This document shows, piece after piece, positions 1 to 64,000 of a stretch of DNA of 64,000 nt. Below the pieces are notes generated by a model, which was not told the DNA's origin, did not search any database, and saw only the letters and a program-made list of their open reading frames with translations. The translations under genes and the position numbers were made by a program. Source of the stretch: a virus. Its lineage: Duplodnaviria > Heunggongvirae > Uroviricota > Caudoviricetes. How positions within the stretch are numbered: the stretch's first letter is position 1; each line of letters starts with the position of its first letter. The stretch lies in the IMG/VR virus record IMGVR_UViG_2740892441_000001, one strand, 5' to 3'.

Positions 1-2
1 TG

Positions 3-164
3 GACGCTGGCTATACTCAAGCCAACCAGTTGATCAATCTTTGCGAACGTCTCGGACTTGTTGAAAAAGTCAAAGGAGCTGGGAGCGCAAAAGCTGGTAC
101 TCAGCAATATCGCTTTATCAAGAATGATTTCTACAATTATCTAGCTGATGCTTTCAAAGCGTAA
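3..164 (+). CDS. hypothetical protein, 3-prime fragment (gene starts upstream of window)
   Basis: Open frame from window edge to TAA at 162-164 (53 codons, no start codon in window); followed by hairpin and RBS of next gene. Confidence 0.3.
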   Translation, partial: DAGYTQANQLINLCERLGLVEKVKGAGSAKAGTQQYRFIKNDFYNYLADAFKA

Positions 165-211
165 TTAATGGAATCAAGCGCCCACTATGGGCGCTTTAAA
201 GGAGCTTTAAA

Positions 212-415
212 ATGGTCAGCTATGACAAGATCCGCGCGGAATATCGCGCAAAGTATCGCGCTTACAAACTGGAATTAATCGATGATTTGATCGCGCAACG
301 CGACCAATTAAATTTTACGTTTTCTGATTTGCTTAACAGCAAGCGAGATTGCAAGCGCAAACGTGAATATTTACGTTTAAGCGCATTAATCGGAAAACTT
401 CAAAATTCTATTTAA
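212..415 (+). CDS. hypothetical small basic protein
   Basis: 67 aa ORF; AAGGAG-type RBS about 8 nt upstream of ATG; same RBS as next gene. Confidence 0.45.
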   Translation: MVSYDKIRAEYRAKYRAYKLELIDDLIAQRDQLNFTFSDLLNSKRDCKRKREYLRLSALIGKLQNSI

Positions 416-435
416 TTTTTTTAAGGAGCTTAATC

Positions 436-663
436 ATGTTTGTTCTTATCGCTGGCGTTAACGTCCACAATGAATATTGTGTTAATGATATTGCTGGGAT
501 CGCTGGTTACGCTGGATCTGTTGAGCTTATAGATGAAACGACGCGCAAAATTGACTTATTGAGCGACCAGGAGCGAAAAAAAGCAGACGTGAACGACGCT
601 GATATATTTTTAATGTTAAAAGCGTTTGTAGAAATGGGATTTGAAATCAGTTTACATAAATAA
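436..663 (+). CDS. hypothetical small protein
   Basis: 75 aa ORF; TAAGGAG RBS upstream; followed by intrinsic terminator hairpin. Confidence 0.5.
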   Translation: MFVLIAGVNVHNEYCVNDIAGIAGYAGSVELIDETTRKIDLLSDQERKKADVNDADIFLMLKAFVEMGFEISLHK

Positions 664-668
664 AATCG

Positions 669-692
669 AGCGCCCACTATGGGCGCTTTTTT
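669..692 (+). terminator. rho-independent terminator (GC hairpin AGCGCCCACTATGGGCGCT + T-run)
   Basis: Perfect inverted repeat followed by TTTTTT; same hairpin also at about 176-196. Confidence 0.6.
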
Positions 693-713
693 CGTTTCCA
701 ATACTCCCACCAT

Positions 714-739
714 AACGCGCCATCATTGGCGCGTTTTTT
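714..739 (+). terminator. rho-independent terminator (AACGCGCC..GGCGCGTT + T-run)
   Basis: Inverted repeat followed by TTTTTT. Confidence 0.55.
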
Positions 740-1144
740 ATTGTCTTTAACTCACTCCAACAACATAAAAATAAGCGCCAAAATAACGCCATAGACGCGA
801 TTTTATATCCTCGCCAGTACATACCCATTACTTAACACATTAACGCGCTTAAAACGCGTTATATTGCGCTATAGAGTATGGTTAATCGTTGGCTTTTAGT
901 CTTGCTTTATGATCCGCGTTTATTTGTCGGCGCGGATCGGCATTTTGTTTTGTTCCGTATCCGCTCGCGTATTATGTGCGCGTGATTTTTCACATAATCA
1001 CACCACTTAATCACGTATGTGATTATGCTACGAAAGAAATCTGGATGTCTCAGGCGACGAAAGTCATCATAATTTTCCCCGCTCACCTGTCCGACAACCG
1101 CTGGTTGGATTCAACCAGCTTCCCGATGTTTTTTCTATATAAAG

Positions 1145-1235
1145 GCGAATGCAGCCGTTTCCCGAAAAAATCCTGGCCGTTTCCCGTCGGCTCATGAATG
1201 CGTTCCTCGCCGTTTCTGAAAATTTCCCTGCGGCA
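1145..1235. repeat. three direct copies of GCCGTTTC(C)CGAA-like motif
   Basis: Motif recurs as a 6-copy array at about 4785-4910. Confidence 0.4.
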
Positions 1236-1279
1236 GCTGGTGGCTATAGAGAAAGGGCCGTTTCTGGCCCTCTTCTCAG

Positions 1280-1762
1280 TTACACGCCATCAAGGATGTG
1301 GATGCGGTTGCTTGCGTATACATTCAGCATAAAGTTAGCGCAAAACAGTTTCCATGTATCAACGCCAGCGGTATACGTAATGTTTTTGCATTTAATCGCA
1401 TTGTTGGCGATCCGCATCCCCTGCGATACTGCTTCATCGTCGGAAAATTTGAACGACGATTGAGTTTTAATCCAGACAGAAATCTGCGTAGCGAACTCAA
1501 TCAGCTTGGACTGGCAGAATCGCCCGGAGCGCACCGGAAAGACGAACGTTCCGAATCCAGAATTTACCACATACGCTTTCTCAAATACCCGCGAGTAACG
1601 ACGATTGCCAATGATGTCGCGTGCAATAATGCATTTTTCTTGTGCTGACAGTTCTACCGTCTCATTGTCGCGCCATGCACCAAGTACTCGTTTTTCAATG
1701 TCAGAGAACGTTACAGCGATATTGCCATGTGCGGGTGCGTTTACAGTAGCGATAAAATTCAT
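1280..1762 (-). CDS. hypothetical protein
   Basis: 160 aa ORF; AAGGAAA RBS before ATG; conserved promoter-like motif immediately upstream. Confidence 0.55.
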   Translation of the reverse strand: MNFIATVNAPAHGNIAVTFSDIEKRVLGAWRDNETVELSAQEKCIIARDIIGNRRYSRVFEKAYVVNSGFGTFVFPVRSGRFCQSKLIEFATQISVWIKTQSSFKFSDDEAVSQGMRIANNAIKCKNITYTAGVDTWKLFCANFMLNVYASNRIHILDGV

Positions 1763-1783
1763 GATTATTTCCTTATCGTAAAT

Positions 1784-1830
1784 AACAAATTGTTTTCTTG
1801 TTGGTGTTAATTATCGTTGTACGAATAAGG
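1784..1830 (-). promoter_or_regulatory. conserved early-promoter-like motif (minus-strand reading GATAAT-AACACCAA-AAGAAAACAATTTGTT)
   Basis: About 40 bp element recurring upstream of at least 10 minus-strand genes; contains GATAAT -10-like hexamer and AACAA.TTGTT palindrome. Confidence 0.35.
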
Positions 1831-1844
1831 CGTCAAAGTGGAAA

Positions 1845-1932
1845 GTTGCGGTAGCCGGACGGGAACAGGTGGGTTTTTCGGTTGCCTGGAGGTAAGAGGT
1901 TGGTGTTTTTAGCCTGCGGGAAACAGGATGGT
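1845..1932. repeat. about 80 bp repeat element (GGTAGCC..AGGTGGGT..TTTTCGGT..GCCTG..AAGAGGTTGGT..GTTTTT), second copy at 5505-5590
   Basis: Two copies alignable by eye; each looks like an internal tandem duplication of a ~30 bp unit. Confidence 0.4.
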
Positions 1933-1937
1933 CATTT

Positions 1938-1961
1938 AAGGCCACCAATGCTGGTGGCCTT
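1938..1961 (-). terminator. hairpin AAGGCCACC-AATGC-TGGTGGCCTT, putative terminator or processing site
   Basis: Same hairpin family at 2409-2432, 11238-11258 and 15421-15441, always between a gene end and the next promoter motif. Confidence 0.35.
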
Positions 1962-1966
1962 AGTCT

Positions 1967-2248
1967 TTAGTGGAGCAGACCGATGTCGATGGTATCCCCT
2001 GAATCCCCCACACGGATCATCAGCATGGCGAAGGCGTTTAGTGGATAACTGGCGTGCCATTCAGGGAAGCGGTCATCTCGCATGAAGTCGGCAATGTCGT
2101 AAACGCAGCCCTCAAAGTGGAAGAATCGCGTGCTTACCTGCTCGTCATATTCCACATGATCCATTTCTTGCTGTTCTGTTTCCGGCAAGTCCAGCCATGA
2201 TTCAAGGAATACATTTTGTGCTTTAGGGGTAATGGTGAAATCAGTCAT
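1967..2248 (-). CDS. hypothetical protein
   Basis: Start moved to internal ATG with GAGGA RBS; the longer track ORF would read through the promoter motif. Confidence 0.4.
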   Translation of the reverse strand: MTDFTITPKAQNVFLESWLDLPETEQQEMDHVEYDEQVSTRFFHFEGCVYDIADFMRDDRFPEWHASYPLNAFAMLMIRVGDSGDTIDIGLLH

Positions 2249-2267
2249 GAGCATATCCTCACTGCGT

Positions 2268-2325
2268 AAACATATTGTTTTCTTGTTGGTGTAATTATCG
2301 CAGTGTAGATAAGGCATAAAAGAAG
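2268..2325 (-). promoter_or_regulatory. conserved early-promoter-like motif
   Basis: AAACATATTGTTTTCTTGTTGGTGTAATTATCGCAG matches the recurring motif. Confidence 0.35.
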
Positions 2326-2583
2326 TTAATACAGGCTGAATACACAAGAAAGGTTCTGGAAGTTGATAGCCAGGTTTCAAACTAACCTTCGGTTATTAAA
2401 AGTCATTTAAGACCACCAATGCTGGTGGCCTTAATAATTATCGCCCGATTACGCTAAGGATCTTTTCCTCAACTGATTTGTTGTTGCGACTAAACTGCCT
2501 TGCGTATCTGATGACAGAAGAGGCGTTTTGCTTTCTGACCATCTCGGCTCTTTCCTTCAGGCGTTTCTTGAAATCGCCCATAT

Positions 2584-2976
2584 TTACCACCAGGCGCAGA
2601 ACGTCAGTCTGTTATTGTGAAAGTCGTAATTATTAATCAGCTCTTCTACAAGTGCTTTCAACTCCCCCACGTCACGCCAGTAATCTTCGTCATAATCCAT
2701 GCTGCCAAAGTAAAAACCTCCAGTCGGCTCGAACTCATCCTGAGTAGGCAGAAGGGCTTCGCAATTACTCTCGTTGAGACGAATCAGAGTAGCCTTTAGA
2801 GCGCAAAGATCATTCTTTGTAATTTCTAAAAATTTAAAACTATCAACTTTGCCTACGTTCCGATTCACCCACCCAACAAGCGCATTAAACTTATAAAAAT
2901 AGCCTACTTCCTTTCTGGCTGCTTCGTTATTCAGATCGTTTTTTGGCTGCGTCTCGATATAGATATCAAGTCCCAT
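2584..2976 (-). CDS. hypothetical protein
   Basis: 130 aa ORF with AAGGAAA RBS. Confidence 0.55.
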   Translation of the reverse strand: MGLDIYIETQPKNDLNNEAARKEVGYFYKFNALVGWVNRNVGKVDSFKFLEITKNDLCALKATLIRLNESNCEALLPTQDEFEPTGGFYFGSMDYDEDYWRDVGELKALVEELINNYDFHNNRLTFCAWW

Positions 2977-3100
2977 GATGGTTTCCTTATTAAGTATTAA
3001 GTTGCTTCAGTGAAAGCATTTTCACAAATCAGATAAGGCAGAAAACAAATTATTATCGGGCATAAGAAAATGGCGCGGTTTACGCGCCATTTAAAGAGGA

Positions 3101-3496
3101 TTAAGCGAATACGCTTTCAGGGATTAAGGTATCAGCAGGAATGCCGGATGTAATACGCAGACCGTACTGGCCAATCCAGGTGGTGCTGGTGTTCAGGCTG
3201 GAGGCGAATACGGAATTAACCATATTCATCATGGTTTCAAACACCTCTTCATCAACCTGGCGGAAGTAGTTCTCGATTTTCAGCAGCAGCGGGTCAGTTG
3301 CATCGAGAATGGACTGGTATTGAGTCGCGTACTCGCCGCCGGAGGCATCACCTTTACGCACGATCGTACTGGCCTGTACTTCGGCACCAGTTTCGGTGTT
3401 GTACGTAACAACGGTGATTTTTGCCACATTCTTACCTTCGGCGGTTTCAGAGGCATAGTAAACATCAACTGTCAGTTTTTCGCGTTTAACGGTCAT
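3101..3496 (-). CDS. hypothetical protein
   Basis: Start refined to internal ATG with GGAGAG RBS (131 aa). Confidence 0.5.
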   Translation of the reverse strand: MTVKREKLTVDVYYASETAEGKNVAKITVVTYNTETGAEVQASTIVRKGDASGGEYATQYQSILDATDPLLLKIENYFRQVDEEVFETMMNMVNSVFASSLNTSTTWIGQYGLRITSGIPADTLIPESVFA

Positions 3497-3539
3497 TTCA
3501 CTCTCCGTAGTGTATTGGTTATTTTTATATTCTATGATC

Positions 3540-3555
3540 GTAAGTATGTACTTAC
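3540..3555. promoter_or_regulatory. palindrome GTAAGTA-TG-TACTTAC (operator-like motif B)
   Basis: Member of dispersed ATAAGTA-N-TACTTAT palindrome family. Confidence 0.3.
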
Positions 3556-3560
3556 AAAAC

Positions 3561-3588
3561 AAAAAAGCCCCGTAAGGATGGCGGGGCT
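3561..3588 (-). terminator. rho-independent terminator (GCCCCG..CGGGGC with U-run on minus strand)
   Basis: GC hairpin adjacent to A-run on plus strand; lies just downstream of gene 3623-3934. Confidence 0.5.
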
Positions 3589-3622
3589 GTCGTACTGTCG
3601 ACTAATTACCACTTGCACATTA

Positions 3623-3934
3623 TCAGGCTATTGCCATCACTGATGCTCTCTGAATCTCTTGCTGGGCCACGCGGTTAACTTCCATCAAAGCCAGTTCGAG
3701 CTGATGTTCCGGCCACATTCTTTGAAACGCCATCCAGCCTTTTCCACGCTGGCGGCGAACATTCATTACATAACGAGTAAAGGTGTTTTTATCGAAAGAC
3801 ACCGCTGTTTCACGGAACAGACGAATAGAGGTTCCATTGGCAACGATGTCCAGCAAAGTTAATTGAGCAACCAGCGCAGGCTTCTCTTTTCTCTTCTGGT
3901 CTTTGTCCAGACCAAGAACCAATGATTTTTTCAT
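3623..3934 (-). CDS. hypothetical protein
   Basis: Start refined to ATG with GGAG RBS (103 aa); promoter motif upstream. Confidence 0.45.
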   Translation of the reverse strand: MKKSLVLGLDKDQKRKEKPALVAQLTLLDIVANGTSIRLFRETAVSFDKNTFTRYVMNVRRQRGKGWMAFQRMWPEHQLELALMEVNRVAQQEIQRASVMAIA

Positions 3935-3945
3935 CACAACTCCGT

Positions 3946-3986
3946 AAACAACTTGTTTTCTCAATGGCGTAAATAATACCAGTAAG
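3946..3986 (-). promoter_or_regulatory. conserved early-promoter-like motif
   Basis: AAACAACTTGTTTTCTCAATGGCGTAAATAATACC. Confidence 0.35.
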
Positions 3987-4087
3987 AAAACGGCTACAAA
4001 GCATATTGATCAGGTGCATGAGCGATATGCAGGTTCTTCCCTGCGGCTATAGAGAAATTAAGCCAGCAATGCTGGCTTTGGTTGGGG

Positions 4088-4417
4088 TTACTCGAATACT
4101 TCAAGAAACTCCTGAACGTCCCAATGCTGGACGAGGTGAAGATAGACCTTAGAAATCACGTCATTTTCGCTATCGCATGTGAAGTAGTACTTCTGGCTGC
4201 GGTTGTATGTGTCCACACAAAATTCGCTCATATCCATAAAGTCAGCATCTTCACCCATGTCGCAAATCATCAAAGCAGGTGCGTCATCACGAGTCATCAG
4301 CTCAAGCACCCACCGCGAATTGATCAGAGTGGAAGACCAACCTTCTAACTCATAAAACTGATCAAACTCTTTTTGAGTTAATTTCTTGATTTGGTTGATG
4401 TCGATATTTGCAAACAT
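4088..4417 (-). CDS. hypothetical acidic small protein
   Basis: 109 aa, D/E-rich; promoter motif upstream. Confidence 0.5.
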   Translation of the reverse strand: MFANIDINQIKKLTQKEFDQFYELEGWSSTLINSRWVLELMTRDDAPALMICDMGEDADFMDMSEFCVDTYNRSQKYYFTCDSENDVISKVYLHLVQHWDVQEFLEVFE

Positions 4418-4429
4418 AAATCAATCCTT

Positions 4430-4478
4430 AAACAACATGTTTTCTTATTGGTGTTATTATCGCAATAACGCATAGGCG
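4430..4478 (-). promoter_or_regulatory. conserved early-promoter-like motif
   Basis: AAACAACATGTTTTCTTATTGGTGTTATTATCGCAATAACG. Confidence 0.35.
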
Positions 4479-4784
4479 AAAAAGGATTTTATTCCGGTGA
4501 ATGTGGTTTTGGCAGTGAGTTTTCAGGTTCAGTACCGAGTACACTTTTTACATTATTCTGATTTAGTAGCCGAAGGTGGCTGGTGGGCAGAATAATCATC
4601 TCCCCGAAAACCTACTGAAATCGATTGTGACCCGCTGACTGTCTGGCACAATTACGCTGTAGTTGGGCATTCAGAGGGAATCCAGCGGTAAGTAAGTTCG
4701 CCTGCACGTGAGCGCCTCTCTTCTTCCCGCACATTACAGGTGGATAGCCGCAACTCTCCCTCTCGCTATACCGGTACGCCGCCG

Positions 4785-4910
4785 TTCCTGAACCGGCATC
4801 GAGCCTTTTCCCGAAATCCACACAGGCAACTCGACCGTTTCCCTGAAAACCTCCAGCCGTTCCCCGAAGGCAACCCAGCCGTTTCTGTAGCGGGATGCAG
4901 CCTTTTCCCT
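4785..4910. repeat. six tandem ~20 bp repeats (A)GCCGTTTCCC(T)GAA
   Basis: Direct repeats visible by eye; same motif at 1145-1235. Confidence 0.5.
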
Positions 4911-5089
4911 GTATGGACCGAAGGCTGACCGTAGGGGTGTTACGGGGGATAAAATCAGTAGTTGAATAAATACGAAAAAGGAGGCGACACCCCTCCTTCC
5001 CTCCCCACTTATACATACCTGGCTTCTTCGCTATGCATGTTGTGTTTTCTTCGTGTTTTATCTGTTTCAACCTCTCTATAGGCGTTAAT

Positions 5090-5500
5090 GCTCACTCCTT
5101 CCAGAACGTTCTATACGGCAACTATTTCTGTTGGTGAATTGGGTGTGTTGTTTTCTCTGTCGGTGTATGTGGTTTCGTTCGTTTTGCGGTGGTTCTTCTA
5201 TAGGGTGTTCTCGTCGTTTTGGTGATTGTTCTTCTCCGTCTATGGAGTAATGGCAGGTGGGCGATTCCTTTCGTTATTGTGTTTGAGTTGTTTGTCTGGA
5301 GTGCGTGAAGGGCTTTTGTAGTTATTCGTGTATTGGGTAATGGCGTTTCCCGTGATTGTTCTGTTTCGTGTCTTTTGGGATTGAAGAATCCTTGCGGTAA
5401 CAGGCTTCGTTGGGGTTTCAGTGATTCTGGTGTTTCTTCGCTGTTTGGGTAATGGCGTGTCGTGGGTATCGCGCGTATGAATGTTTTCGGATTGCCTGTG
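5090..5500. repeat. G+T-rich low-complexity tract (plus strand), ORF-free
   Basis: Extreme strand compositional skew; the only ORFs are low-complexity minus-strand artefacts. Confidence 0.45.
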
Positions 5501-5504
5501 AAAG

Positions 5505-5590
5505 TTAGGTTGGTTGTCCGGTAGCCTGGGAAGAAGAGGTGGGTCTTTTCGGTAGCCTGCCATAAAGAGGTTGGTTGTTTTTGGGAATGG
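5505..5590. repeat. second copy of the ~80 bp repeat element seen at 1845-1932
   Basis: Alignable by eye to 1845-1932. Confidence 0.4.
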
Positions 5591-5980
5591 CATATGCGTT
5601 ATTTAGTTGTTTTGTTATGCCTGAAAATAAGTTGTTTATATGGTTATGTAACGCAACGGGAACGATTTTGAGCGTGTGTTTTTGTTGGTAGTGTGTTGGG
5701 TCGTCTGTGGTGAAAATTGGACGCTGTGGCGCTGTCTGCTGCGTAGGATTGCGGGTATAAGAAGTAATGTGTGAAAACGTCAATTTTTTAGACCAAATCG
5801 GGTGAAAGCGTTGACGTTTCGTTGATCTGTTATTCAGTTGTTTTCTTGTTTGTATAAACAACTATAACCTATTGATATTTAAGGGTGTGATTGCAGGTAT
5901 GGAAGGGGAGTAGTGGCGATCAACGGATTCTTATAGAAAAGAATCAAATTGTGACCGCCATTATCAATAAGTTGCAACCG

Positions 5981-6550
5981 TTAGTTGTTCAGATAAACAT
6001 TTGGAACACGGACGTAGAAGTTCCTGTCACCGGTAAGTTCCAGAGTAATGTTAATGTCATTACCATTGTCTAGTGTAGCCGTTGCTCTATAGAACTTATC
6101 CGTCACCTTGTCCTCTATTGTCACCTTCATACATTTTGGTGCAGTCGAACCGTTATTCTCTTTCAGAATAGTTGTCACGAGAGGGCAGGCTGCTTCTTCA
6201 AGAGCAACCTCGTCCTTGTGTGGGATGCCGATGAAGATAATCCAAGCCAGCGACGCAACGATTATGATAAATGGCACTCTGCTGCCTTTTGTAATAGTCG
6301 CGCGCTTCCAGAGATAGACAGGCAGGAGGAATACCCCCCATAGAATTGAAGGTGGTTCACAGCCAGACTCCGATAGAGCCATTCTGTCAGCTACTAACAA
6401 ACCGATGGTAGTTACACCCCCAATTATAATAGCGTAATTGGTATACTCTTCCGGCAATACTCCAAAGAAGAAAGGCATGAACGCTAGAATCCACGCATAA
6501 ATGTTATTCAGAGGTTTTGTTTGTTGGTTCTGGGTTTCCATCACATCCAT
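5981..6550 (-). CDS. hypothetical membrane protein (several hydrophobic segments)
   Basis: 189 aa with multiple hydrophobic stretches. Confidence 0.5.
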   Translation of the reverse strand: MDVMETQNQQTKPLNNIYAWILAFMPFFFGVLPEEYTNYAIIIGGVTTIGLLVADRMALSESGCEPPSILWGVFLLPVYLWKRATITKGSRVPFIIIVASLAWIIFIGIPHKDEVALEEAACPLVTTILKENNGSTAPKCMKVTIEDKVTDKFYRATATLDNGNDINITLELTGDRNFYVRVPNVYLNN

Positions 6551-6702
6551 TCCATCACATAAAAATCGCTTTTATATATTATCAATTTTCTCACTTGTAT
6601 AACCTAAATACGCATCCGTTTATCAATCCACCTTCCACAAACATCAGCTTTGGCTATGAAAAATGACAATCTCAAAGTGAAACCATTATCATAGGATAAC
6701 GA

Positions 6703-6888
6703 TTAGATGAGATGGTCTAATTCATCATCTATCATCGCTTTAACACTTGAGTCATTAACCCCGTATTGATTTATGAGCCGTTTCAGCTCCGGTGAAAACT
6801 GAAGGTAGATATCGTGGGCGTTTTTCACTGTAGGTTCAACGCCACGCATTTCAAGCGCCTTTAGTAGATATGAGTCTTCTTTAAGCAT
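6703..6888 (-). CDS. hypothetical small protein
   Basis: 61 aa ORF in operon context. Confidence 0.35.
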   Translation of the reverse strand: MLKEDSYLLKALEMRGVEPTVKNAHDIYLQFSPELKRLINQYGVNDSSVKAMIDDELDHLI

Positions 6889-6924
6889 AAATTCTCCGTT
6901 ATCTAGTATGAAGCGATTGCCGGA

Positions 6925-7233
6925 TTACCATTGCCAGCACTCAAGCCCTTCAACGACCGGTGCGCCACAATCAAAATGTACAGAGTCAAAGCCTACATCA
7001 AGTACTTTCTGAATGTTCGCAATCGCGCCCTCGGATATACCATATCGACGCAACTCATCTTTCCAGTCATCGTCCTGTAACCCGGCGTGGACAATGCAAC
7101 CGTACTCAATTTGTGAAACCCAATCCAGCTCATTGCTTGCGATCATGAATCGGCGAGCATCTTCCTCTGATGTATGAGATGAGCTGATCAATGCCACCTG
7201 GTAGGCTTGGGTAATGTTCAACATTTCAACCAC
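6925..7233 (-). CDS. hypothetical protein
   Basis: 102 aa ORF; promoter motif pair immediately upstream. Confidence 0.5.
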   Translation of the reverse strand: MVEMLNITQAYQVALISSSHTSEEDARRFMIASNELDWVSQIEYGCIVHAGLQDDDWKDELRRYGISEGAIANIQKVLDVGFDSVHFDCGAPVVEGLECWQW

Positions 7234-7238
7234 TCCGA

Positions 7239-7303
7239 AACAATTTGTTTTCTTATGTGGCTTATTATCTCAATCAACAAAAGGCAGAAAACAAATTGTT
7301 TTA
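7239..7303 (-). promoter_or_regulatory. two adjacent copies of the conserved promoter-like motif; the hairpin that usually follows is missing where host-like DNA begins
   Basis: AAACAATTTGTTTTCTTATGTGG...AAAAGGCAGAAAACAAATTGTTTT. Confidence 0.35.
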
Positions 7304-7337
7304 GGGTTTGTTAAAGTCAGAAGGGATTGTGTCTATA

Positions 7338-7372
7338 TGAAAATGCCCAGCGTATTGCCGGGCATTGTGAAG
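7338..7372 (-). terminator. metG terminator hairpin (AATGCCC..GGGCATT + U-run on minus strand)
   Basis: GC stem followed by TTTT on the metG sense strand just after the stop codon. Confidence 0.5.
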
Positions 7373-7385
7373 AATGGTTGCTTAA

Positions 7386-9419
7386 TTACTTAACCTGGTG
7401 GCCAGGTTTAGCACCAGCATCCGGGCTTAACAGGAAGATGTCTTTCCCGCCGGGGCCAGCAGCCATCACCATGCCTTCGGAGATACCGAAACGCATTTTA
7501 CGCGGAGCCAGGTTAGCCACCATAATGGTGTGACGGCCAATCAGTGCCTGTGGGTCTGGATAAGCGGAACGGATGCCTGAGAAGACATTGCGTTTTTCAC
7601 CGCCGAGATCCAGCGTCAGGCGCAGCAGTTTGTCAGAACCTTCAACAAAGTCTGCGTTTTCGATCAGCGCCACGCGCAGGTCAACTTTGGCAAAGTCGTC
7701 AAAGGTGATGGTTTCCTGAATCGGGTCGTCTGCCAGCGGGCCAGTAACTGGCGCGGCAGTAGCTTTCACTTCTTCTTTAGACGCTTCCACCAATGCTTCC
7801 ACCTGTTTCATGTCGATACGGTTATACAGTGCTTTGAACGGATTCACTTTATGGCCCAGCAGCGGTTGCTGGATACCATCCCAGGTCAGTTCTGTATTCA
7901 GGAATGCTTCTGCACGTTCAGTCAGTTTCGGCAGTACCGGCTTCAGGTACGTCATCAGCACGCGGAACAGGTTAATGCCCATAGAGCAAATCGCCTGCAG
8001 ATCGGCATCGCGTCCTTCCTGCTTCGCCACCACCCACGGAGCCTGTTCATCGACATAGCGGTTAGCCAGGTCAGCCAATGCCATGATTTCACGGATAGCT
8101 TTACCAAATTCGCGGCTTTCCCATGCTTCGCCAATCACTTCAGCGGCATCAGTAAAGGTTTTGTACAGTTGCGAGTCAGCCAGTTCGCTTGCCAGCACGC
8201 CGTCAAAACGCTTGTTGATAAAGCCTGCATTACGGGAGGCCAGGTTAACCACTTTGTTCACGATATCGGCATTCACGCGCTGAACGAAATCCTCCAGGTT
8301 GAGATCGATATCATCAATGCGCGAAGAGAGTTTCGCAGTGTAGTAGTAACGCAGGCTGTCGGCGTCAAAATGATTCATCCAGGTGCTGGCTTTAATAAAG
8401 GTGCCGCGAGACTTGGACATCTTCGCGCCGTTCACCGTCACATAGCCGTGAACAAACAGGTTGGTCGGCTTGCGGAAGTTGCTGCCTTCCAGCATGGCAG
8501 GCCAGAACAGGCTGTGGAAGTAAACGATATCTTTACCGATGAAGTGGTACAGCTCGGCGGTGGAGTCTTTCTTCCAGTATTCATCGAAGCTGGTAGTGTC
8601 GCCGCGCTTGTCGCACAGATTCTTGAAGGAACCCATGTAGCCAATCGGTGCGTCCAGCCAGACGTAGAAATATTTACCCGGCGCGTTCGGAATTTCAAAA
8701 CCGAAGTAAGGTGCGTCGCGGGAGATATCCCACTGTTGCAGACCAGATTCAAACCACTCCTGCATTTTGTTTGCCACCTGCTCCTGCAACGCACCGCTGC
8801 GGGTCCATGCCTGCAACATTTCGCTGAAAGAGGGCAGATCAAAGAAGAAGTGTTCAGAATCACGCATTACCGGCGTAGCGCCAGAAACTACCGATTTCGG
8901 CTCAATCAGTTCAGTCGGGCTGTAGGTCGCGCCGCAAACTTCACAGTTATCGCCGTATTGATCTGGCGCTTTACATTTCGGACAGGTGCCTTTCACAAAA
9001 CGATCCGGCAGGAACATGCCTTTTTCCGGGTCGTACAACTGAGAGATAGTGCGGTTTTTAATAAAACCGTTCTCTTTCAGGCGAGTATAGATAAGCTCAG
9101 ACAGCTGGCGGTTCTCTTCGCTGTGCGTCGAGTGATAGTTGTCATAGCTGATGTTAAAGCCTGCGAAATCAGTCTGGTGTTCCTGGCTCATTTCGCCAAT
9201 CATCTGTTCCGGTGTGATACCAAGCTGCTGTGCTTTCAGCATGATCGGCGTACCGTGGGCATCGTCGGCGCAGATGAAGTTGACCTCGTGGCCGCGCATT
9301 CGCTGGTAACGGACCCAGACATCAGCCTGGATGTGCTCCAGCATATGGCCGAGGTGGATTGAGCCGTTAGCGTACGGCAGCGCGCACGTCACCAGAATTT
9401 TCTTCGCGACTTGGGTCAT
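7386..9419 (-). CDS. metG: methionyl-tRNA synthetase
   Basis: 677 aa translation matches E. coli MetG along its length as recalled from memory ([31 protein letters not shown]...KPGHQVK); start set at the MTQVAKK ATG, upstream extension of the track ORF judged spurious. Confidence 0.95.
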
Positions 9420-9576
9420 AGTAGGCATTACTTCTTTGTAGTGAAAAGGGGCTTGATAGTAACAAAATGGCCTTATGTCTGCCATGTGATAACAGCATTT
9501 CTCATAAATGATTAAATGTCGTAGCTGGAGTACACTACAAGGCGACAATTGCGCAAATTAAAATAAAGGAGACGGG

Positions 9577-10677
9577 ATGAGCGAGTCCAAATCGCCGGAT
9601 GCCCTGAGAGCAATGGTAGCCGGTACGCTGGCTAATTTTCAGCACCCAACCCTGAAGCACAACCTGACTACGCTTAAAGCGTTACACCATGTTGCGTTGA
9701 TGGATGACACACTGCATGTCGAACTAATCATGCCTTTCGTGTGGAATAAGCCTTTTGAAGACCTGAAAGAGCAATGTAGTGGTGATCTGCTCCGTATCAC
9801 TGGCGCAAAGGCTATCGACTGGAAGCTGTCGTACAACATTGCCACGCTTAAGCGCGTCAAAAACCAACCAGGCATTAATGGCGTTAAGAACATCATCGCC
9901 GTCAGCTCAGGCAAGGGCGGTGTAGGCAAATCGTCCACAGCAGTAAACTTGGCACTGGCGTTGGCTGCTGAAGGTGCGAAAGTTGGTATTTTGGATGCCG
10001 ATATCTACGGTCCATCAATTCCAACCATGCTGGGTGCGGAAAACCAACGTCCAACCTCACCGGACGGTACTCACATGGCACCTATCATGTCTCATGGCCT
10101 GGCAACCAACTCTATTGGTTATCTGGTCACCGACGACAATGCAATGGTGTGGCGTGGACCGATGGCCAGCAAGGCGTTAATGCAGATGTTGCAGGAAACT
10201 CTATGGCCTGATCTGGACTATCTCGTTCTCGATATGCCGCCGGGCACTGGTGATATTCAATTGACGCTGGCGCAGAACATTCCTGTAACTGGTGCTGTTG
10301 TGGTAACTACGCCGCAAGATATCGCGCTGATCGATGCGAAGAAAGGCATTGTGATGTTCGAAAAAGTCGAAGTGCCGGTACTGGGTATCGTCGAAAACAT
10401 GAGTGTGCATATTTGCAGTAACTGCGGTCATCACGAGCCAATTTTTGGCACCGGTGGCGCACAGAAGCTGGCCGAGAAATACAACACGCAGTTGTTAGGC
10501 CAAATGCCACTTCATATCTCTCTTCGTGAAGATCTGGATAACGGAACACCAACCGTTATTAGTCGTCCAGATAGCGAATTTACGGCTATTTATCGTGACC
10601 TCGCAGATCGCGTTGCTGCCCAAATGTATTGGCAAGGTGAAGTAATACCTGGCGAAATCGCATTCCGCGCAGTGTGA
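9577..10677 (+). CDS. apbC: Fe-S cluster carrier ATPase ApbC/Mrp
   Basis: 366 aa; strong match to enterobacterial Mrp/ApbC (P-loop SSGKGGVGKS, CSNCGHHEP motif); divergent from metG as in enterobacterial chromosomes. Confidence 0.93.
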   Translation: MSESKSPDALRAMVAGTLANFQHPTLKHNLTTLKALHHVALMDDTLHVELIMPFVWNKPFEDLKEQCSGDLLRITGAKAIDWKLSYNIATLKRVKNQPGINGVKNIIAVSSGKGGVGKSSTAVNLALALAAEGAKVGILDADIYGPSIPTMLGAENQRPTSPDGTHMAPIMSHGLATNSIGYLVTDDNAMVWRGPMASKALMQMLQETLWPDLDYLVLDMPPGTGDIQLTLAQNIPVTGAVVVTTPQDIALIDAKKGIVMFEKVEVPVLGIVENMSVHICSNCGHHEPIFGTGGAQKLAEKYNTQLLGQMPLHISLREDLDNGTPTVISRPDSEFTAIYRDLADRVAAQMYWQGEVIPGEIAFRAV

Positions 10678-10680
10678 TAA

Positions 10681-10704
10681 AAAGGTGGTGCAATGCACCA
10701 CCTA
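10681..10704 (-). terminator. hairpin GGTGGTGCA-ATG-CACCACC with U-run on minus strand (terminator for humD-like gene)
   Basis: Stem-loop followed by TTTTTT on minus strand; T-run overlaps the apbC stop, marking the right junction of the host-like block. Confidence 0.45.
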
Positions 10705-10714
10705 AACAGTTCTC

Positions 10715-11104
10715 CTACATCACAGGACAATCATCAAACTCGCCACTTCTTGCGTCGTTGATAATGTGAGTGATCACACCAAACACGGCATTGCTGCCCG
10801 TGCATCCATCATCATCCTTTGGCAATGCTTCCTTCTTACCAGTTCTTAAATCCTCCAGATGCTGACGTGGATACTTCCGGTATCTTTTTACGCGATATTC
10901 CCCATCCAGAGCACATACAAGAAGAGATCCATCAACAGGAGTGAGTGAGGAATCGACCACCAGCAATGCACCCTGCAATATTCCCTCACGATGATGACTA
11001 TCAGCCGCCCTCATGAAGTAGGTCGCTGAAGGATGTCTAATTATCTGCTGATCAAGAGAAATACGGCTCTCTGCATAATCCGCCGCAGGAGATGGGAAGC
11101 CCAT
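10715..11104 (-). CDS. humD: UmuD'-like S24-family protein lacking the cleavable N-terminal arm (HumD-like)
   Basis: Starts M-GFPSPAADY, aligned to Gly25 of E. coli UmuD (the RecA-mediated cleavage point); in-frame stop 5 codons upstream excludes an N-terminal arm; Ser and Lys of the S24 dyad retained; LexA box upstream. Confidence 0.7.
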   Translation of the reverse strand: MGFPSPAADYAESRISLDQQIIRHPSATYFMRAADSHHREGILQGALLVVDSSLTPVDGSLLVCALDGEYRVKRYRKYPRQHLEDLRTGKKEALPKDDDGCTGSNAVFGVITHIINDARSGEFDDCPVM

Positions 11105-11122
11105 AGCGTTTTCACCTCAAAA

Positions 11123-11142
11123 TACTGTTTATATATACAGTA
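11123..11142. promoter_or_regulatory. LexA (SOS) box TACTGTTTATATATACAGTA
   Basis: Near-perfect CTGT-N8-ACAG palindrome about 20-40 nt upstream of the humD-like start. Confidence 0.65.
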
Positions 11143-11208
11143 TACATGAAAGAAACCCACTTAGTGCAACCGATCGAGACTCTTCACCAAACAAAAATAT
11201 TTTTCTCA

Positions 11209-11258
11209 AATAAGAAAAGGCAGAAAACAAATTGTTTAAGGCCACTAGTTGTGGCCTT
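11209..11258 (-). promoter_or_regulatory. promoter-like motif plus hairpin (AAAAGGCAGAAAACAAATTGTTT + AAGGCCAC..GTGGCCTT)
   Basis: Same composite element as at 15399-15441. Confidence 0.35.
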
Positions 11259-11274
11259 AATGGGGGAGGGGTGC

Positions 11275-11799
11275 TTATTGGCTATGGCTAAAAATCAAAT
11301 GAGACACTTCATGTGGTTGTAGCTCGTCAAGATCCGGGGCCACAAAACCTTTTCCGAAAGACTTCACAAGTGATTCACCAGCCGCATCATTGTCACCTAT
11401 TACGCGAAAGTCATACGGCAGCATTGCCAGTTGACGACGTAATCCTGCTGAGAAAGTCGAACCTAACAGCGCCCACGAATTTCCGCCCGCGTTGTGCACT
11501 GCTGCACTTTTAAAAATCGACTCAGTTATCCATATCGGTCCATCTTTTAAAGGAAGATAGGTTCCCCATAGTAGCTGTCTGCCGTGCGCTCGTGTGAAAT
11601 ACCGGGCCATCTTCGGATTGCTATGCTGCTTAGGAGCGCCTGGTCTGTATGTCTGATACCCGGCCAACATCCCATCAAACCTGTATAGAGGGAACGTAAC
11701 AACTCCTTCGCTTTCATCGATCCACTGTCTATATGGATGCACATCATGGCGGTAGTTGCGAGTTAGCAAATGAGCTTCCAGCTTTCCAAATTTGGTCAT
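11275..11799 (-). CDS. Toprim-like domain protein (tentative)
   Basis: Start refined to ATG with GAGGGA RBS; conserved Glu and VIGDNDAAGE (DxD) motif resembling Toprim. Confidence 0.4.
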   Translation of the reverse strand: MTKFGKLEAHLLTRNYRHDVHPYRQWIDESEGVVTFPLYRFDGMLAGYQTYRPGAPKQHSNPKMARYFTRAHGRQLLWGTYLPLKDGPIWITESIFKSAAVHNAGGNSWALLGSTFSAGLRRQLAMLPYDFRVIGDNDAAGESLVKSFGKGFVAPDLDELQPHEVSHLIFSHSQ

Positions 11800-11812
11800 A
11801 ACTTCGCATCCC

Positions 11813-12667
11813 TCATAACACTTCCCATTTATCACCATATTTCTCCATAGCTCTTAGCCAGTAAACATGGCCACTAGGCATAGTGATGTGAGGCTCGCCA
11901 AACTCTTCTCCATGCACATCAAAGATGTCCCCAACAGAGAATTGGGGGATTTCTACGCCGTTTTCACCTATATGCGTAATTCGTATACGTTTCGGTTGAA
12001 ATTGTCCACCTTTGAGCGAGTTGTTCACTGCTCTGGCAATTTTCTCCCGCAATTGCTGCGTTACGTGGTACTGAACCGCAATATCCCGCAACTCGTTCAC
12101 CAGTTCTCTAATCTGGTGATCTTTAAGCTCATTATTTGGGTGATGGGCAACAACTCTGGTTAATTCACCCTTGTCTTTTGCTCTTACGTATGCAGCTCTT
12201 GTGCATTCGACCCATGTATTACCGCCTACATTAACTTCGTAGATTAGGCTGGACTTATCTGTCAATTCGGAACAAATACGGGCCGTGGTCTGGCAACTAG
12301 AGCATTCGCAGTTATCGCGGAAACCGTGGTCTACTGGCTGCGGTTTCACATCATCAACTTTTTCTACCCTATTGGAATTTAAATACTTCGAAGCCTTGCT
12401 ATGCCAATCGCTGGTTTTAGGATCTTGTCCATCCATCAAACGCCAGGCTTCAGCGATTAACTCATAACTAGTGACTGTAGCTTCCTGCGCATCACCAATA
12501 AGTCGTGTAATCTCTCTTTCAAGCCGACCGCCTAGCTCTGTTTTAGTGCAATGTTCTGACCAATCGCCAGCCTCAAGCAGCGCGAGAATGCTTAAAATAT
12601 CGTCCAATAGAACGGTAGTATTATCGACTTCCTTCTGAAACTCACCGGCTACTGATTTATGCATCAT
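11813..12667 (-). CDS. hypothetical protein with Cys cluster
   Basis: 284 aa ORF; CECSSC motif; operon with flanking genes. Confidence 0.5.
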   Translation of the reverse strand: MMHKSVAGEFQKEVDNTTVLLDDILSILALLEAGDWSEHCTKTELGGRLEREITRLIGDAQEATVTSYELIAEAWRLMDGQDPKTSDWHSKASKYLNSNRVEKVDDVKPQPVDHGFRDNCECSSCQTTARICSELTDKSSLIYEVNVGGNTWVECTRAAYVRAKDKGELTRVVAHHPNNELKDHQIRELVNELRDIAVQYHVTQQLREKIARAVNNSLKGGQFQPKRIRITHIGENGVEIPQFSVGDIFDVHGEEFGEPHITMPSGHVYWLRAMEKYGDKWEVL

Positions 12668-12966
12668 TCGTCATCCTCATCCGAGTCATCCTCATCACAG
12701 GATGAGAGTAGTGGGTTAGTCATTCGCCCTACTTGAGTGGCGTAGCCACGCCGACAGAGATTGCGCAGCACACTGTATATTTCGAACATCTCGGTTCGTT
12801 CATCGCCAACATCAAGCTCAGATGCTATAGCGTGGCATTCAGTCGCGAGAGCCGATATTTTCTGAAATAACTCTGCTTTATTCACTCTTAGACTCCTGCG
12901 GAGGTTCTGGTAGCGGCATCCAGTGAGTTGCTTGCTCAATACCATTACCCGGCTTAATCGTTGCAT
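12664..12966 (-). CDS. hypothetical protein (start uncertain)
   Basis: 100 aa ORF whose 5-prime end overlaps the upstream gene in another frame; true start may be internal. Confidence 0.25.
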   Translation of the reverse strand: MQRLSRVMVLSKQLTGCRYQNLRRSLRVNKAELFQKISALATECHAIASELDVGDERTEMFEIYSVLRNLCRRGYATQVGRMTNPLLSSCDEDDSDEDDE

Positions 12967-13612
12967 CTCCGCGCCGAAAGGTGCTTCCGGTATAGCGTGC
13001 GGAGCATATTAGCGGTTCAACCAGAGAGCTATCGAAATTCACCGAAATAAGCACGTTCTGGCCCTTTTCAGGCATTCGCTCACTACAGCTTATCCAACCA
13101 TCCGGAGTTACCGGATTGTTGCCAGCCTCATACGCGACCCTTATCCAGTGCATAAGCATTTCAGTACTTACACATCCACAATCAACATCAATTTTGTCAT
13201 GCTGCTGTTCCAGCCATTGCTCAAAAGTTAACTTGTAAGTTTGGCTTACAGGTTTGGCTTCCAGTTCTGCTATGTGATTTTTGGCTGATTCCAACTCAAT
13301 CGACAATTTTTCCAACTGCTCTTTATGATTTTTATATTCCTGATATGCGTGCCAAGACTGACCTTTGCGCACACTATCAGTGATATCAGCAACCTGCTCT
13401 GGTGTTAGCGTGGTCAGTGGCTGTGCTGGAAAAATCATCACTTGCCCGGCATCCCAATCAAAACCCGCCTGAATTGACTGAACCTCAACTGATGGTGTTG
13501 AACCGATGCGACCAGGCGAATGAACAACGATCGTTACATCCATATCGCGACGATGGCTGTGGTTGTTGGACAAAATACGATTCACCGACTCAGAAAATTT
13601 GGAAAATTTCAT
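12878..13612 (-). CDS. hypothetical protein with DUF551-like C-terminal motif (tentative)
   Basis: Start set at MKFSKF ATG forming an ATGA overlap with the upstream stop; C-terminal HWMPLPEPP-type motif. Confidence 0.45.
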
Positions 13613-13935
13613 GCTGACCCCTCTTTCTCTCCCCGGATAATTCTGTTGCACACATCCACACACTCGTCGCAGATGAAAACGGCGTCCCCAGCAATTAACT
13701 TTTTGACGGCGTACTGGGATTTGTTGCAGAAGCTGCAACAAAGTGTTCGCCTGGCTGATAAGGATGGAGCGCCAGATGTCAGCCGCTCCATATCGTTCTT
13801 GCGACGCAATATCACACGGCTGAACTCAACCAGTTTCTCCGGGGATATCTCCTCCTCCTCCGTAGCGAGCGTCTCTAGTCGTTCGAGTATGTGGAAGGCT
13901 TTTTCCTGGGTAATTGCAGAATGCGATGTGGTCAT
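13609..13935 (-). CDS. small protein with ClpX-type C4 zinc-binding domain
   Basis: C-terminal [31 protein letters not shown] closely resembles the ClpX N-terminal zinc-binding domain (LYCSFCGKSQHEVRKLIAG..YICDECVDLC, recalled from memory); no AAA+ module follows. Confidence 0.55.
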
Positions 13936-13936
13936 C

Positions 13937-14548
13937 TCACTCTCCTTTGATGCGAATGCCAGGGGCGCGTGGCACATTAACTTCCACGATGCGCACTGTT
14001 GGTTTGTACATCTCAATCGCTGTCAGCCAGTCAGCTCCTGTCATGCGCTTTTCCGCATCGCCATTAGTCCACTGAACCGGTACACCAATAGCCTTCATCG
14101 CGATTTCTATTTCCCCGGCAATGGCGCTTTTTCCGCAACCAGTAAAACCAGATACAACGACCAGAACTTCACCTTTGGCTGGTTTTATTTCCCGTGCTTC
14201 CAGTTCTGCAATGCGCTTACTTCCATCCGAGATAACGCCCTCGTAATACTCACGCTGCTCGTTGAGTTTTGATTTTGCCAACTCCAGTTGTTTTGTTAGT
14301 TCTGCAATACGACAAACATCGTTGATACGCGTTTCCTCTAATGCGTTGCTCTCATCCAGTAGCGCCAGCACGGTTTCTGGTCCGGCCAGAAATTTGAAGG
14401 CGTTGAGGGCATCAATATCAACACCGCTATCTTTAAGTTCCTGTTCGCTTATCAGATCATCATCAACTGGCAACATTAACAGGCGTTCCATTGCCGGAAT
14501 TGCACGCTCTGCCGCCTCACGCAGTGCCTGATAGTCAATCTTGCTCAC
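13937..14548 (-). CDS. hypothetical protein, paralogous module shared with 14545-14988, short Walker-A-like GFTGCGKS
   Basis: 203 aa; shares VLALLDE..LE.T.I..CRI.EL segment with the adjacent gene. Confidence 0.5.
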
Positions 14549-14988
14549 TGGATGACTCCTTTACGAAGCAGTTCAGCAATACTTACGCATATCTCTGCGC
14601 CTCTAATCAGCCCCGGAACGTTCTTGTTTGGCCCAACTTCACCATCAACAAAATCAATCATCGCGTTACGAGCCATATCCACGCCCTGCGCACGTACTTC
14701 AGCCAGAAAAGCATCGGTAGCTGGAGTTTCGCTGTGGTGCAGGGCATCGTTGATAATCATTGCAGCAACTCCGGCCTGCCCTGCATCCGTGACCGACACA
14801 TGCTCAAGAGTTACGGCCATTGCGTGTTTCAGCCCAGCGTTCTCTGCCACCAGCGCAGCGAGATTAGTCTCAAGCTCTGAAATTCGGCACGTGGCATCAA
14901 TATTTGTGTCCTCCAGCCGCTTAATTTCATCCAGTAGTGCCAGCACATCCTGCGGATGCTCTTCGACCTCTTCAAATTCTTCTTCCAT
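14545..14988 (-). CDS. hypothetical acidic protein, paralogous module shared with 13937-14548
   Basis: 147 aa; 4-nt overlap with downstream gene. Confidence 0.5.
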   Translation of the reverse strand: MEEEFEEVEEHPQDVLALLDEIKRLEDTNIDATCRISELETNLAALVAENAGLKHAMAVTLEHVSVTDAGQAGVAAMIINDALHHSETPATDAFLAEVRAQGVDMARNAMIDFVDGEVGPNKNVPGLIRGAEICVSIAELLRKGVIQ

Positions 14989-15022
14989 ATATCACCTCAA
15001 ATAAGTGGTTTGCTGCCTGAGC

Positions 15023-15352
15023 TTATTTTGCTTTGAGCAACTTCATCGCTTCGTCAATGCGTGATTGTGTCCCTGCGTTTGGCTCCACTACCTGAAGGCG
15101 GCGGGCATCTTCAAGAAGTTTCGCAATCATTTCTTTAAGTACTTCGTTATCGTTATTCATGAGCGTGCTCCTGTCAGTTAGCTTTGAGTAACGCGCCGCG
15201 ATTTGCATCTCCACGGTTCCGTCATGCAATGCAACAATCTCTCGGACAGCAACCGGGTGGTTGATGTAGTCTTCGCCGGTATATTTTCTTTTCTGACCAA
15301 CGCCACCATGAGCGCCAGCGGCGAACATATGAGCTTCGGAAATACTAGACAT
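15023..15352 (-). CDS. short HD-domain protein resembling the N-terminal half of Mesh1/SpoT-type (p)ppGpp hydrolases (tentative)
   Basis: AHGGVGQKRKYTGEDYINHPVAV...ALHDGTVE matches the H...HD signature; only 109 aa. Confidence 0.45.
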   Translation of the reverse strand: MSSISEAHMFAAGAHGGVGQKRKYTGEDYINHPVAVREIVALHDGTVEMQIAARYSKLTDRSTLMNNDNEVLKEMIAKLLEDARRLQVVEPNAGTQSRIDEAMKLLKAK

Positions 15353-15360
15353 TCTTAACT

Positions 15361-15441
15361 CCGTTGTTTTCTAGTTGTGGTTATTTTCACAAATAAGAAA
15401 AGGCAGAAAACAATTTATTCAAGGCCACAACTTATGGCCTT
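15361..15441 (-). promoter_or_regulatory. promoter-like motif plus hairpin
   Basis: TTGTTTTCTAGTTGTGGTTATT...AAAAGGCAGAAAACAATTTATTC AAGGCCA..TGGCCTT. Confidence 0.35.
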
Positions 15442-15471
15442 TATTTATTCATGCCGAAGGATTTGTAGCGT

Positions 15472-15852
15472 CTAATTGCCGGATAAAATGGGGTGAGGTG
15501 CTTGCCAGTAGGCCCCACCGTTCCATGTGAACCCCATGCGAATAAGAGTGTTTATTGCGGCTTTGGTAGACTCCGATTCGACACTGGCTTTTCGAAACTC
15601 TTGAACCTCTTTCGCCAACTTGTATGTAATTGTGCAGGGGACGATTGCAGCCCAGCCTTTCTCATGACTGTTAATGACCATCTGGATGTGACCATCCAGA
15701 ATAGGTTGATCAGGCATGTTATTGAAAACGTCTGCCTGTTTTTGAATGTGAAGAAAAAGCCTTGCCAGCTCCATTTGCTCACTACGAGACAAGGGATTAT
15801 CAAGAGGGCTTTTTGCAAAAGCGGCTATACGCTGTGCGTCAATGCCAAACAT
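15472..15852 (-). CDS. hypothetical protein
   Basis: 126 aa ORF, start/stop overlap with upstream gene. Confidence 0.45.
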   Translation of the reverse strand: MFGIDAQRIAAFAKSPLDNPLSRSEQMELARLFLHIQKQADVFNNMPDQPILDGHIQMVINSHEKGWAAIVPCTITYKLAKEVQEFRKASVESESTKAAINTLIRMGFTWNGGAYWQAPHPILSGN

Positions 15853-16556
15853 CAGCGCACCTCACCATCTTTATGGCTGGAGTTAACTTCCGCCATTAAA
15901 TGTCTGACGTAATCGACAAGAGAGCCACCTGGTGGAATCTGGCATTCCTCAACTAACTGGAAGTAGATATCAGCAGCATTACGTGTATTGCTACCCGCGC
16001 ATATTCTTTCTTCCCGAAGTGCATGAAGCTCGTTGATCAAACGGTCACACTCTCCGTTACGCTGATCCACAACAGCCTCAAGTTCTGCGACGCGTTCACC
16101 TGGCGTCTTACCTTCTTTGCGTTGGATGGTAACGACGAAATCGCCCATTTCAGGGACGTTGTAATCCAGCTCAAGGTAGTTTTTGGCACCGCTGCGGACG
16201 AACTCACCCGCGAACATGGTGGCGAACATCGCAGAGGCCATTGTGCCGTTGAAAAGTGACTCCAGATCTAACGGAGTCCCGGCAGCCAGAGCCTCTTTTG
16301 CTGTATCCATTGCATCCATGAACCGATCAAACTCATTGGCGCGCTTTTCCAGGTCTTTCCATTGCTCGCTCCAACGTTTGGCAACGAAGTCTATGAATGT
16401 TTTCGCGGATTCATCAAAATCCCCCTCAAACTTAACGATGCCTTTATCAATAATGATCTGGCCTACCGCATCCTCTGCATAACCTTTCAATGTAAACTTG
16501 AAAGGAAAATCGGAATGGCCTGTGACGTTAAAATGCTCTAACTGGAGGTTGCTCAT
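15852..16556 (-). CDS. hypothetical protein
   Basis: 234 aa ORF. Confidence 0.5.
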   Translation of the reverse strand: MSNLQLEHFNVTGHSDFPFKFTLKGYAEDAVGQIIIDKGIVKFEGDFDESAKTFIDFVAKRWSEQWKDLEKRANEFDRFMDAMDTAKEALAAGTPLDLESLFNGTMASAMFATMFAGEFVRSGAKNYLELDYNVPEMGDFVVTIQRKEGKTPGERVAELEAVVDQRNGECDRLINELHALREERICAGSNTRNAADIYFQLVEECQIPPGGSLVDYVRHLMAEVNSSHKDGEVR

Positions 16557-16617
16557 GTGTTTTTCTCTTATCGTTTAGTTACTACATTCTTACACAAATT
16601 AAGTAAGTATTTACCTA

Positions 16618-18303
16618 TTATTTAACGCGTTTGAAAACGTATACGCTGACTGTGATCCCGGTATCTTCAAACTCGTTGGTAAACGACTTCCCTTTGGCAT
16701 AAACGTAATTATCCATCGTCATCCAGCTCAGGATTGGCGCAGTGCCCGGCAATACTGCTACAAGACGCCCGCCGACTTTCAGATGCCCCAGCGCAGCCAG
16801 CGTGTGCTCTCTATGACGACCAAGCGAGTACGGCGGGTTCATAACGATTTTGTCGAACTGATAACCTGCGTTGTCCTCAGACCACTTTATGAAGTCACAG
16901 CAAATCGTGTTCGTATACCCTTTTCCACGCAGGATATCAGCGAAGAGAGGTGCGATTTCTATGCAGGTAACATCTTCCAGATCGGCGTTAATATAGGCCA
17001 GAAGATCCCCACGTCCGGCTTGAGGCTCCAGCAGCTTCTCACCAGGCTTCAATTCAGTGGCTCTGGCAACGTACTCAGCAATCAAGCGTGGGGTAGGGTA
17101 GAACTGGTGTGATTTTGTATCCGGTATTAAACCGGTAGCCACAATCGTATTTAGCGTATGGCCGATGTCATACGGGAACTGCCAGTGCTTTTTCTCCTGC
17201 ACGCCGCCAATGAAGCTCAGTGTGCGCTCAAGCTCTTCCACCTGCGACTTCTGGAGAGCTGAATCAGAGAAGTACCATACGCCTTTGTCTTTGCTCAATC
17301 GCCCGTCACGAAGCGCAGTGCGAACCGGCACGGAGATCGTCTTCTGGATTAAACCGAACTGCTTTGGTGCCCGTGTTTTTGGCGCAGTTCGGCATGGCGA
17401 GGGGATTGCAGCAGGCATACTGTAAGCCAGCACCTCATTCAACTTCCAGGCCACGTCAGGATGTATTTCAAAGTGAACGTTGCCGTTCTTGAACATCTTC
17501 ACGCGCATCAGATTTCCATCGACGTTCATCCAGTCACCGGTCTGGCAGTCGTTTGCCCTATACGCAGCTGATAGCACCTCAGCAGTGCGGTTGATGGTAA
17601 TAAATTCTTTGTGCGCGAAGAAATGAAGCAAGACACGCAGATCGTCGATGTAGTCCTCTTTGCGATAGTTCACGCTAACGCTGTCCCGCCAGAAATCAGA
17701 AATGCAGTCAGCGATTATCAGACGCTCGCTGAAACCGTTTGTCTTATTTGTCTTGTGCGCAGGACTCAGCGCCTTAAACAAGCCATACACGCGCTCAGAG
17801 AGATATTTGTGCCTGTCATTCAGCAAATTAAGCATCGTGGGTATGACCGTTTCTGCTTTGAACTCCGGTACACCAACGAACTCTTTAACCTTCATCTGGT
17901 AGCCGGTTCTGTCGGTTTTGATGACTTCCTGTTTGCCCTCTATAAACTGCTCGCGCCACTCATCTCGACGGGAAGCTGGCATGATCAGCAAAACGTTAGT
18001 CATGTCCGTGACCTTCCTCCAGTACTCGGCCCAAATATTCTGTTTCACCCATTCCAGATCGACTTTATCCAGCCAAGCTCGATTCAAACGTGAGCGTTCT
18101 TCATCTGGTCGGTGGTTCAGTTGCAGCAGGCGATTAATCATGTTGTGGCGTTCGTCGCCATAAACGAAGTCGTGAACCTGGTACATGAAAGCGATCTCTT
18201 TCTCGCACTCGGCCACAATTTCGTGGATGACGTTCATTTCCTGCCGATAGTCGATAGCAGTGTTTGAGTTGGCATCGTCGATGATGGAAAGGGCTGTATT
18301 CAT
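16618..18303 (-). CDS. N6-adenine DNA methyltransferase, gamma-class motif order, with about 400 aa N-terminal region
   Basis: C-terminal FYPTP...LLEPQAGRGDLL...VMNPPY (motifs I and IV as in TaqI-like N6A MTases); no adjacent restriction gene recognised. Confidence 0.6.
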   Translation of the reverse strand: MNTALSIIDDANSNTAIDYRQEMNVIHEIVAECEKEIAFMYQVHDFVYGDERHNMINRLLQLNHRPDEERSRLNRAWLDKVDLEWVKQNIWAEYWRKVTDMTNVLLIMPASRRDEWREQFIEGKQEVIKTDRTGYQMKVKEFVGVPEFKAETVIPTMLNLLNDRHKYLSERVYGLFKALSPAHKTNKTNGFSERLIIADCISDFWRDSVSVNYRKEDYIDDLRVLLHFFAHKEFITINRTAEVLSAAYRANDCQTGDWMNVDGNLMRVKMFKNGNVHFEIHPDVAWKLNEVLAYSMPAAIPSPCRTAPKTRAPKQFGLIQKTISVPVRTALRDGRLSKDKGVWYFSDSALQKSQVEELERTLSFIGGVQEKKHWQFPYDIGHTLNTIVATGLIPDTKSHQFYPTPRLIAEYVARATELKPGEKLLEPQAGRGDLLAYINADLEDVTCIEIAPLFADILRGKGYTNTICCDFIKWSEDNAGYQFDKIVMNPPYSLGRHREHTLAALGHLKVGGRLVAVLPGTAPILSWMTMDNYVYAKGKSFTNEFEDTGITVSVYVFKRVK

Positions 18304-18406
18304 AATTGCACCATTAAGAAGTGATTTGTTTAATGGTGCAATTATTTCAAAAATGAAAAGGTACTAAATAGAAATAAACAGGCAATCCTTCAAATAAAGG
18401 CATTGG

Positions 18407-19305
18407 CTAATCATACTTGGAGGTATTTATCACCAGAATTTTGTTTGTATAAATCTTCTTAATATCCCATGTGACATTACCGGAATACCATTGACCGTTA
18501 TATACTTGGTTTCCAGTTGCACCTGTCATTGTTACATAGACAGGTCTGTCGTAATCGGTTCGTCTATAGTTATATACCCCAACCATAGCAGGCATTACCG
18601 CACATGGATACCCCATATCTATTGTAAATTGAGGGTCAGAAATAGTGATAAGTTTCGCATCAAGGGGCATCATCTCACCGTGATACACCATTGCGCCTGC
18701 GCTGTTATACATGGCAATGCCATAGCCAGAATGTGGTAACACCATATCAGAAAAAGCATAAACTGTTATTGTTCCGGGGCTACCATTTACCTGATGCAAT
18801 CTGAGAGCATTGTATCCGTTACTATGCTCATGAATAAACATCATGTTCGCCTTATTACTGCTTTTTATGAAAAAAAAACATGATTTGTTTGATGGGATTG
18901 ATGTTTGAAAAACAGAACCTTTAGATGTAGACATTGTCCCTTTATTAATCAGATTTTGCGGAGTAAATTCTGGACTCATCCACAAACTTCCATCTGATTG
19001 AGTAATTGACATCCCGAACATAATTATCCCCAGTATGTGTATATGTAAGAACCAAGCCCTGTATATAAATTTGACCAACTAACCGTATTTCCATTAATTG
19101 TCACTGTTGGAATAGGTAAATCGATATAGTTGTCGTTGTTAAGAGGCATCAGTGACCATACAGCATGTAGCGATTTACCCGGTGGTGGATTGGAGTACGT
19201 CTTAGAGCCTGATGACGCCGTAAATCGATCAAGAAAAAAAATAGGTGTAAGGAAGCCTGTAACGTTAATTCCTTTATTGTTGTAAATCCCTGTACCGTAT
19301 GCCAT
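18407..19305 (-). pseudogene. AT-rich N/Y/G/T-rich ORF split by a frameshift (two overlapping ORFs 19024-19305 and 18407-19078)
   Basis: Markedly lower GC than neighbours; A-homopolymers at the ORF overlap. Confidence 0.35.
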
Positions 19306-19359
19306 TTTTCATCCTTGTTTTTATCAACATAATATGGCCGATCATGCGGCCATATCAGA

Positions 19360-19929
19360 TCAATTAGAGCTTTGAAAGGCTTTGTGTGGCTGTGTTGCGA
19401 GGTTATGTCGATGACTTAACTCACGCATCATGTCTTCAAGGCGACTCTTTGTGTCGTCGAGTTGATCAGCCATTGCTCCCAAAAGCTGACGAACGGCCAT
19501 CGGATCGTCGCTGTTTAGTGATGGCATTTTATAACCCGCCTGAGAAGACATCAGATTGAACGCAGACATCAACATCGTTAGAGAGGATTTAAGCCCGGCA
19601 ATTTCACGATCTTTGCTGGCAATAATCGTCTCACTTTTGTTACCGTCATGAGTTCCTTGAGTCTCGCTCACCATATCCAAAGTCGCTTGCAACTTATCAG
19701 CTCTCTCTTTTTCAGCAAGGTAATGAACACCGAAATGATGTGCTAAAGCTACAACCTGAGTTGGTTCTTCAAAGGTGGAATTAAAATTAAGTACTGTAAA
19801 CAGTCTCTCAAATATGGAAACGTCTTCTGTTCCCCGAACAATGCCTAACATTTTGACAAGTTCATTAGCATCCATTTCTTCGAATAGGGCGTTTTGTTCA
19901 TCAGCTATTGCTTTGCATTTCTCGCACAT
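19360..19929 (-). CDS. hypothetical protein
   Basis: 189 aa; promoter motif upstream. Confidence 0.5.
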   Translation of the reverse strand: MCEKCKAIADEQNALFEEMDANELVKMLGIVRGTEDVSIFERLFTVLNFNSTFEEPTQVVALAHHFGVHYLAEKERADKLQATLDMVSETQGTHDGNKSETIIASKDREIAGLKSSLTMLMSAFNLMSSQAGYKMPSLNSDDPMAVRQLLGAMADQLDDTKSRLEDMMRELSHRHNLATQPHKAFQSSN

Positions 19930-19947
19930 GTGTTTTCCTTAATGCTT

Positions 19948-19995
19948 AAACAAGTTGTTTTCTTATTGGCTTTATTGTGATGTGACATAAAAGGG
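19948..19995 (-). promoter_or_regulatory. conserved early-promoter-like motif
   Basis: AAACAAGTTGTTTTCTTATTGGCTTTATTGTGATG. Confidence 0.35.
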
Positions 19996-20226
19996 GAGCA
20001 AGCTAAACGTAAAGGTGCAAACTCTCTATTTCGGTCAACGAAACACAAGGGCCAAATGGCCCTTGTCATTAACACGTTGCTTTACGGACTAGCGGATAAG
20101 CGAAGTAGATCGCCAGACCAATGAGGACGCCATCAGAAATGACAGACATCATCTTTCCCGTAAAATCCACCAACACCGCCATCACCAGAAGAGCAATGAC
20201 GGTCACAAGCCGGAATCTCTCAAGCA

Positions 20227-20652
20227 TTAGAGATAAGCATCCAGTGACAACTGAAGCGCCTGGGCGATCTTTTTCAGCGCCAGCTCTTCTGGTTCATCAA
20301 TGCCGTCTTGGTCGGCAATATCAAGGCACAGACACAGTACATCTACTGCATCATCAGTCCCGGCCACATCCGCCAGCTCACGTAAAGCCTGGGCATTAGC
20401 ACGGCGCGGTGAGGCTTCGTATTGAGCGCGGATATTGGCGCTCATCTGGGCAATCTCACCAGCAAAAGGAGAAAATGCAGGCAGAGCTGCAATTGTTTTC
20501 TCAAGAATGGAAATTTCTTTTGCGTCACATGTACCGTTGGCATAGGAGATCATGTACCCGCCCCACACGGTGGCTTCAACCGCATCACGGTTCTCCATTT
20601 TTTTGACTTCGATAACTGCTTTACGAGTTTTCTTTTTGAAGAAACCTAACAT
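20227..20652 (-). CDS. TerB-like domain protein (tentative)
   Basis: C-terminal DQDGIDEPEELALKKIAQALQLS resembles the TerB signature. Confidence 0.4.
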   Translation of the reverse strand: MLGFFKKKTRKAVIEVKKMENRDAVEATVWGGYMISYANGTCDAKEISILEKTIAALPAFSPFAGEIAQMSANIRAQYEASPRRANAQALRELADVAGTDDAVDVLCLCLDIADQDGIDEPEELALKKIAQALQLSLDAYL

Positions 20653-20745
20653 GTGTTTTCCTTTTGTTATTTGTCAAAACAAGTTGTTTTCTAGTTAAAT
20701 AAATTGCTTACGCAAAGACGGTCAATGCATAGGCACTAACAGCCG

Positions 20746-20937
20746 TCAGAAATAACCAAGTACCGAACCAACTGGAAAAACAAAAATCCCAACTACACGA
20801 GCCAAGGTCATGCCAGCCTGAAACTGGAGATCACCAGAGCAAACAAGTTTTATAATGTTCGATACCCAACCGGCGGCCATGAGGCCAGAATTGCCAGCCA
20901 AATTTTTCCAAAGTGATTTGAAAACCAGTTCATACAA
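20746..20937 (-). CDS. hypothetical small membrane protein
   Basis: 63 aa hydrophobic ORF. Confidence 0.3.
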   Translation of the reverse strand: MYELVFKSLWKNLAGNSGLMAAGWVSNIIKLVCSGDLQFQAGMTLARVVGIFVFPVGSVLGYF

Positions 20938-20942
20938 CCGCC

Positions 20943-21437
20943 TTAGTCACAGCATGATCCTGAGTAACTGGATGAACTTGAGGTATCGCATCCACCGCCA
21001 TCCCATCCAGAGTGACAGGACGCTCCACTGGAGTGGTGGTAATTGTCGTCGACGAAGGTGTGGTGATGGATGAATCCGGCATCAAAAGGCTCTGACCGGC
21101 TGGAACGGCTACCGTCGCCAGTGAAACTATAATGAGAACGTAGGCCATTGGTTTCAGCCTCTTTCTTTGAAAATTTTCCATCCGAACGGTCCTTGTTATT
21201 TTTCTCCTTCACTAAAGGCCGTGCATTTTTCGCTTCACATGAAGAACTGGAGGTTACAATCGCCCCCACGTTCGCAACAACTGACGCTTGCTTATCTAAA
21301 CGTGCCTTCAGCACCAGAACGGTAGTTTCCAATTCATCAAGACGTGACAGAAGGCGACCGCTAAATAATTCGGCCAAAATTTGACGTAAAGAACGAGGGC
21401 GTTTAGTTGCAGGAGTTAAAAAAAATTGACGTGCCAT
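20943..21437 (-). CDS. hypothetical protein (3-prime part low-complexity, may be out of frame)
   Basis: 164 aa ORF; overlapping alternative ORF 20930-21181 has a signal-peptide-like segment. Confidence 0.3.
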   Translation of the reverse strand: MARQFFLTPATKRPRSLRQILAELFSGRLLSRLDELETTVLVLKARLDKQASVVANVGAIVTSSSSCEAKNARPLVKEKNNKDRSDGKFSKKEAETNGLRSHYSFTGDGSRSSRSEPFDAGFIHHHTFVDDNYHHSSGASCHSGWDGGGCDTSSSSSYSGSCCD

Positions 21438-21582
21438 ATGGACTCCATCCAGTGTCAGAAAGAGTTGCGGCTGGCGATTGCCAGCCGCCTTTCTCGTTCC
21501 ATCCTGGAACTGTGTCTTACCGACACATTGTCATCCTGACGCCGATAAGATACATGATTTAAAATGATAGGTAAACACTTAC

Positions 21583-22176
21583 TTACTGCTTGTTATAAAC
21601 AAAACCAATATCTTTCTTGTGAGGCATATCTGCTGCGGAAAAAGCTGCGATCTTCGCGAGTCGATCACATATTTCATTTTCACGATGCCCGGCGTGACCT
21701 TTAACCCACTTCCAGCGAACATTATGTCGACTTGCGGCCTCATCCAGACGCTTCCACAGATCAACATTCTTTACCGGTTTTTTGTCAGAAGTCATCCATC
21801 CATTGCGTTTCCAGAATTTCATCCACTGTGTCATGCCGTTTTTCAGATACTGGCTATCAGAGTGCATAATAACGTTGCATGGATATTTCAAACGCTCCAG
21901 CCCGATAAGTGCCCCCATCATCTCCATGCGGTTATTGGTGGTGCTATGAAAACCATCTGAGAACTCGCGTTCCTCACCACGATACTGGAGAACTATACCG
22001 TAACCGCCCGGGCCACCCGGATTTTTAAGGCAAGAGCCATCACTGAAGATTTTCACGGTTTTAAGCTGGGGATTGAACTCTACGACAGGCGTTGTGGGAT
22101 TGGTGCGGGGAGAATTTTTGTTTTTGTCTTTTTTGCGAGTTTTTGCTTGCGACCGGGCTGGTGTCTTCGACGTCAT
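21583..22176 (-). CDS. rnhA: ribonuclease HI
   Basis: [10 protein letters not shown]...[11 protein letters not shown]...HSDSQY...[12 protein letters not shown] matches RNase HI; start set at ATG after AGGAG RBS. Confidence 0.75.
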
Positions 22177-22756
22177 ATAAACTCCTGAATCAAGCGCCGC
22201 GCCGTTTTTTCCTCGCGCGTGCGCACACACGTGCGTGTAATAATTATTAAAATAAACAAATTACTTCCCAGTACAGGTTTTTATAAACCTGAACTGAACG
22301 AACGAAGTGAGTGAAGTTCACCTCGAACGAAGTGAGAGGTTGTCTTTTCAGGTAATACTCTCCCAGGGAGGTGAGTATAAAATTCCTCACCAACCTGGTC
22401 GTTTCATAACCTGAAAAGCTATGGTCTAAGTCTACTGCCAGCTTAGACTTGGGAAGTTATGGATGACAGCACCCCAGAACCGAGATCTTCCCACACTTTA
22501 TGAAGGGGAGTACTGGATTCAACCTCTCGAAACACCCCAGACTCGACAATCATAAAGTGACCCTTGTCTCCGCTCACTTTGGTTCCCCCTTCCCCGACAC
22601 CTAAACGGCACCGGTTCTACGCTGGTAGTGAGCTTTTTTAAACCTGACGCCAGTGACGCTTACCCCCACCCATCAGGTCGAGTCTCCAGTCTACGACTGG
22701 AAACTATCAGATCTTAGCACTTACAATTCATCTTATGAATAGTTTGTACTTATCTA

Positions 22757-22987
22757 TCATTTCGATTGATTATTTTCTCGACCATGTAGTTGAACATTCA
22801 AGGCAAACACCTCGTTAATCAACTCACCTAAAAGCTGTTCAACAAGTTCGCGATGCTCCCCAAGATGCAAGCACTTAATTGCCCATTCGTACAAGTTGAA
22901 AGCCTGCTCGCGATCTTTCATCATTTCACGGGCCTGGGCCAGAAAATCGCTCTCTACGAGCGCAACGACATTAGTCGGGTATGACAT
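22757..22987 (-). CDS. hypothetical small protein
   Basis: Start refined to ATG with AAGGAAA RBS (76 aa). Confidence 0.4.
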   Translation of the reverse strand: MSYPTNVVALVESDFLAQAREMMKDREQAFNLYEWAIKCLHLGEHRELVEQLLGELINEVFALNVQLHGRENNQSK

Positions 22988-23172
22988 GTTAGTTTCCTTA
23001 AAGTGATTCATAAAATCGATTTTAAAGCGTCTGGGAAGGGGTTCTAGTGGATTCTGTAGTGATGTTCAGGTCTGGAGTCTCTGATACAAAACAGCCTGCT
23101 TCCGTATATTAATAATTAATATGTAGTTATTTATATATACAGAAGCAGGCTAATTACAGACGCCAGAACAAA

Positions 23173-23766
23173 CTAAGCAGCCTTCTTTGATGGTCTTTTT
23201 TTCCTGATCACATTCGCAGGATCATACCCTCCCAGACTTTTCATGACGTCCAAAGGGATCTTGCTTATAGAGTGCCCAGCGTCCTGACAGAATCCTCGAA
23301 AAACAACGAGCATACTGCCACCTGGGTTGATGTTTACTTCTACCTGACCCAGATTGACGTCAGGCTCGACAAACGCTACGCGGCCACCAGACAGAATAAT
23401 CGTCTCATTCGCACACTCTGTTGCACGCTCATACCACTTTGTATCTAGGGATTGAGGAATTAGCATCACTGTTGTAACTCCGCGAGCCTGCTCACGTATA
23501 GCCGCATCAATCCAGGGGGAGATTTTGGAGTAGGGTGGATTGAGGAAGGCAATTGTACCTGGCTGTCCCCATTCAGATTTCAAAGCATCACGCTCAACGC
23601 CTATGAAATTAGGCAGCTTTGCATTGTCCTTGTTGCAGGCAACGTCAACATCAAATGTCACTCCAAGATAACGTTGAATGGCAGAAAACAGCCAGTCAGG
23701 TGTTCTCCAGAGGTCACGAAGAGAGTTGTCGCGCTTTCGCTGTTTGATTTTTTCGGCTGCAATCAT
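23173..23766 (-). CDS. phage Dam-family N6-adenine DNA methyltransferase
   Basis: LWRTPDWLF...FDVDVA...AFLNPPYS signature of phage-type Dam MTases. Confidence 0.7.
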   Translation of the reverse strand: MIAAEKIKQRKRDNSLRDLWRTPDWLFSAIQRYLGVTFDVDVACNKDNAKLPNFIGVERDALKSEWGQPGTIAFLNPPYSKISPWIDAAIREQARGVTTVMLIPQSLDTKWYERATECANETIILSGGRVAFVEPDVNLGQVEVNINPGGSMLVVFRGFCQDAGHSISKIPLDVMKSLGGYDPANVIRKKRPSKKAA

Positions 23767-23777
23767 CTTCTTTCTCG

Positions 23778-23797
23778 ATAGGTAAGTAAATACCTAT
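23778..23797. promoter_or_regulatory. palindrome ATAGGTA-AGTAAA-TACCTAT (motif B) just upstream of Dam RBS
   Basis: 7-bp inverted repeat. Confidence 0.3.
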
Positions 23798-23949
23798 TTT
23801 TGCATTTGATTTTATGTCTGGCAATCAAATAAAACGCGCCAGAAATGCAAACGAGAAGCTCTCTGGCGCGTTTTTGTGGTGCTGGGTATGTGATTGGCTT
23901 ACCCAGCACTATAAAGCTCTCTATGGGCTTTATTTTCAGTAGGGGAACG

Positions 23950-24759
23950 TCATCCAATAGTGTACTCCGCGACAAACTTCTTAACGATCGGTGATTCTTC
24001 GTTCAATGTTAGATTTCCACCGCCTCTAACGGCAATTCCTGTCGCTGGAAATACAGCCATCATTTGCCCAGCCTGAGTTGACGCAGTGTTAAGCGGATAC
24101 GGTTTTTCTGGATTGCTCATTAAAGCAATCTTAATACTATTACTTGTAGCCTTCTTTTCTGTGAGAAGGTGTCTCATGGAAATTACCGTGTAAACACTAA
24201 TATCTGGACCTCCGCTAAACCAATTAAGAAGGTTTAATATCTTATCCTTTGCTTTGACAGGCGCGTTATCGTAAGCGTCTAAGAAAATATCTTTTTCTAA
24301 GCCCGCTTTATTGAAAAACGAATCATCTTTATCACTTAAAGTAAAACGAGGACCTCTTGCAGTACGAGCTTTTTTATTTGTATTGCTATCATTTGACTGT
24401 TGAACTTTTAATTCATCATTAACCTCAACACACTCTTCAACCTCAATAAATCCCAATTGTTCTGGCTCGTTTTCGGCAGCTTCAACACTTTCAGCGTTAA
24501 TTACGTTTATAGGCTCATGCGCTAACTCCAACTCATTTAAAGCAGAGCTGAAATCACCTGCTTTTTCTTCATTGAACAGTTCTTCGGCAACATCATCAGA
24601 ACTCATGGCTACGCCAGCATCTAGGCCGAGCAGCAGATCGTCAATATCATCAGTATTTTCAACCTGTGCAGCTTTTTTTACTGGTTCATCAAGTGATTGC
24701 AACATGGCTGTCAGCTCGTCCAGATCATCATTTGTCATTACATTTTCAACCGAACTCAT
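23950..24759 (-). CDS. hypothetical acidic protein
   Basis: 269 aa, D/E-rich N-terminal half. Confidence 0.45.
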   Translation of the reverse strand: MSSVENVMTNDDLDELTAMLQSLDEPVKKAAQVENTDDIDDLLLGLDAGVAMSSDDVAEELFNEEKAGDFSSALNELELAHEPINVINAESVEAAENEPEQLGFIEVEECVEVNDELKVQQSNDSNTNKKARTARGPRFTLSDKDDSFFNKAGLEKDIFLDAYDNAPVKAKDKILNLLNWFSGGPDISVYTVISMRHLLTEKKATSNSIKIALMSNPEKPYPLNTASTQAGQMMAVFPATGIAVRGGGNLTLNEESPIVKKFVAEYTIG

Positions 24760-24917
24760 GTAAGTCTCCTTCTGTTTGGTTACATTTGCGTTTCGATGGC
24801 TACATTTTGACTAAACCTATCAGGCGGAAAAGTATTAAATACAGGCAGGAAATGATTGAAAGGCGACTGTTCTTTAAAAGAAAGCCTACTTTAAACTTTT
24901 TAAAGTAGGCTTTTGTT

Positions 24918-25466
24918 TTACACAATTTCAGAGGGTAATTTAAAAAATCCGTACTTATTACGTGCCTTAAAGAAGCATTGCATCATTAAGTTTGTGTCAT
25001 ATAAGGCACTATGTGCTTTGGCATGATCGTATATAAAGCCAAGAGAGAAGGCCAACTCTTCAAGGCGGGGACGTTTACCGTCTTCTGTGGCCCACAGGGA
25101 AAATAGAGTGTCAATCAATGGGATGTCTGGAAGCGAAAAACCGTAACTTTTCAGCTCATGCCTAATAAACGGAATATCGAACGCTTCGCCGTTGTGGGCT
25201 ATCCAAATATCGGAAGAAGAGAGATACGAAGCGACAGATGAAGCGTGATCGGCTAGTAACGGCTCGGCGGCTAAATCTTCAAGACTGATGCCGTGTACCG
25301 CTTGCGCTTTCGGATCGATACTGCGACGCGGGTTGAACCGCATTGCAAAACTATCAACCATTGTCTGTGTCTCAATTTCGTACTTCACCATTGCGATTTC
25401 AATGATTTTATGGCCTGAGAGGAAATCAAGACCTGTTGATTCGATGTCCACCCCTGTAGCAATCAC
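24918..25466 (-). CDS. DnaQ-like 3-5 proofreading exonuclease (DEDDh)
   Basis: Exo motifs DIESTGL, HNGEAFDIPF, HSALYD. Confidence 0.7.
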   Translation of the reverse strand: MIATGVDIESTGLDFLSGHKIIEIAMVKYEIETQTMVDSFAMRFNPRRSIDPKAQAVHGISLEDLAAEPLLADHASSVASYLSSSDIWIAHNGEAFDIPFIRHELKSYGFSLPDIPLIDTLFSLWATEDGKRPRLEELAFSLGFIYDHAKAHSALYDTNLMMQCFFKARNKYGFFKLPSEIV

Positions 25467-26257
25467 TTTTTATCTCCTTTTACTGGTCGTTTGGACGGTG
25501 TGAAGATGGCAGCTTCAACATCCCACCCCCTCAAAATTCGCTGCGAGATAATGGTCGCAGTCAAGCCAACCTCTCTAGCCCATTCGGTAATTCGCTGAGT
25601 TCTGCCGCGACACTCGATCAGACGCTTACTATCTCGGTTGGCATACGTGTCGACGCTGGCGTTAAGCGCGCGATCTAATGGCCACCCTTTCTTGATTCGA
25701 TAGTGAAGAGTTGATGTCTGAATCCCGGCTCTTTTAGCCCATTGTGAGAGAGTCAGCTTTTCCCCCTTATGCTCCAAAATTAAGTTTGAACGCGTGTTAT
25801 TGGCCTGTTCTTCAAAAGTCGCCCATCTGCAATTTTCAGGTTCGTAGTCACCATTCACATCTTTGCGATCAAGAGACATCCCCTCTGGTCGCTCTCCCAT
25901 GTCAGCATAAAAGTTTTCAAATATTTGCCACCGCTCGCAGACTTTGATACCTCGGCCGCCATACCACTTATAGGCGTGATGGGTTGGTTTTTCACATCGT
26001 TCCCGCATACCCAGCCATATACGATAAATTGGCGTTTTACTCATACCATGAGGCTTTACGCTACGGCGATGTGCGTTGTAGACACAGCCACACGATATTG
26101 TCGCCCCGTGATTTAGCTTCCCGTAACTAACCAGGCAGGTGTTGCCGCAATCGCAGATGCAATCCCAAAGTCGCCCTTGTTTGTTTGAAATACCGGAATA
26201 TTTAAGTGCAACCAACTTTCCAAAACGTTTACCTGTTATGTCTACCGGTTGTCCCAT
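25463..26257 (-). CDS. HNH-family homing-endonuclease-like protein
   Basis: Cys cluster; DRKDVNGDYEPENCRWATFEEQANN HNH-like motif; C-terminal helix-turn-helix-like repeats. Confidence 0.55.
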   Translation of the reverse strand: MGQPVDITGKRFGKLVALKYSGISNKQGRLWDCICDCGNTCLVSYGKLNHGATISCGCVYNAHRRSVKPHGMSKTPIYRIWLGMRERCEKPTHHAYKWYGGRGIKVCERWQIFENFYADMGERPEGMSLDRKDVNGDYEPENCRWATFEEQANNTRSNLILEHKGEKLTLSQWAKRAGIQTSTLHYRIKKGWPLDRALNASVDTYANRDSKRLIECRGRTQRITEWAREVGLTATIISQRILRGWDVEAAIFTPSKRPVKGDKK

Positions 26258-26266
26258 TACTACTCC

Positions 26267-26685
26267 TTACAACTTCTTAGCGCCCTTAAGTAGTGCGCTA
26301 CGTACAAATTGAGCCGCTTTTTTCAAAGTTTCTTCACTGGTTTCACAGACAACCGGATCTTTCCACTTACCTGACGCCGTGTTGAGAATGTTGATTTGGT
26401 TGCTATCCAGACAAACAGAGACGTAAAGCACCGTGCCACCAGCCAGCATCAAATGCATAGGAAACAGAGGCTTTTTACTGCCTTCACTGAACTGAGACAT
26501 GGCGATGTTAATGCTTCACCTACTTGTGCGCCAACAAGCCCTTGCGCAATTTCGAATACGGTACGAATAGCCAGACGAGCCTCTCGATCGCTCATAAGCG
26601 ACCGGGAATGTTCGTCCGCTACACGAATCAAAGCCTCTGTTGTTTTCCGATCCAGTTCATCTTCAAGTAACATTTCACTAAACAT
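26267..26685 (-). CDS. hypothetical protein, possibly one gene split by a frameshift (ORFs 26449-26685 and 26267-26500)
   Basis: Two same-strand overlapping ORFs in different frames. Confidence 0.3.
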
Positions 26686-26746
26686 TTTTTATCCTTAACC
26701 CATTTTGAGAGTTTTATTGTCGCAATGTCGAAGAGGCGAACAATTT

Positions 26747-27391
26747 CTAATGAACGGTCACTCGGCCACAGAACCGGTTTTCTATCTTTTCTACAGCGTT
26801 ATCTAGCATTCTCATCACTGATCTGGCTCTTGCTTCAACCGTGCGATATCGGTTGGAAACGACGAAGGTTTGCAGATCCCCCCTTTGCGGATGCAGGTGA
26901 ATTTTTGTCAGTTCCCCGCACATCAACGCATCAATACGAGCGACATACAGACGGTCTAATGATGCTCGTTGTGATCGCAAGTAATCTCGCTCTGAGAGAG
27001 CGACTCCCGGGCGTAAGCCAGCAATGGCGTTAAAGTTTGAAATAGCAGTTTTGTGGCAAAACTTTTCGATATCGAGGGCTAACTCAATACATCGATCTTC
27101 ATTGGTATGGCCGACCAAATCCAACGTGTAGGCCATAACATCAGCAGGTGTGCGATCGATAACAAAGCCTTCAACACCACGCGTAAGTAGCTCTATATGC
27201 TTTGCTATTTCCATTTGAATCTGAAGCCGCTCATATAGAGGCATAGACTCACCTACTCGAACACCGAGTCGGCTCATCAAACTTCCGACACCAGCATCCA
27301 CGTAAGGGATTCCGTAATGTTTGTCGATATATTTTGCCAGGGTTGTTTTCCCACTGCCCTGAGCACCAGTGATCCCAATCCGGTAATCCAT
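26747..27391 (-). CDS. P-loop kinase, putative deoxynucleoside monophosphate kinase
   Basis: N-terminal GITGAQGSGKTT Walker A; nucleotide-metabolism gene neighbourhood. Confidence 0.5.
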   Translation of the reverse strand: MDYRIGITGAQGSGKTTLAKYIDKHYGIPYVDAGVGSLMSRLGVRVGESMPLYERLQIQMEIAKHIELLTRGVEGFVIDRTPADVMAYTLDLVGHTNEDRCIELALDIEKFCHKTAISNFNAIAGLRPGVALSERDYLRSQRASLDRLYVARIDALMCGELTKIHLHPQRGDLQTFVVSNRYRTVEARARSVMRMLDNAVEKIENRFCGRVTVH

Positions 27392-27866
27392 TACGACCTT
27401 CTGTATACGATCTGCGAAAAGCCAGGCTCTTCCTCGCTGGCTCGTTGGGTATAAGCTGTTTCAACAGGCACAAAGCCTAAGTTACGCATCATGCTTGCCG
27501 GGAAGAATGCATCGGCGTTTGGTACATCAACGCCGATGTGGGAGAGCCAAATCTCTTCAACATGCGGCATGAATAGCGAGTAAATTTGTTCCCCGCCAAT
27601 CACCCACACAGGCTCTGGTAATCGCAACACATCATCCACACCAGCAGGTAGAATCCATTTGGTACAAAGCCATGAGAGCGCGTCAAAACGAGGTTATGAC
27701 GCTCTGGAAGAGGGCGTTTGAGACTTTCCATCGTTTTACGCCCCATAACGACAGTGGCGTTTTTGGTGAGTCTCTTAAATAGCTTCAGATCGGTAGAACA
27801 ACGCCAGGGGAGTTCATTCGCTATGCCGATCTCATAGTTACGGCCAACAGCAGCGATCATCTTCAT
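27391..27866 (-). CDS. frd: dihydrofolate reductase, apparent frameshift between N- and C-terminal halves
   Basis: N-half [21 protein letters not shown]...VMGRKT and C-half [10 protein letters not shown]... match DHFR in two overlapping frames. Confidence 0.6.
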
Positions 27867-28276
27867 TTGCTCACCTCATAGATGACCGGTCGATGGTGAG
27901 AGTCGGCTAAAGCGGCACGGAGTCGAGGATCGTGCACCAGCGCAGCGATAAGCAGATCGCCTTTATGCTCCGCTAATGTGCGCTTAATATGCTTCTCATA
28001 ACTGGTGCCATTCGGTACGAGATGAAGCCAGTCATAATCAACGCCAAAATCTTTCAGCCATCGTTTAGTTGGCGCTTCAAGAGTTTCAGAGCGGCTACTG
28101 ATAAGCACCACTTCAGCCCCTGAGCGAGCAAAACCACGCAACATACGGCTGGTGGGGAAAATGAGTTCATCACCGGCAATGAGCTGGCCTGCATCCGCGT
28201 CAGATACTGATTTACGATGGCTGGCATTTGCCAGCACACCTTCAATTTCGCATAAGACATACATACCTCTTGCCAT
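27863..28276 (-). CDS. hypothetical protein
   Basis: Start set at internal ATG adjacent to thyA stop. Confidence 0.4.
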
Positions 28277-28277
28277 A

Positions 28278-29381
28278 TCACACCGCCACTGGAACCTTGA
28301 TCCACGGTAGAGGGTCATAGCCAAGAATTAAAACCTCGTCCCATTTGAAATCATCCAACTCTGACCATTCATGAGGGAAAATAACGACCGGATCTGAATG
28401 CTCTGGAGCCTGTCGTTTCATTAGCTCACACACACCTTCCATGTGGTTGTTGTACAAATGCACGTCAAAGCCAAAATGCACAAATGCACCGGCCATGTGA
28501 CCCGTAATCTTCGCGAGAAAATGAGTGAGAATGCCATAGCCAGCAATATTGAATGGCATACCAACAAAAGTGTCTACGCTACGCTGTACGAGGCAGGAGT
28601 TGAGGATGCGTTTGGGGATTCCAAGTTCATCCAGTTCAGCTTCAGTAACACTGCCGTCCATCTCCAGATCGTATAGCATCTTGGTGTAGATAGACTCGTA
28701 ACCGAGGCGACTGTGTTGAAGACCAATGTCAGTTGCCATCGTTAAACGGGTTTCAAAATCCAGCTCACGACTCCACAAAGAGAAGACAAAGTGGCAAGGT
28801 GGCAGTTTCATATCCTCAAGCTCGCCTACGTTCCATGCGTTAAGCATGATGCGACGATCGGTGGGGTTCGTGCGCAGTGTATCGACAATACGCTGTAGCT
28901 GATCGATTTCACGGGACAGCACTACGCGATCTTCACTGATACCCAGGTATCCCTCGACTTTGTACCCGCGTTCACGGAAAGTATCGATCTTGCTCAGATA
29001 TTCACTATGGCTCACGATGCGGGTATCTTCCCATCGACGCCACTGCTTACCGTAAACCGGCCCCAAATCGCCATTCTCATCGGCCCATGCATCCCAAATC
29101 TTAACGCCGTTATCCTTGAGAAATTGGATGTTGCCCGTGCCTTTCAGATACCACTCAAGTTCGACAAGTAGTGGCTTAAGATTTACCGCCTTTCCAGAAA
29201 TAAGCGGCACAGTCCCACCAGTAAGCATGTAGTAAGAGGGAACATAGCAGGTGCTTAAAGTACCAGTGCCTGTGCGATCATCAGCCTGCACGCCGCTTTT
29301 AAGCACCGTCTCAATAACTTTTGCATACGATGCGTTTGTTACCTGACCGTTCGTATGCTCTCGATTCAAAAGGAGTGACAC
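28278..29381 (-). CDS. thyA: thymidylate synthase family protein (ThyA-like with two insertions)
   Basis: DRTGTGTLS, RRIMLNAWNVGEL, LPPCH catalytic motif; GTG start with GAGG RBS; 367 aa versus about 264 for E. coli ThyA. Confidence 0.7.
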   Translation of the reverse strand: MSLLLNREHTNGQVTNASYAKVIETVLKSGVQADDRTGTGTLSTCYVPSYYMLTGGTVPLISGKAVNLKPLLVELEWYLKGTGNIQFLKDNGVKIWDAWADENGDLGPVYGKQWRRWEDTRIVSHSEYLSKIDTFRERGYKVEGYLGISEDRVVLSREIDQLQRIVDTLRTNPTDRRIMLNAWNVGELEDMKLPPCHFVFSLWSRELDFETRLTMATDIGLQHSRLGYESIYTKMLYDLEMDGSVTEAELDELGIPKRILNSCLVQRSVDTFVGMPFNIAGYGILTHFLAKITGHMAGAFVHFGFDVHLYNNHMEGVCELMKRQAPEHSDPVVIFPHEWSELDDFKWDEVLILGYDPLPWIKVPVAV

Positions 29382-29396
29382 AAAAACCTCACAAAG

Positions 29397-29412
29397 ATAA
29401 GTAATTACTTAT
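29397..29412. promoter_or_regulatory. perfect palindrome ATAAGTAATTACTTAT (motif B) upstream of thyA RBS
   Basis: 16-bp palindrome. Confidence 0.3.
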
Positions 29413-29551
29413 TCATCGTGTGAGTTTACATTCATTGAGAGAACAAGACCAGACAGATAAAAAAATGGTGGCCATAGGCCACCAAAACGAATAGTCATTC
29501 CAGAGTTTTATTACGCATGTTAAATATACACAGATAGATAACTACCTACAA

Positions 29552-30421
29552 TTATTTTTTGATCATTCCGTACATTGCTGAGGCTTTAGCTTGCTCAACA
29601 AAGGAGGATAAATCGACATCACTATAGGTTGGAGACTTCAGAATCTTTCCATCGGAAATTCGAAAACCGATCATCTTATCGGTGCCATCAGCATGGCGGA
29701 ATCCCAGATCTGAAGAGTCGTATTTGCAGTTGGCCACAGCCTGGCGACGTTCCTCAACATCAGCAGGCCATAATTTTGTCATGTTAGACCGATGAATTTC
29801 GCCAACCAGCTCGACGACATTGATACCGAGGAAATCAGCCAGTCGATAAGTCATCATGCACGCCACATAGATTTTGTTCATTACACGGCGCAGTTCCTGA
29901 ATCAGCTCAGAATCCTTAACAGTCTTCTTCTCAAGTTTATCTGCCAGCTCTTCGAGCATACATGACGCCTCACGAGCTTCCTGAAATGGCATTGCCATAT
30001 CATCGAAAACAGTGTTACCGGGCACAAAAATTGTCTGCATAAAGCGATCAATGCTCTGTTCCTGCGTGTAATAGGTCATGCCGGTAGAAATACCACCTTT
30101 GATGGAGACCATCGTACCAACACCAACGTATAAAAAGTCGGCCATTGCATCCAGCAGTTGCTCAATATCCCCATTCATTGCGGCTGGAATACCTTCCACT
30201 ACAGCTTCTTCATGAATCAGGCTTGCACGGAGACGAAGCAGCTCTGGTGTCGGCATAACGCGTCTCGGATGCTGGAAGAGTTCATGAAACTGATCGACCA
30301 TCTTGTAAATACTTTCAGTGGCTACACCATGGCCTTCATGCAACTCATATGGTTCTGGCTTAAATCCAATGAGTCGATCGGTGGCAAGTTTCAGGTGGTC
30401 AGTCAGTTTGGTAAAGTTCAT
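29552..30421 (-). CDS. putative MazG-like nucleotide pyrophosphohydrolase (tentative)
   Basis: Start refined to MNFTK ATG with AAGGAA RBS; two helical EE..D-type repeats. Confidence 0.4.
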   Translation of the reverse strand: MNFTKLTDHLKLATDRLIGFKPEPYELHEGHGVATESIYKMVDQFHELFQHPRRVMPTPELLRLRASLIHEEAVVEGIPAAMNGDIEQLLDAMADFLYVGVGTMVSIKGGISTGMTYYTQEQSIDRFMQTIFVPGNTVFDDMAMPFQEAREASCMLEELADKLEKKTVKDSELIQELRRVMNKIYVACMMTYRLADFLGINVVELVGEIHRSNMTKLWPADVEERRQAVANCKYDSSDLGFRHADGTDKMIGFRISDGKILKSPTYSDVDLSSFVEQAKASAMYGMIKK

Positions 30422-30498
30422 GCTAGTTTTGTTCCTTCTTAATTCTTGTGATCCATTGTGGCCCAGCGTTGCCAGGCCACATAATGCTTTGTATCGGT

Positions 30499-31641
30499 TT
30501 ACAGGTCTGCAAACTGGCTTAGAGAAGCCTTGTCCACGGTAGAATCGATCTGACCTACCAGATATGTGCTTTGCTCTGCCTCTTGTGGTGCAATTTGCAG
30601 TGTGTCGGTTAACAACCACTTGTTCATCCAGACCAGCGGATCTGTGGTAACTTCTGGAAATAAAGCCTTCAGGCCAAGACGATTCATAGCCAGATTGGTG
30701 CGGTATTTTACATAGGTCTTCAGAATATCCGCGTTTAAACCAATCATCGAACCGTCTTTGAAGAGATAGTCTGCCCAGTTCATTTCTTGTTCGGCGACTG
30801 ATTTCATGGTGTCGTAAATGACGTTTTCTTCATCAGCAGCAATCTCTTTCCACAATAAACCTTCGCGACCGGTACGCATGAAGCGGATCATGCGTTCAGT
30901 TCCTTCGCAATGCAGAGCTTCATCACGGGCAATAAAGCGCATAATTTTGGTGTTACCCTCAAGCAACTTCCGTTCGCCAAAGGCAAACGTACATGCAAAA
31001 CTTACATAGAAACGGATCGCCTCAAGCGCATTAATGGACACCAACGTGCGGAAAAGCTGACGGTGCAAAGGGTATGGCTCCCAGCCATATTCATTTACGT
31101 ACAGACGTTCAAACTCTTTCTCACCTAACGACTGGCGCTCGCAGGTCATCCCATAAAGCCTGTCATATTCAGCAGAGATACTGATCGCTCGGTTGATGAT
31201 TTCTTCATCCGTAACAATACCGTCAAAAACAATACTCGGATCGTCCACCATGCCACGAATAATGTGGGTGTAGCTGCGGCTATGGATAGTCTCAGAGAAA
31301 GACCACGTTTCAACCCACGTTTCCAGTTCAGGAATAGAGATAAGCGGCAGCAGAGTTGCGTTTGGGCTACGTCCCTGAACTGAATCGAGCAACGTTTGAT
31401 AACGGAGATTACTCAGGAAAATGTGGCGTTCGTGGTCCCGCAGCTTCGTATTGAAGTCGATGCGATCGCTCGAAATATCAACTTCTTCCGGCCGCCAGAA
31501 GAAAGACAATTGACGTTCAATCAACTTTTCAAAATCACGGTATTTTTGTTGATCGTAACGAGCCACGTTGACAGATTGTCCGAGGAACATAGGCTCTTTG
31601 GTTGCATCATTAGCACCCAAACGGAACGTTGAATATGACAT
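30499..31641 (-). CDS. nrdB: ribonucleotide reductase beta subunit
   Basis: Matches E. coli NrdB over its length as recalled ([36 protein letters not shown]...[15 protein letters not shown]...ARDEALH). Confidence 0.9.
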
Positions 31642-31663
31642 GTGTTTTTCCTTTTTTGATGTG

Positions 31664-31700
31664 TTTAAACAAGTTGTTATCTTATGTGTTTAAACAAGGC
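31664..31700 (-). promoter_or_regulatory. promoter-like motif upstream of nrdB
   Basis: GTTTAAACAAGTTGTTATCTTATGTGTTTAAACAAGG. Confidence 0.3.
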
Positions 31701-31741
31701 TTACAAATCAAAGATAAGGTGGGGATATACCCCACCATATG

Positions 31742-34056
31742 TCAGATTTTGCAGGCTCCGTCGCACTCATCTTCTGGCTCGACGGCTACAGCTTGCGTAA
31801 GTGGATTCTGCGCTTCGTCGTCATCACGCTTTCCTGCACCATCTCTGGTGTTGTGGTAGTAAAGCGTTTTAACTCCCATCTTGTAGGCGAGAAGCAAATC
31901 TGACAGTAGCGTCATCATTGGGACTTTATCGCCTTCAAAGCGAGAAGGGTCATAGTTGGTATTGGCTGAAATAGCCTGGTCAAAGAACTTCTGGATGATC
32001 GCCACCTTTGTCAGATAGCCGCGGTTGTCCGGCATATCCCACAGGTATTCATACTGTTCCTTCAGTTTTTCAAACTCAGGCACGACCATCTTGACGATGC
32101 CGTCCTTAGAAGATTTCACTGACACCGGGCCACGAGGCGGTTCGATGCCGTTGGTGGAATTAGTGATCTGGCTGGAAGTCTCGCATGGCATTTGTGCCGT
32201 CAGTGTGGAGTTGCGAAGGCCGTATTTTGCAATACGTTCACGCAGTTCTTCCCACGGCATCTTTAACTCAAAGTTGGTTTCGCCGCTTTCGTCTAATGAA
32301 GAACGGTAATGGTCGATCGGCAACTGACCAATTGCGTATTTGGTCTGCTCAAACCAGTCACACTCACCTTTTGCTTCAGCAAGTCGGCAGCTGGCGTCAA
32401 GAAGGTAATACTGGATAGCTTCGAACGTTTCATGCACCAGTTTATTGCCAGCGGTATCAGAATAACGAACGCCATTCTTTGCCAGGTAATAAGCAAAGTT
32501 GGTTACACCAATTCCCAGGCTACGACGAGCTTTGGCAGGCACTTCGGCTGCCTCCATCGGATAGTCTTGATAATCCAGTAACGAATCCAGTGCAGCAACG
32601 GCATAGAACGCCACCTCTTTAAGAGACTCCAGTGAACGGATGGCTCCGAGGTTAAAAGCGGATAAAGTGCATAGCGCGATCTCACCGTTCGGGTCGTCGG
32701 TAAATGCCAGTGGACGGGTGGGTAGAGTGATCTCCATGCACAGGTTTGACTGGCGAACAGGTGCAAGAGCAGGAATGAAAGCGCCATGCTCGTTAATATG
32801 ATCGACGTTCGCAATATAAATTCGGCCCGTGGACGCTCGTTCCTGCATCAGAGATGAGAACAGCTCAATGGCAGGTACTGACTTCTTGCGAATTGAATCA
32901 TCGGCTTCGTATTTATGGTACAGCTTTTCAAACAGATCCTGGTCTGTGAAGAAGGCTTCGTACATATCAGGCACATCATGCGGCTGAACAGAGTGATGTT
33001 CTCGCTTCTGACGAGTCGACGGTACATTAGACGGTTACTCATGACGCCGTAATCAAGATGGCGAACGCGGTTTTCATCAATACCACGGTTATTTTTCACC
33101 ACCAGCAGACTTTCAACCTCAAGATGCCAAATCGGGTAAAACGCTGTTGCTGCGCCACCACGAACACCACCTTGCGAACAAGATTTAACAGCCGTCTGGA
33201 AATGCTTCAGGAATGGAATAACTCCGGTATGGGTGGCTTCACCATTGCGGATCTCACTGCCCAGCGCACGGATACGGCCAAAACCAATACCAATTCCAGC
33301 ACGACGTGAAACGTAGTCGATAATTGCGGCTGAAGCTGCACTAATCCCTTTCAGACTATCGCCAGACTCAATCAGCACACAACTGGAGAACTGACGGGTT
33401 GGAGTACGGACGCCGGCCATGATTGGTGTGGGCAGAGACAGCTTGAACGTACTTGTAACGTCATAGAAACCTTTGACCATCTCCATACGTGTTTTGCCCG
33501 CGCAGTCGTCTTCCCAATTCTGGAACAGACACATGCCCACCAGCATATAGATATGTTGCGGGCCTTCGTGAATCTCACCAGTAACACGGTTTTGAACGAG
33601 GTATTTGCTTTGCAACTGCACCGTAGCTGCATAGCCAAAAAGATCGTCACGTTTCGGCTTAATGTAATTGCCGAGTTCTTCGATCTCTTCAAATGAATAA
33701 TGTGTCAGCAAATCCTTGTCATAAACGCCCTTGTTAACGTTCTTGACAATGTGTTGGTAGAAGTTCGGATAGTCGTAACGACCGAAGGCATCTTTGCGGA
33801 TTTTAAAAATGTTCAGGCGGGCAGCCACCTGCGAGTAATTTGGTGCATCTGGTGAGATCAAATCAGCGGCAGATTTAACCAAAGCCTCATGCAACTGGCT
33901 GGTGGTAATCCCATCAAAAATGCTGGTCGCAGCTCCCATTGCTACAGCGGATGCGCTTACACCACGAATGCCTTCTACGCCATACATTACGACGCGGTTG
34001 TATTTTTCTTCGGATAACGGCTCTGTTTGGCCGTTACGTTTTACGATGCTTATCAT
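31742..34056 (-). CDS. nrdA: ribonucleotide reductase alpha subunit, split by a single-base frameshift near 32975-32985
   Basis: ORFs 32848-34056 and 31742-32974 both match E. coli NrdA; restoring one C after ...TLFS reconstitutes FSPHDVPDMYEAFF. Confidence 0.85.
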
Positions 34057-34129
34057 GTATCACCAAATAAAGAGGGCCACTATATTTAGTGGCCCATGTT
34101 AATAGATAAGCACTCACCTATCAATGAGA

Positions 34130-34699
34130 TCAAATGAGAGACTTGAGAACATCGCGCACCTGGCGAAACTGATCTGTTTGCATACCGGTATGGATGGCAG
34201 CCACCGCATCAGCCAAATGTTCGTTTTTGTTCACGAGAACATCCTGTCCAGATTGCTTACGACGCAGCCACGGTGCTTTAGGGTGTTTTTTCGTAGCCCA
34301 CTGGATAATCTCTTCTTTCGATGTTGTAAGTTTATTGCCGACAAAATGTTTAATTTCGTTTGGAGTAACCTGGATCAATGGCTTATCTACGCACGCAAGT
34401 ACACCGATGCAAATACCGTAAGACGTCTGCGAACGAGAGTTTTGGCTCCCAACCGGTAGCTCACAAAAAACCATATTTGCCTTATCAATGATTGGCTTCG
34501 CAACACGCCATATTTCACTGGCACGGCGCAGATCGTCACTGTTCACACGAACGGTCTTTTTGTTACTCCCCGCTTTAGTCTCAACAAGAGTAAGGCCGTG
34601 AATCTCAAGTTCGTCCGTTTCAAGGTCTAAAGTGCCCACAGCAAGCCCAAAGTTGCTCATAGAGGGATCAACACCAACTACGCTGATTTTTTTACTCAT
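34130..34699 (-). CDS. RuvC-like Holliday junction resolvase
   Basis: N-terminal VVGVDPSMSNFGLAV and C-terminal EHLADAVAAIHTG resemble RuvC catalytic motifs. Confidence 0.6.
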   Translation of the reverse strand: MSKKISVVGVDPSMSNFGLAVGTLDLETDELEIHGLTLVETKAGSNKKTVRVNSDDLRRASEIWRVAKPIIDKANMVFCELPVGSQNSRSQTSYGICIGVLACVDKPLIQVTPNEIKHFVGNKLTTSKEEIIQWATKKHPKAPWLRRKQSGQDVLVNKNEHLADAVAAIHTGMQTDQFRQVRDVLKSLI

Positions 34700-34708
34700 A
34701 TAGTCTCC

Positions 34709-35451
34709 TTACCATGTTCCCCATAGAGGGTTTTCCAATAATCTCGCCTCCAACGAATTGGCTACTATTGCCGTTTGCAACGTTGGTTGGGGATAGTTTG
34801 CAAAGTCTGAATACTCATTTTCCTGCGTGACACGTTTATCTACGGCATGTTTAACGCCACTTGCTATGAAATGACGCATGATACCCAACAGCCTCCGACT
34901 GTCTGCACTATCGTTTGCTAAAACATGAGGGAGCTGAAGTTCGATTTCTACCATTTCTCCATACTTACCAACAAACTGTAGTTTGTCCGCACTGTACTTT
35001 TTATCCCTCCTTTGGATAAGGAAACCAGTAAAAGCATCACCTGGCGATGCCAAACTATCCACCCGCTTATTGGCAAGTCGAATAAGGTTCGTGAAAGCCA
35101 TACAGTGATGCGCCCCCATTCCCCCAAAGAATCCTTCGCTATTAATGTTAAGATCTTCAGTTTCATGGGATGCAATAAACCCAGGCCCGACGTTGGGAGA
35201 TATCCCCCCTCAACAAAAGGATTAATCAGGATCGGCGCAATACATCCAGGTGGTAGTGATTTCAAACTTTGCATCAATGGTGTCTCGGATATTAGACCAA
35301 GCAACGCGGCGAATTGTACTCCGTCAATATTGTTGCTGCCCCACAGAATACGTGGAGCCGCACCATTGGAAGTATGCCCATTGATCAGTTTTATCGACTG
35401 CATCACTGCAAATACCTGCAAAAACTGCGAGCGGCTTAATTTAAACGACAT
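34709..35451 (-). CDS. hypothetical protein, apparently frameshifted (ORFs 34948-35451 and 34709-35119)
   Basis: Overlapping same-strand ORFs; C-homopolymer at about 35205. Confidence 0.3.
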
Positions 35452-37357
35452 AGCTGCGCCCCTCTTTAACTTCCAGCGTAATAGTTTCCCGGAACCATGA
35501 CTTCATCTCTTTATGGGAGATAATCAGCACAGTACCTCGCTCGCGAGCTTTGGACTCCAGAATACCCATGAGGCGTTCAAGACCGGCTGTATCGAGTGCA
35601 TCGTCAATTTCGTCGCCGATAAACAAATCGATGTTTTTACTCGCCCGGTTACTAACCAGATCCTGCAATGCCAAAGAACACGCAATGCGAACCTTCCGCT
35701 TCTCACCACCAGAGAGGGTTTGGAACGACTTACTTGAACCTTTCTTCTGCACACTAATGTTGAATTTGTCGCGATACTCACCTTTTTTAGTGACATCCAT
35801 CGTCGACCACTCAGCAGTAATGTTCCCGTCAGACAACGTATTGAGATATTCTGCTGTGCGTGTATTCAGGAAAGGCGTAACAGACGTCAAAATATGAGAA
35901 CGCACCCCGGCAGGAGAGTAGACCTGACGAGCTTTTTCCAATAGCAACGTTTGTTCCTGAATAGCCTTCAACTCATCTTTTAAGGACTTGAAGGTAGACT
36001 TACTGGATACCAGGTTATCTTCGTGTCTGGCGATAAGAGCAATAAACGGATTAATCTCTTTTGATATACGATCGACCTCAGTACGAGCACGAGTCACAAG
36101 AGACTCAATAGCAACAACCTCCTTCTCACGATGACGCAAAGATGAGAGTTGTTTCGTAAGCTCTTCAATCCGGGCAATGATAGCCGTTACATCAGGTGTC
36201 GTTTTAACAAGGGCAGACTCAATGCTTAACGCTTTCTCAAGATTCGTTTTGTGTTTAGCCATTGCCTCTGCAAGTGTCTTCGCCTGACCAATTTCCTGAC
36301 GTGCTTGTTCAATGAAATTCTCCTTCACCGTTGATAGATCTTCTTCGCAGTAGGCTTTGCCACAAGTAGGGCATGGTGATCCCACTTTAGTACCAACCTC
36401 TTCTGCTTTGGTCTTAAAATTACGCGCACGGTTCATTGCATCAGCCTGACTATTTTCTGTAGCTTTGATGCTTGCCCGAATATCAGTTATCGCACCACGA
36501 ACTTTGAGCAACTTGGCGTCATGTTCTTCTTTTGAGGCTAACTTTTTGCGCTCACTTTCGATTGCCTTCTCGGTATCACGTATCTGTTCGGGAAGAGTGC
36601 GGATCTCAAGTTCAACTTCCGTTAACTCAACTTCGGCACTGGCCAGCCCAGCCAGGGCATCGTCATAACGTTTAGAACGCTCTTGCTCCCATGATTCAGA
36701 GGAGGCTTTCGCTGACTCAATTTCTGACTGTGTTGCCTCAATGGTCGAGATTGTCGACTCCAATTTGGTTTTAACCACATCCATACGTGCGGCAGCTGCA
36801 TTAGCTCGCTCACGAGCAATAGCGTAGGCGCGTGTCAGTCTGTCAACGCCAGCGGCTTCTTCTACGATGGTTTTGAGGTTTTTGTCGGACATTCCAGGTA
36901 AATCTGGCATAGCTTCTTGGCTCGCATAGATGGAAGCCATGAAAACCTCTTTAGATGCACCAATCAGGCGTTCAACGAACTCCTGCGTCAGCGTGTCCTT
37001 GCCTTTGGTCATGTCACCGTCTTCACCGCGGACGATCAGCCGGTTCTTGAACTCTTTGTGTTTACGGTGACGAATGATCGCGTATCTCTTGCCTTCATCC
37101 TCAACAGTCACCATTACACGACAGTTTTTCTCGTAGCCTGTAGACAGCACGTCGTCACCTTTGACTCCATGCGCAGTTTCGCCATACAGACACCACATCA
37201 GGCTGTTCATCAAAGTAGATTTACCAGCGCCATTACTTGATGCGGAACTATCATCACTATTAACACCCTGAATGAGCACTAAACCACGCTGATCTAACTC
37301 GACCTCCGCGCTGGCGATAGCCATAAAATTCTCAACCTGGAGCTTTAAAAACTTCAT
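35441..37357 (-). CDS. SbcC/Rad50-like recombination nuclease ATPase subunit
   Basis: Walker A NGAGKST, long coiled coil, CPTCG zinc hook-like motif, C-terminal LSGGEKRK signature and Walker B. Confidence 0.75.
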   Translation of the reverse strand: MKFLKLQVENFMAIASAEVELDQRGLVLIQGVNSDDSSASSNGAGKSTLMNSLMWCLYGETAHGVKGDDVLSTGYEKNCRVMVTVEDEGKRYAIIRHRKHKEFKNRLIVRGEDGDMTKGKDTLTQEFVERLIGASKEVFMASIYASQEAMPDLPGMSDKNLKTIVEEAAGVDRLTRAYAIARERANAAAARMDVVKTKLESTISTIEATQSEIESAKASSESWEQERSKRYDDALAGLASAEVELTEVELEIRTLPEQIRDTEKAIESERKKLASKEEHDAKLLKVRGAITDIRASIKATENSQADAMNRARNFKTKAEEVGTKVGSPCPTCGKAYCEEDLSTVKENFIEQARQEIGQAKTLAEAMAKHKTNLEKALSIESALVKTTPDVTAIIARIEELTKQLSSLRHREKEVVAIESLVTRARTEVDRISKEINPFIALIARHEDNLVSSKSTFKSLKDELKAIQEQTLLLEKARQVYSPAGVRSHILTSVTPFLNTRTAEYLNTLSDGNITAEWSTMDVTKKGEYRDKFNISVQKKGSSKSFQTLSGGEKRKVRIACSLALQDLVSNRASKNIDLFIGDEIDDALDTAGLERLMGILESKARERGTVLIISHKEMKSWFRETITLEVKEGRSYVV

Positions 37358-37632
37358 ATAACACCTCTGATATCGTGTGTTAGCTTTTGGCCTTCTTTCA
37401 ATCTGAACTCCGTATGCGCCGGGAAGGATCTGCGCCTCAATACGCCTTTTCTTGTTAACCTTCCAAGATAAAACGCTACGGGATTTCCTTGTGGCGGGTA
37501 GGGCTTGTGAAACATCACCGTCTGGCCTCGTTCAAGTCTTTTCATCGTGATGGCAAAGTCTCGAAAGCTCCCATAACGACTTTGCTTCACACAGCCTCCG
37601 AACTCTCCGCTTCGGTGAGGATTTCCTGACAC
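37354..37632 (-). CDS. hypothetical small protein between the sbcD-like and sbcC-like genes
   Basis: 92 aa ORF overlapping both neighbours; may be spurious. Confidence 0.2.
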   Translation of the reverse strand: MSGNPHRSGEFGGCVKQSRYGSFRDFAITMKRLERGQTVMFHKPYPPQGNPVAFYLGRLTRKGVLRRRSFPAHTEFRLKEGQKLTHDIRGVI

Positions 37633-38672
37633 AAAATATCCAATTTGCTCAGATCAAATCCGCCGTCAGTATCGTGGACAATCTTGCAATAAGCAGATAC
37701 CGACTCTCCCAGGCTATCGATTTTGCTGGTTTCAGTTGTGCTGGCTGTCCCTTCCATCATTGATGACTTACGGATGAAGTTGCACACGACACCTTTTGCA
37801 CCCATTGTTTTGAGGATGTTCTGGTACTTAATGCCTTCTTCATCGTTCTCAATTACGGCGCGGAAACGCACGTAGTTGCCGCGAATTTGGTCATCAGCAA
37901 CATCATCTTCCAGGTTAATGAATTTAGGCGCACTGGTTTCGTAGTGACTGAAACTGCCGTCCGGGTTTACGATCATGTAGCCAGCCAGAGATCCAACATC
38001 TCCCCAATTTTGATGAGTCAGTGCACCGACACTGATAACTCCAGGAATGACCTCTTTGTGGTTGTGGTAATGCCCACTAAGCACGAGACGAAAGCCGATA
38101 TCCTTTAACTCCTGCGCATCGATACCGACGTCAGGCATTGTTGGAATGGCTTTGTTAATGGATGTATGGATAACAACGTCATGATTATCACCTTCTACGC
38201 TCTTACGTAATGCTTTCAGATCGCTGATAAGCTCCGCATGATTGTTACGCCAGCTAATCAGGTGGACAGTGACATCACCAATTTTTATTGAGTGTGGGCG
38301 TTTTCCACATACGATTACCACGCCGATAGAACTCAGCGATGCTGCTGCGTTGGCGCTATATACTGAATCGTTGGTTTCAAGATCGTGATTACCGGCCAGC
38401 ATTACTACTGTCAGATCAAGCTCGTTGATAATCCACTTGTACGTTTCAGTTACGTAATGCAGAACAGAAGGGGACACAGTTCCTCGGACGTGAAATGTAT
38501 CACCGGCAACCAACATGTACTTACAACCAGCCTTCTTCATGGCGATGGCGGCTTCTTTCGTTGCTTCCAACTGTATTTCAAGTCTGGAGTTAAGCCCCTC
38601 AGCGTTCGTCGTGGAGAACGCATCCCATTTGTGGTAGTGGCAGTCAGAAATGACGCCGTATGGCAAAGTCAT
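37587..38672 (-). CDS. SbcD/Mre11-like nuclease subunit
   Basis: Calcineurin-like phosphoesterase motifs (DCHYH, GDTFH, GNHD); start refined to ATG with AAGGAAAAA RBS. Confidence 0.75.
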   Translation of the reverse strand: MTLPYGVISDCHYHKWDAFSTTNAEGLNSRLEIQLEATKEAAIAMKKAGCKYMLVAGDTFHVRGTVSPSVLHYVTETYKWIINELDLTVVMLAGNHDLETNDSVYSANAAASLSSIGVVIVCGKRPHSIKIGDVTVHLISWRNNHAELISDLKALRKSVEGDNHDVVIHTSINKAIPTMPDVGIDAQELKDIGFRLVLSGHYHNHKEVIPGVISVGALTHQNWGDVGSLAGYMIVNPDGSFSHYETSAPKFINLEDDVADDQIRGNYVRFRAVIENDEEGIKYQNILKTMGAKGVVCNFIRKSSMMEGTASTTETSKIDSLGESVSAYCKIVHDTDGGFDLSKLDILCQEILTEAESSEAV

Positions 38673-38785
38673 GTGTTTTTCCTTTGTGGTTATTTTGATA
38701 CAGATATTAAGTGTGTTTGAGAGGCGAACAATCCAGATAACACGGCCATTAAGAATGTTCACAGACACATGATTATGGCAAATTC

Positions 38786-38805
38786 ATAGGTAAGTGAATA
38801 CCTAT
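38786..38805. promoter_or_regulatory. palindrome ATAGGTA-AGTGAA-TACCTAT (motif B)
   Basis: 7-bp inverted repeat. Confidence 0.3.
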
Positions 38806-38898
38806 TTTTATGGGCAACAAAGATTTCTAGATGTTACAAGCCACTCTATAATCGCAGTCACTTAATGATGACAACCAAACGAAAAAGGAGAACTGACG

Positions 38899-39402
38899 GT
38901 GAAACGCGTAATTATAGGGACGATGGCCATTGCTCTGATCGGATGCGTACCAAAACCACCTCAAGATGAAAAGTCAGCTGGCGGGTACGTTGATATTTAC
39001 TCCACTTCAAGCGTAGCAATTGCCCAAGACAGAGCCGACAAATTGTGTGGAAGCCATGCCTATTATGTCTCTAACGACAATGATTTAACCAAAGTCATGG
39101 GTAGATACGCGCCTTCATTCCCAAAAATCAGGTTCAACTGTGATCTTGAAATGGCCGCTTATCTGGGCAGCAAAGAGGCAAAGGAGATCAAAATGAAACG
39201 CATAGAGGAAGCCTACAAGGAGATGTACAAGGCCCAATATGAGCTGAAAGAAGTGCGCCGTAAGAACGCTGATCCGAAGAAGCTGGAGTCTTACACAGAA
39301 CGCGATCCGGACGGTACTATTCGCAGCTACAGCTTCTTGAATGGCAAGTCGTGCGAATCAATCGTGTACCCAGACGGCACGGGCAAAACGACTTGTGATT
39401 AA
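38899..39402 (+). CDS. lipoprotein (signal peptide with lipobox LIGC)
   Basis: GTG start after AAGGAG RBS; N-terminal hydrophobic segment + Cys; own terminator; plus strand amid minus-strand genes. Confidence 0.6.
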   Translation: MKRVIIGTMAIALIGCVPKPPQDEKSAGGYVDIYSTSSVAIAQDRADKLCGSHAYYVSNDNDLTKVMGRYAPSFPKIRFNCDLEMAAYLGSKEAKEIKMKRIEEAYKEMYKAQYELKEVRRKNADPKKLESYTERDPDGTIRSYSFLNGKSCESIVYPDGTGKTTCD

Positions 39403-39410
39403 TTCTTCAG

Positions 39411-39436
39411 GAGCACCTCGTATGGGGTGCTTTTTA
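39411..39436 (+). terminator. rho-independent terminator
   Basis: GCACC..GGTGC hairpin followed by TTTTTATTTT. Confidence 0.55.
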
Positions 39437-39439
39437 TTT

Positions 39440-39874
39440 TGGGTCGCGAAACAGCATGTCGGCCATTTGCGAGGATTTGACGTAGCACTTTGCCATCATC
39501 GGCTGACTAGGGTTTGATGCGATCATGTCGGACACCAGCATTGACCCATAGCCTTTTCCGCGAAGCTCTTTGACAATACTGACGGCACGGAGTTCAAGTC
39601 AAGGTGCGCCAGTCGGATCGAGTGCGGCACAGAACCAGATTAGTCCTACTTTTTGTCATCAGAACGATGCAGCAGGATGTAGATAAAATGCCCGGAGTAT
39701 TGGCCCCGCTCGTTCGTCTTGATTGCCAGTCTGGTCTGCTGCTCAAAGGTTTTACCCCCCCTTTGATGTGAGGATCTCTTCGTAGAAGTGACCTTTGCGT
39801 GCGCCGTCCTCGAACTCAGCCATGATAAAAGGCATGTCTGTCACAGTTGCTGCCCTTGAATAAAATTCACTCAT
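39440..39874 (-). pseudogene. GNAT-family acetyltransferase remnant with frameshifts
   Basis: MSEFYSRAATVTDMPFIMAEFEDGARKGHFYEE in one frame and KGYGSMLVSDMIASNP in another; G7 homopolymer at the shift. Confidence 0.35.
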
Positions 39875-39930
39875 GTATTAATCCTAAAAGCCCTCAGTGT
39901 CTTTCTAATGCACCATATTTTATGCCTCGG

Positions 39931-40593
39931 TTAAACCCTGAGATTACGTTTAAAACGTCTCAGTGGCTTTTTACGCGCTGCGTTTATGCTTATGACGCCA
40001 GCTTTTGGACGTGGGTCAACAAGGTTAAGCTCTTCTTCGCTGTGGTATTCGAGGTCGAACTCACGTTTTACATGTCTGATGTAGATTGCGGTGAGCAGGC
40101 TATCTTTGGTCAGAAAGTGTCCGTAGGATTTGCGGATCACTTCTTCTACCTTCTCGATTTTCTCACCACCCATACAGAGATGATTAAACCGGCTGTGTTT
40201 CCGCAACATTTCGTCTACTGGGCCTGAGTAAACCTTGTCTACTTTCCCAAAACGGATGATTTTCCCTGTGTCTGCGGATACGAGGCAAATCAGCTTGTCT
40301 GGTGATAAACGATCTCGCCACGTCACACCTGAACGGAGTGTGTTGAAGTAGGGCGCATCCAATCCGATGATCGGTTTACGAAATGCGAGCAATGGAACGT
40401 ACCTGATACAACTATTCAAATGAAAGTTCACACCAGCCTTATCAAGTTTAATTCTGGTTTCGTAGATCGGGCACTTCGCCGCTATACCGCAGATATCACA
40501 AAGTAACTTCTGCTTATTCAGGTTGGAATTTGATTCGATAGTGTAGGAGCCGTCCTCAAGACGACGAACCCAGCGCGTGCGTTTTAGATCCAT
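39931..40593 (-). CDS. hypothetical protein with N-terminal CxxC pair
   Basis: 220 aa ORF. Confidence 0.5.
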   Translation of the reverse strand: MDLKRTRWVRRLEDGSYTIESNSNLNKQKLLCDICGIAAKCPIYETRIKLDKAGVNFHLNSCIRYVPLLAFRKPIIGLDAPYFNTLRSGVTWRDRLSPDKLICLVSADTGKIIRFGKVDKVYSGPVDEMLRKHSRFNHLCMGGEKIEKVEEVIRKSYGHFLTKDSLLTAIYIRHVKREFDLEYHSEEELNLVDPRPKAGVISINAARKKPLRRFKRNLRV

Positions 40594-40692
40594 AATCGTT
40601 TTTTCAGTAGTTATTGGCCGATGCTACGATAACTCATTAGGCATACCTTAATCTGCATTTGCCTGTTTTACTTATCCCAGTTATCCACTGGA

Positions 40693-40752
40693 TAGATCCA
40701 AATAAGAGATCCCAAGTAAGATCAAATAGAAGATCCAAAGAGATCCCCGATC
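40693..40752. promoter_or_regulatory. GATC (Dam site) cluster, six sites in about 60 bp
   Basis: GATC repeated at 10-13 bp spacing; typical of Dam-controlled origins. Confidence 0.45.
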
Positions 40753-40792
40753 GCCTCTAGCCGTTGCGGTTACTGGTCTGAAAGGGTGTTGC

Positions 40793-40900
40793 CATCCACT
40801 ATGGAGAGCAAAGAAACCTCTGTAGAGAGCTGAATAACCGCTATGAAGAGTAAAACAACCACTCTGGAGAGCTGTATATATCCACTGTAGAGAGTAGAGC
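40793..40900. repeat. iteron array 1 (about five ~21 bp direct repeats, ACCACT.T.GAGAG-type)
   Basis: Direct repeats at regular ~21 bp spacing. Confidence 0.5.
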
Positions 40901-41006
40901 ACATTGTCTTTTATGGATAACTTAATGACTTAATTCTTCATTAACATACTGATATACATAGATATATTTTAAACTCTACTCTTAGTCATGATTCTTATGT
41001 CCTTAA

Positions 41007-41015
41007 ATATCCACA
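41007..41015. promoter_or_regulatory. DnaA-box-like ATATCCACA
   Basis: 8/9 match to TTATCCACA. Confidence 0.4.
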
Positions 41016-41053
41016 GAAGAGTAGAGTTACCTGTTCTTGAAATCCTCTGATTT

Positions 41054-41062
41054 TTATCCACA
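41054..41062. promoter_or_regulatory. DnaA box TTATCCACA
   Basis: 9/9 match to consensus. Confidence 0.5.
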
Positions 41063-41171
41063 GGCCCGATCCAGTAATTCAGATCACAAAGAGAACCAAA
41101 GAGACCCATAAAGACCCAATAAGATCCCCGCCCACCTCAAACCGTTGTGCCATCTGCCTTCAGACATGATC

Positions 41172-41300
41172 GATATCCACTATAGAGAGCGAATAATCCA
41201 CTATAGGGAGCAAAGCAACCACTATAGAGAGGAGAAAAACCACTATAGACGGTAGGATAACCGCTGTGATGAGTGCTACTATCCACTGTAATCAGCAAAG
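41172..41300. repeat. iteron array 2 upstream of repA (six ~21 bp direct repeats ATCCACTATAGAGAG-type)
   Basis: Regular direct repeats ending about 35 bp before the repA start. Confidence 0.6.
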
Positions 41301-41336
41301 GCCACCAAAGCCGTCGAATAACAAGAGACATTTGGA

Positions 41337-42392
41337 ATGAGCGAAAACGGCAATAAAAACATAGCGATCGTTGAAGCATTTTCAGAAACAGATAAAAAGA
41401 CAGGCGAAGTTGTTACGTTGGTTCCTAACACTAATAACACTGTTCAGCCTGTTGCTTTGATGCGTCTGGGCCTCTTCGTTCCGACGCTGAAATCGACATC
41501 CAGAGGAAGAAAGGGGCAAATGGTCTCTATGGATGCCTCTGCTGAACTCAAACAGCTGTCTCTGGCAAAAGCCGAAGGGTACGAAGACATAAGGATCTCT
41601 GGCCTTCGGCTTGATATGGATAACGACTTTAAAACGTGGGTGGGAATAATCCACGCGTTTGCCAAACACAAGGTCGTTGGCGATACTGTCACGTTGCCGT
41701 TCGTTGAGTTTGTAAGGCTGTGTGGCATTCCGACCGCCAGGTCATCAGCGAAGTTACGCAAACGCCTGGACAGTTCGCTAAGCCGTATTGCCACAAATAC
41801 CATCTCGTTCCGTAGCAAAGGCTCTGATGAGTTTTACGTAACGCATCTTGTGCAAACGGCAAAATATAGTGTCAAGCACGATACGGTCGAACTGAAAGCA
41901 GATCCCAAGATTTTCGAACTCTACCAGTTCGACAAAAAGGTTCTTCTGCAACTCCGGGCTATAAACGAACTCTCAAGAAAAGAATCCGCTCAGGCGCTTT
42001 ATACTTTTATTGAAAGTTTGCCGCCTGATCCGGCACCAATATCACTAGCCCGTTTACGCGCCAGACTTAATCTGACAAGTCGCACTATTACTCAGAATGC
42101 GACGGTAAGAAAGGCTATGGAACAGCTGCGAGAGATAGGATATCTCGATTACACGGAAGTTAAGCGCGGAAACTCGGTCTACTTCGTCATCCACTATAGG
42201 CGGCCAAAGTTACGCCAGGCACAAATATCAACAAAAATCGATAATGATGAGACGGAATATAGCCTCCCAGATGAGAATCAAGATGACATTATCGACGTTG
42301 TGCCTGACGAAAAAGAAGGCAAAATGGTCATGTTGAGTAAAGAAGAACTGGCGCTTCTCGAAGAGTTGCGCAAGGCAAAGACTCGCAAATAG
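41337..42392 (+). CDS. repA: plasmid replication initiator RepA (P1/P7-type, iteron-binding)
   Basis: [16 protein letters not shown] and [19 protein letters not shown] resemble P1 RepA as recalled; flanked by iteron arrays. Confidence 0.8.
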
Positions 42393-42404
42393 CCCAACCA
42401 CTGT

Positions 42405-42875
42405 AGTTAGTAGTAAGGCTCACTATCCACTGTAGTGAGCCTTACTTATATCTGTAATTCGCTATCCACTATAGTGAGTATCGTTATCTGTTGATAACCA
42501 CTGTAGGCAGTAGAATGCAAATACTGAATCAAATGTTAGTGATCACTAACACTGATGAAACAAGGGCTGCGAGGTTAGTGGTCACTGGGTATCTTGGAAA
42601 ATTTACTGTCTATAGTGGTTGTTGTCGCCCTCATCTTTGAGCGTATCCACTGTGGCGAGTGGATATCCACTGAAAACAGCAAAGGCTTACTCACCATAGT
42701 GGATACCCGCTGGACATCTCACTCCAATACTCACCATAGTGGTTGTTTGATGCGAATGAAAGGCTGTCTACTCGCTACAGTGGTTAGCAGATATGTAGGA
42801 AGAGAGGACTGCAGACCACAGTGGATAATGAGCTGATACGAATGCGGTGAGCTGGCTACTCACCGCAGTGGTTGG
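42405..42875. repeat. iteron array 3 downstream of repA (about 12 copies of CCACT(A/G)TAG in both orientations)
   Basis: Same core as the upstream iterons; resembles P1 incA-type copy-control arrays. Confidence 0.6.
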
Positions 42876-42880
42876 TGCTA

Positions 42881-43093
42881 TTAGTGTATTTTCTTCAACA
42901 GGCCCCAAAGTGTTCCGGCTTTTGTAGTCAGTTTTCCTGTTTCTGGATCGTACATACGCCATTCACGCCGCTGGTGGACGATATACCCATCTTCACGTTC
43001 CAGACGCTCAAGAATGCCAGGCTGCTTGAAACCCTTAGCACGCCAGTATCCGCTTGTTTTCTCGATTTCCAGACCTGCCAGTGTTAATGCCAT
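42881..43093 (-). CDS. hypothetical small protein
   Basis: 70 aa ORF. Confidence 0.3.
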   Translation of the reverse strand: MALTLAGLEIEKTSGYWRAKGFKQPGILERLEREDGYIVHQRREWRMYDPETGKLTTKAGTLWGLLKKIH

Positions 43094-43428
43094 TATCCAA
43101 CCTCCTTGCAGTCATCGAAAAGGTAGCTTTGCTGAGAAGCGTGCACGCCATAGAAGCCCTTGTATTTGTTGTATACGAAGTGGTCTTCTCCGACGCCGGT
43201 TAATTTGCCATTACGGTTTGTGAGATATGGGGATGACAATACTCGATCGTCACGCACAACATAGAACTGGTCGCCGCTGTCTACGACCATCGCTCCATAT
43301 GGTGCTTTTATGACGTCGGTAAGAGCGCCATTCTTAACGTCGGCTACAGACATTTCACACTGATAAACAGTGGTGTCGGCCACAACGATCGAGGAAAGGA
43401 ACAACAGAGCGAATGGGATGGCCTTCAT
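43093..43428 (-). CDS. hypothetical secreted protein (N-terminal signal peptide)
   Basis: MKAIPFALLFLSSIVVA hydrophobic leader. Confidence 0.45.
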   Translation of the reverse strand: MKAIPFALLFLSSIVVADTTVYQCEMSVADVKNGALTDVIKAPYGAMVVDSGDQFYVVRDDRVLSSPYLTNRNGKLTGVGEDHFVYNKYKGFYGVHASQQSYLFDDCKEVG

Positions 43429-43643
43429 GCTGCCACCTCTTTGATTACATCAAATGCTGAATTAAATACGAGCACGATAGCCAAAGCGTTTATGACTACA
43501 TCGTTCACCGGGGAAAAGACTTTACGAATGACACCAGTGAAAATGCAGTCGATGACAAAAGCTATTGACACGATGAGTAACAAGTATTCAATAAAAATCT
43601 TCATGATAGGTAGATACTAACTTATATAAATTTTACTGTAAAC

Positions 43644-43919
43644 TCACTCAAAAGTGCTGATGCTTAAAATACGCTCAAGATGTGCGGCATCTTCATCACT
43701 GATTTGTTGAGTCTCTTCTACGTACCAACAGTTGCCGTTATGCCAACAAACACCATCATCATCAACCATCACTGAATCAGCGTCATAACCTGTATATCCA
43801 ACGAGAATACGCTGGATCAGCGCGTCAGTTTCTTCGTCGTTAAGGCCATCGGCTTTGACCATAAAAAGCGGAAACACGTCATAGACAGTGCTGGTAACGA
43901 TTCGAACTAAAACTCTCAT
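43644..43919 (-). CDS. hypothetical protein
   Basis: 91 aa; AAGGAAAAACAC-ATG initiation region. Confidence 0.5.
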   Translation of the reverse strand: MRVLVRIVTSTVYDVFPLFMVKADGLNDEETDALIQRILVGYTGYDADSVMVDDDGVCWHNGNCWYVEETQQISDEDAAHLERILSISTFE

Positions 43920-43974
43920 GTGTTTTTCCTTTTGTGGTTAGTGTTTACTTATTTTGTTAGTTATGAATAGGCGA

Positions 43975-44400
43975 TCAATCTTCTTGTTTAGGGAAAAACT
44001 GTTCAATAACTCTGTCAACGGCTGTGTCTATATGGAGTAGATGCCACACAACCATATCTTTGCTTCCCATGCCTTGTGTGAATATCACGTCATACTTACG
44101 CCATGCGCAGTGGAACCAATATGCTGAGTCATCAATTGGTAAATCCTCTCCCGCCTCTTTGAAGTATTTCAGCAGCATTGCTTGCTCTGCCGTTGGCGTT
44201 GGGCCTATTTCCTGAGCGTACATACGGATAAATCGCTGCCAGTCTGTCTCGTCGGGGGTTGGATCTGGTGGGGTCATTTCTGCGATAGCGTTTCGTAGCT
44301 GATGTGCCCAATCAGGTTCAGGAAAGCCTTTTGATACTTCATCATCAATAACATCCAGAGCCACGTTTGCGGCATCGTAGAGTTTCTTAATAGCTGTCAT
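43975..44400 (-). CDS. hypothetical protein
   Basis: 141 aa; promoter motif upstream. Confidence 0.5.
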   Translation of the reverse strand: MTAIKKLYDAANVALDVIDDEVSKGFPEPDWAHQLRNAIAEMTPPDPTPDETDWQRFIRMYAQEIGPTPTAEQAMLLKYFKEAGEDLPIDDSAYWFHCAWRKYDVIFTQGMGSKDMVVWHLLHIDTAVDRVIEQFFPKQED

Positions 44401-44416
44401 GTTTTCTTATCCTTTT

Positions 44417-44458
44417 AAACAAATTGTTTTCTTAATAAGATAATTGCGATAAAAAAGG
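44417..44458 (-). promoter_or_regulatory. conserved early-promoter-like motif
   Basis: AAACAAATTGTTTTCTTAATAAGATAATTGCGAT. Confidence 0.35.
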
Positions 44459-44481
44459 CGTCCAACTGGACGCCTGAACTT
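44455..44481 (-). terminator. rho-independent terminator (AGGCGTCC..GGACGCCT + U-run)
   Basis: Hairpin with T-run on minus strand just after the SPFH gene stop. Confidence 0.5.
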
Positions 44482-44491
44482 TTTAGGGGAG

Positions 44492-45322
44492 TTATTTCAC
44501 TGTAATGAAAGGAGTGTTAGCCCCTTGAGTCATGTACTGCGGTAACTGGCCATTCCATTTATTGATGGCTTCCAGTTCCATAACGTTCGGGTTTTGACGC
44601 AGAGCTTCACCGCGCAGACGAATGGCGTCTGCTTCTGCTTGCGCACGAGCACGGATAGCATCAGCTTCACCATTAGCCTGTTCACGTAGCATATTCGCCT
44701 CAGCTTTACGTTGTTCAACTTCCTGCTGACGTTGCAGAGTACGCTGGTTAGCCGTTACTTTGGCGTTAATAGATTCAATGACAGTTTTTGGGTAATCAGG
44801 CTTTCCAACCCATGACAGGCTCAGTACCTCAATACCAACCGGAGACATCTCTTTCTGAATATCTTTCAGTGCGTTGTCCAGCAATTGTGCCTTACCACCG
44901 TCGATAAATGAGTCAGTGGTCATACGGCTGGCCAAACGGTTTAGAGAGTCGGCAATTTTCTGACGCAGATCTGATTCGGTGATATCGTCTACGCCTTTGC
45001 GATAGGTCTGGAACACCGTAGTTACCTTGTCACGATTAACCAGATACGCAACGCCAATTTTGTGACCAATAGCAGTACCGTCACTCATCTGGAATGTGAA
45101 CGGCTCGTCGTAGGTCTTCATTTGTTTGAAGGTCGGGAATACGTAAAGTTCGGTGTTAAGACCTGTCCATTGGCGACCAACGCCAACCACTTCACCAATC
45201 CCTTTGTCTTCACCTAATTTGTTTACTTTGATGCCAACGTATCCAGGCTCAACGCGATCGCAGCCAGTAAGACCCATTGTGCAAATAGCCGCCAGAGCAA
45301 CTGCAAGTAAACCTTTCTTCAT
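44492..45322 (-). CDS. SPFH/band-7 domain lipoprotein
   Basis: Lipobox LTGC; band-7 core; C-terminal coiled coil rich in A/E/R/Q. Confidence 0.65.
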   Translation of the reverse strand: MKKGLLAVALAAICTMGLTGCDRVEPGYVGIKVNKLGEDKGIGEVVGVGRQWTGLNTELYVFPTFKQMKTYDEPFTFQMSDGTAIGHKIGVAYLVNRDKVTTVFQTYRKGVDDITESDLRQKIADSLNRLASRMTTDSFIDGGKAQLLDNALKDIQKEMSPVGIEVLSLSWVGKPDYPKTVIESINAKVTANQRTLQRQQEVEQRKAEANMLREQANGEADAIRARAQAEADAIRLRGEALRQNPNVMELEAINKWNGQLPQYMTQGANTPFITVK

Positions 45323-45325
45323 TAC

Positions 45326-45526
45326 TTACTTCTCCTTCGAATTGATGAGTGACTTTAGAAACTTACGACCTGCAATAAACCCGATCACAGGAGCACCAAA
45401 AGCAACGATGATTCCAAGCATTACGGCAATGTCGCTTTTAGCAGAGATCAGCGACGGAACCAGCAAACAGTAGATGAAAACTACAGATAGACCTGTAACT
45501 ACTGCCATAAGATAGAGTTTGATCAT
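45326..45526 (-). CDS. small membrane protein (NfeD-like partner candidate)
   Basis: 66 aa, two hydrophobic helices, immediately upstream of the SPFH gene. Confidence 0.45.
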   Translation of the reverse strand: MIKLYLMAVVTGLSVVFIYCLLVPSLISAKSDIAVMLGIIVAFGAPVIGFIAGRKFLKSLINSKEK

Positions 45527-45558
45527 GTGTTTTCCTATGTGGTTATTGTGTGCTAATG

Positions 45559-45574
45559 ATAAGTAAGTACTTAT
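45559..45574. promoter_or_regulatory. palindrome ATAAGTA-AG-TACTTAT (motif B)
   Basis: 7-bp inverted repeat. Confidence 0.3.
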
Positions 45575-45592
45575 ACATTTTCAACATACAAT

Positions 45593-45614
45593 AAAGGCGT
45601 CCGTTTGGACGCCT
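45593..45614 (-). terminator. rho-independent terminator after the recA-like gene
   Basis: AGGCGTCC..GGACGCCT hairpin + T-rich tail on minus strand. Confidence 0.45.
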
Positions 45615-45619
45615 GATAA

Positions 45620-47959
45620 TTAATCTTCTAGTTCTTCTGTTGGTGATGTCTTCTCTCGTCGGTCATCTATCGCCTGTAACGCAGCAATGATTTCAGCCAG
45701 TGGCTTCTCCCGATACATCTCGACGATCTGCGATTTGGTGTATTTCTTGTCACCAATTTCAACTCTCCCGCTGGCGTTCTTTGGCAGGTATCCTTCTTCC
45801 AGCATGTACTCGACGAGCGATTCGATAACGTCGAGGCCACGAGTAGGATCGAAGTAGAATTTCCAGGTGCATTTGCCATACGGTGGTGCAACTTTGTTTT
45901 TGATGCACTCTGCGCCTACGTCCTGACCGATCTTCTCTTTCCCATCCTTCATCACCGATGCACCGAGACGGATGCGCACAGAAGCGTAAAACTTCGGTGA
46001 ATCGCCGCCTGGAGACGTAGTAGGGTCGCCAAACATTACACCGATTTTTGTGCGAACCTGATTCAAGAAGATGATGCAGGCGTTGTATTTGCGTGCCCAC
46101 AAAGCCAGAGTAGGGAAGTTCGCACTCGTCGCACGCGCCAGTGCCGTATTGTCGTTCATGTTTAGCTGATCTTTGTCTTTGGCTGTGCCTTCAGCCATCT
46201 TTTCGAACTTCTCGGCTTTGGAGTTCGGAACCATAGACGCAAGAGAGTCAGCCACGATACAGATAGGTGCTGATTCGGGGATAAGCTCTTCATCACGAAC
46301 CAATTTAAGTATTGTGCCGATCAACTCTACAGAGTCTTCGAAGGTATCTGGCTGCTTGTATACCCACTGACCGTCATCCTCATCTGCATTCAAACCATTG
46401 GCTACAGCCAGGCCAACGTCAAAACTGTTTTCATGATCGAGGAATACCGCCAGACCATCTTGTTTTTGAGCGGAGATCATCGCTGCTGTTGCAAGGAATG
46501 TGTTGTGGCTGATAATCCCGTTAGACCAGAAAGAGTGTGTTTCCGGCATCGCTACGTCGAACGTTGGTGCTTCACCTTCCTCAATAGCCACGACTTCGTC
46601 GTAGAACAAGTTAGAGCCAATTACCGCTGCCAGTTGTGCAAACAGATGCTCGTTAAAACGATTCTTTCTGCCAATGAAGGAGACATAGATTTCTCGCAGT
46701 TTGTCTATTCCGACACGATCGCCGCGGCCAATAACGTGGTCTACCAGAGCGTAGTCTTCACGGGTGGTCTTGGTGAGCGACTCGTAGAGTGATTTCACTA
46801 AGCCGCTGATGTGCGGAACATAGCCTGAGTAAGTGCGGTCAAAACCAATGTCCCGTTTGGTTGCCACTGATAAACGTGCCGGAGATTCGAAACCAATCGT
46901 TGACAGAAAAAGGTCGTAATTAGAGCCACTGAATGACAGCCGGTAATATGTATTTTCATAACCCGCGACGTGTTTTTCAGAGATAGTTGACGTAATCCCC
47001 AGATTCAGGAGCATGAGGCGAATTTGCTGTAGCAGCAGCCCACTCGCGCTCACAACCTCAATGCAGCGACCATCATTGACGTGGCATTCCAGCTCAAAGT
47101 AGCCGCGAAGGAATGCAATTTGAGCCTCGCTATTGGCGCGACGCACACTCAACGGAACCTGCTTGCCAGCAGCTTTCTCATACTCCAGACCATATTCTTT
47201 AAAAAGCAGCGAACGCACCTCTTTGCTAAACAGCACATGGTCTTCCGAGCCGTTATGTTTTCTCGTAACTGGCATCTTGTCTGATACCAGCGAAATGAGG
47301 CGGTAGTACTCATCCTTGATGAAAGGATCTGTGTTAGAAAAATTCACTGAATTTTCAGAGGCCACGTATCCGTCAGCAATTAAATAGCCCATCAGTTTTG
47401 CGATATTGGCATCCAGGTGCTGATCGCCGAATTGATGTGTGCCAACCATTGAAGGAATCGTGTCGCCTACACTGATTTTTTCAGCATGTCGCCAGACGAC
47501 ATTACCTAAGTCGTCAACCACACGGATTGGGTGACGGAACGTAGCCTCGATATAACCGCCTGATGCCAGCTTAATACGCTTGAATTTGCGACGGTTGTTC
47601 CATGTCAGGTGTGAGGTCTTCTCTATCACGCCATTTTCATTGATGAGTCCAACGTTATGCTCTACATCGCGAGTAGTGCATGTCGCTTTGTACCCTTCAA
47701 TCTCAAACAACTCTTTCACTGTTACCATTCCACGCTCCGTCAGCAGCATGGTGTCTGCGGTAACACATTTCCCCGCACTTGGAGGACCGAATACTTCGAC
47801 GATACGACCACATGGGAAACCGCCATCGTAACGACCGGAAATCGCTTTGTTTAACGGAGGAAAGCCTGTGTCAATCCAATGAGTTACTTTCTGAATTTCG
47901 TCGTTGCTACCGATTTTCTTTTTCAGAGCAAGTGCCAGTGCGGATTTTCCTTTTGCCAT
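45620..47959 (-). CDS. recA: RecA-like recombinase interrupted by an in-frame intein
   Basis: Exteins give GPPSAGK|TFLAT (Walker A) and a RecA-like C-terminal core (IFLNQVRTKIGVMFGDPTTSPGG..KFYASVRIRL); about 357 aa without the intein. Confidence 0.8.
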   Translation of the reverse strand: MAKGKSALALALKKKIGSNDEIQKVTHWIDTGFPPLNKAISGRYDGGFPCGRIVEVFGPPSAGKCVTADTMLLTERGMVTVKELFEIEGYKATCTTRDVEHNVGLINENGVIEKTSHLTWNNRRKFKRIKLASGGYIEATFRHPIRVVDDLGNVVWRHAEKISVGDTIPSMVGTHQFGDQHLDANIAKLMGYLIADGYVASENSVNFSNTDPFIKDEYYRLISLVSDKMPVTRKHNGSEDHVLFSKEVRSLLFKEYGLEYEKAAGKQVPLSVRRANSEAQIAFLRGYFELECHVNDGRCIEVVSASGLLLQQIRLMLLNLGITSTISEKHVAGYENTYYRLSFSGSNYDLFLSTIGFESPARLSVATKRDIGFDRTYSGYVPHISGLVKSLYESLTKTTREDYALVDHVIGRGDRVGIDKLREIYVSFIGRKNRFNEHLFAQLAAVIGSNLFYDEVVAIEEGEAPTFDVAMPETHSFWSNGIISHNTFLATAAMISAQKQDGLAVFLDHENSFDVGLAVANGLNADEDDGQWVYKQPDTFEDSVELIGTILKLVRDEELIPESAPICIVADSLASMVPNSKAEKFEKMAEGTAKDKDQLNMNDNTALARATSANFPTLALWARKYNACIIFLNQVRTKIGVMFGDPTTSPGGDSPKFYASVRIRLGASVMKDGKEKIGQDVGAECIKNKVAPPYGKCTWKFYFDPTRGLDVIESLVEYMLEEGYLPKNASGRVEIGDKKYTKSQIVEMYREKPLAEIIAALQAIDDRREKTSPTEELED
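46502..47767 (-). mobile_element. intein with LAGLIDADG homing-endonuclease domain inserted in the RecA P-loop
   Basis: Begins with Cys after GPPSAGK, ends ...SHN before Thr; LAGLIDADG-like blocks LMGYLIADGYV and FLRGYFELECHV; 422 aa. Confidence 0.7.
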
Positions 47960-47961
47960 GA

Positions 47962-48234
47962 TCAGGCTCCTTTTGTTTCGTTGATTCGTTTTAAAGCGGC
48001 GGATTCGTCGAATACAATCGCATCGTGGTTAAGGAGTCTGGATACACGAGCGAGGATTTTTACGACCTGCTCGCTGACTAATCCAAACTCGCGATCTGTC
48101 GCTTTCATTCCGGCAGCGCCTAGAATTGACGGCAGTGCGATGACAGCGTACTCACCGTGATAAAAGACAATCTCTTTTGCCAGTTGGGCAGGGGTGGTTG
48201 TAGCGCCATTAATAATCGATTTAAGCATTAGCAA
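47962..48234 (-). CDS. hypothetical protein
   Basis: 90 aa ORF. Confidence 0.45.
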   Translation of the reverse strand: MLMLKSIINGATTTPAQLAKEIVFYHGEYAVIALPSILGAAGMKATDREFGLVSEQVVKILARVSRLLNHDAIVFDESAALKRINETKGA

Positions 48235-49171
48235 TACCTTTCGAATGGAAGAACAAACACTTCAAGGTCTTCAAGGAACGAACGGAAATTCAGCTCGTAG
48301 CACAGTTGCTCGAATGCTTTCACGTCACGATTGCCTTTGATTGTTTCGATTTCGGTAGGCGGAAACTTCGTCTCAATCAGGTTCATTAGCGTGATGTTTC
48401 TCTTGAACGCTTCGAGCATTCGACAGCCTGTTTTCTCGTTGAAGGCATTCTTCGCTAGTTTGTTGAAGGCGGTCTTATGGCGTCCTTTGTCAACCACGAT
48501 TGAGCCGTCGTTGATGCCGCGTACCATCGTTGCGACACTTCCCCATTCATGCAGCAGCTCTTTCGCACCGCCAGCACCAATGCCACCAACACCGCTAATG
48601 TTGTCCGATTTATCGCCTTGTAATGCTTTTGCTTCCAAAAATGCGCGAGGAGTAGCGAATCCTGTCAGCTCCGCAAATTGCTCAAAATTAACCTGCTTGT
48701 TTTTGGCGTCTTCGCGCAGGCTTACCCAGCTTACGTTTTCGCGAACTAACTGAAGCCAGTCGCTATCGCCTGTTAACAGATAGATGTGTTCAACGGTTGG
48801 CTGCGCTGCCATGCGGGATACCAGCAGCCCGGCCAGATCATCCGCTTCTGCATCTTTTGCAATGAGTTGGGTAACTCCAAGCGCGGTCATCATTTTGAGG
48901 ATGTATGGCTTCTGGATAGCAAAGCCTTCCTTCATCTTTTTCATATCAGGATCGTCGTCGCGATTTGCTTTGTAGTCCGGGTAAAAGTCGCGACGCTTGT
49001 CACTAAATCCATCCCAAAGAATCATAGGTCGGGCATGGAGGATGGAGGCATAACGACGGACGTTCTTAACAAAGCCGAAAGCAGCCTGTACTTCCATTTC
49101 GCCGTTGTGCAATTTGTCAGATTGTTGGTGGTAATAACCCAGCTATTGCCATCTACGAAGAGATAATTCAC
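48228..49171 (-). CDS. flap endonuclease / 5-3 exonuclease, apparent frameshift near 49100
   Basis: C-terminal ORF has YKANRD, EADD, GDSD, GDKSDNISGVGGIG motifs; N-terminal LFVDGNSWV is in ORF 49022-49222 in another frame; proposed GTG start with GGAAGGAA RBS. Confidence 0.7.
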
Positions 49172-49190
49172 CGGTACATTCCTTCCAAAA

Positions 49191-49216
49191 AGTAAGGCGT
49201 CCGTAGACGCCTTACT
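49191..49216 (-). terminator. rho-independent terminator after the SSB gene
   Basis: TAAGGCGTC..GACGCCTTA hairpin + TTTTT on minus strand. Confidence 0.5.
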
Positions 49217-49231
49217 GGTCACGTAATGGGA

Positions 49232-50260
49232 TTACAGAGAGTCCAGCTCTCTCAGTAGGTCATCCAGACCTTCATCTTCCGTCGCAGATGCGGCTGCTAC
49301 AGATGTCGCTGCGACTGCTTCAGACTCTTTGACTGATACTGCAACGGCAGCGGAACTTGCTTCTGGTTTAAATTCAGTTTCAACGGCACGGAGGATTTCT
49401 TCATCAACCAGACTGGTTGGTTCAGAAGCCGGTGTGTGCGCGGTTGCTACAGCCGTCGCTCCTTCTGTATGACCAGTGACAGAGCCAAATCCAGGTAGTG
49501 CCGCAGCCGATGTTTTCGCGGTTGAGGAAATTGCTGGTGCAGATGCTGCGGCAGTTGGTGCAGCGATGCCAATCAGACGACCCATAGTGCGAACTGTCGA
49601 CAGAAGACGAGTTTCATCAGCCTGATTTGCGTATGCGATCAGATCATGCTGGGTGTTCCAGAATTTATCTTCGATATCGCCTTTGTAGACTTTACGCTTA
49701 GGCGAGACGTCATATTTGGTATCGCGACCAGAGCCAGTACGTTTAATCAGGAATGCGTAGCCTTCCTCTTTGCTCAGTGGATTGCCGATATCATCAGCGA
49801 TGTCTTCGGTGATTGCTTTGCAGATATCATCGAATACAGTAGACGGCAGCTCGATTAACTGGCATTTCTCAGCATCTGCGAAATCCTCACGAGCAGAAAG
49901 AATGCCGTTGACCAGGTAGCGAGGAGTGGCACGCATTTGACCGATGCGTTCTTCCATTGCTTTGTTACCCTTGTGACGAGCGCGACCTTCCATCACCATT
50001 TCGCATAGCTGACAAGCGCGACCGTGAGTATGTTGCTCACAAATATAAGCGTTGGTTGCTTCTTTACCTTCCTCGTTCTGATACTTAACGTAGTGCATAC
50101 CGAAAGTCTGGAAGAACTTACCGTTTGGGTCGTCTTTATTCGGGAAGATGCGGATATAGTTGACGCCGTCTTTTAAGCGAGTCAGATCAACGTTGTTGCC
50201 ACGTTTGGCGGCAATGTCTTCACGAGTTTTGTTAAGCAAATCAAGTAATGTCTTAGACAT
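49232..50260 (-). CDS. putative ssDNA-binding protein (zinc-ribbon-like motif, acidic C-terminal tail)
   Basis: CEQHTHGRACQLC metal-binding-like cluster; Ala/Ser/Thr-rich linker; C-terminal EDEGLDDLLRELDSL acidic tail. Confidence 0.5.
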   Translation of the reverse strand: MSKTLLDLLNKTREDIAAKRGNNVDLTRLKDGVNYIRIFPNKDDPNGKFFQTFGMHYVKYQNEEGKEATNAYICEQHTHGRACQLCEMVMEGRARHKGNKAMEERIGQMRATPRYLVNGILSAREDFADAEKCQLIELPSTVFDDICKAITEDIADDIGNPLSKEEGYAFLIKRTGSGRDTKYDVSPKRKVYKGDIEDKFWNTQHDLIAYANQADETRLLSTVRTMGRLIGIAAPTAAASAPAISSTAKTSAAALPGFGSVTGHTEGATAVATAHTPASEPTSLVDEEILRAVETEFKPEASSAAVAVSVKESEAVAATSVAAASATEDEGLDDLLRELDSL

Positions 50261-50377
50261 GTGTTTCTCCTTGTTGTGATTTGGCCGATGGCGCTATGCG
50301 CGTTGGGCTTTCGTTCATTCGTGGCTCTTTCGAGCTGTTAAATGATAGATCAGTACTTACTTATTATCTATCAAAAA

Positions 50378-50809
50378 TCAACGGGGAGTAATAAAGCGTT
50401 CAGAGCCTAATCGCTCTAATTCAACGATGGCCATCTTTGACGCCTGAACGATCATGTCTCGGCGATGCGAAAAGGCGGCGACAGCATGTTTGTATATGTC
50501 TGCGATGTGCCGTGCTTCATCCAACTTCTGCCGTTTAGACAGATACTGTGGGTTTGTTTTAACCTTAGCGTCCAGTACAGACTCGTTGAACTTAATGCCG
50601 TTCATACTCAAGTTCTTACGCTCTGTGTCGTATAGCTTTGCTTCAACAGCTTCAAGGTTAAGTTTTGCCTCTGCGACATCTCGATCTGCCTGCGCTAGTT
50701 TTGACCCATACTCCATTAAAAGCCGTGGCTGTTTACGCCATACTTCCTCAAGGTTGTCGCGGTCGAACTCCAGATCGGCCATGATTTTAGAAAAAATATC
50801 AGTGTTCAC
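50378..50809 (-). CDS. hypothetical protein
   Basis: 143 aa ORF. Confidence 0.5.
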   Translation of the reverse strand: MNTDIFSKIMADLEFDRDNLEEVWRKQPRLLMEYGSKLAQADRDVAEAKLNLEAVEAKLYDTERKNLSMNGIKFNESVLDAKVKTNPQYLSKRQKLDEARHIADIYKHAVAAFSHRRDMIVQASKMAIVELERLGSERFITPR

Positions 50810-51017
50810 TCTAATAGGTTCCTACTTATAAAATCTGTATCAATTATATCAAACAGAGAACGGGTTTATGGCGTCATGTCAACTTTGTTCAGGGGAAGAT
50901 ATTGAGATCACCGAAGATAATTAGTTGTCTTATTTTGGTAAGCTGTGCTGACCATCTTTAGGTCACATACATGAGATGGATGGGGGTGTGGCATGAACGG
51001 ATGAAATTCAGTCGCCG

Positions 51018-51046
51018 TTGACAGATGTCAACACTGTGAATAGAAT
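51018..51046 (+). promoter_or_regulatory. sigma70-type promoter (TTGACA-17-TAGAAT) with overlapping palindrome GTTGACA-GAT-GTCAAC
   Basis: Consensus-like -35/-10 with 17-nt spacer; inverted repeat across the -35 suggests autoregulation. Confidence 0.55.
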
Positions 51047-51063
51047 ACTATTATCGGAGGCGA

Positions 51064-51288
51064 ATGAAGCAACATCCGAATAAGCATATTCAAGCAGCCA
51101 TTGACTATGCATTAAGTAAAGGCTGGATCTGGGTAGCAGCTGGTGGTGCTGCACATTGTTTTTGCAGACTGCGATGCGGTAATCCAGAAGGTGAACACAA
51201 AACTCACCAAATGAGCGTATGGTCGACTCCGGGTAATCCCGAAAACCATGCCAAACAGATCAAACGAATGGTTGATCGTTGTAAATGA
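51064..51288 (+). CDS. HicA-like toxin (tentative)
   Basis: 74 aa; KGWIWV..GGAAHCF...STPGNPENH...QIKRMV loosely follows the HicA pattern; GGAGG RBS. Confidence 0.35.
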   Translation: MKQHPNKHIQAAIDYALSKGWIWVAAGGAAHCFCRLRCGNPEGEHKTHQMSVWSTPGNPENHAKQIKRMVDRCK

Positions 51289-51348
51289 TTTCAAGGCGGC
51301 ATTAGCCGCCTTTTGCAGAAACTGTCCAACTATCTTCAAAGGAAAACT

Positions 51349-51912
51349 ATGGCGCTTTATAACTTCACTCTGACGCTCTCAGGCGTATCGTATGAGACGG
51401 AAGGACTGGAAGACGCGCTGTACCAAAACGGCTGTGACGATGCGCTAATTTGCGCATATGGAAACTCCGTCTATGTAGAATTTGACCGCGAAGCACAATC
51501 ACTTGATGCAGCTATCGCATCTGCGGTCGACAATATTGAATCAGCCGGTATCGGTGCAATTGTTGAATCCGTCGACTCGGCTCTTGTGGGCTTAAGCGAT
51601 ATCGCGGAACTGACAGACCTGTCTCGCCAGGCAGTGGCGTTGCTCAAAGACGGTAAGCGCGGAAGCGGCGACTTCCCTTGCCCTGTACAACGCATAAAAG
51701 GCCAGTCTCCTCTCTGGGATTGGGCTGATGTGGCTGAATGGCTCATGAATAACGGACGACTTAAAGAGGGCGATCAAATTGTCCAAAATGCCCGAACTTT
51801 GAGTAAATGGAATCTGGCGCTTCGAAACAGCGTCTCGAAAGATTTCAACGAAATAGAGCAAATTGCGGAGAAACTGATTAAACGCCGCAAAGATATTGCG
51901 AAATGCGCATAA
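51349..51912 (+). CDS. HicB-like antitoxin with C-terminal HTH (tentative)
   Basis: Start set at ATG after AAAGGAAAA RBS; C-terminal LSDIAELTDLSRQAVALLKDGKRG..WDWADVAEWL helix-turn-helix-like. Confidence 0.35.
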   Translation: MALYNFTLTLSGVSYETEGLEDALYQNGCDDALICAYGNSVYVEFDREAQSLDAAIASAVDNIESAGIGAIVESVDSALVGLSDIAELTDLSRQAVALLKDGKRGSGDFPCPVQRIKGQSPLWDWADVAEWLMNNGRLKEGDQIVQNARTLSKWNLALRNSVSKDFNEIEQIAEKLIKRRKDIAKCA

Positions 51913-51913
51913 T

Positions 51914-51945
51914 GATGCCCGCCAATTGGCGGGCATCTGTTCTCT
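51914..51945 (+). terminator. hairpin GATGCCCGCC-AATT-GGCGGGCATC after the two-gene cassette
   Basis: 10-bp GC-rich stem; weak T-tail. Confidence 0.4.
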
Positions 51946-52241
51946 GTAAAGGTGTCTGGCATCGTCTGGTTCGTTAACGTTTACTAAACCAATGGTGACA
52001 AAAATTAGTTATCTTTGAAAAATAAAGGTTGCATGAAAAGAAGGGGTATGCGTTAATAGCATCGTTGGTTTGCAATACAGACCTTATGTAAGCAGTTTTA
52101 GTAAAGCAGTCTCAGTTCAGTGTTATCTTCTGATTTCCCTTCTTCGTGAGTCTCCTCCTTAAGTGCCTAAGTAAGTCCCAATCTATACAGATCAAATTCT
52201 CGCCGCACTATGTGGCTCACAAAATTAAGAAGGTAATATCT

Positions 52242-52457
52242 ATGTCTAATAAAATGACTGGTTTAGTAAAATGGTTTAACTCTGATAAAGGCTTTGGCTT
52301 TATTTCTCCTGCTGATGGCAGTAAAGATGTTTTTGTACATTTTTCGGCAATTCAGAGTAATAATTTCCGCACTTTGGAAGAAGGCCAGCAGGTCGAATTC
52401 TCTATCGAGAATGGGGCTAAAGGCCCAGCAGCAGCAAATGTCGTTGCTCTAAGTTGA
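52242..52457 (+). CDS. cspA: cold-shock protein, CspA family
   Basis: [38 protein letters not shown]...[10 protein letters not shown] matches CspA-family proteins; long ORF-free leader upstream. Confidence 0.8.
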
Positions 52458-52733
52458 TTCAACGCTGATGATCCTCATTTCTACAATAACGAAGACGGTG
52501 TAAGCCTGAGTGGATAGATTTGTAGGATTGTACAAGTTGAATAAATTAGCATGGTAAGGCCATGCTAATTAAATCGACACAACGGCCAGTTTATTCCATA
52601 AAAGTGAATTGCCCATTGTGGCGAAATGCGGGGTTGCCGCATGAATAGTCAAAGGCAGAAGCTAACTGCCGGCATGGCAAAACAAAGTGCGTAAGAGGAG
52701 TGACTTCCTCAACAAGCGTCATAATTCTTTATA

Positions 52734-52757
52734 AACCCGCCAACAGGCGGGTTTTCT
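52734..52757. terminator. bidirectional terminator hairpin AACCCGCC-AACA-GGCGGGTT
   Basis: GC stem with T-run on plus strand and T-rich tail on minus strand; lies between csp and the dnaE-like stop. Confidence 0.5.
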
Positions 52758-52760
52758 TTA

Positions 52761-55700
52761 TTACTTATTTATTGTCTCCGCGATATCAGCCAGAATGGCC
52801 TCCAGTCGCTCTCCTTCTTCCGGTCGGAAGTACAGGATATTCGGGTTAAATCCGTAGAAGACGGTTGCATCAAGCTCTGGGAAGTACTCCTTACGACCAA
52901 TCAGATCTGATGGTTTACTCTTATTGTTAAATAGTGCGGTTGAACGACTACCACACGTCAAAATGTAGGTCGGACGCACCAGATTGATCTCTTCACGCAT
53001 AAAGTCGGTGAACTGGCCGATCTCGTCTTTGGTGTAGTCTTTTTCTTTGTCTTTAACCTTCTTGCAAACGCCTGTGACATAGAGATCGCCCATGCGTAAA
53101 TCTCCAGCCGTCAATAGCTTGGCCTTAAAGTCGTCGTATCCGTTCTCCATGAAGTAACCGGTTCGAGCATCATTGCCGTTCGCATTGTCCAGAATGATCA
53201 TGATTTTCGGCTTAATACCAATGCTGGGGCGGATTAGTTCATCACCTAAGCCCATTTCAGCCGCCATCCGTGTCATGAGCACGTTAATCTCAGCCGAACG
53301 TTTGGGGTTCATCTCAAACGGACGTGAGGCTTTAACTGCGTCTATGACAAGGTTTCCCATCAATTCAGCCTGGTCGCGTAGGCGCTCTGGATCAGTTGCT
53401 GGCAGACTACCTGGCTCGATGGATGCAAACGCCCCTACTTTTTGCAGCGATTCGCGCACTCGACTATTACAGGCACGTTTCTCGACAGCTTCTTCGAATT
53501 GCGCCAGTGACTCGAATTTGCCGCCAACTTTTTCTCGCGCTCTCATGATGGCTTGGCAGCCATTCTCAGAACACCCCTTCACAGCAGAGAAGGGCGCATA
53601 CAGCACCTGGCTGCCATCTTCAAGCGTGCGGATCTCGATTCGGTTAGATGACACGTTAACGTCTGGTGGCAATACGCGAATACCATAGGTCAGCGCATCT
53701 TTAACCAGCCCCTGGTGTTTATCTTCGCCAAGAATAGTGAGAGCAGCAGCGAAAAACTCTGCGGGATAATGAGTTTTCAACCACATAGATTGATAACTGA
53801 TTAAGGAGTAGGCAACAGAGTGTGATTTATTGAACTGGTAGGCACCATTTTTTTCGAATGCGGTCCAGATCTCCTTCGCTTTCATCTCTGATAGCCCTGG
53901 ATGTGACGCTGTAACGCGTACTGCGTTTATAGGTAGTTTTGCGCCGTGCTCAAGTGCCTCTTCGACAGTTTTCAGAGTTCCGTCTTCGCATTTAAAATGT
54001 TCCGCACGGTGAATGCGCTGTGTAGTGCCATCTTCCAGCTCAACGTCTATCCAGCCAGCTTGAGCCTGAACGATGAACTTCTCGCCCATGCTCTTCATTT
54101 TTTCCATGTTCTTCTTACCGATTGCGGAACGCACACCGTCAGCTTCAGCCATTGTGAAGCCGGCAAGCAATCGAGTCGCGTTCATCGTCTGTTCCTGATA
54201 GAGAATCACGCCATTTGTTTCCGCGGTAAGTTCATCAAGAACGGGGTGTAATGATTCCGGCGTCATAAAGCCTTTGGCGACAGAAACATAGTCGTCCAAC
54301 ATGCCGGATTGGATCGGGCCAGGTCGGAAGAGTGCGGTCGTGGCGACAACGGTTTTAAAGCTCATTGGCTCAATGCCACCGCCTAGATCTTTAAGCAGCT
54401 TGCGCATGGGGCCGGACTCCAGCTGGAATACGCCCTGTGTATACCCTGCAGCAAAACCATCCAGCACCTTGCGATCTTCAAGAGAAATGGCATCAAGATT
54501 GATATCTTCACCTGTGTTCTCTTTTATGTAGCGTTTTGCACTATCGAGCAAATCGAGAGTTGCCAGGCCAAGCACGTCCAGCTTAATTAGGCCCATAGCC
54601 TCGCAGTAACGCTTGTCAAATGCGATACAACGCGCGTCACCACGGCGCTCAACCGGTGTACGTTCTGTCAGAGGAACACCTGCTACAATCATCCCTGCCG
54701 CATGTCTACCAAAGCCACGCATAAGGCTTTGTAACTTGCAGGCTGCATTGAATGCATCAGGATATTTTGTTGCGTATTTGTCGAGACTTGCCAGTTGTTC
54801 GCGCAGCTCTTCCAATGGAAGGCTATCATCCTCGACGTTCTTCAGTTCTTTTGATACCGCCATATCTGCGGACTCCACACCATAAATACGAGCGGTGTCA
54901 CGTAGTGCAGAGCTGCGCCCAGGTAGGTGAAGTTCGGAATGCCTGCAACGTAATCTTCGCCGTAGCGTTCATTCAGATACTCGATCACCTCATGGCGACG
55001 TGCCTGGCTGAAGTCCAAGTCCGCATCCGGCAAGTCGAGACGCTCAGGGTTGATGAAACGCTCAAACAGAAGACCGTGACGGATTGGGTCGACGTTGGTT
55101 ATGCCTATGCACCACGCCACCAGAGAACCGGCAGAGGAACCACGACCAGGCCCGACAGGAATGCCAGTTTCACGGCTGTGATTCATCAGATCGCGTACCA
55201 TCAGGAAGTAACCACAAAATCCCAGGCGAGTCAGCGTGTTCATTTCGTACTTTAGCCGCTCAACATAAACCCTGTTCTCAGAAGCAGGTGGTGTGTATCC
55301 AAACTCTTTTGTGGTAAGACGTTTACGCAGCCCTGCAACAGCCAGTTTCATCAGCGTTGCAGGTTCGTCGTCTGCCATCTTGGGCAGTGCTGGTGGCAAT
55401 TCATGCCAGCGCCATGTGCAGGCATCGATAATGGAGTCCTGCGTTGTTGAGGCCATTGCAGCTGTTACCGGCACATCCATGCGAACGGAGAAGGCTTTAA
55501 GCGCCTCAAGGAGATGGCGACGACCATTGATGGCGTTATCTCGCTGGTGGGGGATACGCAGACGATGCGGCTGGTCGATTTTTATGTTGTTCGTAACCAT
55601 GTGCGCAATGTCTTTAATGTCTGCATCGTCGATCGATTCGTAATAAGCGGGATAGAACGCTACTGGCTCTATTTTCAGTGCGCTGGCTACTTTCATCGCT

Positions 55701-56278
55701 CGGACGTTAATCTGGTCGTAGAATGGGGTAGGGTGCGGATAAACCACGCTATAGAAGTTGTCTTTCCCGCCCGCTGTAATCAGTGAGCTTATGATTTTTG
55801 CAAAATCGTTGCGTTGGAACACGCTACCGATGTCGGAAGTGAGCAGGATGATGTTGCCTTTGGCATATGTAGAAACCAACTGTTCGAGCGAGAGACGCGG
55901 TACAAAGTAGAACTGTTCTCGTGTGTTGGCCACCGTCATTAGTTCGCAGATGTCGCGATATCCTTGCTCATTTTTAATTAGAGCGGTAAACGAGTAGTTA
56001 CGTCCCCGCTCTAATGATTCCATACATCTCATAGATTCTTTAGCAAGTTTAGCCCGGTGCTCGTATGTGGGATCATCAACGATATTTAGTTTCACACCAC
56101 AAATAACCGCCATGTCGTCACCAGCGGCACGTTGTAGTGGAATAACACTCGCAATATTCATGCTATCTGCTGAAATTACAGCGGTGTAGCCAGCTTCTCT
56201 GGCAATCTTCACCGCGTTTTCTGCTTTTAGAGCCGACTCCCCAAGTGAGAAGTCAGTTCGAACCATCAGTGCTTTCAT
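52761..56278 (-). CDS. dnaE: DNA polymerase III alpha-like (DnaE-type) polymerase, apparent frameshift near 54842-54878
   Basis: N-terminal ORF has PHP domain and GIPVGPGRGSSAGSLVAW..DPIRHGLLFERFINPER; C-terminal ORF has GLIKLDVLGLATL, GVFQLESGPM, FNKSHSVAYSLISYQSMWLKTHYPAEF. Confidence 0.8.
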
Positions 56279-56457
56279 GTGTTTTTACCTTTATGGTTTT
56301 TTTGATTTTGTCATTGGGGAAGCTACGAACTTCCCATACATCGAAATCGCAACTTCTTTTGCTGATTGGTGACAATCGGGCTTGTCTGGACATACCAGAC
56401 AAGCCTTACCAGTTTCAGAAGCAGCGATAAGAGAGCCGAAACATCCTTTACGCACGA

Positions 56458-57693
56458 TCAACCAAATATTTTTTGAACAACTTCACGAGCCGCTTGTGCA
56501 GAAGCTGAAGGGAGTTTGTTAATGAAAGAACGCTCAATACCTGTCACAAAGTCGCCTCGCATCATTCCAATCTTGGCCGACAACAAAAGTTCACGAGGGC
56601 CAATTGGCTGACTGATAAGGTGTTCTTCGTATCCATCGCGAACGATACCGGCAAACTTAACCATCTTTTCTGCGTATTCATCCACGATACCGGCATTTAT
56701 CAACATGTTGATCTCTGCCTCTTTGCTCATGTATTTCACATTCGAAACGATGCCAAAACGCGAAAAGTTCGCGGCGTTCTGGATGTTTGTACCCTGGTAC
56801 AAGCCGGTTTCATCACCAGATCCGTTCGTGTTGCCAGTGCCAATGAAAGCAAACCGTTCATGCGGAGTAATGCGACGCCATTCTGGAGTCGCCTCTTTGA
56901 TGACTAACGCTTCACCTTCCAGCACTGGCTGATACACGCCAAGAATTTGTGGAAACGCAAAGTCATATTCATCCGCGAGGTAAACCCAGCCATGCTTCAT
57001 TGCGAGCGCAAGCAAGCCAGGCTCGAAATACGTAGAGCCATCACGCGCCAGAATTTGTCCCGTAACATGTGCCTCTTCCATTGATGCTGTATGTTGGGCA
57101 CGGATCAACGGACGATTGAGCAAAGCACATAGCTGTGTAGGCAATGACGATTTGCCTGTTCCTGCATGACCCCACAAATAGCCTGGTATGCCAAGTTCAA
57201 GCATCATGAAAATGTCTTTGATCAGTTCGAAGTCGCCATATACGTATCCCTTCTTCACTTCTGGAACGAACTCTGGAAACGGCGTATTGACGTTGACGCT
57301 AACCATGAGCGGCGTCCCACGTTTTGTTCCGAGTTCTTTCACCGTTACGTTTAGCAGTTCGTGAGCTGCGACCAGATCTGTCTTGTACTCAACTGTGCCT
57401 GTGTAGCCTGGGCTACTGGTCACGCCAGATGATTTGGCCATTTCGCTTTTTTGCTCGGCACGTTTAGCTTGAATTGCATCAAGTGCCTTTTTCGATAGCG
57501 TTGGCTCATCTGGAAACTGTGTTGTGTACATTTTCAGTACGGTGTCAGGATCGGCATCTTTTACTGACTCAGGAATGCCCTCGCAATTACCATTGGCTAC
57601 ATGGGACTTAAAATAGTGAAATGATTTTCCGCACCACTTGCAAACAAGGTAATCAGAAGGATTTTTTTCATTTTGCAGTGCAGTAGTAGTCAT
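56458..57693 (-). CDS. CobS/MoxR-like AAA+ ATPase
   Basis: Walker A GHAGTGKS and AAA+ core; paired with the vWA protein. Confidence 0.65.
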   Translation of the reverse strand: MTTTALQNEKNPSDYLVCKWCGKSFHYFKSHVANGNCEGIPESVKDADPDTVLKMYTTQFPDEPTLSKKALDAIQAKRAEQKSEMAKSSGVTSSPGYTGTVEYKTDLVAAHELLNVTVKELGTKRGTPLMVSVNVNTPFPEFVPEVKKGYVYGDFELIKDIFMMLELGIPGYLWGHAGTGKSSLPTQLCALLNRPLIRAQHTASMEEAHVTGQILARDGSTYFEPGLLALAMKHGWVYLADEYDFAFPQILGVYQPVLEGEALVIKEATPEWRRITPHERFAFIGTGNTNGSGDETGLYQGTNIQNAANFSRFGIVSNVKYMSKEAEINMLINAGIVDEYAEKMVKFAGIVRDGYEEHLISQPIGPRELLLSAKIGMMRGDFVTGIERSFINKLPSASAQAAREVVQKIFG

Positions 57694-57755
57694 GCGTTTT
57701 TCCTTTGTTTTCTAATGAGCGTTCAACTTCTTATATAAATATATCATTATCTATC

Positions 57756-57771
57756 GTAAGTGGTTACTTAT
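57756..57771. promoter_or_regulatory. palindrome GTAAGT-GGTT-ACTTAT (motif B)
   Basis: Inverted repeat upstream of the cobS-like gene. Confidence 0.3.
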
Positions 57772-57788
57772 CGTTAAGGCTGTTTTGT

Positions 57789-59896
57789 TCACTTTAAAAT
57801 GATACGAGATAGTTCAGTAACTACAGATGAACCAAGACTATCAACGCTCGTTACCAGGGCATGATTTGAGTAAAATCTCTCCGGTGCGTCAGTCATGATG
57901 CCAATTGCCATCAAATCAATGTCAGTCTGCGTTTCAATTTGCTTCGCAACCGAACGCAAATGAGCGTCAAAACCTCTCCCAACAGCCCACGGCTCGCCAT
58001 CACTCAGAACAAGCATGATCTTCCTGTCCTCCATGCGACCGGAAAATAACGATGCAAGACTGGCTATGCTTTCACCATCCACGTTATTAAGAAGTGGGAA
58101 TGTGTAGCCTACGCACCCCATACGTGAGCGAACTTCGCGAGAATTTACCTTTTCATTCCAATTTTTGATGATAGGTAGCATTAAAGATTCAAAGCGAGAG
58201 AACTCATACTTGACAGCCTTAAGTTCTCCTGCCGCCATATGACTACCAAATGTAGTGAAGCCGGTGATAATGTTGGGAACATTTATTCGATCAAGGGCAT
58301 CGGCGATGGTATATGCACTTGCAAGAGCTAGTTTTATCGTTTCGCCACTCATTGAACCTGATAAATCAATCACTTGCTGAACACAGGCGTTAACGGCTTT
58401 AGATTCTTCTTTTTTACGAAACACGCGATCATCATTCATTGCTAATCTGTAGATACTAGAGCCATGAATGCGCCCCCGACGCTGGCCCGGTATAAACTGA
58501 ACTCTGTTTCTGCTTGCTATTGCACGTTCCAGGTCTTTTGCTAGCGTCGACGAAACACCTGACGAAAGATGCTTTTCAATATATTTGTCGAAGAGCTGGT
58601 TGCCTTCAGGAACGATGCGATAGCGGCTGATTGGATATCCTCCCAAATCAATATCGGAGAATGTTTTAATAAGCCGTTTGATATGGCTTCTGCCTGATCA
58701 ATCGAGCCGATGAAGTCGTATGAGCGATTGTATGGCCTGTATTCGCTTTTCGAGCTTTCTGTTAACTCGCTTTTAATCGTTTCGGATAGAGCATCTTCTG
58801 TCATGCCTCCGACTTCATCTTCTATGCTATCCAGCTCCTCTAAAGCCTCTTCCAGACTCATTTTTGACGGAGTTGGGATATCTGAAGAGCCGTCTTCTGT
58901 CGTTTTTCTTTTTTCGTGGTCAGCGGTTAATGATTCTGACGCCGCGTTATCAGAAGCATCAGAATCTGATACCTCTTTATCATTTTCTGTATCATCGAAT
59001 ATTGTTTCTGATGATTCAGAATTATCTGAATCATCACTGTTGTTATTATCATGTTTGTGCTTACTATGTGATTCTGATTTGATAGATTTGTGATTATCTA
59101 ACGATGAAGGTGTCTCATGATCTTCGTTGTCTTCATTGTTTTCTCCAGAGGCATCCGTCTGGTCAGCGTCAGAAGGATCGGAAGTTTTTCCCGGAGCTGA
59201 CTCCTTACCTTTGCTTTCACTTTCAGTGTCTTTGAGGATCTTAGCTATGGTCGCAGCCACCTTTACACAATCCTCGGTGCAAGACATGTTACGCACGGCC
59301 ACATCGATACCATATTCTTTTAATAATGAAATTGGTTTCTCAATGACAGGCCAGTATTCATCCATGAAATCTACGAACGGTGCTTGGCCATCCCAGGCTC
59401 TTACAACCGGACAGAGAAAGAAGTTTAGAAAAAGCGCGCGCTGATCTTTGCCACAATAAGCAATAGCCTCTGAAGCCTTTGGTTTAAAGACTTTTTCGAT
59501 TATAAGGCGCTGAGTTGCCATCAGATTACGTCTTGTTCCGTTAAAGACCTGACCCATTTTTCGCTCGATGAACACGTCTTCTAAGGCATTCCATAGCGAC
59601 CAGGAAGGAACGCGTCCTTTTTCTCTCATTTTGTTGGACACACGAATATCGGTAAACAAAATGTGAGCAACCTCATGATCGAGAAATCCGCGCACAGCAT
59701 TCATCAATGCCGGTGTTGCGTTATCCGGGATTGATGGGATGTTTACGAGAATTGGCTCTCCATCATCGTTATAGCGTACATAAGCGTCGTCCCCTCGTTC
59801 TGCAACAGGGATGTTTTTACCTGAAAGGAGAGCGACTACTCGTTTTACACTGTCACGGAAGTCCTGAACCTCTTTGATGGAACGTTTTTTAGACAT
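57789..59896 (-). CDS. CobT-like von Willebrand factor A protein with acidic Ser/Asp-rich linker, apparent frameshift near 58541-58646
   Basis: C-terminal ORF has MIDAS motif DLSGSM; N-terminal ORF carries an acidic low-complexity linker; the two overlap in different frames. Confidence 0.55.
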
Positions 59897-59994
59897 GGCT
59901 AATCCTTTGTTATGAAAACAAATTATTTACTAGTGTGTTTAATGTAGCACTGCGCGAACAGGGAACTAAGCCATTCGCGCAGGGAGAAGAGGGG

Positions 59995-60207
59995 TTAACA
60001 GATTCTGACGGCTAAAGACCCGGAGCCGGTATTGAGAAGCGTGAAGCGTTTGTTGTTAAGTTCGAATATAAATCCAGTTGTGTCATTCACACCAACCTGA
60101 ATCTGCTCATTCGGTAGATCGGTGAGGATGTCAGCTACACACTCATCAGCTAATTTCTGTACGTGTCCGATCTCAAGAGCGATTAGGCTGGAAATAGTGG
60201 TTTTCAT
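59995..60207 (-). CDS. hypothetical small protein
   Basis: 70 aa ORF. Confidence 0.3.
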   Translation of the reverse strand: MKTTISSLIALEIGHVQKLADECVADILTDLPNEQIQVGVNDTTGFIFELNNKRFTLLNTGSGSLAVRIC

Positions 60208-60384
60208 TCAATCAATCCATTCTAACTTATACTATGGTAAGGAATACTACTAAAATTTGTATCAATACTGAATACATTCATATCATATGAAAGTTGATTT
60301 TCTTACCTATTTTGGGCTAATTTTTCTCCGTGCAATGGCCTTTAACCGGTCTTTTAAGTGCCTATCGAAAAAAATGATAATAGC

Positions 60385-60412
60385 TTTACAACCCTAACCT
60401 TTGATGTAATAT
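60385..60412 (+). promoter_or_regulatory. sigma70-type promoter (TTTACA-16/17-TAATAT) for the HTH regulator
   Basis: -35/-10-like hexamers with suitable spacing upstream of 60459. Confidence 0.45.
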
Positions 60413-60413
60413 C

Positions 60414-60427
60414 GGTAAGCACTTACC
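60414..60427. promoter_or_regulatory. operator-like palindrome GGTAAG-CA-CTTACC at the regulator promoter
   Basis: Half-sites resemble the dispersed motif B palindromes. Confidence 0.4.
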
Positions 60428-60458
60428 AGAGAGAATTGAACGCGCAAAGGTTGTAACC

Positions 60459-60845
60459 ATGTCTGATAACAAGATTGAATTTATAGAAAGTCGCTACGCT
60501 GCTTTTATCGCAGGGTTGATTGAATCCTCACCTATGAGCCAGGCCCAGATAGCCAAAACAATTGGGTATAAAAACGCCAACAACCTTTCTTTAATTAAAA
60601 GCGGCAAAATTCCTTTGCCTATCGATAAGGTTCGTCCGCTGGCGCTGGCACTGGGTATTGAGCCAAGTCGTCTTATGATGATGGTGCTGGAAGAACGCCA
60701 ACCCGAACTCGCAGCATTTTTATACAAAGAAGGCACTGCTCCTCTTAACGAGGACGAAAAACAGGTTCTTGCTGCATATAACGAGCGATTCGGTAAAGAG
60801 AAAGGCGCATCACAAAAGGTTGTTGAGGCCATAAAGTCTCTATGA
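60459..60845 (+). CDS. XRE/Cro-CI-type HTH transcriptional regulator
   Basis: SQAQIAKTIGYKNANNLSLIKSGK helix-turn-helix; 128 aa. Confidence 0.65.
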   Translation: MSDNKIEFIESRYAAFIAGLIESSPMSQAQIAKTIGYKNANNLSLIKSGKIPLPIDKVRPLALALGIEPSRLMMMVLEERQPELAAFLYKEGTAPLNEDEKQVLAAYNERFGKEKGASQKVVEAIKSL

Positions 60846-61943
60846 AAAATTTACACGAATAAGCTCTGTTGATAGACGATCTCCCTTAAATTTGTGGTCA
60901 ATTTCGTCTAAATCCGGTTGCTCTACGATTGATGCGATGTACGTCGAGAAACTTTCTAAGGCGTCTCGCATCTCGTCCATATAATCGTGCCGGTCGTAGA
61001 CCCGATCTATCCCCTCAAGACTGTGGTTCATGATTTTACGTGATACCTCCTGGCTTATGCCTAATGCTGGGAAGTAACTACGCGCAGTACGGCGCAAATC
61101 TCGGGGTGTAAATGGCTCAAGCTCCATCAGTTCTGGTCGTTCCAGAATACGACGTAATGCCTGGGCTATTGCTACTTTAGACATAGGAAGGTCTTTCCCG
61201 ATTTTTTTATTCGAAGGCACGAGCCACTGGCTGTCTTTACCGTATTCGAACAACTCTTCAATGCATGTGCGCATTAATGTGCTTAAAGGCAGCGAATGCT
61301 CACGTGCTGACTTGTTTCTCTTGCCTTGATTCCAAACTCCACGCTTAAGATTGAACTCACTTTTTTTAGCCCGCAGTACTTCGTCAGGTCGTCTTGCTGA
61401 TACAAGACACAGCCTGGCCGCCCATTTTGTACCAGCGCACACATTGAAGTAGTCCCATACATTCCAGAACACCCATACCTCTGCGTCGGTCAGCTTCCGC
61501 TCGCGAGGCGTGGGCTTTGCGCCACCGGCAACTTTGTTTAGTGACATATCGTTTAACGGTGACACGTCTATCATCCCCTGGAAGGCGCACCAGCTAAGGA
61601 ACTGCTTCATCAGAGAGAAAACGCGGCGGCCCATAACAATTTTGCCATCCAGTATTAGTGGGTTGACCAGTTGGTTCACCATGAACCTATTAATGTCACT
61701 TACTTTTACATCGGCAATGTGCGGCAAAACATGTATCAAAATACAATGAACAGCGATCTCTGGCCGACGTCTTGTTATCAGCAGAGATAAGCGAGTGAAT
61801 AACATGAATGCGTCCGAGAATCTCATGTCATTGATAACCTGCGAGATCATAACGGCCTGCATTTGAGATGCTCTTTCGAGATACTCAATCGCTTCTTTTG
61901 AGGTGTTCTCCGCTGCGCGTGCTCTGTCAAAGCTATTTTTCAT
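60840..61943 (-). CDS. tyrosine recombinase/integrase
   Basis: C-terminal catalytic region SARRPDEV...HSLPLS...FTPRDLRRTARSYFP...NHS..GIDRVYDRHDY (R..K..H-R-H..Y pattern). Confidence 0.6.
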   Translation of the reverse strand: MKNSFDRARAAENTSKEAIEYLERASQMQAVMISQVINDMRFSDAFMLFTRLSLLITRRRPEIAVHCILIHVLPHIADVKVSDINRFMVNQLVNPLILDGKIVMGRRVFSLMKQFLSWCAFQGMIDVSPLNDMSLNKVAGGAKPTPRERKLTDAEVWVFWNVWDYFNVCAGTKWAARLCLVSARRPDEVLRAKKSEFNLKRGVWNQGKRNKSAREHSLPLSTLMRTCIEELFEYGKDSQWLVPSNKKIGKDLPMSKVAIAQALRRILERPELMELEPFTPRDLRRTARSYFPALGISQEVSRKIMNHSLEGIDRVYDRHDYMDEMRDALESFSTYIASIVEQPDLDEIDHKFKGDRLSTELIRVNFS

Positions 61944-61970
61944 ATGACAATCACCGAGTTACGCCGATGC

Positions 61971-61989
61971 ACTGTATAAGTAAACAGTA
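61971..61989. promoter_or_regulatory. LexA-box-like ACTGTATAAGTAAACAGTA upstream of the recombinase gene
   Basis: CTGT-N8-ACAG palindrome about 30-45 nt upstream of the start. Confidence 0.4.
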
Positions 61990-62125
61990 TGTTAGGCATA
62001 GATTCTTATAGGATCAAGAGTAAAAGTAACTCATTTTTACTAATGATTCCATACATAGTAGGTATGGAATCATTTAGACGTTGTTTTTTGAATTTTAAGG
62101 GAAATAGGAGTGAGTTTGGTGGGAA

Positions 62126-62150
62126 TAAAAAACGGCTCATGTGAGCCGTT
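62126..62150 (-). terminator. rho-independent terminator after the glutaredoxin gene
   Basis: ACGGCTCA..TGAGCCGT hairpin + TTTTTT on minus strand. Confidence 0.5.
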
Positions 62151-62154
62151 AAAA

Positions 62155-62400
62155 TCAGAGGGTGCTGACGTATGCAGCCAGTTCTGTGTATCCGCCAATC
62201 GGTTGGCCATCGATCAGCACCTGGGGGATAGTCTCTACCGGTTTACCAACAATTTCACTTAGTTTTTTCTTGTCGATACCGGCAGTGGTGATGTCGATGT
62301 ACTCATAATCACCGTAGCCATGTCCCTTTAGTTGCTTCGCCAGCTCGACCGCACGTTTGCAGTATGAGCAGTTATCTCGTCCGTAGATAGTGATCGTCAT
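62155..62400 (-). CDS. glutaredoxin/NrdH-like redoxin
   Basis: 81 aa; CSYC active site near N-terminus; thioredoxin-fold pattern. Confidence 0.7.
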   Translation of the reverse strand: MTITIYGRDNCSYCKRAVELAKQLKGHGYGDYEYIDITTAGIDKKKLSEIVGKPVETIPQVLIDGQPIGGYTELAAYVSTL

Positions 62401-62747
62401 TGCTTTGCCTCATGCCACTTTTGCTTCAGGAGATAGCCTTCCAGGGGCCAGATTTGATCGATAGCATCTTTTCGAGCGTACTCGCGACCAACATCAAAGT
62501 TGAAGATTTCTGGTCTTACGCACGCAGATTTTCCCGTTACGGTATATCCATTTTTGAGAACCATAACGCAGAACGTTAAGAGTTTTAACGACTCATGACC
62601 TTTGTCGATATCTGTTTTTGAATTGTAAACAGAGATGAAGTTATCCCCGTGGCTGGCATCATATGCAGTGAAATAATGTTCACTTTGAATGAGTTGTTCA
62701 ATGTGTTCAGAGGTGACTTTTAGTGGTGTGTTCTCTTTGCTGGTCAT
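62397..62747 (-). CDS. hypothetical protein
   Basis: 116 aa; GGAAGAAATA RBS; overlaps glutaredoxin start by 4 nt. Confidence 0.5.
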   Translation of the reverse strand: MTSKENTPLKVTSEHIEQLIQSEHYFTAYDASHGDNFISVYNSKTDIDKGHESLKLLTFCVMVLKNGYTVTGKSACVRPEIFNFDVGREYARKDAIDQIWPLEGYLLKQKWHEAKQ

Positions 62748-62790
62748 TATTTCTTCCTACAAAGTTCGTAGACTTGACTCTTTCAGTTGC

Positions 62791-62820
62791 AAAAAAGGGG
62801 CCGAAGCCCCTTTGAATTTT
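62791..62820 (-). terminator. rho-independent terminator downstream of the tRNA cluster
   Basis: GGGGCCGAAGCCCC hairpin with TTTTTT on minus strand. Confidence 0.55.
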
Positions 62821-62968
62821 GCGCTGAAAAAAAGTGTTGCTATGATGTTAGCAAGCTATGGTTAAGAACGTCTGCCGTAATTGTCTATCACAGCGTTGAG
62901 CGGTCTGGTTTATGTTAGCGGAGTCTTAATCGAGTTGATTAAAAGGCCAAACCGCTCAACGCTGTGTC

Positions 62969-63055
62969 TGGCGGAGAGTAATGGAATCGAACCATCATCG
63001 CTTGCGCAATGGGACGGTTTTCAAGACCGCTTGAGCACCATGCTCTCTACTCTCC
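62969..63055 (-). tRNA. tRNA-Ser(TGA)
   Basis: Hand-folded: acceptor GGAGAGT/ACTCTCC, anticodon loop CTTGAAA, long variable arm, T-loop TTCGATT, encoded CCA; 87 nt. Confidence 0.7.
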
Positions 63056-63063
63056 AATTGTGT

Positions 63064-63139
63064 TGGTGCCGGTTAACGGATTCGAACCGCTGACATCCTG
63101 CTTACAAGGCAGGTGCTCTACCAACTGAGCTAAACCGGC
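63064..63139 (-). tRNA. tRNA-Thr(TGT)
   Basis: Hand-folded: acceptor GCCGGTT/AACCGGC, D-arm GCTC-AGTTGGTA-GAGC, anticodon loop CTTGTAA, T-loop TTCGAAT, encoded CCA; 76 nt. Confidence 0.8.
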
Positions 63140-63141
63140 AT

Positions 63142-63216
63142 TGGCGATGGTGGGTGGATTCGAACCACCGACCAGTTGGTTAACAGCCAACTGCTCTACC
63201 GCTGAGCTACACCATC
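63142..63216 (-). tRNA. tRNA-Asn(GTT)
   Basis: Hand-folded: acceptor GATGGTG/CACCATC, anticodon loop CTGTTAA, T-arm GGTGG-TTCGAAT-CCACC, encoded CCA; 75 nt. Confidence 0.8.
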
Positions 63217-63978
63217 AATTCGGCACTGCCAGTATTTTTTACTCAACAGTGCCAATCGCGACGGTTTAGTTTCTGCCAGGAAACGCACCGCTACTTGCAC
63301 TTTTCGTTAGTGCCAGACGCTTTCGACTTCGCTCAATAGTAGAAGGCAAAATCTTTAAGTAGATGATGTTTCTGAGGACAGCACCTACTTTGTAATTTAT
63401 ACAATGTGATGTATGGAATCATTTGTTGTGAAAACAGGCACCAATGGCAACAGTGGTTAAACCTACACAACAATCCTGTCTTCACAACGTTGAGGCCACT
63501 ACTCCGATTGAATGTTTGCCCAACATGTTACATATCAACGCTCGCCGGTATCTCTGTGAATAGAACCTTAGAATTGATAAAAATGTAATGGCCTCAACGT
63601 TGTGTGCTGGCTAACCATACCAGCCGGGCTACGTCGCCGCTTTTTAACCCAGTATAAACGACATAATTGAACAAAATGACGTAACAGGATGGGCGGTCAG
63701 TGGCTAAGAATCCGGGAGTCCATATGGGGTTGAAAATATACCAACCGCCCATTCTGTTACTTCATCGAATAGGGCATAGTGGTTTGGCTGTCTATGCCCT
63801 ATCCTGCGTTCTGCAATCACACTCGCTCAGTGTGTCCCATTTCGGTAACGAGGCTGGAAACTGACCTCGCTGGTGTTTGGCTTATTAGGCTACTGCCAGA
63901 TAGACTTCTTCGTTTGCACTTGTATTTAAGTTCAAACAGTCGCGTCTCAACGAAAACAAAGTCATCTTATACACAAAA

Positions 63979-64000
63979 GATAAGTAAGTAAATACTTATC
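63979..64000. promoter_or_regulatory. palindrome GATAAGTA-AGTAAA-TACTTATC (motif B) at window edge
   Basis: 8-bp inverted repeat. Confidence 0.3.

Follow-up and report, generated by a model that had tools for sequence, protein, structure and literature searches.

A class-1 LAGLIDADG intein in the Walker A motif of the RecA-like recombinase of SSU5-type phage-plasmids, with a sequence signature of homing

In the window, by which we mean the whole stretch of 64,000 nucleotides of viral DNA analysed here, from an SSU5-like E. coli phage-plasmid, one open reading frame codes for a RecA-like recombinase precursor whose P-loop is split by an intein (Table 1). The initial annotation had described its 779-residue product as RecA-like at both ends, and Pfam RecA indeed scores 125.5 bits against a cut-off of 27. 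It had also delimited a 422-residue insert running from a Cys to a His-Asn pair just before a Thr, with restoration of the P-loop upon excision, and both the coordinates and the intein-free alleles agree with this. GPPSAGK occupies precursor residues 58–64, and the insert splits Walker A between Lys64 and Thr487; removing it in silico leaves a 357-residue protein with GPPSAGKTFLAT. The computed masses are 86.6 kDa for the precursor, 39.1 kDa for the ligated exteins and 47.5 kDa for the intein.

Table 1. Positions in the window of the recombinase precursor gene, its parts and two further genes.
Feature	Position	Strand	Basis
Intein-containing RecA-like recombinase precursor gene, 779 aa, 86.6 kDa	45620..47959	(-)	ORF list; Pfam RecA, LAGLIDADG_3, Intein_splicing
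N-extein, aa 1-64, Walker A GPPSAGK at C-terminal end	47768..47959	(-)	Aligns to E. coli RecA ...GRIVEIYGPESSGK
Intein, precursor aa 65-486, 422 aa, 47.5 kDa, Cys1 to His421-Asn422	46502..47767	(-)	Exact 1266-nt indel vs intein-free alleles; AF2; Foldseek
Splicing block B, TFRH, intein T76...H79	47531..47542	(-)	Conservation in 74 relatives
LAGLIDADG homing-endonuclease domain, about intein residues 116-385, nested in Hint domain	46613..47422	(-)	Pfam LAGLIDADG_3; helix/strand pattern of the model
LAGLIDADG motif 1, LMGYLIADGYV, intein 125-135, putative catalytic Asp132	47363..47395	(-)	74-relative alignment
LAGLIDADG motif 2, FLRGYFELECHV, intein 219-230, putative catalytic Glu227	47078..47113	(-)	74-relative alignment
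Splicing blocks F and G, FDVAMPETHSFWSNGIISHN, D404/H411/H421/N422	46502..46561	(-)	Conservation; NCBIfam intein_Cterm above cut-off
C-extein, aa 487-779, beginning with +1 nucleophile Thr487 (the Walker A Thr); stop codon included	45620..46501	(-)	Pfam RecA aa 484-703; spliced RecA alignment
Intein with 9 nt upstream (GCGGGGAAA) and 8 nt downstream (ACATTCCT), presumed co-conversion tract	46494..47776	(-)	Common to all intein-bearing alleles read
Putative free-standing HNH-family homing endonuclease gene, 264 aa, outside the intein	25463..26257	(-)	PHROG families; presence/absence
RNase_T/DnaQ-like exonuclease gene adjoining the HNH-like ORF	24918..25466		

Comparison with intein-free alleles in related elements, a check proposed with the initial annotation, reveals an exact 422-codon indel. 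The natural intein-free alleles code for 357–358 residues and are short by exactly these codons; those of CMS-2020a, SSU5 and Yersinia pestis pMT1 read GPPSAGK/TFLATAAM exactly (the slash marks the insertion point), and this junction is carried by eight intein-free alleles (L002, L003, L006 and L012–L016). At the DNA level, the empty site of CMS-2020a is ...GGTCCTCCAAGTGCAGGGAAA/ACGTTCCTTGCAACAGC..., and the open reading frame is uninterrupted in every intein-bearing allele read. Two separate genes, one for the N-terminal and one for the C-terminal RecA part, were considered and rejected, because the relatives carry one single gene of 357–358 residues.

With regard to its class, the insert is a class-1 intein by the indel, its splicing residues, the curated profiles and the Hint fold. 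Three profiles score above their cut-offs, namely, Pfam Intein_splicing (PF14890; 44.3 bits vs 35.8), NCBIfam intein_Nterm (TIGR01445; 35.5 vs 24.5) and NCBIfam intein_Cterm (TIGR01443; 17.8 vs 15.6). All four splicing blocks (A, B, F and G) are present and conserved across 74 relatives: C1, T76, H79, D404, H411, H421, N422 and the Thr at +1 are each kept in 67 to 74 of them, T76 and D404 being invariant, H79 retained in 71, H411 in 67, and H421 and N422 in 73 each. An AF2 model of the intein built from the 74-sequence alignment reached a pLDDT of 96 and a pTM of 0.94 (a single-sequence run of the whole 779-residue precursor gave a pLDDT of 39.5), and it confirms, as a predicted structure, a Hint domain combined with a double-LAGLIDADG fold. 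In Foldseek, TliVMA (7qss; E 2e-25, TM 0.74) ranked first, followed by PI-PfuI (1dq3), PI-PkoII (2cw7) and PI-SceI (1vde), the E-values ranging from 2e-25 to 1e-11. These inteins have the same architecture in common with ours, but share just 10–21% sequence identity with it and occupy other host proteins and target sites. Taken by itself, the Hint part gives matches to the GyrA mini-intein 1am2 and to 4oz6.

The two LAGLIDADG-like blocks, from which a homing-endonuclease intein had been deduced at the outset, were both recovered with their acidic residues. Pfam LAGLIDADG_3 (PF14528) scores 63.4 bits against a cut-off of 22.5 over two stretches. The catalytic column of motif 1 (Asp132, LIAD132G) holds Asp or Glu in 70 of the 74 relatives and that of motif 2 (Glu227, FELE227C) Glu or Asp in 67, and the conserved Lys202 is intact. 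The modelled domain adopts a pseudo-dimeric alpha-beta-beta-alpha-beta-beta-alpha LAGLIDADG fold, in which each of the two motifs would contribute a catalytic acidic residue, and matches I-DmoI and I-Tsp061I (Foldseek, target TM 0.65–0.74).

The host protein belongs to the RecA/UvsX-type recombinase superfamily, as indicated by its RecA domain, the restored Walker A motif and a continuous alignment. Once the exteins are joined, residues 29–305 align to residues 40–286 of E. coli RecA in one stretch that runs across the junction (E 2e-31); against RecA structures, the precursor gave about 6e-24 vs 2e-31 for the spliced sequence, and the latter also matches UvsX 9gbg (E 2e-9). The RecA equivalog model TIGR02012 gave 132.5 bits vs a cut-off of 325.3, and the protein is RecA-like and no orthologue of chromosomal RecA. 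Its gene lies in a T4-like recombination module, near those for a gp32-like SSB and a UvsY-like protein.

Elsewhere in the window, a free-standing HNH endonuclease gene had been reported beside the dnaQ-like gene, as a further selfish nuclease besides that of the intein. Both the ORF and its neighbour exist, and PHROG 374, 'HNH endonuclease', matches at 2e-79, as do PHROGs 3377, 2081, 953 and 4578. However, at E<=0.01 Pfam gave no HNH family and nothing beyond a sub-threshold PVL_ORF50 match, and sequence searches of NCBIfam and PDB yielded no HNH entry and no relevant PDB match. Since the Pfam HNH models fail, the 'HNH' label rests only on the PHROG names and on presence/absence polymorphism: the ORF is absent from four collinear relatives (Cyrano, CMS-2020a, PhiR41_1 and SSU5), whereas 105 plasmids from Klebsiella and 7 from E. 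coli carry it. Homologues of the ORF turned up in 1190 phage records, some of them under DNA polymerase genes. In those parts of the window where it departs from Cyrano, Pfam detected no further homing endonuclease.

The reading of a RecA P-loop intein is correct but not new, as it was catalogued in 2015 (PMC4513877). Topilina, Novikova et al. (2015, NAR 43:6631, Table 1) listed a RecA intein "c2 (65-486)" in E. coli, Enterobacter and Salmonella, and strain MS 145-7 figures in that listing (PMC4513877); the intein DNA of the MS 145-7 plasmid is 100% identical to that of the window. It is the same element, with identical coordinates (65–486) in a 779-residue protein and insertion between the K and T of the P-loop. 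A literature search for this intein found no study beyond that of 2015, and no splicing or cleavage experiment on RecA-c2 was found in the searchable literature. In contrast to RecA-c2 as published, the host described here is a phage-plasmid recombinase below the RecA equivalog cut-off; that the host gene is the RecA-like recombinase of SSU5-type phage-plasmids and not chromosomal recA is an addition to the 2015 catalogue.

Among known inteins, RadA-c1 of Pyrococcus horikoshii is also class-1, lies at the same GK/T point of a RecA-superfamily host and has Thr at +1. Unlike the window intein, it is an archaeal mini-intein of about 170 residues without an endonuclease, and its conditional splicing has been demonstrated. 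According to Topilina et al., c1 and c2 inteins have little sequence similarity (PMC4513877), which points to independent invasion. PI-MtuI (RecA-a) of Mycobacterium tuberculosis and RecA-b of M. leprae are likewise LAGLIDADG class-1 inteins in RecA, their host being inactive until spliced. For the M. tuberculosis RecA intein, conditional splicing has been shown. Both differ from the present case in residing in the chromosomal recA of actinobacteria and in their sites, at RecA residues 252 and 206, respectively, which lie in the monomer–monomer interface (PMC4513877). RFC small subunit and IF-2, both of them archaeal P-loop hosts, supply the nearest intein-bearing NCBIfam models. Closer relatives came from metagenomes: RecA P-loop inteins P0020–P0166 and that of an Anaerolineae MAG recA (L011) share 27–48% identity over the full 422 residues and have the same GK/C...HN/(T or S) junction. 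RecA-like proteins account for about 100 of the 150 best 50%-identity clusters. In some relatives the host P-loop is terminase-like or helicase-like, and in some the endonuclease domain has decayed. Among the matches listed, no cluster representative exceeded 48% identity outside the enterobacterial phage-plasmid alleles. This family was seen by exhaustive search of representatives; a word-indexed protein search gave 13 and 19 matches, and a single-protein scan of genome contigs two loci.

The intein is polymorphic in its host population. It is present in 248 PLSDB plasmids; among the 829 that have the recombinase gene, the latter is uninterrupted in 571, and carriage amounts to about 30%. Of 5426 complete E. 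coli genomes, 120 have the intein, which is plasmid-borne every time. In hundreds of plasmids, the RefSeq label on the precursor is 'LAGLIDADG family homing endonuclease' or 'hint domain-containing protein'.

The intein DNA is 97–100% identical across alleles with saturated synonymous divergence in their exteins. Between the window and a Klebsiella allele, the intein is 97.0% identical vs 80–81% for the exteins (dS 0.09 and 2.2, respectively), and the Klebsiella and Kluyvera alleles show 0 differences over the 1266 nt of the intein for an extein dS of 1.24. This pattern is a population signature of recent lateral spread. Over positions -9 to +8, all six intein-bearing alleles, which represent three extein lineages, have the same flanks, and all eight intein-free ones depart from these at -7 and +3, a comparison of 14 alleles only. 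For this purpose, junctions were taken by codon-registered extraction, as the N-extein of the intein-free alleles came out in the wrong place when the DNA of the whole gene was aligned with MAFFT. At the sequence level, a near-identical intein in diverged exteins together with a common flank of 9 and 8 nt is a signature of homing, and the RecA-c2 intein appears to be still spreading, which would be a further addition to the 2015 catalogue. The fixed differences at -7 and +3 could alternatively mark empty sites resistant to cleavage instead of co-conversion. As for selection, dN/dS is about 0.15 for the intein, a value resting on some 38 substitutions, 0.18 for the endonuclease part, and 0.014–0.019 for the exteins of intein-bearing alleles, indicating strong purifying selection on the latter.

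We consider it very probable that SSU5-type phage-plasmids encode a RecA-like strand-exchange ATPase whose Walker A motif is split by a class-1 intein with a double-motif LAGLIDADG homing endonuclease, 'RecA-c2', and that this intein both splices and homes. Splicing of the precursor, cleavage by the endonuclease and the cleavage site are what we infer, in the following scheme. The 86.6-kDa precursor would be made with a broken P-loop and be devoid of ATPase action. Cys65 would perform the N-S acyl shift, and the thioester would then be transferred to the hydroxyl of Thr487. Cyclisation of Asn486, assisted by His485, and an O-N shift would ligate the exteins, giving the 39.1-kDa recombinase and restoring its P-loop motif. 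The freed 47.5-kDa intein would act as a site-specific endonuclease against intein-free alleles, its target being the P-loop coding sequence, with the meeting of two phage-plasmids in one cell as the occasion for cleavage. Repair off the intein-bearing copy would convert the empty allele, carrying along only about 9 and 8 nt of flank.

A reading compatible with this scheme, yet unlikely in our view, would have the intein co-opted to act as a conditional switch: splicing, and with it the activity of the recombinase, would be withheld until a signal from ssDNA or DNA damage, redox or temperature. RecA-c2 occupies the same site as RadA-c1, where splicing is gated by extein–intein contacts (PMC4513877), a non-catalytic Cys30 conserved in 46 of the 74 relatives could pair with Cys1, and the intein lies within the T4-like recombination module described above. 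However, the sequence demonstrates no regulation, the absence of the intein from about 70% of the elements argues against a needed function, and selfish spread fully accounts for the polymorphism and the homing signature.

Homologous recombination of mosaic phage-plasmids combined with vertical descent might also have scattered an intein that splices and whose endonuclease is inactive. SSU5-like elements are generally mosaic, so some of the lateral transfer could be ordinary recombination; several replaced patches between the window and Cyrano indicate that recombination is frequent in these elements, and the related c2 inteins P0007, P0012 and P0013 have decayed endonuclease domains. Against this, in each of three independent extein lineages the stretch of high identity stops within about 9 and 8 nt of the intein ends, limits that general recombination would not reproduce, and both putative catalytic acidic residues and Lys202 are intact under the dN/dS given above for the endonuclease part, making such a history improbable. 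Hardly credible is a dead, non-splicing insertion that leaves the recombinase as a tolerated pseudogene: Topilina et al. noted steric clashes in an E. coli precursor modelled on the RadA arrangement (PMC4513877), but every splicing residue is intact and conserved, the reading frame is unbroken in all intein-bearing alleles read, and an extein dN/dS this low is not expected of a dead gene.

The existing knowledge of inteins is unchanged by the RecA-c2 observation. If homing of RecA-c2 holds true, E. coli would offer a naturally polymorphic and genetically tractable intein-homing system. Phage-plasmid Cyrano/pLF82, which carries the intein, produces virions (PMC9928086), and its exteins are about 95% identical to those of intein-free CMS-2020a; with both alleles available, splicing, cleavage specificity, co-conversion length and conditional control are directly testable in the native host. 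What the literature calls the 'first E. coli intein' belongs to a gene of phage-plasmids and not to chromosomal recA, and the RefSeq naming hides the recombinase in gene-content surveys of phage-plasmids. On a further, improbable reading, the intein may be more than a parasite, serving either as a splicing switch under which the recombinase stays inactive before DNA damage, ssDNA or a change in redox state, with the semi-conserved Cys30 perhaps trapping Cys1, or as an endonuclease weapon that cuts, and converts or excludes, rival intein-free SSU5-like phage-plasmids in the same cell. In the case of a weapon, the endonuclease would shape competition among plasmids that are common in clinical Enterobacteriaceae.

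The recombinase ORF is interrupted directly after its GPPSAGK motif (aa 58-64) by a 422-aa insert running from Cys to His-Asn and followed by Thr, as described in the initial annotation, which had proposed intein profile searches, a survey of splicing blocks A, B, F and G, and alignment of the extein-only sequence to RecA/UvsX as checks. In-silico removal of the insert yields a 357-aa protein with a whole Walker A motif, GPPSAGKTFLAT. On the precursor, Pfam RecA scores 125.5 bits (cut-off 27), LAGLIDADG_3 63.4 bits over two stretches (cut-off 22.5) and Intein_splicing 44.3 bits (cut-off 35.8), and the NCBIfam models intein_Nterm and intein_Cterm both exceed their cut-offs. Residues 29-305 of the spliced recombinase align with residues 40-286 of E. 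coli RecA in a single stretch over the junction (E 2e-31), and more weakly with phage UvsX (2e-9). The NCBIfam RecA equivalog cut-off is missed (132.5 vs 325.3 bits), which, at the sequence level, identifies the host protein as a RecA-like phage recombinase and excludes orthology to chromosomal recA. The G+C content is the same in the intein (48.2%) and in the exteins, the host protein parts on either side (48.6%), so that composition does not support a recent foreign origin.

Features of the window discussed in the text
Feature	Coordinates	Strand	Remarks
Recombinase precursor ORF, 779 aa	45620..47959	minus	
Intein, 422 aa (aa 65-486)	46502..47767	minus	begins Cys, ends His-Asn, then Thr
5'-3' exonuclease	48228..49112		T4-like module
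gp32-like SSB	49232..50260		PF08804 at 2e-67
UvsY-like protein	50378..50809		PHROG 231, weak match
RNase_T/DnaQ-like exonuclease gene	24918..25466		PF00929 at 2e-22
HNH-like ORF	25463..26257	minus	4-nt overlap with start of exonuclease gene
DNA polymerase III alpha-like ORFs	52761-54878, 54842-56278		one CDS in Cyrano
CobT-like phosphoribosyltransferase ORFs	57789-58646, 58541-59896		one gene in Cyrano
tRNA cluster	62969-63216	minus	Ser-tga, Thr-tgt, Asn-gtt

In an alignment of 74 relatives of the intein, all four splicing blocks are present, with C1 of block A (74/74), T76 (74/74) and H79 (71/74) of block B, D404 (74/74) and H411 (67/74) of block F, and H421 and N422 of block G (73/74 each) conserved, the +1 residue being the Thr of Walker A. 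The two LAGLIDADG-like blocks noticed initially correspond to LMGYLIAD132G and RGYFELE227C, an acidic residue occupying the column in 70 and 67 of the 74 relatives, respectively. With an AlphaFold2 model built from this alignment (pLDDT 96.0, pTM 0.94), a Foldseek search of the PDB ranked endonuclease-bearing inteins first, TliVMA (7qss; E 1.8e-25, TM 0.74) being the best match, followed by PI-PfuI (1dq3), PI-PkoII (2cw7) and PI-SceI; the GyrA mini-intein was matched by the Hint part alone, and I-DmoI by the nuclease part. By every sequence- and fold-level criterion, the insert is a predicted class-1 intein with a two-motif LAGLIDADG endonuclease. An additional, non-catalytic Cys30 (47678-47680), conserved in 46 of the 74 family members, might pair with Cys1 in a disulfide.

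When 1.84 billion cluster representatives were searched exhaustively with the intein, 4662 matched at E≤1e-3, of which 189 reached E≤1e-30; the best shared 48% identity. Nearly all of the best 150 are inteins inserted after a P-loop GK, Thr or Ser being the residue that follows; RecA-like proteins host about 100 of them (EIYGPESSGK/C...HN/TTLALH), and others reside in P-loops that, as read by eye, are terminase-like and helicase-like. In two relatives (P0020 and P0021), the host is the same phage-type recombinase, interrupted at the identical position by an intein of 46-48% identity. A chromosomal recA from an Anaerolineae MAG (DAOTTO010000406.1, 2722-5709; 995 aa) harbours two inteins, the first of the c2 P-loop type (between Lys and Thr of Walker A), 45% identical to that of the window and with an intact LAGLIDADG domain, the second a mini-intein at KIGVMFG/C...VVHN/SPETT. 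The nuclease domains of P0007, P0012 and P0013 are decayed, as expected from the homing cycle. Protein relatives also include a 73%-identical intein fragment (P0017, 159 aa), a hypothetical protein on a chromosome-sized 5.2 Mb E. coli contig, and a RuvB-like protein of 542 aa (P0019), in which a RuvB domain accompanies a related intein splicing domain.

With regard to the host element, the window region matches Escherichia phage Cyrano (OV696614) at 99.1% identity and falls within the SSU5 group of phage-plasmids. Cyrano, the pLF82 element of E. coli LF82, is present at ~5.5 copies per cell and produces siphovirus virions (PMC9928086); being maintained and virion-producing, the intein-bearing element is thus fully viable. 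The recombinase gene sits within a T4-like recombination and repair module (48228-50809 and 35441-38768), which comprises the 5'-3' exonuclease, the gp32-like SSB and the UvsY-like protein, with SbcC/SbcD-like (SbcCD) genes further along, and to which the Cyrano annotation adds RuvC and a HicAB toxin-antitoxin pair adjoining the UvsY-like gene. The three tRNA genes are likewise annotated in Cyrano. Two Cyrano genes are split in the window: that for the DNA polymerase III alpha-like protein (1168 aa) by a 1-nt deletion at ~54911 (GCAGC-TCTG vs GCGGCATCTG), outside any homopolymer, which may reflect either a genuine frameshift or an error in sequencing, and the CobT-like gene (702 aa) by the loss of 1 nt from a CCC run at ~58686 (GAAG-CCAT vs GAAGCCCAT). 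The polymerase split is followed by a diverged patch (53835-54083), with a downstream identity of just 88%.

Both intein-free and intein-bearing alleles occur among relatives. One unbroken gene of 357-358 aa, reading GPPSAGK/TFLATAAM, is found in Escherichia phage CMS-2020a, Salmonella phage SSU5 and a Klebsiella plasmid, and the 422-codon insert lies at exactly that point in Cyrano, Klebsiella phage vB_KpnS_p4727, and Klebsiella, Enterobacter and Kluyvera plasmids. The possibility, raised initially as an argument against an intein, that the two RecA-like ends are separate genes is ruled out, as they are never separate in relatives. Among PLSDB plasmids, 248 carry the intein DNA (Escherichia 123, Klebsiella 71, Enterobacter 41, and a few Citrobacter, Shigella, Cronobacter, Kluyvera and Salmonella), and a junction-spanning query located the recombinase gene in 829, uninterrupted in 571 (including Yersinia pestis pMT1 and Salmonella plasmids), so that ~30% of alleles are occupied. 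The intein is present in 120 of 5426 complete E. coli genomes, plasmid-borne every time, and another 129 possess an uninterrupted gene.

Between hosts, the intein is far more alike than the exteins. The window and Klebsiella alleles share 97.0% identity in the intein, compared with 80.2% and 81.0% in the N- and C-exteins, and the Klebsiella and Enterobacter alleles 99.8%, compared with 85.9% and 84.0%. The dS values agree (window vs Klebsiella, 0.09 for the intein and 2.2 for the exteins), and Klebsiella and Kluyvera show 0/1266 intein differences with an extein dS of 1.24; dN/dS is ~0.15 for the whole intein and 0.18 for its endonuclease part. The junction GCGGGGAAA/.../ACATTCCT is common to 6/6 intein-bearing alleles, from three extein lineages, whereas positions -7 and +3 (counted outward from the intein boundaries) differ from this flank in 8/8 intein-free alleles; in the Klebsiella lineage, -7, -4 and +3 are the sole differences within ±45 nt. 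Such a pattern would be expected if gene conversion were driven by the endonuclease and the co-conversion tracts were very short; as an alternative to co-conversion, the empty sites may be cleavage-resistant variants. The comparisons point clearly to recent lateral spread, and the intein very probably homed recently.

A free-standing HNH gene beside the dnaQ-like gene had also been proposed. The ORF and its neighbour stand, and the former has hits to several PHROG families that carry the HNH endonuclease label (2e-79 for the best), but Pfam, NCBIfam and PDB searches gave no matching HNH entry. Cyrano, CMS-2020a, PhiR41_1 and SSU5 lack it, window 25097-26261 standing in place of Cyrano 75752-76134. 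The gene is present in 112 plasmids (Klebsiella 105, E. coli only 7), mostly at ~96% identity, and homologues appear in 1190 phage records, some inside DNA polymerase genes. These data fit a putative free-standing homing endonuclease recently imported from the Klebsiella lineage. Of note, ~370 nt of exonuclease-gene 5' end, diverged from that of Cyrano, accompany it within the replaced segment, and Klebsiella phages GArcari-2022a/b share 91% identity with the window over the patch 25035-26500; gene and 5' end look like a co-converted import from that lineage.

Topilina, Novikova et al. (2015) described five RecA/RadA insertion points, and listed 'c2 (65-486)' in their Table 1 for Enterobacter cloacae, Enterobacter sp., nine E. 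coli strains including MS 145-7, and Salmonella enterica; the word 'phage' is absent from that article (PMC4513877). Since the intein DNA of MS 145-7 plasmid NZ_CP146657.1 is 100% identical to that of the window, the latter is the published c2 intein, already in the literature and of low novelty. Our literature searches found neither inteins linked with SSU5-like elements nor experimental work on this RecA-c2 intein. Only the context and population evidence are new here, namely, the phage-plasmid host gene, the ~30% occupancy polymorphism and the recent lateral spread. The initial annotation was right in observation and interpretation: a recombinase encoded by a phage-plasmid bears, at its P-loop (c2) site, a class-1 intein with a LAGLIDADG domain. 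In RefSeq, the interrupted recombinase commonly goes under the name 'LAGLIDADG family homing endonuclease' or 'hint domain-containing protein' (e.g., NZ_CP027358.1, NZ_CP041101.1, NZ_AP027545.1), and PHROG 9666, the full-length 779-aa family, is labelled 'unknown function', so that the recombinase identity is lost. The chief value of the intein lies in a tractable natural system and in the correction of this annotation.

Follow-up and report, generated by a model that had tools for sequence, protein, structure and literature searches.

The two-gene cassette analyzed here is most probably (at roughly 55%) an autonomous, autorepressed operon of the type II toxin-antitoxin (TA) kind, which belongs to an uncharacterized protein family and represents the same gene pair as the PADLOC candidate PDC-M06. 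It is carried by a 64-kb stretch of DNA (64,000 nucleotides, hereafter the window) that displayed around 98% identity to Escherichia phage Cyrano (pLF82), the phage type being an SSU5-type phage-plasmid. The cassette lies on the plus strand and is flanked by minus-strand replication and recombination genes on both sides. The original prediction had described a self-contained plus-strand operon placed in opposite orientation among replication genes, and this description held, since a promoter, an operator and a terminator belonging to the cassette were all found; every element that it named was recovered exactly where it had been placed. The elements of the locus are the following:

51017-51032, no strand assigned: predicted operator dyad GTTGAC-agat-GTCAAC, read from the sequence
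51018-51046, plus strand: sigma-70 promoter TTGACA-17-TAGAAT (-35 at 51018-51023, -10 at 51041-51046), predicted by promoter scan
51056-51060, plus strand: Shine-Dalgarno GGAGG of ORF1, read from the sequence
51064-51288, plus strand: ORF1, 74 aa, putative toxin/effector, matching PADLOC PDC-M06A and phrog_5923
51293-51312, plus strand: GC hairpin between the two genes, AAGGCGGC-atta-GCCGCCTT with TT after it (-15.8 kcal/mol, z -3.3)
51340-51343, plus strand: Shine-Dalgarno AGGA of ORF2, read from the sequence
51349-51912, plus strand: ORF2, 187 aa, putative antitoxin/autorepressor, matching PADLOC PDC-M06B and phrog_2620
51349-51579, plus strand: N-terminal ferredoxin-like domain of ORF2 (aa 1-77), putative ORF1-binding domain
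51583-51753, plus strand: divergent winged helix-turn-helix (HTH) of ORF2 (aa about 79-135), with PHROG matches of the excisionase/AlpA type
51775-51906, plus strand: C-terminal helical hairpin of ORF2 (aa 143-186), present only in the enterobacterial type of roughly 185 aa
51914-51937, plus strand: intrinsic terminator, with the hairpin GATGCCCGCC-aatt-GGCGGGCATC (-21.8 kcal/mol, z -6.6) and a T-rich tail after it
Flanking genes, minus strand: 5'-3' exonuclease, gp32-like SSB, UvsY (Cyrano annotation) and DNA polymerase III alpha

Thus, the 74-aa and 187-aa proteins anticipated for the first and second genes, as well as the hairpin after the latter, were all identified. Gene pair, dyad and promoter register are kept across dozens of species, which indicates that the cassette is more than a chance arrangement. 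GC content gave no sign of a recent foreign origin of the cassette, and the Rfam scan detected no known RNA within it. The flanking gene that owes the name UvsY to the Cyrano record had no Pfam match in the window.

HicA and HicB are the labels of the cassette genes in the GenBank record of phage Cyrano, and the original prediction had likewise assigned the pair to a HicAB module. This assignment was not supported by Pfam, NCBIfam, hhalign, Foldseek or the fold of the ORF2 N-terminal domain. The Pfam comparison that had been proposed to settle the matter returned neither HicA_toxin nor HicB for the proteins of the window, and the same was true of NCBIfam (E up to 10). Neither family appeared in 90 diverse relatives of ORF1 or 28 diverse relatives of ORF2 (E up to 1), in a resource where true HicA proteins do carry PF07927. 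With hhalign, the ORF1 alignments A3 and A1 gave co-linear matches to HicA at probabilities of 9 and 2.5%, respectively, the target alignment consisting of five solved HicAs with their relatives and the HicA profiles being shallow. A single match of 21 columns, non-colinear, was obtained against the E. coli HicA subfamily (73%); as the profile of this subfamily misses the other solved HicAs, the alignment was rebuilt from PDB sequences. The succession of helix, GW, strand, G-x-S-x-H and strand that had been read as a HicA pattern is really present in ORF1 but lacks statistical support. The catalytic His of HicA does not vary within the HicA alignment; in the solved chains from B. pseudomallei its place is taken by Ala, presumably an inactivating H24A substitution. 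H31 of ORF1 falls one residue away from this His, in an hhalign register that is itself not significant.

The cassette resembles HicAB in that a small toxin-like gene comes first and a partner with a DNA-binding domain second, this domain being C-terminal to the putative toxin-binding domain as in HicB-type antitoxins. It also resembles HicAB in the putative alpha-beta-beta-beta-alpha topology of ORF1, with a conserved His preceding strand 2, and in the palindrome over the promoter, which implies autoregulation. In contrast, neither protein matched HicA or HicB by sequence or by profile, the invariant set of putative His/Cys metal ligands of ORF1 is absent from solved HicAs, the HTH of ORF2 is of the winged AlpA/excisionase type, and its N-terminal domain is ferredoxin-like instead of presenting the HicB-type (partial RNase H-like) fold. 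A genuine, highly divergent HicAB pair, with ORF1 as HicA mRNA interferase and ORF2 as HicB antitoxin, would suit the Cyrano names, the toxin-first order and the location of the ORF1 His, comparable to that of the HicA G-S-H motif; nevertheless, against the profile, structural and metal-ligand results just described we consider it very unlikely, and the names seen in NCBI, UniRef and other sources were "hypothetical protein" and "DNA-binding protein." HicA/HicB is the sole functional label in circulation for these genes (in the Cyrano record and paper), and correcting it stops the spread of a wrong annotation.

ORF1 is a small protein characterized by a conserved cluster of His and Cys residues. 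Among 90 relatives, H4 was found in all, H31 in 86, and C38 and C73 in 88 each, whereas position 48 was occupied by Cys in 76 and by His in 11. This pattern of conservation suggests that the cluster probably constitutes a structural metal (Zn) site. H31 belongs to the G-x-S-x-H motif and is located directly ahead of strand 2. Pfam and NCBIfam scans of ORF1 and ORF2 gave chance-level matches alone (RuBisCO_small, CagE, mycosin), PDB sequence searches with the family profiles gave chance matches alone, such as lectins, and Foldseek against the PDB retrieved nothing, HicA included. Some relatives are annotated as long ORF1 fusions (125-183 aa); we rejected these as likely mis-called starts in high-GC genomes, because they show low-complexity N-terminal extensions and an internal Met ahead of the conserved domain.

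The start of ORF2 was placed at the ATG at 51349, from which homologues align, and the upstream TTG at 51313 was discarded. The N-terminal domain follows a beta-alpha-beta-beta-alpha-beta order and is the portion conserved in all partners of ORF1. A C-terminal HTH had been claimed for this protein: the HTH is indeed present, but its position is central (aa about 79-135) and a helical hairpin comes after it. Its helices are predicted at residues 82-89, 93-98, and 125-134 in the structural model, and the recognition helix carries S-R-Q-A (aa 92-95). Weak, sub-threshold Pfam matches to HTH_3 and to Phage_AlpA were each obtained in 7 of 28 members of the ORF2 family. As general domain types, the combination of a DNA-binding domain with a ferredoxin-like RAM/ACT domain is that of Lrp/AsnC and NikR, from which ORF2 differs in the reversed order of the domains and in the absence of sequence similarity; the "ligand" of ORF2 would presumably be the ORF1 protein and not a small molecule.

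A relative of ORF2 was located directly downstream of ORF1 and on the same strand in every locus with room for it (87 fetched loci plus the window, which share ancestry and hence do not count as independent events); the sole exception, L085, ends at a contig edge. In many lineages the two genes overlap or lie a few nucleotides apart (for example, a 4-nt overlap ATGA), so that the cassette displays the organization of type II TA systems in general: small, adjacent, co-directional genes, always paired and often coupled in translation. Partner size varied from about 185 aa through about 150 aa down to 81-88 aa, and the N-terminal domain was always retained, the minimal partner consisting of the ferredoxin-like domain alone. 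Partners without HTH, found in Planctomycetes, Anaerolineae, and Verrucomicrobia, were still strictly paired with ORF1, which indicates that the pair has a core function other than DNA binding. From the strict pairing and from the partners formed by this domain alone, we infer that the N-terminal domain of ORF2 neutralizes ORF1.

Three loci (L037, L081, and L084) presented ORF1 with a premature stop or a frameshift beside an intact ORF2, and an intact ORF1 whose partner had lost the N-terminal domain did not occur at any locus of the set examined. The partner in L067 is a short form of 113 aa, the same as in its sister locus L049, where ORF1 is intact. The ORF1 pseudogenes next to intact ORF2 are the one indirect hint of growth arrest or mRNA interferase activity by this protein.

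The near-consensus sigma-70 promoter and the palindrome overlapping it, both pointed out beforehand, were confirmed. The promoter scored 11/12, being the top site of the region in the promoter scan, and transcription is predicted to start near position 51053. The dyad, which may alternatively be read as GTTGACA-ga-TGTCAAC, overlaps the -35 hexamer and the spacer, its left arm including the -35 hexamer, and it is the only copy in the 64-kb window even when one mismatch is permitted (chance expectation 0.13). A perfect GTNNAC-N4-GTNNAC dyad was present upstream in 64 of the 75 loci whose partner has an HTH and in none of the nine with an HTH-less partner, counts to which the shared ancestry of the loci also applies; it was not found elsewhere in 972 kb of sequence flanking the loci. 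The -10 element, considered as TAnnnT, kept a constant +17 register relative to the dyad in 63 distinct loci. Moreover, the half-site covaried with the recognition helix (GTTGAC with S-R-Q-A, GTTTAC with S/T-R/K-A-A, and GTAGAC with S-K-K-T). Dyad, register and covariation lend strong comparative support to autoregulation by ORF2, which would act on an operator within the promoter of the cassette. The correspondence between one position of the helix (Q, A or K) and the half-site (G, T or A) offers a ready specificity code to test.

In the LF82 lysogen, published RNA-seq levels of CYRAN_51 and CYRAN_50 were 30x and 14x above the prophage background, respectively (PMC9928086, Table 1), with the mRNA of ORF1 being about twice as abundant as that of ORF2 (PMC9928086). 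This excess runs opposite to the excess of antitoxin usually expected, and counts against the TA model. Cyrano shows TGAGG where the window has the GGAGG Shine-Dalgarno of ORF1. The intercistronic hairpin, which did not figure in the original prediction, resembles an intrinsic terminator in many loci; by eye, a stem of differing sequence occupied the same place in about 30 of the approximately 33 loci with a spacer longer than 45 nt. It is possibly an attenuator or a stabilizer of the mRNA 3' end.

These transcript levels and the attenuator-like hairpin between the genes, together with the regulator annotations given to ORF2 (DNA-binding, AlpA or excisionase type), would also fit a non-toxic regulatory pair, in which ORF2 acts as a transcription factor on phage-plasmid or host genes and ORF1 as a small metal-binding cofactor or modulator. 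We regard this as unlikely. The sole operator in the window is that of the cassette itself, the HTH-less partners remain strictly paired with ORF1, and it is ORF1 that decays while ORF2 persists. Furthermore, the cassette moves as a unit among unrelated contexts, including accessory slots of P4 and P2 elements beside known TA modules: it was found in a P4-like island adjoining another TA module and in a P2-like prophage adjoining YoeB/Phd, as well as isolated among housekeeping genes elsewhere.

The TA-like operon that we favor would function as follows. In lysogeny, where expression is known from the RNA-seq data (PMC9928086), the strong sigma-70 promoter would transcribe ORF1 and then ORF2. 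ORF2 would be modular, its N-terminal ferredoxin-like domain binding and neutralizing ORF1, and its winged HTH, with strong comparative support, would sit as a dimer on GTTGAC-N4-GTCAAC, over the -35 and the spacer, leading to self-repression. ORF1 would be a small effector of alpha-beta-beta-beta-alpha topology with a probable Zn site and the conserved H31 where strand 2 begins; once freed from ORF2 it might cause growth arrest, perhaps by binding or cleaving RNA in the manner of HicA. On a low-copy phage-plasmid, such a module may serve for retention of the plasmid-prophage, for abortive-type protection against other phages, or for both. Cyrano also carries KacT-type and RelE/ParE-type modules (PMC9928086), so that a maintenance role may be redundant.

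In HigBA and MqsRA the toxin gene is also upstream, and the antitoxin combines a toxin-binding domain with an HTH that represses via a promoter palindrome. The cassette shares this toxin-first operon logic with an HTH partner; in contrast, no relationship in sequence or fold to RelE-type toxins or XRE-type antitoxins was detected. A more ambitious reading, in which ORF1 and ORF2 found a widespread TA/defense family unrelated to HicAB, comprising a metal-binding effector of new activity, a ferredoxin-like antitoxin fold not described before, and an optional HTH co-evolved with the 16-bp operator, is tentative and falls somewhat short of an even chance. If ORF1 is a toxin, it would represent a new metal-binding effector family, accompanied by a new antitoxin fold.

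With regard to known systems, ORF1 matched six PDC-M06A HMMs of PADLOC (best 1.2e-19) and ORF2 matched PDC-M06B (1.3e-32); both proteins match, adjacent and in the right order, so that the cassette and PDC-M06 are the same gene-pair family. PDC-M06, detected by "guilt by embedding," is one of 145 phage-defense candidates (Payne et al. 2024, bioRxiv 10.1101/2024.01.29.577857); it was derived from gene cassettes lying within BREX, DISARM or type I R-M loci and occurs 497 times (10.1101/2024.01.29.577857). It differs from the description given here in being a bare catalog entry without mechanism or domain description, for which our analysis provides a mechanistic hypothesis. In the literature searched, the Cyrano article and the PADLOC preprint were the sole sources to turn up for the candidate or its genes, and no experiments on the genes beyond expression were encountered.

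The PADLOC matches and the origin of PDC-M06 raise the question of whether the main selected role is anti-phage defense (abortive infection or superinfection exclusion) instead of plasmid maintenance, a role compatible with the TA-like mechanism. The P4-like and P2-like accessory slots and the expression as a lysogeny "moron" point in this direction. However, PDC-M06 is itself a candidate, and neither defense genes nor integrases were enriched near the cassette in 24 diverse chromosomal contexts, where the neighbors were mostly housekeeping genes. In addition, SSU5, Y. pestis pMT1 and Enterobacter phage-plasmids all carry the cassette at the same position, and in SSU5/pMT1 plasmids it belongs to the stable syntenic backbone and not to variable hotspot cargo. 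On balance, defense as the main role seems somewhat unlikely.

The pair is very common, besides being expressed in lysogens. Relatives of ORF1 were found in 379 species and formed 720 clusters at 50% identity, and those of ORF2 were present on 347 plasmids. The exact ORF1 and the exact ORF2 each occurred on at least 1000 contigs, and carriers of the pair include Y. pestis pMT1 and clinical E. coli and Enterobacter phage-plasmids.

The cassette was found at 51017-51945 with all the elements of the original prediction in place, namely the promoter, the palindrome, the two open reading frames and the 3' hairpin:

51017-51032: perfect dyad GTTGAC-agat-GTCAAC, with the -35 inside its left arm
51018-51023 and 51041-51046, plus strand: near-consensus sigma-70 promoter (11/12), TTGACA, 17 nt, TAGAAT
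51064-51288, plus strand: ORF1, 74 aa, with a GGAGG Shine-Dalgarno ahead
51293-51312: second GC hairpin, directly 3' of the ORF1 stop codon (-15.8 kcal/mol, z -3.3)
51349-51912, plus strand: ORF2, 187 aa, with an AGGA Shine-Dalgarno ahead
51914-51937: strong terminator hairpin (-21.8 kcal/mol, z -6.6)

The hairpin at 51293-51312 had not been listed originally. The dyad occurred only once in the 64-kb window, even when one mismatch was allowed. As predicted, the cassette is opposite in strand to its neighbours, which are minus-strand replication and recombination genes (5'-3' exonuclease, gp32-like SSB, UvsY by the annotation of Escherichia phage Cyrano, and DNA polymerase III alpha).

Membership of the HicAB family, which had been proposed for this pair, was not borne out by Pfam, NCBIfam or hhalign. 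Neither HicA_toxin nor HicB, nor any other HicA or HicB family, was listed by Pfam or NCBIfam for ORF1 or ORF2 at E up to 10. At E up to 1, PF07927 was absent from all 90 diverse relatives of ORF1 (drawn from an exhaustive profile search yielding 720 clusters at 50% identity), and no HicB family matched any of 28 diverse ORF2 relatives; PF07927 was present on genuine HicA proteins in the same resource. Alignment of the ORF1 family by hhalign with five solved HicAs and their relatives gave probabilities of 9 and 2.5%, and the sole match to the E. coli HicA subfamily (73%) covered 21 non-colinear columns. In this last match, ORF1 residues 3-13 (51070-51102; RHPNKEIEAAI) echoed PRHPxxEIkepLrkaI of E. 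coli-type HicA, N-terminal in ORF1 and from strand 3 to helix 2 in HicA, which could be a coincidence or a shared motif. The pattern originally noticed in ORF1 (helix, GW, strand, G-x-S-x-H, strand) does exist but had no statistical support. Structural evidence on HicA identity appeared weak and mixed: the AF2 model of ORF1 presented an alpha-beta-beta-beta-alpha topology (pLDDT 88.8), and Foldseek returned no HicA and no significant match. The specific HicAB assignment is not supported by any profile match for the window proteins or for their 90 and 28 relatives. In NCBI and UniRef the exact proteins are named 'hypothetical protein' and 'DNA-binding protein'.

The HicAB label is found in the GenBank record of Cyrano, which is plasmid pLF82, an SSU5-type phage-plasmid of adherent-invasive E. 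coli LF82, ~98% identical to the window and 99.7% identical over the cassette. There, ORF1 is CYRAN_51 ('HicA toxin protein') and ORF2 is CYRAN_50 ('putative antitoxin HicB'), so that the HicAB reading is already published, as an annotation; annotations in that genome were carried over from BLASTP hits or Pfam matches (methods, PMC9928086). Both genes were described as 'morons', transcribed in the lysogen 30-fold (CYRAN_51) and 14-fold (CYRAN_50) over the prophage background (Misson et al. 2023, PMC9928086), which shows that the cassette promoter works in vivo. Our literature search turned up no study testing how the pair functions. One of only three differences between window and Cyrano across the 1.1-kb cassette region lies in the ORF1 Shine-Dalgarno at 51056 (GGAGG vs. 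TGAGG in Cyrano), and could alter the level of ORF1 translation.

Significant matches were obtained instead in PADLOC, to PDC-M06A for ORF1 (1.2e-19) and PDC-M06B for ORF2 (1.3e-32). PDC-M06 (CAS_00046 in the supplement, 497 occurrences) is one of 145 'phage defence candidates', all untested, which were drawn from cassettes located inside BREX, DISARM or type I R-M loci (Payne et al. 2024). In the literature searched, PDC-M06 or the cassette locus tags appeared only in Payne et al. 2024 and Misson et al. 2023. PHROG matches were to family 5923 (unknown function) for ORF1 and 2620 ('excisionase and transcriptional regulator') for ORF2.

Relatives of ORF1 were found in 379 species by scanning one genome per species; 80 of these loci were kept and pooled with loci fetched earlier. 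An ORF2 relative lay directly downstream on the same strand at every locus with room for it (87 fetched plus the window), the sole exception stopping at a contig edge, and in many lineages the two genes overlapped or nearly abutted, e.g., by a 4-nt ATGA. The partner occurred in three sizes: ~185 aa in Enterobacterales, with an N-terminal ferredoxin-like domain, a winged HTH module and a C-terminal helical hairpin; ~150 aa in Acinetobacter, Pasteurellaceae, Neisseria and Moraxella, with the first two only; and 81-88 aa in Planctomycetes, Anaerolineae and, from profile coverage alone, apparently Verrucomicrobia, with the N-terminal domain only. Since the ferredoxin-like domain was always kept, it forms the conserved core together with ORF1; the module for DNA binding is, judging from these forms, optional.

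Of the 75 loci with an HTH-containing partner, loci related by descent and hence not independent events, 64 had a perfect GTNNAC-N4-GTNNAC dyad no more than 110 nt upstream of ORF1; in most of the remaining 11, the right arm of the dyad was altered at one to three positions. None of the nine loci whose partner had no HTH contained the dyad, and the 972 kb of flanking sequence held no further copy. A -10 TAnnnT kept a constant 17-nt spacing from the left-arm TTGACA, and the sequence around the dyad was not conserved. Half-sites varied symmetrically, with a different predicted recognition helix for each: S-R-Q-A for GTTGAC/GTCAAC, S/T-R/K-A-A for GTTTAC/GTAAAC and S-K-K-T for GTAGAC/GTCTAC. Taken together, these comparisons argue strongly that ORF2 would bind the dyad as a dimer and repress its own promoter. 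A pMT1-like contig of Y. pestis NCTC5923 presented a degenerate right arm (GTTGAC-acgc-GCTCAC, ~47 nt upstream of ORF1) with both genes intact; autorepression may be relaxed in Y. pestis pMT1.

Conservation in ORF1, counted over the 90 relatives (32-63% identity), was highest for H4 and P56 (90/90 each), followed by W21 (89), T55, C38 and C73 (88 each), H31 (86) and H62 (72), and position 48 was Cys in 76 and His in 11. Exchange of Cys and His at one site is typical of a metal ligand and not of a disulfide; we therefore infer a putative structural Zn site formed by C38, C/H48, C73 and one His. Solved HicAs, in contrast, have no such Cys set. H31, at the start of strand 2 in the place of the HicA catalytic His, would be the candidate functional residue.

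Several loci offered hints of toxicity. An intact ORF2 stood beside a broken ORF1 in one Reinekea MAG (frameshift) and in two genomes of Providencia (stop at W53 and frameshift); in a Cardiobacteriaceae MAG, ORF1 had a stop at Q65 beside a short, 113-aa partner, a form that accompanied an intact ORF1 in the sister locus. An intact ORF1 whose partner had lost the N-terminal domain was not observed at any locus compared. Both trends, together with the behaviour of the cassette as a small mobile unit, hint at a toxic ORF1. The slot was identical in SSU5, Y. pestis pMT1 and Enterobacter, Citrobacter and Klebsiella phage-plasmids; elsewhere the cassette adjoined a RelE/HTH pair in a P4-like island or YoeB/Phd in a P2-like prophage, or was an isolated insert surrounded by housekeeping genes, ABC transporters among them.

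Immediately behind the ORF1 stop codon, roughly 30 of ~33 loci with an intergenic spacer >45 nt had a GC-rich stem (an informal count by eye); its sequence varied by lineage, and five or six T residues followed in several. It looks like an intrinsic terminator and would lower ORF2 mRNA relative to ORF1 mRNA, in agreement with the published 30- vs. 14-fold values. Such an excess is odd if the second gene encodes an antidote, and the stem may set the ratio of the two, make the ORF1 message more stable or signal that ORF1 needs a further trigger.

A toxin-antitoxin-like reading is plausible and now much better supported on operon logic. The cassette is best described as a type II TA-like module, toxin-first and probably autorepressed, that belongs to an uncharacterised family (PADLOC PDC-M06); the putative toxin would be a small metal-binding protein of HicA-like topology, its partner combines a ferredoxin-like domain with an HTH, and plasmid maintenance or phage defence are candidate roles. 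Its architecture is ordinary, but it is built of new and very widespread components that at present have a wrong label or none.

Close behind the cassette, and on its strand, is a complete cspA-type mRNA (52064-52481; Rfam RF01766 cspA thermoregulator, 189.7 bits, full model), which encodes a 71-aa cold-shock domain protein (52242-52457; Pfam CSD, 1.4e-33), unannotated in Cyrano although its DNA is present. SSU5 and Y. pestis pMT1 have no csp gene in this slot, so that csp resembles a variable 'moron' beside a conserved cassette; in Enterobacter phage-plasmids L006-L008 its place is taken by another variable gene, a plus-strand 214-aa ORF without Pfam match (8930-9574 in L006). DNA polymerase III alpha (52761-56278, minus strand), a single 3507-nt CDS in Cyrano, was split in the window into ORFs of 478 aa (54842-56278) and 705 aa (52761-54878) overlapping by 37 nt in different frames, which could reflect a frameshift, a sequencing error or a pseudogene; in the Enterobacter relatives an HNH endonuclease gene interrupts it. 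Upstream, the RecA-like gene (window ~47000-48200; L006 2548-4890), ~780 aa in Cyrano and the Enterobacter relatives, carries Pfam Intein_splicing and LAGLIDADG_3 domains and is, by its predicted domains, an intein-containing phage-plasmid RecA.

Follow-up and report, generated by a model that had tools for sequence, protein, structure and literature searches.

A candidate LexA-controlled recombinase and palindromic site in an SSU5-type phage-plasmid

A phage-plasmid of E. coli probably carries a LexA-repressed, Cre/loxP-like recombinase/site pair that would serve multimer resolution or inter-plasmid exchange. The stretch of viral DNA analysed (64,000 nucleotides, hereafter the window) belongs to the SSU5 supergroup (pSLy3-type) and is ~97.6% identical to Escherichia phage Cyrano. 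Its tyrosine recombinase, which lacks an arm-binding domain, would act on a perfect 13-7-13 palindrome lying 98 bp ahead of the recombinase start codon. Host LexA would repress the recombinase promoter, and expression would rise once DNA damage removes LexA. Much like Cre/loxP in P1, the enzyme would resolve multimers of the phage-plasmid and might also recombine it with other replicons bearing such a site. The palindrome (33 bp), which the original prediction for this locus did not contain, gives the annotated recombinase a candidate target, so that the two can be tested directly as a pair. Were the pair active, it would represent a new simple-site recombinase unrelated in sequence to Cre.

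Table 1. Features of the recombinase locus and of the replicon, with positions in the window.
Feature	Position	Strand	Details
repA iteron array	40794-40896
repA	41337-42392		Rep_3-type; 21-bp iterons upstream
Isolated arm copy	56013-56025	plus	exact 13-nt arm in left-arm orientation, within polIII-alpha coding sequence
70-aa gene	59995-60207	minus	CYRAN_46 homologue; PHROG 2627
HTH-gene promoter (predicted) and operator-like palindrome	60385-60432	plus	GTAAGCACTTAC; promoter-like site TTTACA-16-TAATAT 60385-60412 (TTTACA 60385-60390, TAATAT 60407-60412); palindrome core 60415-60426
HTH (XRE-type) gene	60459-60845	plus	128 aa; no peptidase domain; CYRAN_45 counterpart
Tyrosine recombinase gene	60840-61943	minus	367 aa; homologue of Cyrano CYRAN_44
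LexA (SOS) box (predicted)	61970-61989		CACTGTATAAGTAAACAGTA; core CTGT-N8-ACAG 61972-61987
Recombinase promoter (predicted)	61989-62017	minus	-35 TTGATC 62017-62012; 17-nt spacer; -10 TAACAT 61994-61989
Candidate core recombination site	62042-62074		arms AATGATTCCATAC / GTATGGAATCATT; spacer ATAGTAG; perfect 13-7-13 palindrome
24-nt extension	62075-62098	plus	NARGGGCGnTTTTTTRAAWTYTRA; loosely conserved across 39 distinct right flanks
Intrinsic-terminator-like hairpin	62131-62150	minus	end of upstream grx operon
tRNA-Ser, tRNA-Thr, tRNA-Asn genes	62969-63216		three intact genes
Isolated arm copy	63411-63423	minus	exact 13-nt arm in right-arm orientation, ~195 bp upstream of tRNA-Asn

The recombinase and the 33-bp palindrome

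That the gene encodes a tyrosine recombinase, as originally proposed, is confirmed by a match to Pfam Phage_integrase (PF00589) at 39.7 bits against a cut-off of 27.1. The protein comprises a core-binding and a catalytic domain, and a Pfam search gave no match to the arm-binding domain PF13356/DUF4102. Its catalytic set consists of R185, K211, R281, R284, H307 and Y316. R185, R284 and Y316 do not vary among 36 homologues, and K211 and H307 hardly vary; the position of the usual first catalytic His is occupied by R281, which is not among the listed conserved columns. Apart from this replacement, the R-K-H-R-H/W-Y residues of the superfamily are in place. In the AlphaFold model (pLDDT 83.8), Foldseek matched the core-binding and catalytic domains to those of lambda Int, Tn1549 Int, XerA and XerH at E values of ~4e-6, lambda Int and Tn1549 Int being closest. 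Cre structures appeared only below these, at E>=1e-2, which does not place the protein in the Cre family, and a PDB sequence search returned nothing at E<=0.01, so that no sequence similarity to Cre was detectable. The Arg in place of the first catalytic His and the fold nearer to the integrases are two features that count against the preferred Cre/loxP-like explanation.

By sequence, the family forms a tight clade (E<=1e-88), and its next relatives all carry the arm-binding domain PF13356. The only NCBIfam match is to an integrase-domain model (NF007246); of its 413 positions the alignment covers none before 137, and the score of 33.8 stays far below the cut-off of 434. The original prediction held that a recombinase clustering with plasmid dimer-resolution enzymes, with a resolution site nearby, would speak against its reading. 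A resolution-type site is indeed nearby, but the clustering is absent: the recombinase falls in its own clade by sequence, and its fold is nearest to lambda Int and Tn1549 Int, not to Cre.

The palindrome has the inverted-arm architecture with a 6-8 bp spacer of tyrosine recombinase targets. Its association with the recombinase is close. Of 185,579 species-representative genomes, 7 contain the exact palindrome, and a recombinase homologue immediately adjoins it in all seven. Similarly, 114 viral contigs contain it, 107 of them with an adjoining homologue and the other 7 with the sequence edge at the site. In Chimaeribacter, the exact palindrome lies beside a ~57%-identical recombinase among metabolic neighbours, with phage genes absent. 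The arms are unchanged down to 57% protein identity, and the invariant arms enclose at least 14 different spacers. Homologues at 44-48% identity, one of them on a 507-kb Pantoea plasmid, again have a 13-7-13 palindrome 47-98 bp upstream, with arms symmetrically altered from GATTCCATAC to GACTCCAGAC. Nature thus provides at least two arm specificities, GATTCCATAC and GACTCCAGAC, with many spacers tolerated. From this sequence record we infer that the palindrome is the cognate target, which the recombinase would bind and recombine. If the recombinase also regulated its own gene from this site, the explanation would still hold.

The arrangement resembles Cre/loxP of P1 and Dre/rox of D6, which are likewise plasmid-prophage tyrosine recombinases without an arm-binding domain. 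As in loxP, the site is simple, with two 13-bp inverted arms and a short asymmetric spacer near the recombinase gene, and the roles to be expected, multimer resolution and cyclisation, are those of Cre/loxP. Unlike loxP, it has a spacer of 7 bp instead of 8 and a conserved one-sided extension of 24 nt; further differences from Cre/loxP are the LexA box at the promoter and isolated copies of the arm kilobases away. The extension occupies the side facing away from the recombinase gene and may serve as an accessory sequence or supply the -35 of a promoter for the cargo. A single tyrosine recombinase with an inverted-repeat core beside its own gene is also found in TnpI/IRS of Tn4430, XerS/difSL and XerH/difH, a layout that the present pair shares. 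In the TnpI system, resolution is favoured by additional recombinase-binding repeats that flank the core on one side. Here, in contrast, the one-sided extension is a loose motif only, and the exact extra arms lie 0.5-7 kb away instead of within ~100 bp. At the sequence level, TnpI and the single-recombinase Xer proteins show no kinship to the recombinase beyond the superfamily.

The proposed physiological role draws on the plasmid state of the element. The claim of an iteron-plasmid replicon was correct, as seen from the Rep_3-type repA and its upstream iterons, and the element is an iteron-plasmid prophage. The module is carried by 252 of 5,426 complete E. coli genomes, and all 254 copies are plasmid-borne, none chromosomal. 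As the element is plasmid-only, its own DNA is the most likely substrate of the enzyme. Further, no other site-specific recombinase is found among the Cyrano annotations, and no XerCD dif/cer-like site was detected (top match 17/22). Together with the plasmid-only state, these absences support, by elimination only, a role in multimer resolution. The literature found on this recombinase or its site consists of general statements that SSU5-group phage-plasmids have tyrosine recombinases, and the sole label given to this one in the literature searched is 'integrase'.

The predicted LexA box and expression of the recombinase

A LexA-like box upstream of the recombinase had been proposed from its CTGT-N8-ACAG core, which lies 29-44 nt upstream of the ATG. 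The bare pattern is not beyond chance (3 seen in the window against 0.84 expected, 3 being reached in 4 of 100 shuffles), and a promoter scan alone is uninformative (1 site found, 7.7 in shuffles). The case for the box instead draws on the heterology index (HI) of the 20-mer, its conserved position at the promoter and its conservation across lineages. Checked against a weight matrix, the 20-mer has an HI of 5.97, within the range of 2.2-12.3 spanned by 23 E. coli boxes; the matrix is built from these 23 boxes, and the HI values are approximate. Shuffled sequence yields 0.04 sites with HI<=9 per window. The box abuts a conserved TTGATC-17-TAAYAT promoter, predicted from sequence, whose -35 and -10 hexamers are both conserved in 6 lineages. 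As the LexA core begins 1 nt downstream of the -10, it would cover the expected transcription start. On these three grounds the proposed box stands, and LexA would probably occupy it.

Of 107 related loci, 98 have a box with HI<=8. Values in other lineages range from 1.06 to 7.31, with 7.95 in an O104:H4-type plasmid and a degenerate box of 12.35 in Buttiauxella. A clade ~58% identical also has a LexA box between site and gene, within different surrounding sequence. No such box is present in Xenorhabdus, Providencia or Pantoea, nor in a clade of 56-60% identity, which counts against the explanation preferred here. In the 108-kb Cyrano genome, only two boxes have an HI <10, at the recombinase and at a umuD-like gene. 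A further LexA-like site in the window, at 40870 (HI 10.67), was discounted, as it overlaps the repA iterons and ends in ACTG, not ACAG.

Expression data from Cyrano point in the same direction. After 6 h in macrophages, compared with 6 h in medium, the recombinase transcript was 19-fold up (log2 6.07 to 10.30) and that of the umuD-like gene rose from log2 9.09 to 12.22, with polIII unchanged (PMC9928086, Table S1). The authors of that study regard macrophages as an SOS-inducing setting; it should be noted that this is not a clean SOS experiment and that counting was apparently not strand-specific. With a box conserved at the promoter and a 19-fold rise parallel to that of the umuD-like gene, the recombinase gene is very probably under LexA/SOS control. 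Such control would couple DNA damage, for example by the quinolone antibiotic ciprofloxacin, to recombination and perhaps also to induction of the prophage. The hairpin at the end of the grx operon would insulate the recombinase promoter against upstream transcription. LexA control has no obvious logic for housekeeping resolution, an observation that counts against the explanation preferred here.

The accessory-gene slot and the neighbouring putative repressor gene

Relatedness between loci breaks sharply at the outer edge of the site, with divergence from the first base past the right arm. In 41 loci with an identical site, the left 250 nt are 96-100% identical in seven of the eight flank classes and 81-82% identical in the eighth, whereas the right flanks fall into those 8 classes and are only 53-68% alike over 100 nt. 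Across 118 loci, 39 distinct right flanks were counted. The DNA just past the site forms a slot for hypervariable cargo and is the principal place for accessory genes in these phage-plasmids; the site is its exact boundary. The window has no cargo in this slot. In other elements it is filled by CYRAN_43, whose expression is reported as 723 times background, a YafO toxin-antitoxin, DUF6645, a fimbrial usher operon or microcin immunity, and in Yersinia pestis pMT1 it is the home of the caf1 operon for the F1 capsule.

These observations raise the possibility, on balance unlikely yet compatible with the preferred explanation, that recombinase and site form an SOS-gated point of gene capture or exchange similar to an integron, where crossovers at the site would swap or insert accessory genes immediately past the right arm. 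The order of recombinase gene, LexA-boxed promoter, site and variable genes fits this, as do the joining of an identical site to 8 unrelated right flanks exactly at the arm edge and the variety of the cargo, from the empty slot of the window to CYRAN_43, YafO toxin-antitoxin, fimbrial usher and caf1 operon elsewhere. Further, the distinct right flanks share the 24-nt motif at the same position, as expected if they came from other site-bearing replicons. If correct, this would be an acquisition route for toxin-antitoxin and fimbrial operons and for the caf1 operon of Y. pestis pMT1. However, no second site, full or degenerate, was found above chance to bound the cargo, scores of >=17/26 arising ~5 times per shuffled window. 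Where the difference between the window and Cyrano ends on its far side, within the 3' end of grx, there is no site either. The cargo occurs in either orientation and consists of ordinary genes instead of attC-type cassettes, and a conserved module beside a permissive intergenic region would mimic such a hotspot.

The integron integrase IntI is the nearest precedent for this layout, its promoter being reportedly LexA-repressed. The locus resembles IntI/attI in its LexA-boxed recombinase promoter and in a simple site directly upstream with variable accessory genes beyond. Unlike integrons, it has no attC-type cassettes and no second site flanking the cargo, and its cargo genes are ordinary and lie in both orientations. 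Nor is the recombinase close to IntI, whose structure (2a3v) ranks 29th in the Foldseek list, so that it is not placed among the integron integrases.

On its other side the recombinase gene meets an HTH gene. The original prediction called the pair both convergent and, in its title, divergent; the genes are convergent with a 6-bp overlap, and 'divergent' has to be dropped. All the phage-plasmid lineages examined share this 3' overlap, down to 44% identity. The HTH protein matches PHROG 8 'transcriptional regulator' (E=1.3e-11) and scores 19.7 for Pfam HTH_19, below the cut-off of 30.2. Its Cyrano counterpart, CYRAN_45, figures in a list of lysogeny master repressors, as a putative repressor. 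The promoter and palindrome attributed to the HTH gene recur as proposed: both are invariant across 7 lineages in surroundings of 77% column identity. Palindromes similar to GTAAGCACTTAC form a dispersed family (17 matches against 3.9 expected) that may putatively be assigned to the HTH protein. Beyond the HTH gene and divergent from it lies the 70-aa gene, on the strand of the recombinase gene; it is co-induced with the recombinase in Cyrano. By eye, nothing convincing as a sigma-70 promoter was seen for this leftward gene.

From this layout a second possibility arises, again doubtful and again compatible with the preferred explanation, in which SOS signals would reach the lysis-lysogeny switch through the LexA-controlled promoter. 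Loss of LexA would yield a transcript that runs through the recombinase gene, antisense over the repressor gene and into the 70-aa gene; repressor output would fall by transcriptional interference or antisense RNA, and an early function would be expressed. Several observations agree with this. The 128-aa HTH repressor lacks the S24 cleavage domain, and no HTH+S24 repressor is present among the Cyrano annotated regulators checked. Candidates for such a cleavable repressor were rejected, as CYRAN_114 is a FljA-like flagellin repressor, and CYRAN_98 and the window ORF 10715-11104 are UmuD-like with an S24 domain only. Ciprofloxacin induces Cyrano 39-fold, SSU5-like phage-plasmids have been put to mitomycin C induction tests, and the umuD-like gene and the recombinase own the only two Cyrano boxes with HI <10. 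The overlapping convergent layout persists across all the phage-plasmid lineages, even at 44% identity. No strong terminator was found after the recombinase gene, only a weak hairpin at 60619-60603, and the recombinase promoter carries no member of the HTH operator family. In macrophages at 6 h, log2 expression is 10.3 for the recombinase, 9.9 for the HTH gene and 10.8 for the 70-aa gene, and 5.9 for the next gene. However, this reading argues purely from layout, the RNA-seq counts being apparently not strand-specific. Cyrano virions were not above background in macrophages despite induction of the recombinase and the 70-aa gene there. Xenorhabdus and Providencia retain the convergent HTH gene and lack the LexA box, and an unrecognised antirepressor could exist elsewhere.

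The isolated arm copies, 0.5-7 kb distant, all point toward the palindrome. By eye, no convincing sigma-70 promoter was seen at them, and the simple resolution model leaves these half-sites unexplained. Inversion between the palindrome and the copy at 63411 was rejected, as the full-length matches listed align as one colinear piece. A more elaborate scheme, which we consider quite improbable, would unite these elements in an SOS-gated platform: loss of LexA would allow crossovers at the 33-bp site to exchange or capture an accessory module, the same transcript running antisense through the master repressor gene would help to trigger induction, and the isolated site-facing arms would be an undescribed layer of guidance or control.

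Operator binding and chromosomal integration as alternatives

It is very unlikely that the palindrome is a transcription-factor operator instead of a recombination site. Such a role would suit its location, flanked by the recombinase promoter and by a promoter that may drive the cargo rightward, and in some lineages the palindrome lies just 43-58 bp from the recombinase start and would overlap the promoter. However, the recombinase is its sole constant companion, the HTH gene being absent in Chimaeribacter and Pantoea, and the likely operator of the HTH protein is a different motif. Further, 13-bp arms around a freely varying 7-bp spacer are the architecture of lox, FRT and dif, unlike that of HTH operators.

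The preferred multimer-resolution explanation also has to be weighed against integration. The original prediction placed a three-tRNA cluster ~1 kb from the recombinase, which is accurate, the genes for Ser, Thr and Asn being intact; they alone reached significance in Rfam. It also suggested looking for att/dif-like sites near the tRNAs and for integrated copies. Save for the isolated arm copy at 63411, no such site was found near the tRNAs; none of the 254 E. coli copies is integrated, and species-representative genomes contain no chromosomal attB with perfect arms. SOS-responsive integration at a tRNA gene is thus not supported: the element is plasmid-only, the enzyme has no arm-binding domain and the site is not derived from a tRNA.

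P4-type integrases typically target tRNA genes. Represented by P4 Int and CP4-57 IntA (NF007246/PRK09692, PF13356), they are the closest sequence relatives outside the clade and share with the recombinase the motif RVYDRHDY followed by a helix around the catalytic Tyr. Unlike them, the recombinase has no N-terminal arm-binding domain, and neither a tRNA-derived att site nor chromosomal copies were found for the element. That the enzyme is an integrase inserting the phage-plasmid into the chromosome, for example at a tRNA gene, upon SOS is therefore the least probable of the readings: relatives beyond the clade bearing PF13356, an integrase-domain model as the only NCBIfam match, tRNA-Asn, Thr and Ser genes 1 kb from the locus and a fold nearest to lambda Int and Tn1549 Int are outweighed by 0 of 254 chromosomal copies in complete E. 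coli genomes, a palindrome confined to 7 of 185,579 species-representative genomes and always beside its recombinase gene, the missing arm-binding domain and the completeness of the tRNA genes. Indeed, phage-plasmids are described in the literature as typically lacking integrases, with rare chromosomal copies that are not integrase-directed. The module itself was found in 612 plasmids, from E. coli, Klebsiella, Yersinia, Shigella and Salmonella.

The element and its recombinase

The window is 97.6% identical to Escherichia phage Cyrano (plasmid pLF82, E. coli LF82), an SSU5-like phage-plasmid with ~5.5 copies per cell and a 39-fold induction by ciprofloxacin (PMC9928086). The region is matched by 612 plasmid records, mainly from Klebsiella, Escherichia and Yersinia, and also from Shigella and Salmonella. 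A Rep_3-type repA with upstream 21-bp iterons is present, so the proposed iteron-plasmid context is correct. A weak LexA-like match at 40870 belongs to an iteron array and was rejected as an SOS box.

The predicted tyrosine recombinase was borne out by a Pfam Phage_integrase match above cut-off. The protein belongs to a tight clade (E<=1e-88, 44-99% identity) found in phage-plasmids and in large plasmids of Pantoea, Erwinia and Rahnella. R185, R284 and Y316 are invariant, K211 and H307 nearly so, and Arg281 occupies the position of the usual first His. The clade lacks the arm-binding domain PF13356; the nearest proteins outside it by sequence (E from 1e-37 to 1e-20) carry this domain. No chain was detectable in a PDB sequence search, and the closest matches to the AlphaFold model (pLDDT 83.8) are lambda Int and Tn1549 Int, over their core-binding and catalytic domains, followed by XerA and XerH, with Cre far below. 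This makes the enzyme a 'simple' recombinase with two domains and integrase ancestry, not a relative of Cre.

The original prediction had not noticed a perfect palindrome, AATGATTCCATAC-ATAGTAG-GTATGGAATCATT, 98 bp upstream of the recombinase ATG. Its 13-bp arms are conserved in six lineages (~74-76% DNA identity; Klebsiella right arm 12/13), among which the 7-bp spacer differs. An exact-arm scan of 185,579 species-representative genomes returned seven loci, each with an adjoining recombinase homologue; in viral contigs a homologue adjoins the site at 107 of 114 loci, the other seven having the site at a sequence edge. In Chimaeribacter the arms are identical though the recombinase is only ~57% identical, and the neighbourhood consists of metabolic genes, with neither the HTH gene nor a phage gene. 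More distant homologues retain the 13-7-13 design 47-119 bp upstream, with arms that change symmetrically: TGTGATTCCATAC ... GTATGGAATCACA in the K. michiganensis type (59% identical), and (T/A)(G/A)TGACTCCAGAC ... GTCTGGAGTCA(T/C)(A/T) in Pantoea, Xenorhabdus and Providencia (44-48% identical). The spacer takes at least 14 different forms. Conserved arms around a free, asymmetric 7-bp spacer are the architecture of lox, FRT and dif-type core sites, and on these comparisons the palindrome is clearly identifiable as the putative cognate site of the recombinase. The locus is a new, uncharacterised case of a simple tyrosine recombinase with an inverted-repeat site, set apart by probable SOS control, by the hypervariable cargo slot that borders the site and by arm copies that all point toward it.

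Features of the window and contents of the cargo slot in compared replicons (window coordinates unless a locus is named)
Feature	Coordinates	Strand	Remarks
Palindrome family members, among others	3538-3561, 16597-16620, 21565-21588, 23776-23799, 34100-34123, 38784-38807, 45557-45580, 50343-50366, 60409-60432
UmuD-like gene	10715-11104	minus	CYRAN_98 homologue; 129 aa, S24 peptidase domain alone
LexA box of UmuD-like gene	11123-11142		TACTGTTTATATATACAGTA
21-bp iteron arrays (CCACTATAGAGAGC...)	40794-40896, 41177-41249		upstream of repA
repA, Rep_3-type	41337-42392
Exact arm copy outside palindrome	56013-56025	plus	inside polIII alpha
70-aa gene	59995-60207	minus	CYRAN_46 homologue
HTH promoter-like site	60385-60412		TTTACA-16-TAATAT
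HTH-promoter palindrome	60415-60426		GTAAGCACTTAC
HTH gene	60459-60845	plus	128 aa
Recombinase gene	60840-61943	minus	367 aa
CTGT-N8-ACAG	61972-61987
13-7-13 site	62042-62074
Three tRNA genes	62969-63216
Inverted repeats flanking tRNA cluster	62889-62908/62947-62966, 63483-63502/63585-63604, 63676-63697/63744-63765
Exact arm copy outside palindrome	63411-63423	minus
Chimaeribacter LexA boxes	L010 182-201; L012 7189-7208; L015 7683-7702		ORFs: L010 226-861; L015 6999-7664
Beyond right arm, this window			nothing; grx terminator directly after
Beyond right arm, Cyrano			CYRAN_43, expression 723 times above background
Beyond right arm, pGD31-F25 and Klebsiella			YafO toxin-antitoxin; Klebsiella also microcin immunity
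Beyond right arm, O104:H4 plasmid			DUF6645 protein
Beyond right arm, ij001 p2			fimbrial usher operon
Beyond right arm, Y. pestis pMT1			caf1 F1-capsule operon

Probable LexA control and the neighbouring putative repressor

The suggested LexA-like sequence is present, and the case for a real box is made by score, conservation and position, not by the bare 16-mer pattern, which is not significant (3 matches vs 0.84 expected). Against an approximate matrix derived from 23 E. coli LexA boxes, the 20-mer CACTGTATAAGTAAACAGTA has a heterology index (HI; lower is closer to consensus) of 5.97, the training boxes spanning 2.2-12.3; sites with HI<=9 number 0.04 per shuffled window. Conserved copies of the box are present in E. 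coli, Y. pestis pMT1, Salmonella, Klebsiella and Kluyvera; across lineages the variation falls in its AT-rich centre, and CTGTAT and AACAGTAT are retained, the pattern to be expected of a LexA site. Read along the minus strand, the box lies directly after a predicted, conserved TTGATC-17-TAAYAT promoter and would therefore cover the expected transcription start. A box with HI<=8 stands between site and gene at 98 of 107 further viral-contig loci, including a clade ~58% identical in protein with differing surrounding sequence. The whole 108-kb Cyrano genome has only two boxes with HI below 10, the second (near-consensus, HI 1.17) being 19 bp upstream of the UmuD-like gene. The box at the recombinase promoter is very probably functional. 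The Chimaeribacter recombinase promoter has no LexA box; there, a good LexA box (HI 5.1-5.6) instead precedes an uncharacterised gene of 211-221 aa that converges on the recombinase gene.

Cyrano RNA-seq after 6 h in medium or 6 h inside macrophages, which its authors call SOS-inducing, is consistent with LexA control and supports it indirectly: the recombinase rose from log2 6.07 to 10.30 and the umuD-like gene from 9.09 to 12.22; the majority of genes for replication and structure did not change (PMC9928086). CYRAN_50/51 (HicAB), CYRAN_26/27 (KacT) and CYRAN_60/61 rose 10-40-fold at 6 h (PMC9928086, Table S1) and have no LexA box below HI 10, so part of the macrophage response is not LexA-box-dependent.

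The HTH gene encodes a small XRE-type regulator, as proposed. It is indeed convergent with the recombinase gene, with a 6-bp overlap; the label 'divergent' does not apply to this pair, the divergent partner of the HTH gene being the 70-aa gene. The promoter-like site and palindrome credited to the HTH gene are invariant in seven lineages, among which the remainder of the intergenic region diverged. This palindrome belongs to a dispersed, mostly intergenic family of ~24-bp palindromes (consensus TGATAGGTAAGTACTTACCTATCA), 11 of whose 13 positions fall outside ORFs of at least 90 aa. The 12-nt core has 17 matches (13 distinct positions) vs 3.9 expected, and no shuffle reaches 17. One member overlaps the predicted start of the HTH-gene transcript, and none is at the recombinase promoter. 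Dispersed much as P1 C1 operators are spread over many promoters, these palindromes look like operators of a putative master repressor over many early promoters.

A regulatory reading, possible but rather unlikely, and compatible with an enzymatic role, is that LexA-controlled recombinase transcription runs antisense through the repressor gene into the 70-aa gene. The 3' overlap is kept in every phage-plasmid lineage examined, down to 44% identity, and no strong terminator follows the recombinase gene, so that such a transcript would enter the repressor gene. Further, the element is SOS-inducible although its HTH repressor has no cleavage domain, and an HTH+S24 repressor was not found. In macrophages the recombinase, HTH and 70-aa genes have similar levels and the next gene falls, but counting was apparently not strand-specific (PMC9928086).

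Cargo slot and isolated arm copies

At 41 loci with an identical ATAGTAG site, the recombinase-side 250 nt are 96-100% identical in seven of eight flank classes (100% in three) and 81-82% in the eighth, L102. The far-side 100 nt form 8 classes mutually only 53-68% alike, and divergence starts immediately past the last base of the right arm. This pattern fits crossing over within the site by replicons that differ but all carry it. A cassette mechanism of the integron type is not demonstrated, because no second site bounds any cargo. The ~24 nt next to the right arm, on the far side from the recombinase gene, have a looser positional motif (NARGGGCGnTTTTTTRAAWTYTRA, in 39 distinct flanks), which may serve as an accessory sequence or supply the -35 of a cargo promoter. 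The caf1 operon starts in the slot directly past the site (L002, Y. pestis Nepal516 pMT, 5189-5221 and 5850-8722). The slot of E. coli ij001 p2 (L025, 3691-7747) holds a different chaperone-usher fimbrial operon, with an IS remnant and one isolated arm copy alongside.

Across ~118 loci (1.1 Mb), 154 isolated arm 11-mers were found 0.5-7 kb from the palindrome, vs 0.5 expected by chance. All 66 copies on the right have right-arm orientation and all 88 on the left have left-arm orientation; the inner end faces the palindrome in 154/154. The copies form ~9 sequence families on the right and occupy 2 orthologous positions on the left, and ATC follows the arm copy in most families. One orthologous copy lies within the recombinase coding sequence (codons V-W-N-Q-G) and one within polIII alpha. 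Transcription does not account for this polarity, since genes on both sides run in the same direction. Besides the window, the places with isolated copies include Cyrano 37801, compared loci L004, L013 and L025 and ~110 viral-contig loci.

Probable role in plasmid maintenance, and the tRNA cluster

The proposed tRNA-associated integration is not supported: the region occurs in 252 of 5,426 complete E. coli genomes, with 254/254 places on plasmids, and the exact-arm scan of species-representative genomes found no site-only copy (attB). According to recent literature, integrases are typically missing from phage-plasmids, and the rare copies in chromosomes did not arise under the direction of an integrase. 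Cyrano annotations include no other site-specific recombinase, and its genome has no dif/cer-like Xer site. By elimination, multimer resolution is therefore the most likely role. The recombinase would resolve plasmid multimers, possibly also acting in cyclisation or inter-plasmid recombination, in the manner of Cre/loxP of P1.

The three reported tRNA genes are complete. Three long inverted repeats flank the cluster (arms 20-22 nt, 91-95% complementary, gap 38-82 nt), two of which have the motif CACA(G/A)CGTTGAG in common.

Follow-up and report, generated by a model that had tools for sequence, protein, structure and literature searches.

In the tRNA cluster of bacteriophage T4, the last tRNA, tRNA-Arg, has directly behind its 3′ end two structured RNAs other than tRNA on the same strand, rnaD (species 2) at a distance of 1 nt and then rnaC (species 1), 6 nt past rnaD. 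T4 species 1 RNA is reportedly cut by RNase III in vitro, and we know of no function assigned to species 1 and 2 RNAs in about 50 years. In E. coli, RNase E releases the small RNA 3′ETS-leuZ, a sponge of RyhB and RybB, from the glyW-cysT-leuZ operon, where it lies behind the last tRNA and before the intrinsic terminator. Long helices beside mature RNA ends are found in the RNase III stems of 16S and 23S rRNA precursors, of the T7 early region and of lambda sib, each of which offers about two turns of near-perfect double-stranded RNA. In the tRNA-miRNA encoded RNAs (TMERs) of the gammaherpesvirus MHV68, a viral tRNA-like gene and the long hairpins behind it are made as one transcript and then separated by tRNA-end processing; these eukaryotic RNAs are products of Pol III, and their processing depends on tRNase Z and Dicer.

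The window analyzed here, a stretch of 64 kb, is 99.6% identical to Escherichia phage Cyrano and is a phage-plasmid of the SSU5/pHCM2 group. Its last 1.2 kb is a non-coding array on the minus strand, in which ARAGORN and Rfam place a run of tRNA-Asn(GUU) (63142-63216), tRNA-Thr(UGU) (63064-63139) and, as the last of the run, tRNA-Ser(UGA) (62969-63055), the only three tRNAs that ARAGORN finds in the window. On the same strand, a hairpin of 78 nt (62889-62966) begins 2 nt (GA) behind the CCA of tRNA-Ser, whose 3′ end is at 62969. This hairpin is real, strongly structured, conserved and unannotated. No description of it or of its relatives was found in the searchable literature on pHCM2, SSU5, P1, D6 and tRNA-spacer sRNAs, nor were transcript, 5′/3′-end or RNase data for any of them. 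An earlier note on this DNA had likened the element to the small stable RNAs of T4, and the likeness holds for position but not for homology. Covariance model R1, which was built from orthologs of the hairpin, finds nothing significant in the T4 tRNA cluster (best 10.6 bits, inside a tRNA), and long G+C-containing inverted repeats are absent from that cluster. The folds also differ: rnaC branches, carries a T-arm and is closed by an acceptor-like stem, rnaD folds weakly, and the present element is a simple, very stable hairpin of 20 bp. TMERs likewise have a tRNA-like gene directly before long hairpins, an analogy without homology.

Inverted-repeat and folding analysis of the minus strand gives a stem of 20 consecutive pairs, including one U·G and no bulge in the sequence, between a 5′ arm at 62947-62966 (CACAGCGUUGAGCGGUUUGG, read from 62966 to 62947) and a 3′ arm at 62889-62908 (CCAGACCGCUCAACGCUGUG, read from 62908 to 62889). 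The 38-nt interior consists of an inner hairpin (62924-62944, minus strand) and an unpaired 3′ side; by folding, the inner hairpin has 8 bp (UUUUAAUC at 62937-62944 with GAUUAAGA at 62924-62931) and a 5-nt loop. Alignments also delimit in the interior an unpaired motif, AAGACUCCGC (62918-62927, minus strand). The earlier note had proposed, between tRNA-Ser and the operon terminator, a 12-bp minus-strand stem around a smaller hairpin, TTAATC..GATTAA, which was said not to be a canonical tRNA. ARAGORN and the sequence bear out this site, and the smaller hairpin is present on the minus strand as the 8-bp one above; the arms GCGTTGAGCGGT and ACCGCTCAACGC of the outer stem exist as well, but its true length is 20 bp. 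The folding check that the note called for yields a very stable structure on the tRNA strand: the 139-nt interval of the note has a minimum free energy of -47.5 kcal/mol against -23.2 ± 3.3 for shuffled sequences (z -7.3), with none of 200 shuffles folding as well, and the 78-nt hairpin by itself reaches -40.1 kcal/mol (z -9.9). The fold is thus far beyond chance (z -7.3 to -9.9). As for tRNA identity, 62889-62966 contains no T-loop, and a tRNA or tRNA-like RNA (RF00005, YrlA RF02553, tmRNA) can be rejected, as neither ARAGORN nor Rfam at E≤10 gives such a match over the hairpin. No Rfam family is found there at the gathering threshold or at E≤10, only low-scoring matches to miRNA precursors. 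Rfam searches of the window, D6 and a Klebsiella plasmid give chance miRNA-precursor matches too, since such models reflect any long hairpin, and YrlA matches that lie on true tRNAs.

On the 3′ side, the hairpin is followed by a 25-nt spacer containing the near-invariant segment ACGGCAGACGUUCUU (62864-62878, minus strand), for which a small, weak stem-loop or no pairing at all is predicted; in alignments it is identical in nearly all sequences that retain the segment (one variant) and exhibits no covariation. Next comes a weak AU-rich hairpin, UUGCUA/UAGCAA, with CAC and U7 behind it (62827-62854, minus strand; folding and alignments), whose stem is poorly conserved and which may be a leaky first terminator or a U-rich site of the Hfq/RNase E type. 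A strong intrinsic terminator, AAAGGGGCUUCGGCCCCUUUUUU, lies about 75 nt 3′ of the hairpin (62813-62791, minus strand) and is composed of AAAGGGGC-UUCG-GCCCCUUU and a U-run. A simple terminator scan missed it because the AAA/UUU is absorbed into its stem, so that its identification rests on the sequence, RNAalifold and the alignment. A strong G+C-containing hairpin near the end of an operon might itself be taken for a terminator or attenuator of the tRNA operon. This is extremely unlikely for the hairpin at 62889-62966: it is not a terminator, because no U-run follows its stem (AUAGACAAUUACGG on the minus strand, TCTGGCGGAG on the plus strand), the canonical terminator 75 nt further on is conserved alongside it, and paralogous hairpins, described below, sit upstream of and between tRNAs. 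Beyond the terminator, genes for a Gp49-family protein, a glutaredoxin and a tyrosine recombinase are encoded on the same strand.

Sequence scans identified no promoter for the array, and found neither a sigma-70-like promoter nor a terminator-like site between the tRNAs and the hairpin. Because no such site separates them, co-transcription of the tRNAs and the hairpin would be the simplest reading. The hairpin is best read as a structured RNA embedded in a tRNA operon, which is a known class, and would most likely help to cut or stabilize the tRNA transcript. In full, the favored reading, on which we judge the balance to be about level, is that the hairpin acts at the RNA level as part of the 3′ trailer, or external transcribed spacer, of the tRNA operon carried by this SSU5/pHCM2-type phage-plasmid. 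To file it under 3′ETS sRNAs or under RNase III stems would be to go by resemblance, in position for the former and in anatomy for the latter.

Orthologs of the hairpin fall into three lineage types, namely those of E. coli (78 nt), of Klebsiella (79-81 nt) and of pHCM2, Enterobacter and Citrobacter (83 nt), and all three retain the 20-bp stem. In their alignment, 99.3% of the cells that should pair do so, compared with at most 47% for slid controls. Two stem pairs have undergone double, compensatory changes (U-A to C-G and G-C to A-U), and two single-sided changes persist as G·U on the tRNA strand; since ortholog diversity is low, covariation among orthologs rests on about two events. A C·A mismatch on the tRNA strand occurs in six hairpin copies (two of 20 distinct variants) and counts against the RNA reading. 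The inner hairpin has an unrelated sequence in each lineage type, yet a small hairpin is always formed, and among E. coli-type copies the stem of this inner hairpin is constant but not the loop (AACUC, ACCCA, AACCA, AACCU). In the alignment, the conserved block starts at the tRNA and ends with the final U of the terminator; the DNA past the terminator is different in almost every lineage and carries AbiGi, AbiH, phoH or Gp49 genes. The pHCM2 type lacks tRNA-Thr and tRNA-Ser, so that the hairpin is placed directly behind tRNA-Asn, and in lineages L010 and L013 and in O104:H4 plasmids the hairpin is kept although everything downstream has been replaced. Therefore, the hairpin travels with the tRNA and not with the terminator.

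The conservation of unpaired segments bears on another possibility, that the trailer gives rise to a trans-acting sRNA or sponge in the manner of 3′ETS-leuZ. In that case, AAGACUCCGC and ACGGCAGACGUUCUU would pair with host or phage RNAs, and the U-rich stretch and the terminator would bind Hfq or ProQ. The location between the last tRNA and a U-run terminator is that of 3′ETS sRNAs, and, like sRNAs of the 3′ETS-leuZ type, the trailer combines conserved unpaired stretches with a U-rich 3′ module, an A/U-rich stretch being placed directly before the terminator hairpin. Moreover, the two unpaired segments are better conserved than their surroundings across the E. coli, Klebsiella, Salmonella, Enterobacter and Citrobacter elements; all three lineage types have AAGACUCCGC, which is altered in one Klebsiella variant. 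3′ETS-leuZ is short and without a 20-bp helix, whereas the trailer has one, and no homology or target was found: complements of the loop motif number five in the 64-kb window (at most one mismatch, the motif itself included) against 3.4 expected, which is the level of chance, and a BLAST search with the trailer at E≤10 matches no chromosome in any of 5,426 complete E. coli genomes, although seeds shorter than about 17 nt would escape it. The hairpin and the spacer-terminator module are also separable, because lineages L010 and L013 and the O104:H4 plasmids have lost the latter with all their original downstream DNA. On this evidence, a trans-acting role is unlikely.

The trailer is present at 671 places in 669 plasmid records of PLSDB, i.e., at one locus per replicon. 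The carriers belong to Klebsiella, Escherichia, Enterobacter, Salmonella, Citrobacter and other genera and are nearly all non-mobilizable IncFIB replicons of about 110 kb. The trailer is also found in 67 contigs of IMG/VR and, by BLAST, in 250 of the 5,426 complete E. coli genomes (4.6%), every copy being on a plasmid. The expectation in the earlier note that a genuine element would be conserved is thus upheld by hundreds of related replicons that keep the hairpin as well as by its compensatory changes. A scan of 596 Gb of genome contigs with the 15-mer ACGGCAGACGTTCTT gave only chance matches in unrelated phyla, the pattern being too short. Repeats of the MITE type have many dispersed copies per genome, flanked by target-site duplications. 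The single-copy, single-locus distribution therefore excludes a dispersed repeat or MITE (ERIC- or REP-like), with no chromosomal place in the 5,426 E. coli genomes, and the flanks of the hairpin, GA and AU, do not match each other as a target-site duplication would.

Within the window, the hairpin has two paralogs, both in the tRNA region and both on the minus strand. The first (63483-63604; z -6.7) has a 20-bp stem with a branched interior of 82 nt and shares the stem base CACARCGUUGAG with the hairpin at 62889-62966. The second, more distant one (63676-63765; z -5.3) has arms of 22 nt, which form 20 standard pairs, one A·G and one A·C mismatch, around an interior of 46 nt. Model R1 detects the former at 34.5 bits (E 1e-6) and the latter at 27.2 bits (E 1e-4) and finds nothing elsewhere in the 64 kb, so that its matches are confined to the tRNA region. 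Related hairpins are also found behind tRNA-Thr and tRNA-Ser in P1, P7 and D6 (27-31 bits with R1); by annotation, the homologous array of P1 belongs to the C1-controlled ban operon, downstream of Pban. These ban-operon hairpins, by the annotated 'dicF-like region', are true relatives that share stem base, length and position with the present hairpin but differ from it in distal stems and interiors. The best explanation is that the hairpin belongs to a superfamily of hairpins of about 20 bp that sit against the 3′ end of the last tRNA in each tRNA run of SSU5-like and P1-like phage-plasmids. The consensus of the stem base over all types is CAYAAC(A)GNTRAG, and the distal stem and interior differ between types. 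In a base-anchored alignment of 15 types, compensated double changes occur in 10 of 18 stem pairs, and the covariation score of the family is 0.525, whereas shuffles score 0.20 and slid controls no more than 0.14; pairing in this alignment is partly a matter of construction, because the sequences were picked as hairpins.

The stem base CAYAACGNTRAG, common to all paralogous types despite their differing distal stems, could be a recognition site, and this raises the possibility of a protein-binding or decoy RNA made together with the phage tRNAs, for example one with an anti-defense role or a ligand of a double-stranded-RNA-binding protein. Phage tRNA arrays are often linked to counter-defense, and defense-type cargo (AbiGi, AbiH) lies just downstream of the trailer in relatives. 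We regard such a role as very unlikely: no partner protein has been identified, Rfam gives no resemblance to CRISPR repeats, YrlA or C4 RNAs, and the sequence of the inner hairpin is not conserved.

The family is tied to tRNA 3′ ends. All its copies are inside tRNA arrays, share one orientation with respect to the tRNAs, and begin 0-3 nt behind a tRNA 3′ end; paralogs are located upstream of and between tRNAs. Over 97 loci, which are not independent of one another, 133 of 168 run-ending tRNAs have a hairpin directly behind them, counted at -6 to +12 nt and with a stem of 15 bp or more. The stems of the paralogs range from about 15 to 29 bp, most having 18-23 bp.

Some features of the hairpins recall tRNA itself, as if they were palindromized remains of decayed tRNA genes in an array of fast turnover, neutral and without function now. 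When nucleotides 3-35 of the E. coli-type hairpin are aligned to tRNA-Asn, in its D and anticodon arms, 26 of 33 positions are identical (per-test p about 4e-4), and p≤0.002 is reached in 4 of 128 hairpin-tRNA comparisons; however, correction for these 128 tests leaves the best similarity no more than borderline (about 0.05), and the tRNA covariance model gives no match. The D6/P1 hairpin behind tRNA-Thr contains a perfect T-arm, GGGUUCGAAUCCC, and another type contains GUAGAGUUCGACUCUCUAC. In a mere relic, 20 perfect pairs, compensatory changes and an invariant position across five genera and two unrelated phage-plasmid families would be unexpected, so that a present lack of function seems quite unlikely. 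As a lead from these sequence similarities, the hairpins may be palindromized tRNA relics that acquired or kept a role.

A further alternative is that the inverted repeat is a feature of the DNA, and that the RNA structure is incidental. The palindrome, as a cruciform or a single-strand hairpin, would then promote recombination or delimit tRNA modules that can be exchanged; in a variant of this explanation, its perfection would be kept by template switching between the arms. The stems of 18-23 bp are near-perfect in Watson-Crick pairing, beyond the need of most RNA structures. Close relatives differ by whole tRNAs in the content of their arrays, beside the hairpins, and several recombination junctions of these mosaics coincide exactly with hairpin ends. 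In one contig, a hairpin of the 63483-63604 type has collinear flanks but an inverted interior between its arms, which is an inversion mediated by the inverted repeat, though one seen in just 1 of 73 copies. The inversion and the junctions at hairpin ends fit a DNA-level role and count against the RNA reading. In addition, a tyrosine recombinase gene (60840-61943) lies about 950 nt downstream of the hairpin. A·C mismatches on the tRNA strand point in the same direction, and a C·A mismatch on that strand is carried by the 63676-63765 hairpin in the form common in E. coli, which again counts against the RNA reading. Over the family, however, non-Watson-Crick states on the tRNA strand are G·U rather than A·C by 30 to 15 (p 0.018), an excess made up for the most part of sense-strand C-to-T changes, for which mutation bias could account.

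An integron attC hairpin is imperfect, with extrahelical bases, and its base runs 5′-RYYYAAC (R″) ... GTTRRRY-3′ (R′). An attC site is rejected here, as the boxes are in the reversed order on both strands (GTTGAGC ... GCTCAAC) and the stem is unbulged. An attP reading is rejected as well; BLAST with the trailer reveals no attB-like chromosomal counterpart in the 5,426 E. coli genomes, and no dispersed copies exist. Above all, a DNA palindrome hardly explains why every copy is in a tRNA array, on one strand, and 0-3 nt after a tRNA 3′ end. Because this positional coupling to tRNA 3′ ends is weighed most, the RNA reading is preferred, and a DNA-level role, its template-switching variant included, is regarded as unlikely.

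For the preferred reading, that of an RNA-level element in the operon trailer, a path of maturation can be proposed. We infer that the operon is transcribed as one precursor. RNase P cuts the 5′ end of each tRNA and thereby frees the short spacers between tRNAs. The last tRNA of the run would stay joined to the trailer and would need a separate endonucleolytic cut there. The first 20 bp of the trailer would provide two turns of near-perfect double-stranded RNA, starting 2 nt after the CCA. Such a helix would block 3′ exonucleases and serve as the entry site for a double-strand-specific endonuclease, which we infer to be most likely host RNase III. A cut in the stem would detach tRNA-Ser with a short tail, and exonucleases would trim this tail to the CCA. 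Further products of the same cut would be the apical stem-loop and a fragment next to the terminator, and one or the other may persist as a small RNA; these fragments could act by base-pairing through the conserved unpaired segments or by binding a protein at the shared stem base.

RNase III of E. coli needs roughly two helical turns, and the stem lengths of the family appear consistent with this. For the hairpin at 62889-62966, the 20 pairs with one U·G make a helix as long as a substrate of RNase III should be, namely about 20 bp of double-stranded RNA or longer, with Watson-Crick pairs for the most part. To our knowledge, RNase III has no positive sequence consensus, and cleavage by an enzyme of this kind is not predictable from sequence. 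The likeness to the classical RNase III stems consists in a helix placed beside mature RNA ends in a polycistronic precursor of stable RNAs. Those stems bracket a mature RNA or are situated in mRNAs, whereas the present hairpin is self-contained and downstream of a tRNA.

It is also conceivable, if rather doubtful, that the hairpins make up an undescribed superfamily spanning two unrelated phage-plasmid groups, P1-like and SSU5/pHCM2-like, and act as dedicated modules, possibly derived by palindromization of tRNA genes. If so, phage tRNAs would be released in an RNase III-dependent manner, independently of the RNase E pathway of the host; alternatively, the modules would be a source of small hairpin or duplex RNAs with a regulatory or anti-defense role, recognized via CAYAACGNTRAG. 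A hairpin family fixed to tRNA 3′ ends would, if true, be a new RNA motif in phage biology. It gives a simple and testable model of how phage tRNA precursors mature, and the phage-plasmids that carry it offer a second genetically tractable system beside the species 1 and 2 RNAs of T4. SSU5/pHCM2-like and P1-like phage-plasmids are common in clinical Enterobacteriaceae. If the hairpins are mere processing signals, they would be useful for annotation and unsurprising.

In SSU5/pHCM2-like and P1-like phage-plasmids, annotation usually gives the tRNA arrays as nothing but tRNA genes, and spurious ORFs are sometimes drawn over the hairpins. In Cyrano, the ORF CYRAN_40 (62881-63093 of the window, plus strand) overlies the hairpin and two tRNAs, and its reading as a coding sequence is rejected because differences in hairpin length (78, 81 and 83 nt) and tRNA content between lineages would shift its frame. 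A 52-aa ORF over the hairpin at 63676-63765 is rejected likewise, being broken by indels. In a Salmonella plasmid, an ORF is inserted between tRNA-Ser and the hairpin; it was considered as a possible homing endonuclease but has no Pfam match. The hairpins of P1 are overlain on the opposite strand by ORFs annotated as plp and upl.

Two further long hairpins lie on the minus strand 5′ of the tRNAs, one (63483-63604) with a 20-bp stem and a branched 82-nt interior, and the other (63676-63765) with arms of 22 nt carrying two mismatches and an interior of 46 nt. Both are conserved in relatives, and they are linked to the hairpin at 62889-62966 by a common stem base and by scores of 34.5 and 27.2 bits, respectively, with the covariance model built from orthologues of that hairpin. 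A 14-bp hairpin at 63425-63488 shares 6 nt with the 3′ arm of the hairpin at 63483-63604. In the related record IMGVR_UViG_2823367306_000002, the orthologue of the 63483-63604 hairpin (locus L052, 7638-7749) has its interior flipped between 18-bp arms, while the flanks on both sides are collinear with those of relatives. This arrangement, found in 1 of 73 copies, indicates a DNA inversion mediated by the inverted repeat.

A segment of the 62889-62966 hairpin that takes in its 5′ arm and some of its interior (62932-62964, minus strand) is identical at 26 of 33 positions to the D and anticodon arms of tRNA-Asn nearby (63173-63205, minus strand), with a p-value of about 4e-4 per test that becomes borderline once corrected for multiple tests. 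The resemblance in sequence hints at a tRNA gene as the ancestor of this hairpin. In phages D6 (locus L075, 1655-1745) and P1 (locus L077, 1660-1745), a hairpin 3′ of tRNA-Thr contains a perfect tRNA T-arm, AGGGUUCGAAUCCCU. On the strand opposite these tRNA-region hairpins, the P1 annotation draws the plp and upl ORFs over them; it also marks a ‘dicF-like region’ 5′ of the tRNAs. In the window, a 70-aa ORF annotated in phage Cyrano as CYRAN_40 (62881-63093, plus strand) runs antisense to tRNA-Thr, tRNA-Ser and the hairpin; its reading frame is not kept in relatives, and it is probably a spurious gene call.

The tRNA-Ser(UGA) itself (62969-63055, minus strand) is atypical in form: its acceptor stem has 8 bp, its D stem is long but its D loop tiny, and its variable arm of 6 bp is closed by a GCAA loop. 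Among the Rfam models, it scores 42.8 bits with that of tRNA-Sec but only 32.7 bits with the general tRNA model, and the D6 record remarks that tRNAscan-SE left the amino acid of this tRNA uncalled. It may have a Sec-like or ‘allo-tRNA’-like fold bearing a serine anticodon.

The array differs by whole tRNAs among close relatives (loci L001-L104; 63064-63216 in the window), its versions being Asn, Asn-Ser, Asn-Thr-Ser, Asn-Tyr-Thr-Ser and Arg-Thr-Ser-Met. Two groups of phage-plasmids with no other kinship, the P1-like and the SSU5-like, have the array in common at about 92% identity. No sigma-70 consensus promoter was found in the 2.3 kb around the array (62000-64000 in the window; 1800-4100 in the related locus L001), where shuffled sequence gave about three. 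The array is probably transcribed by read-through from the ligase/regulator genes upstream, or from a non-consensus promoter.

Conservation ends exactly at the U-run of the terminator (62791, compared with L002-L007 from relatives), and the DNA downstream is different in almost every lineage. Genes carried there include those of the AbiGi, AbiH and Gp49 families, phoH and glutaredoxin, and the site looks like an insertion hotspot for cargo or defence genes, anchored by the tRNA trailer. Elsewhere in the window, 52064-52481 on the plus strand matches the cspA thermoregulator (RF01766) over its full length with 189.7 bits, a sign that the phage-plasmid carries a cold-shock gene and 5′UTR of the cspA type.
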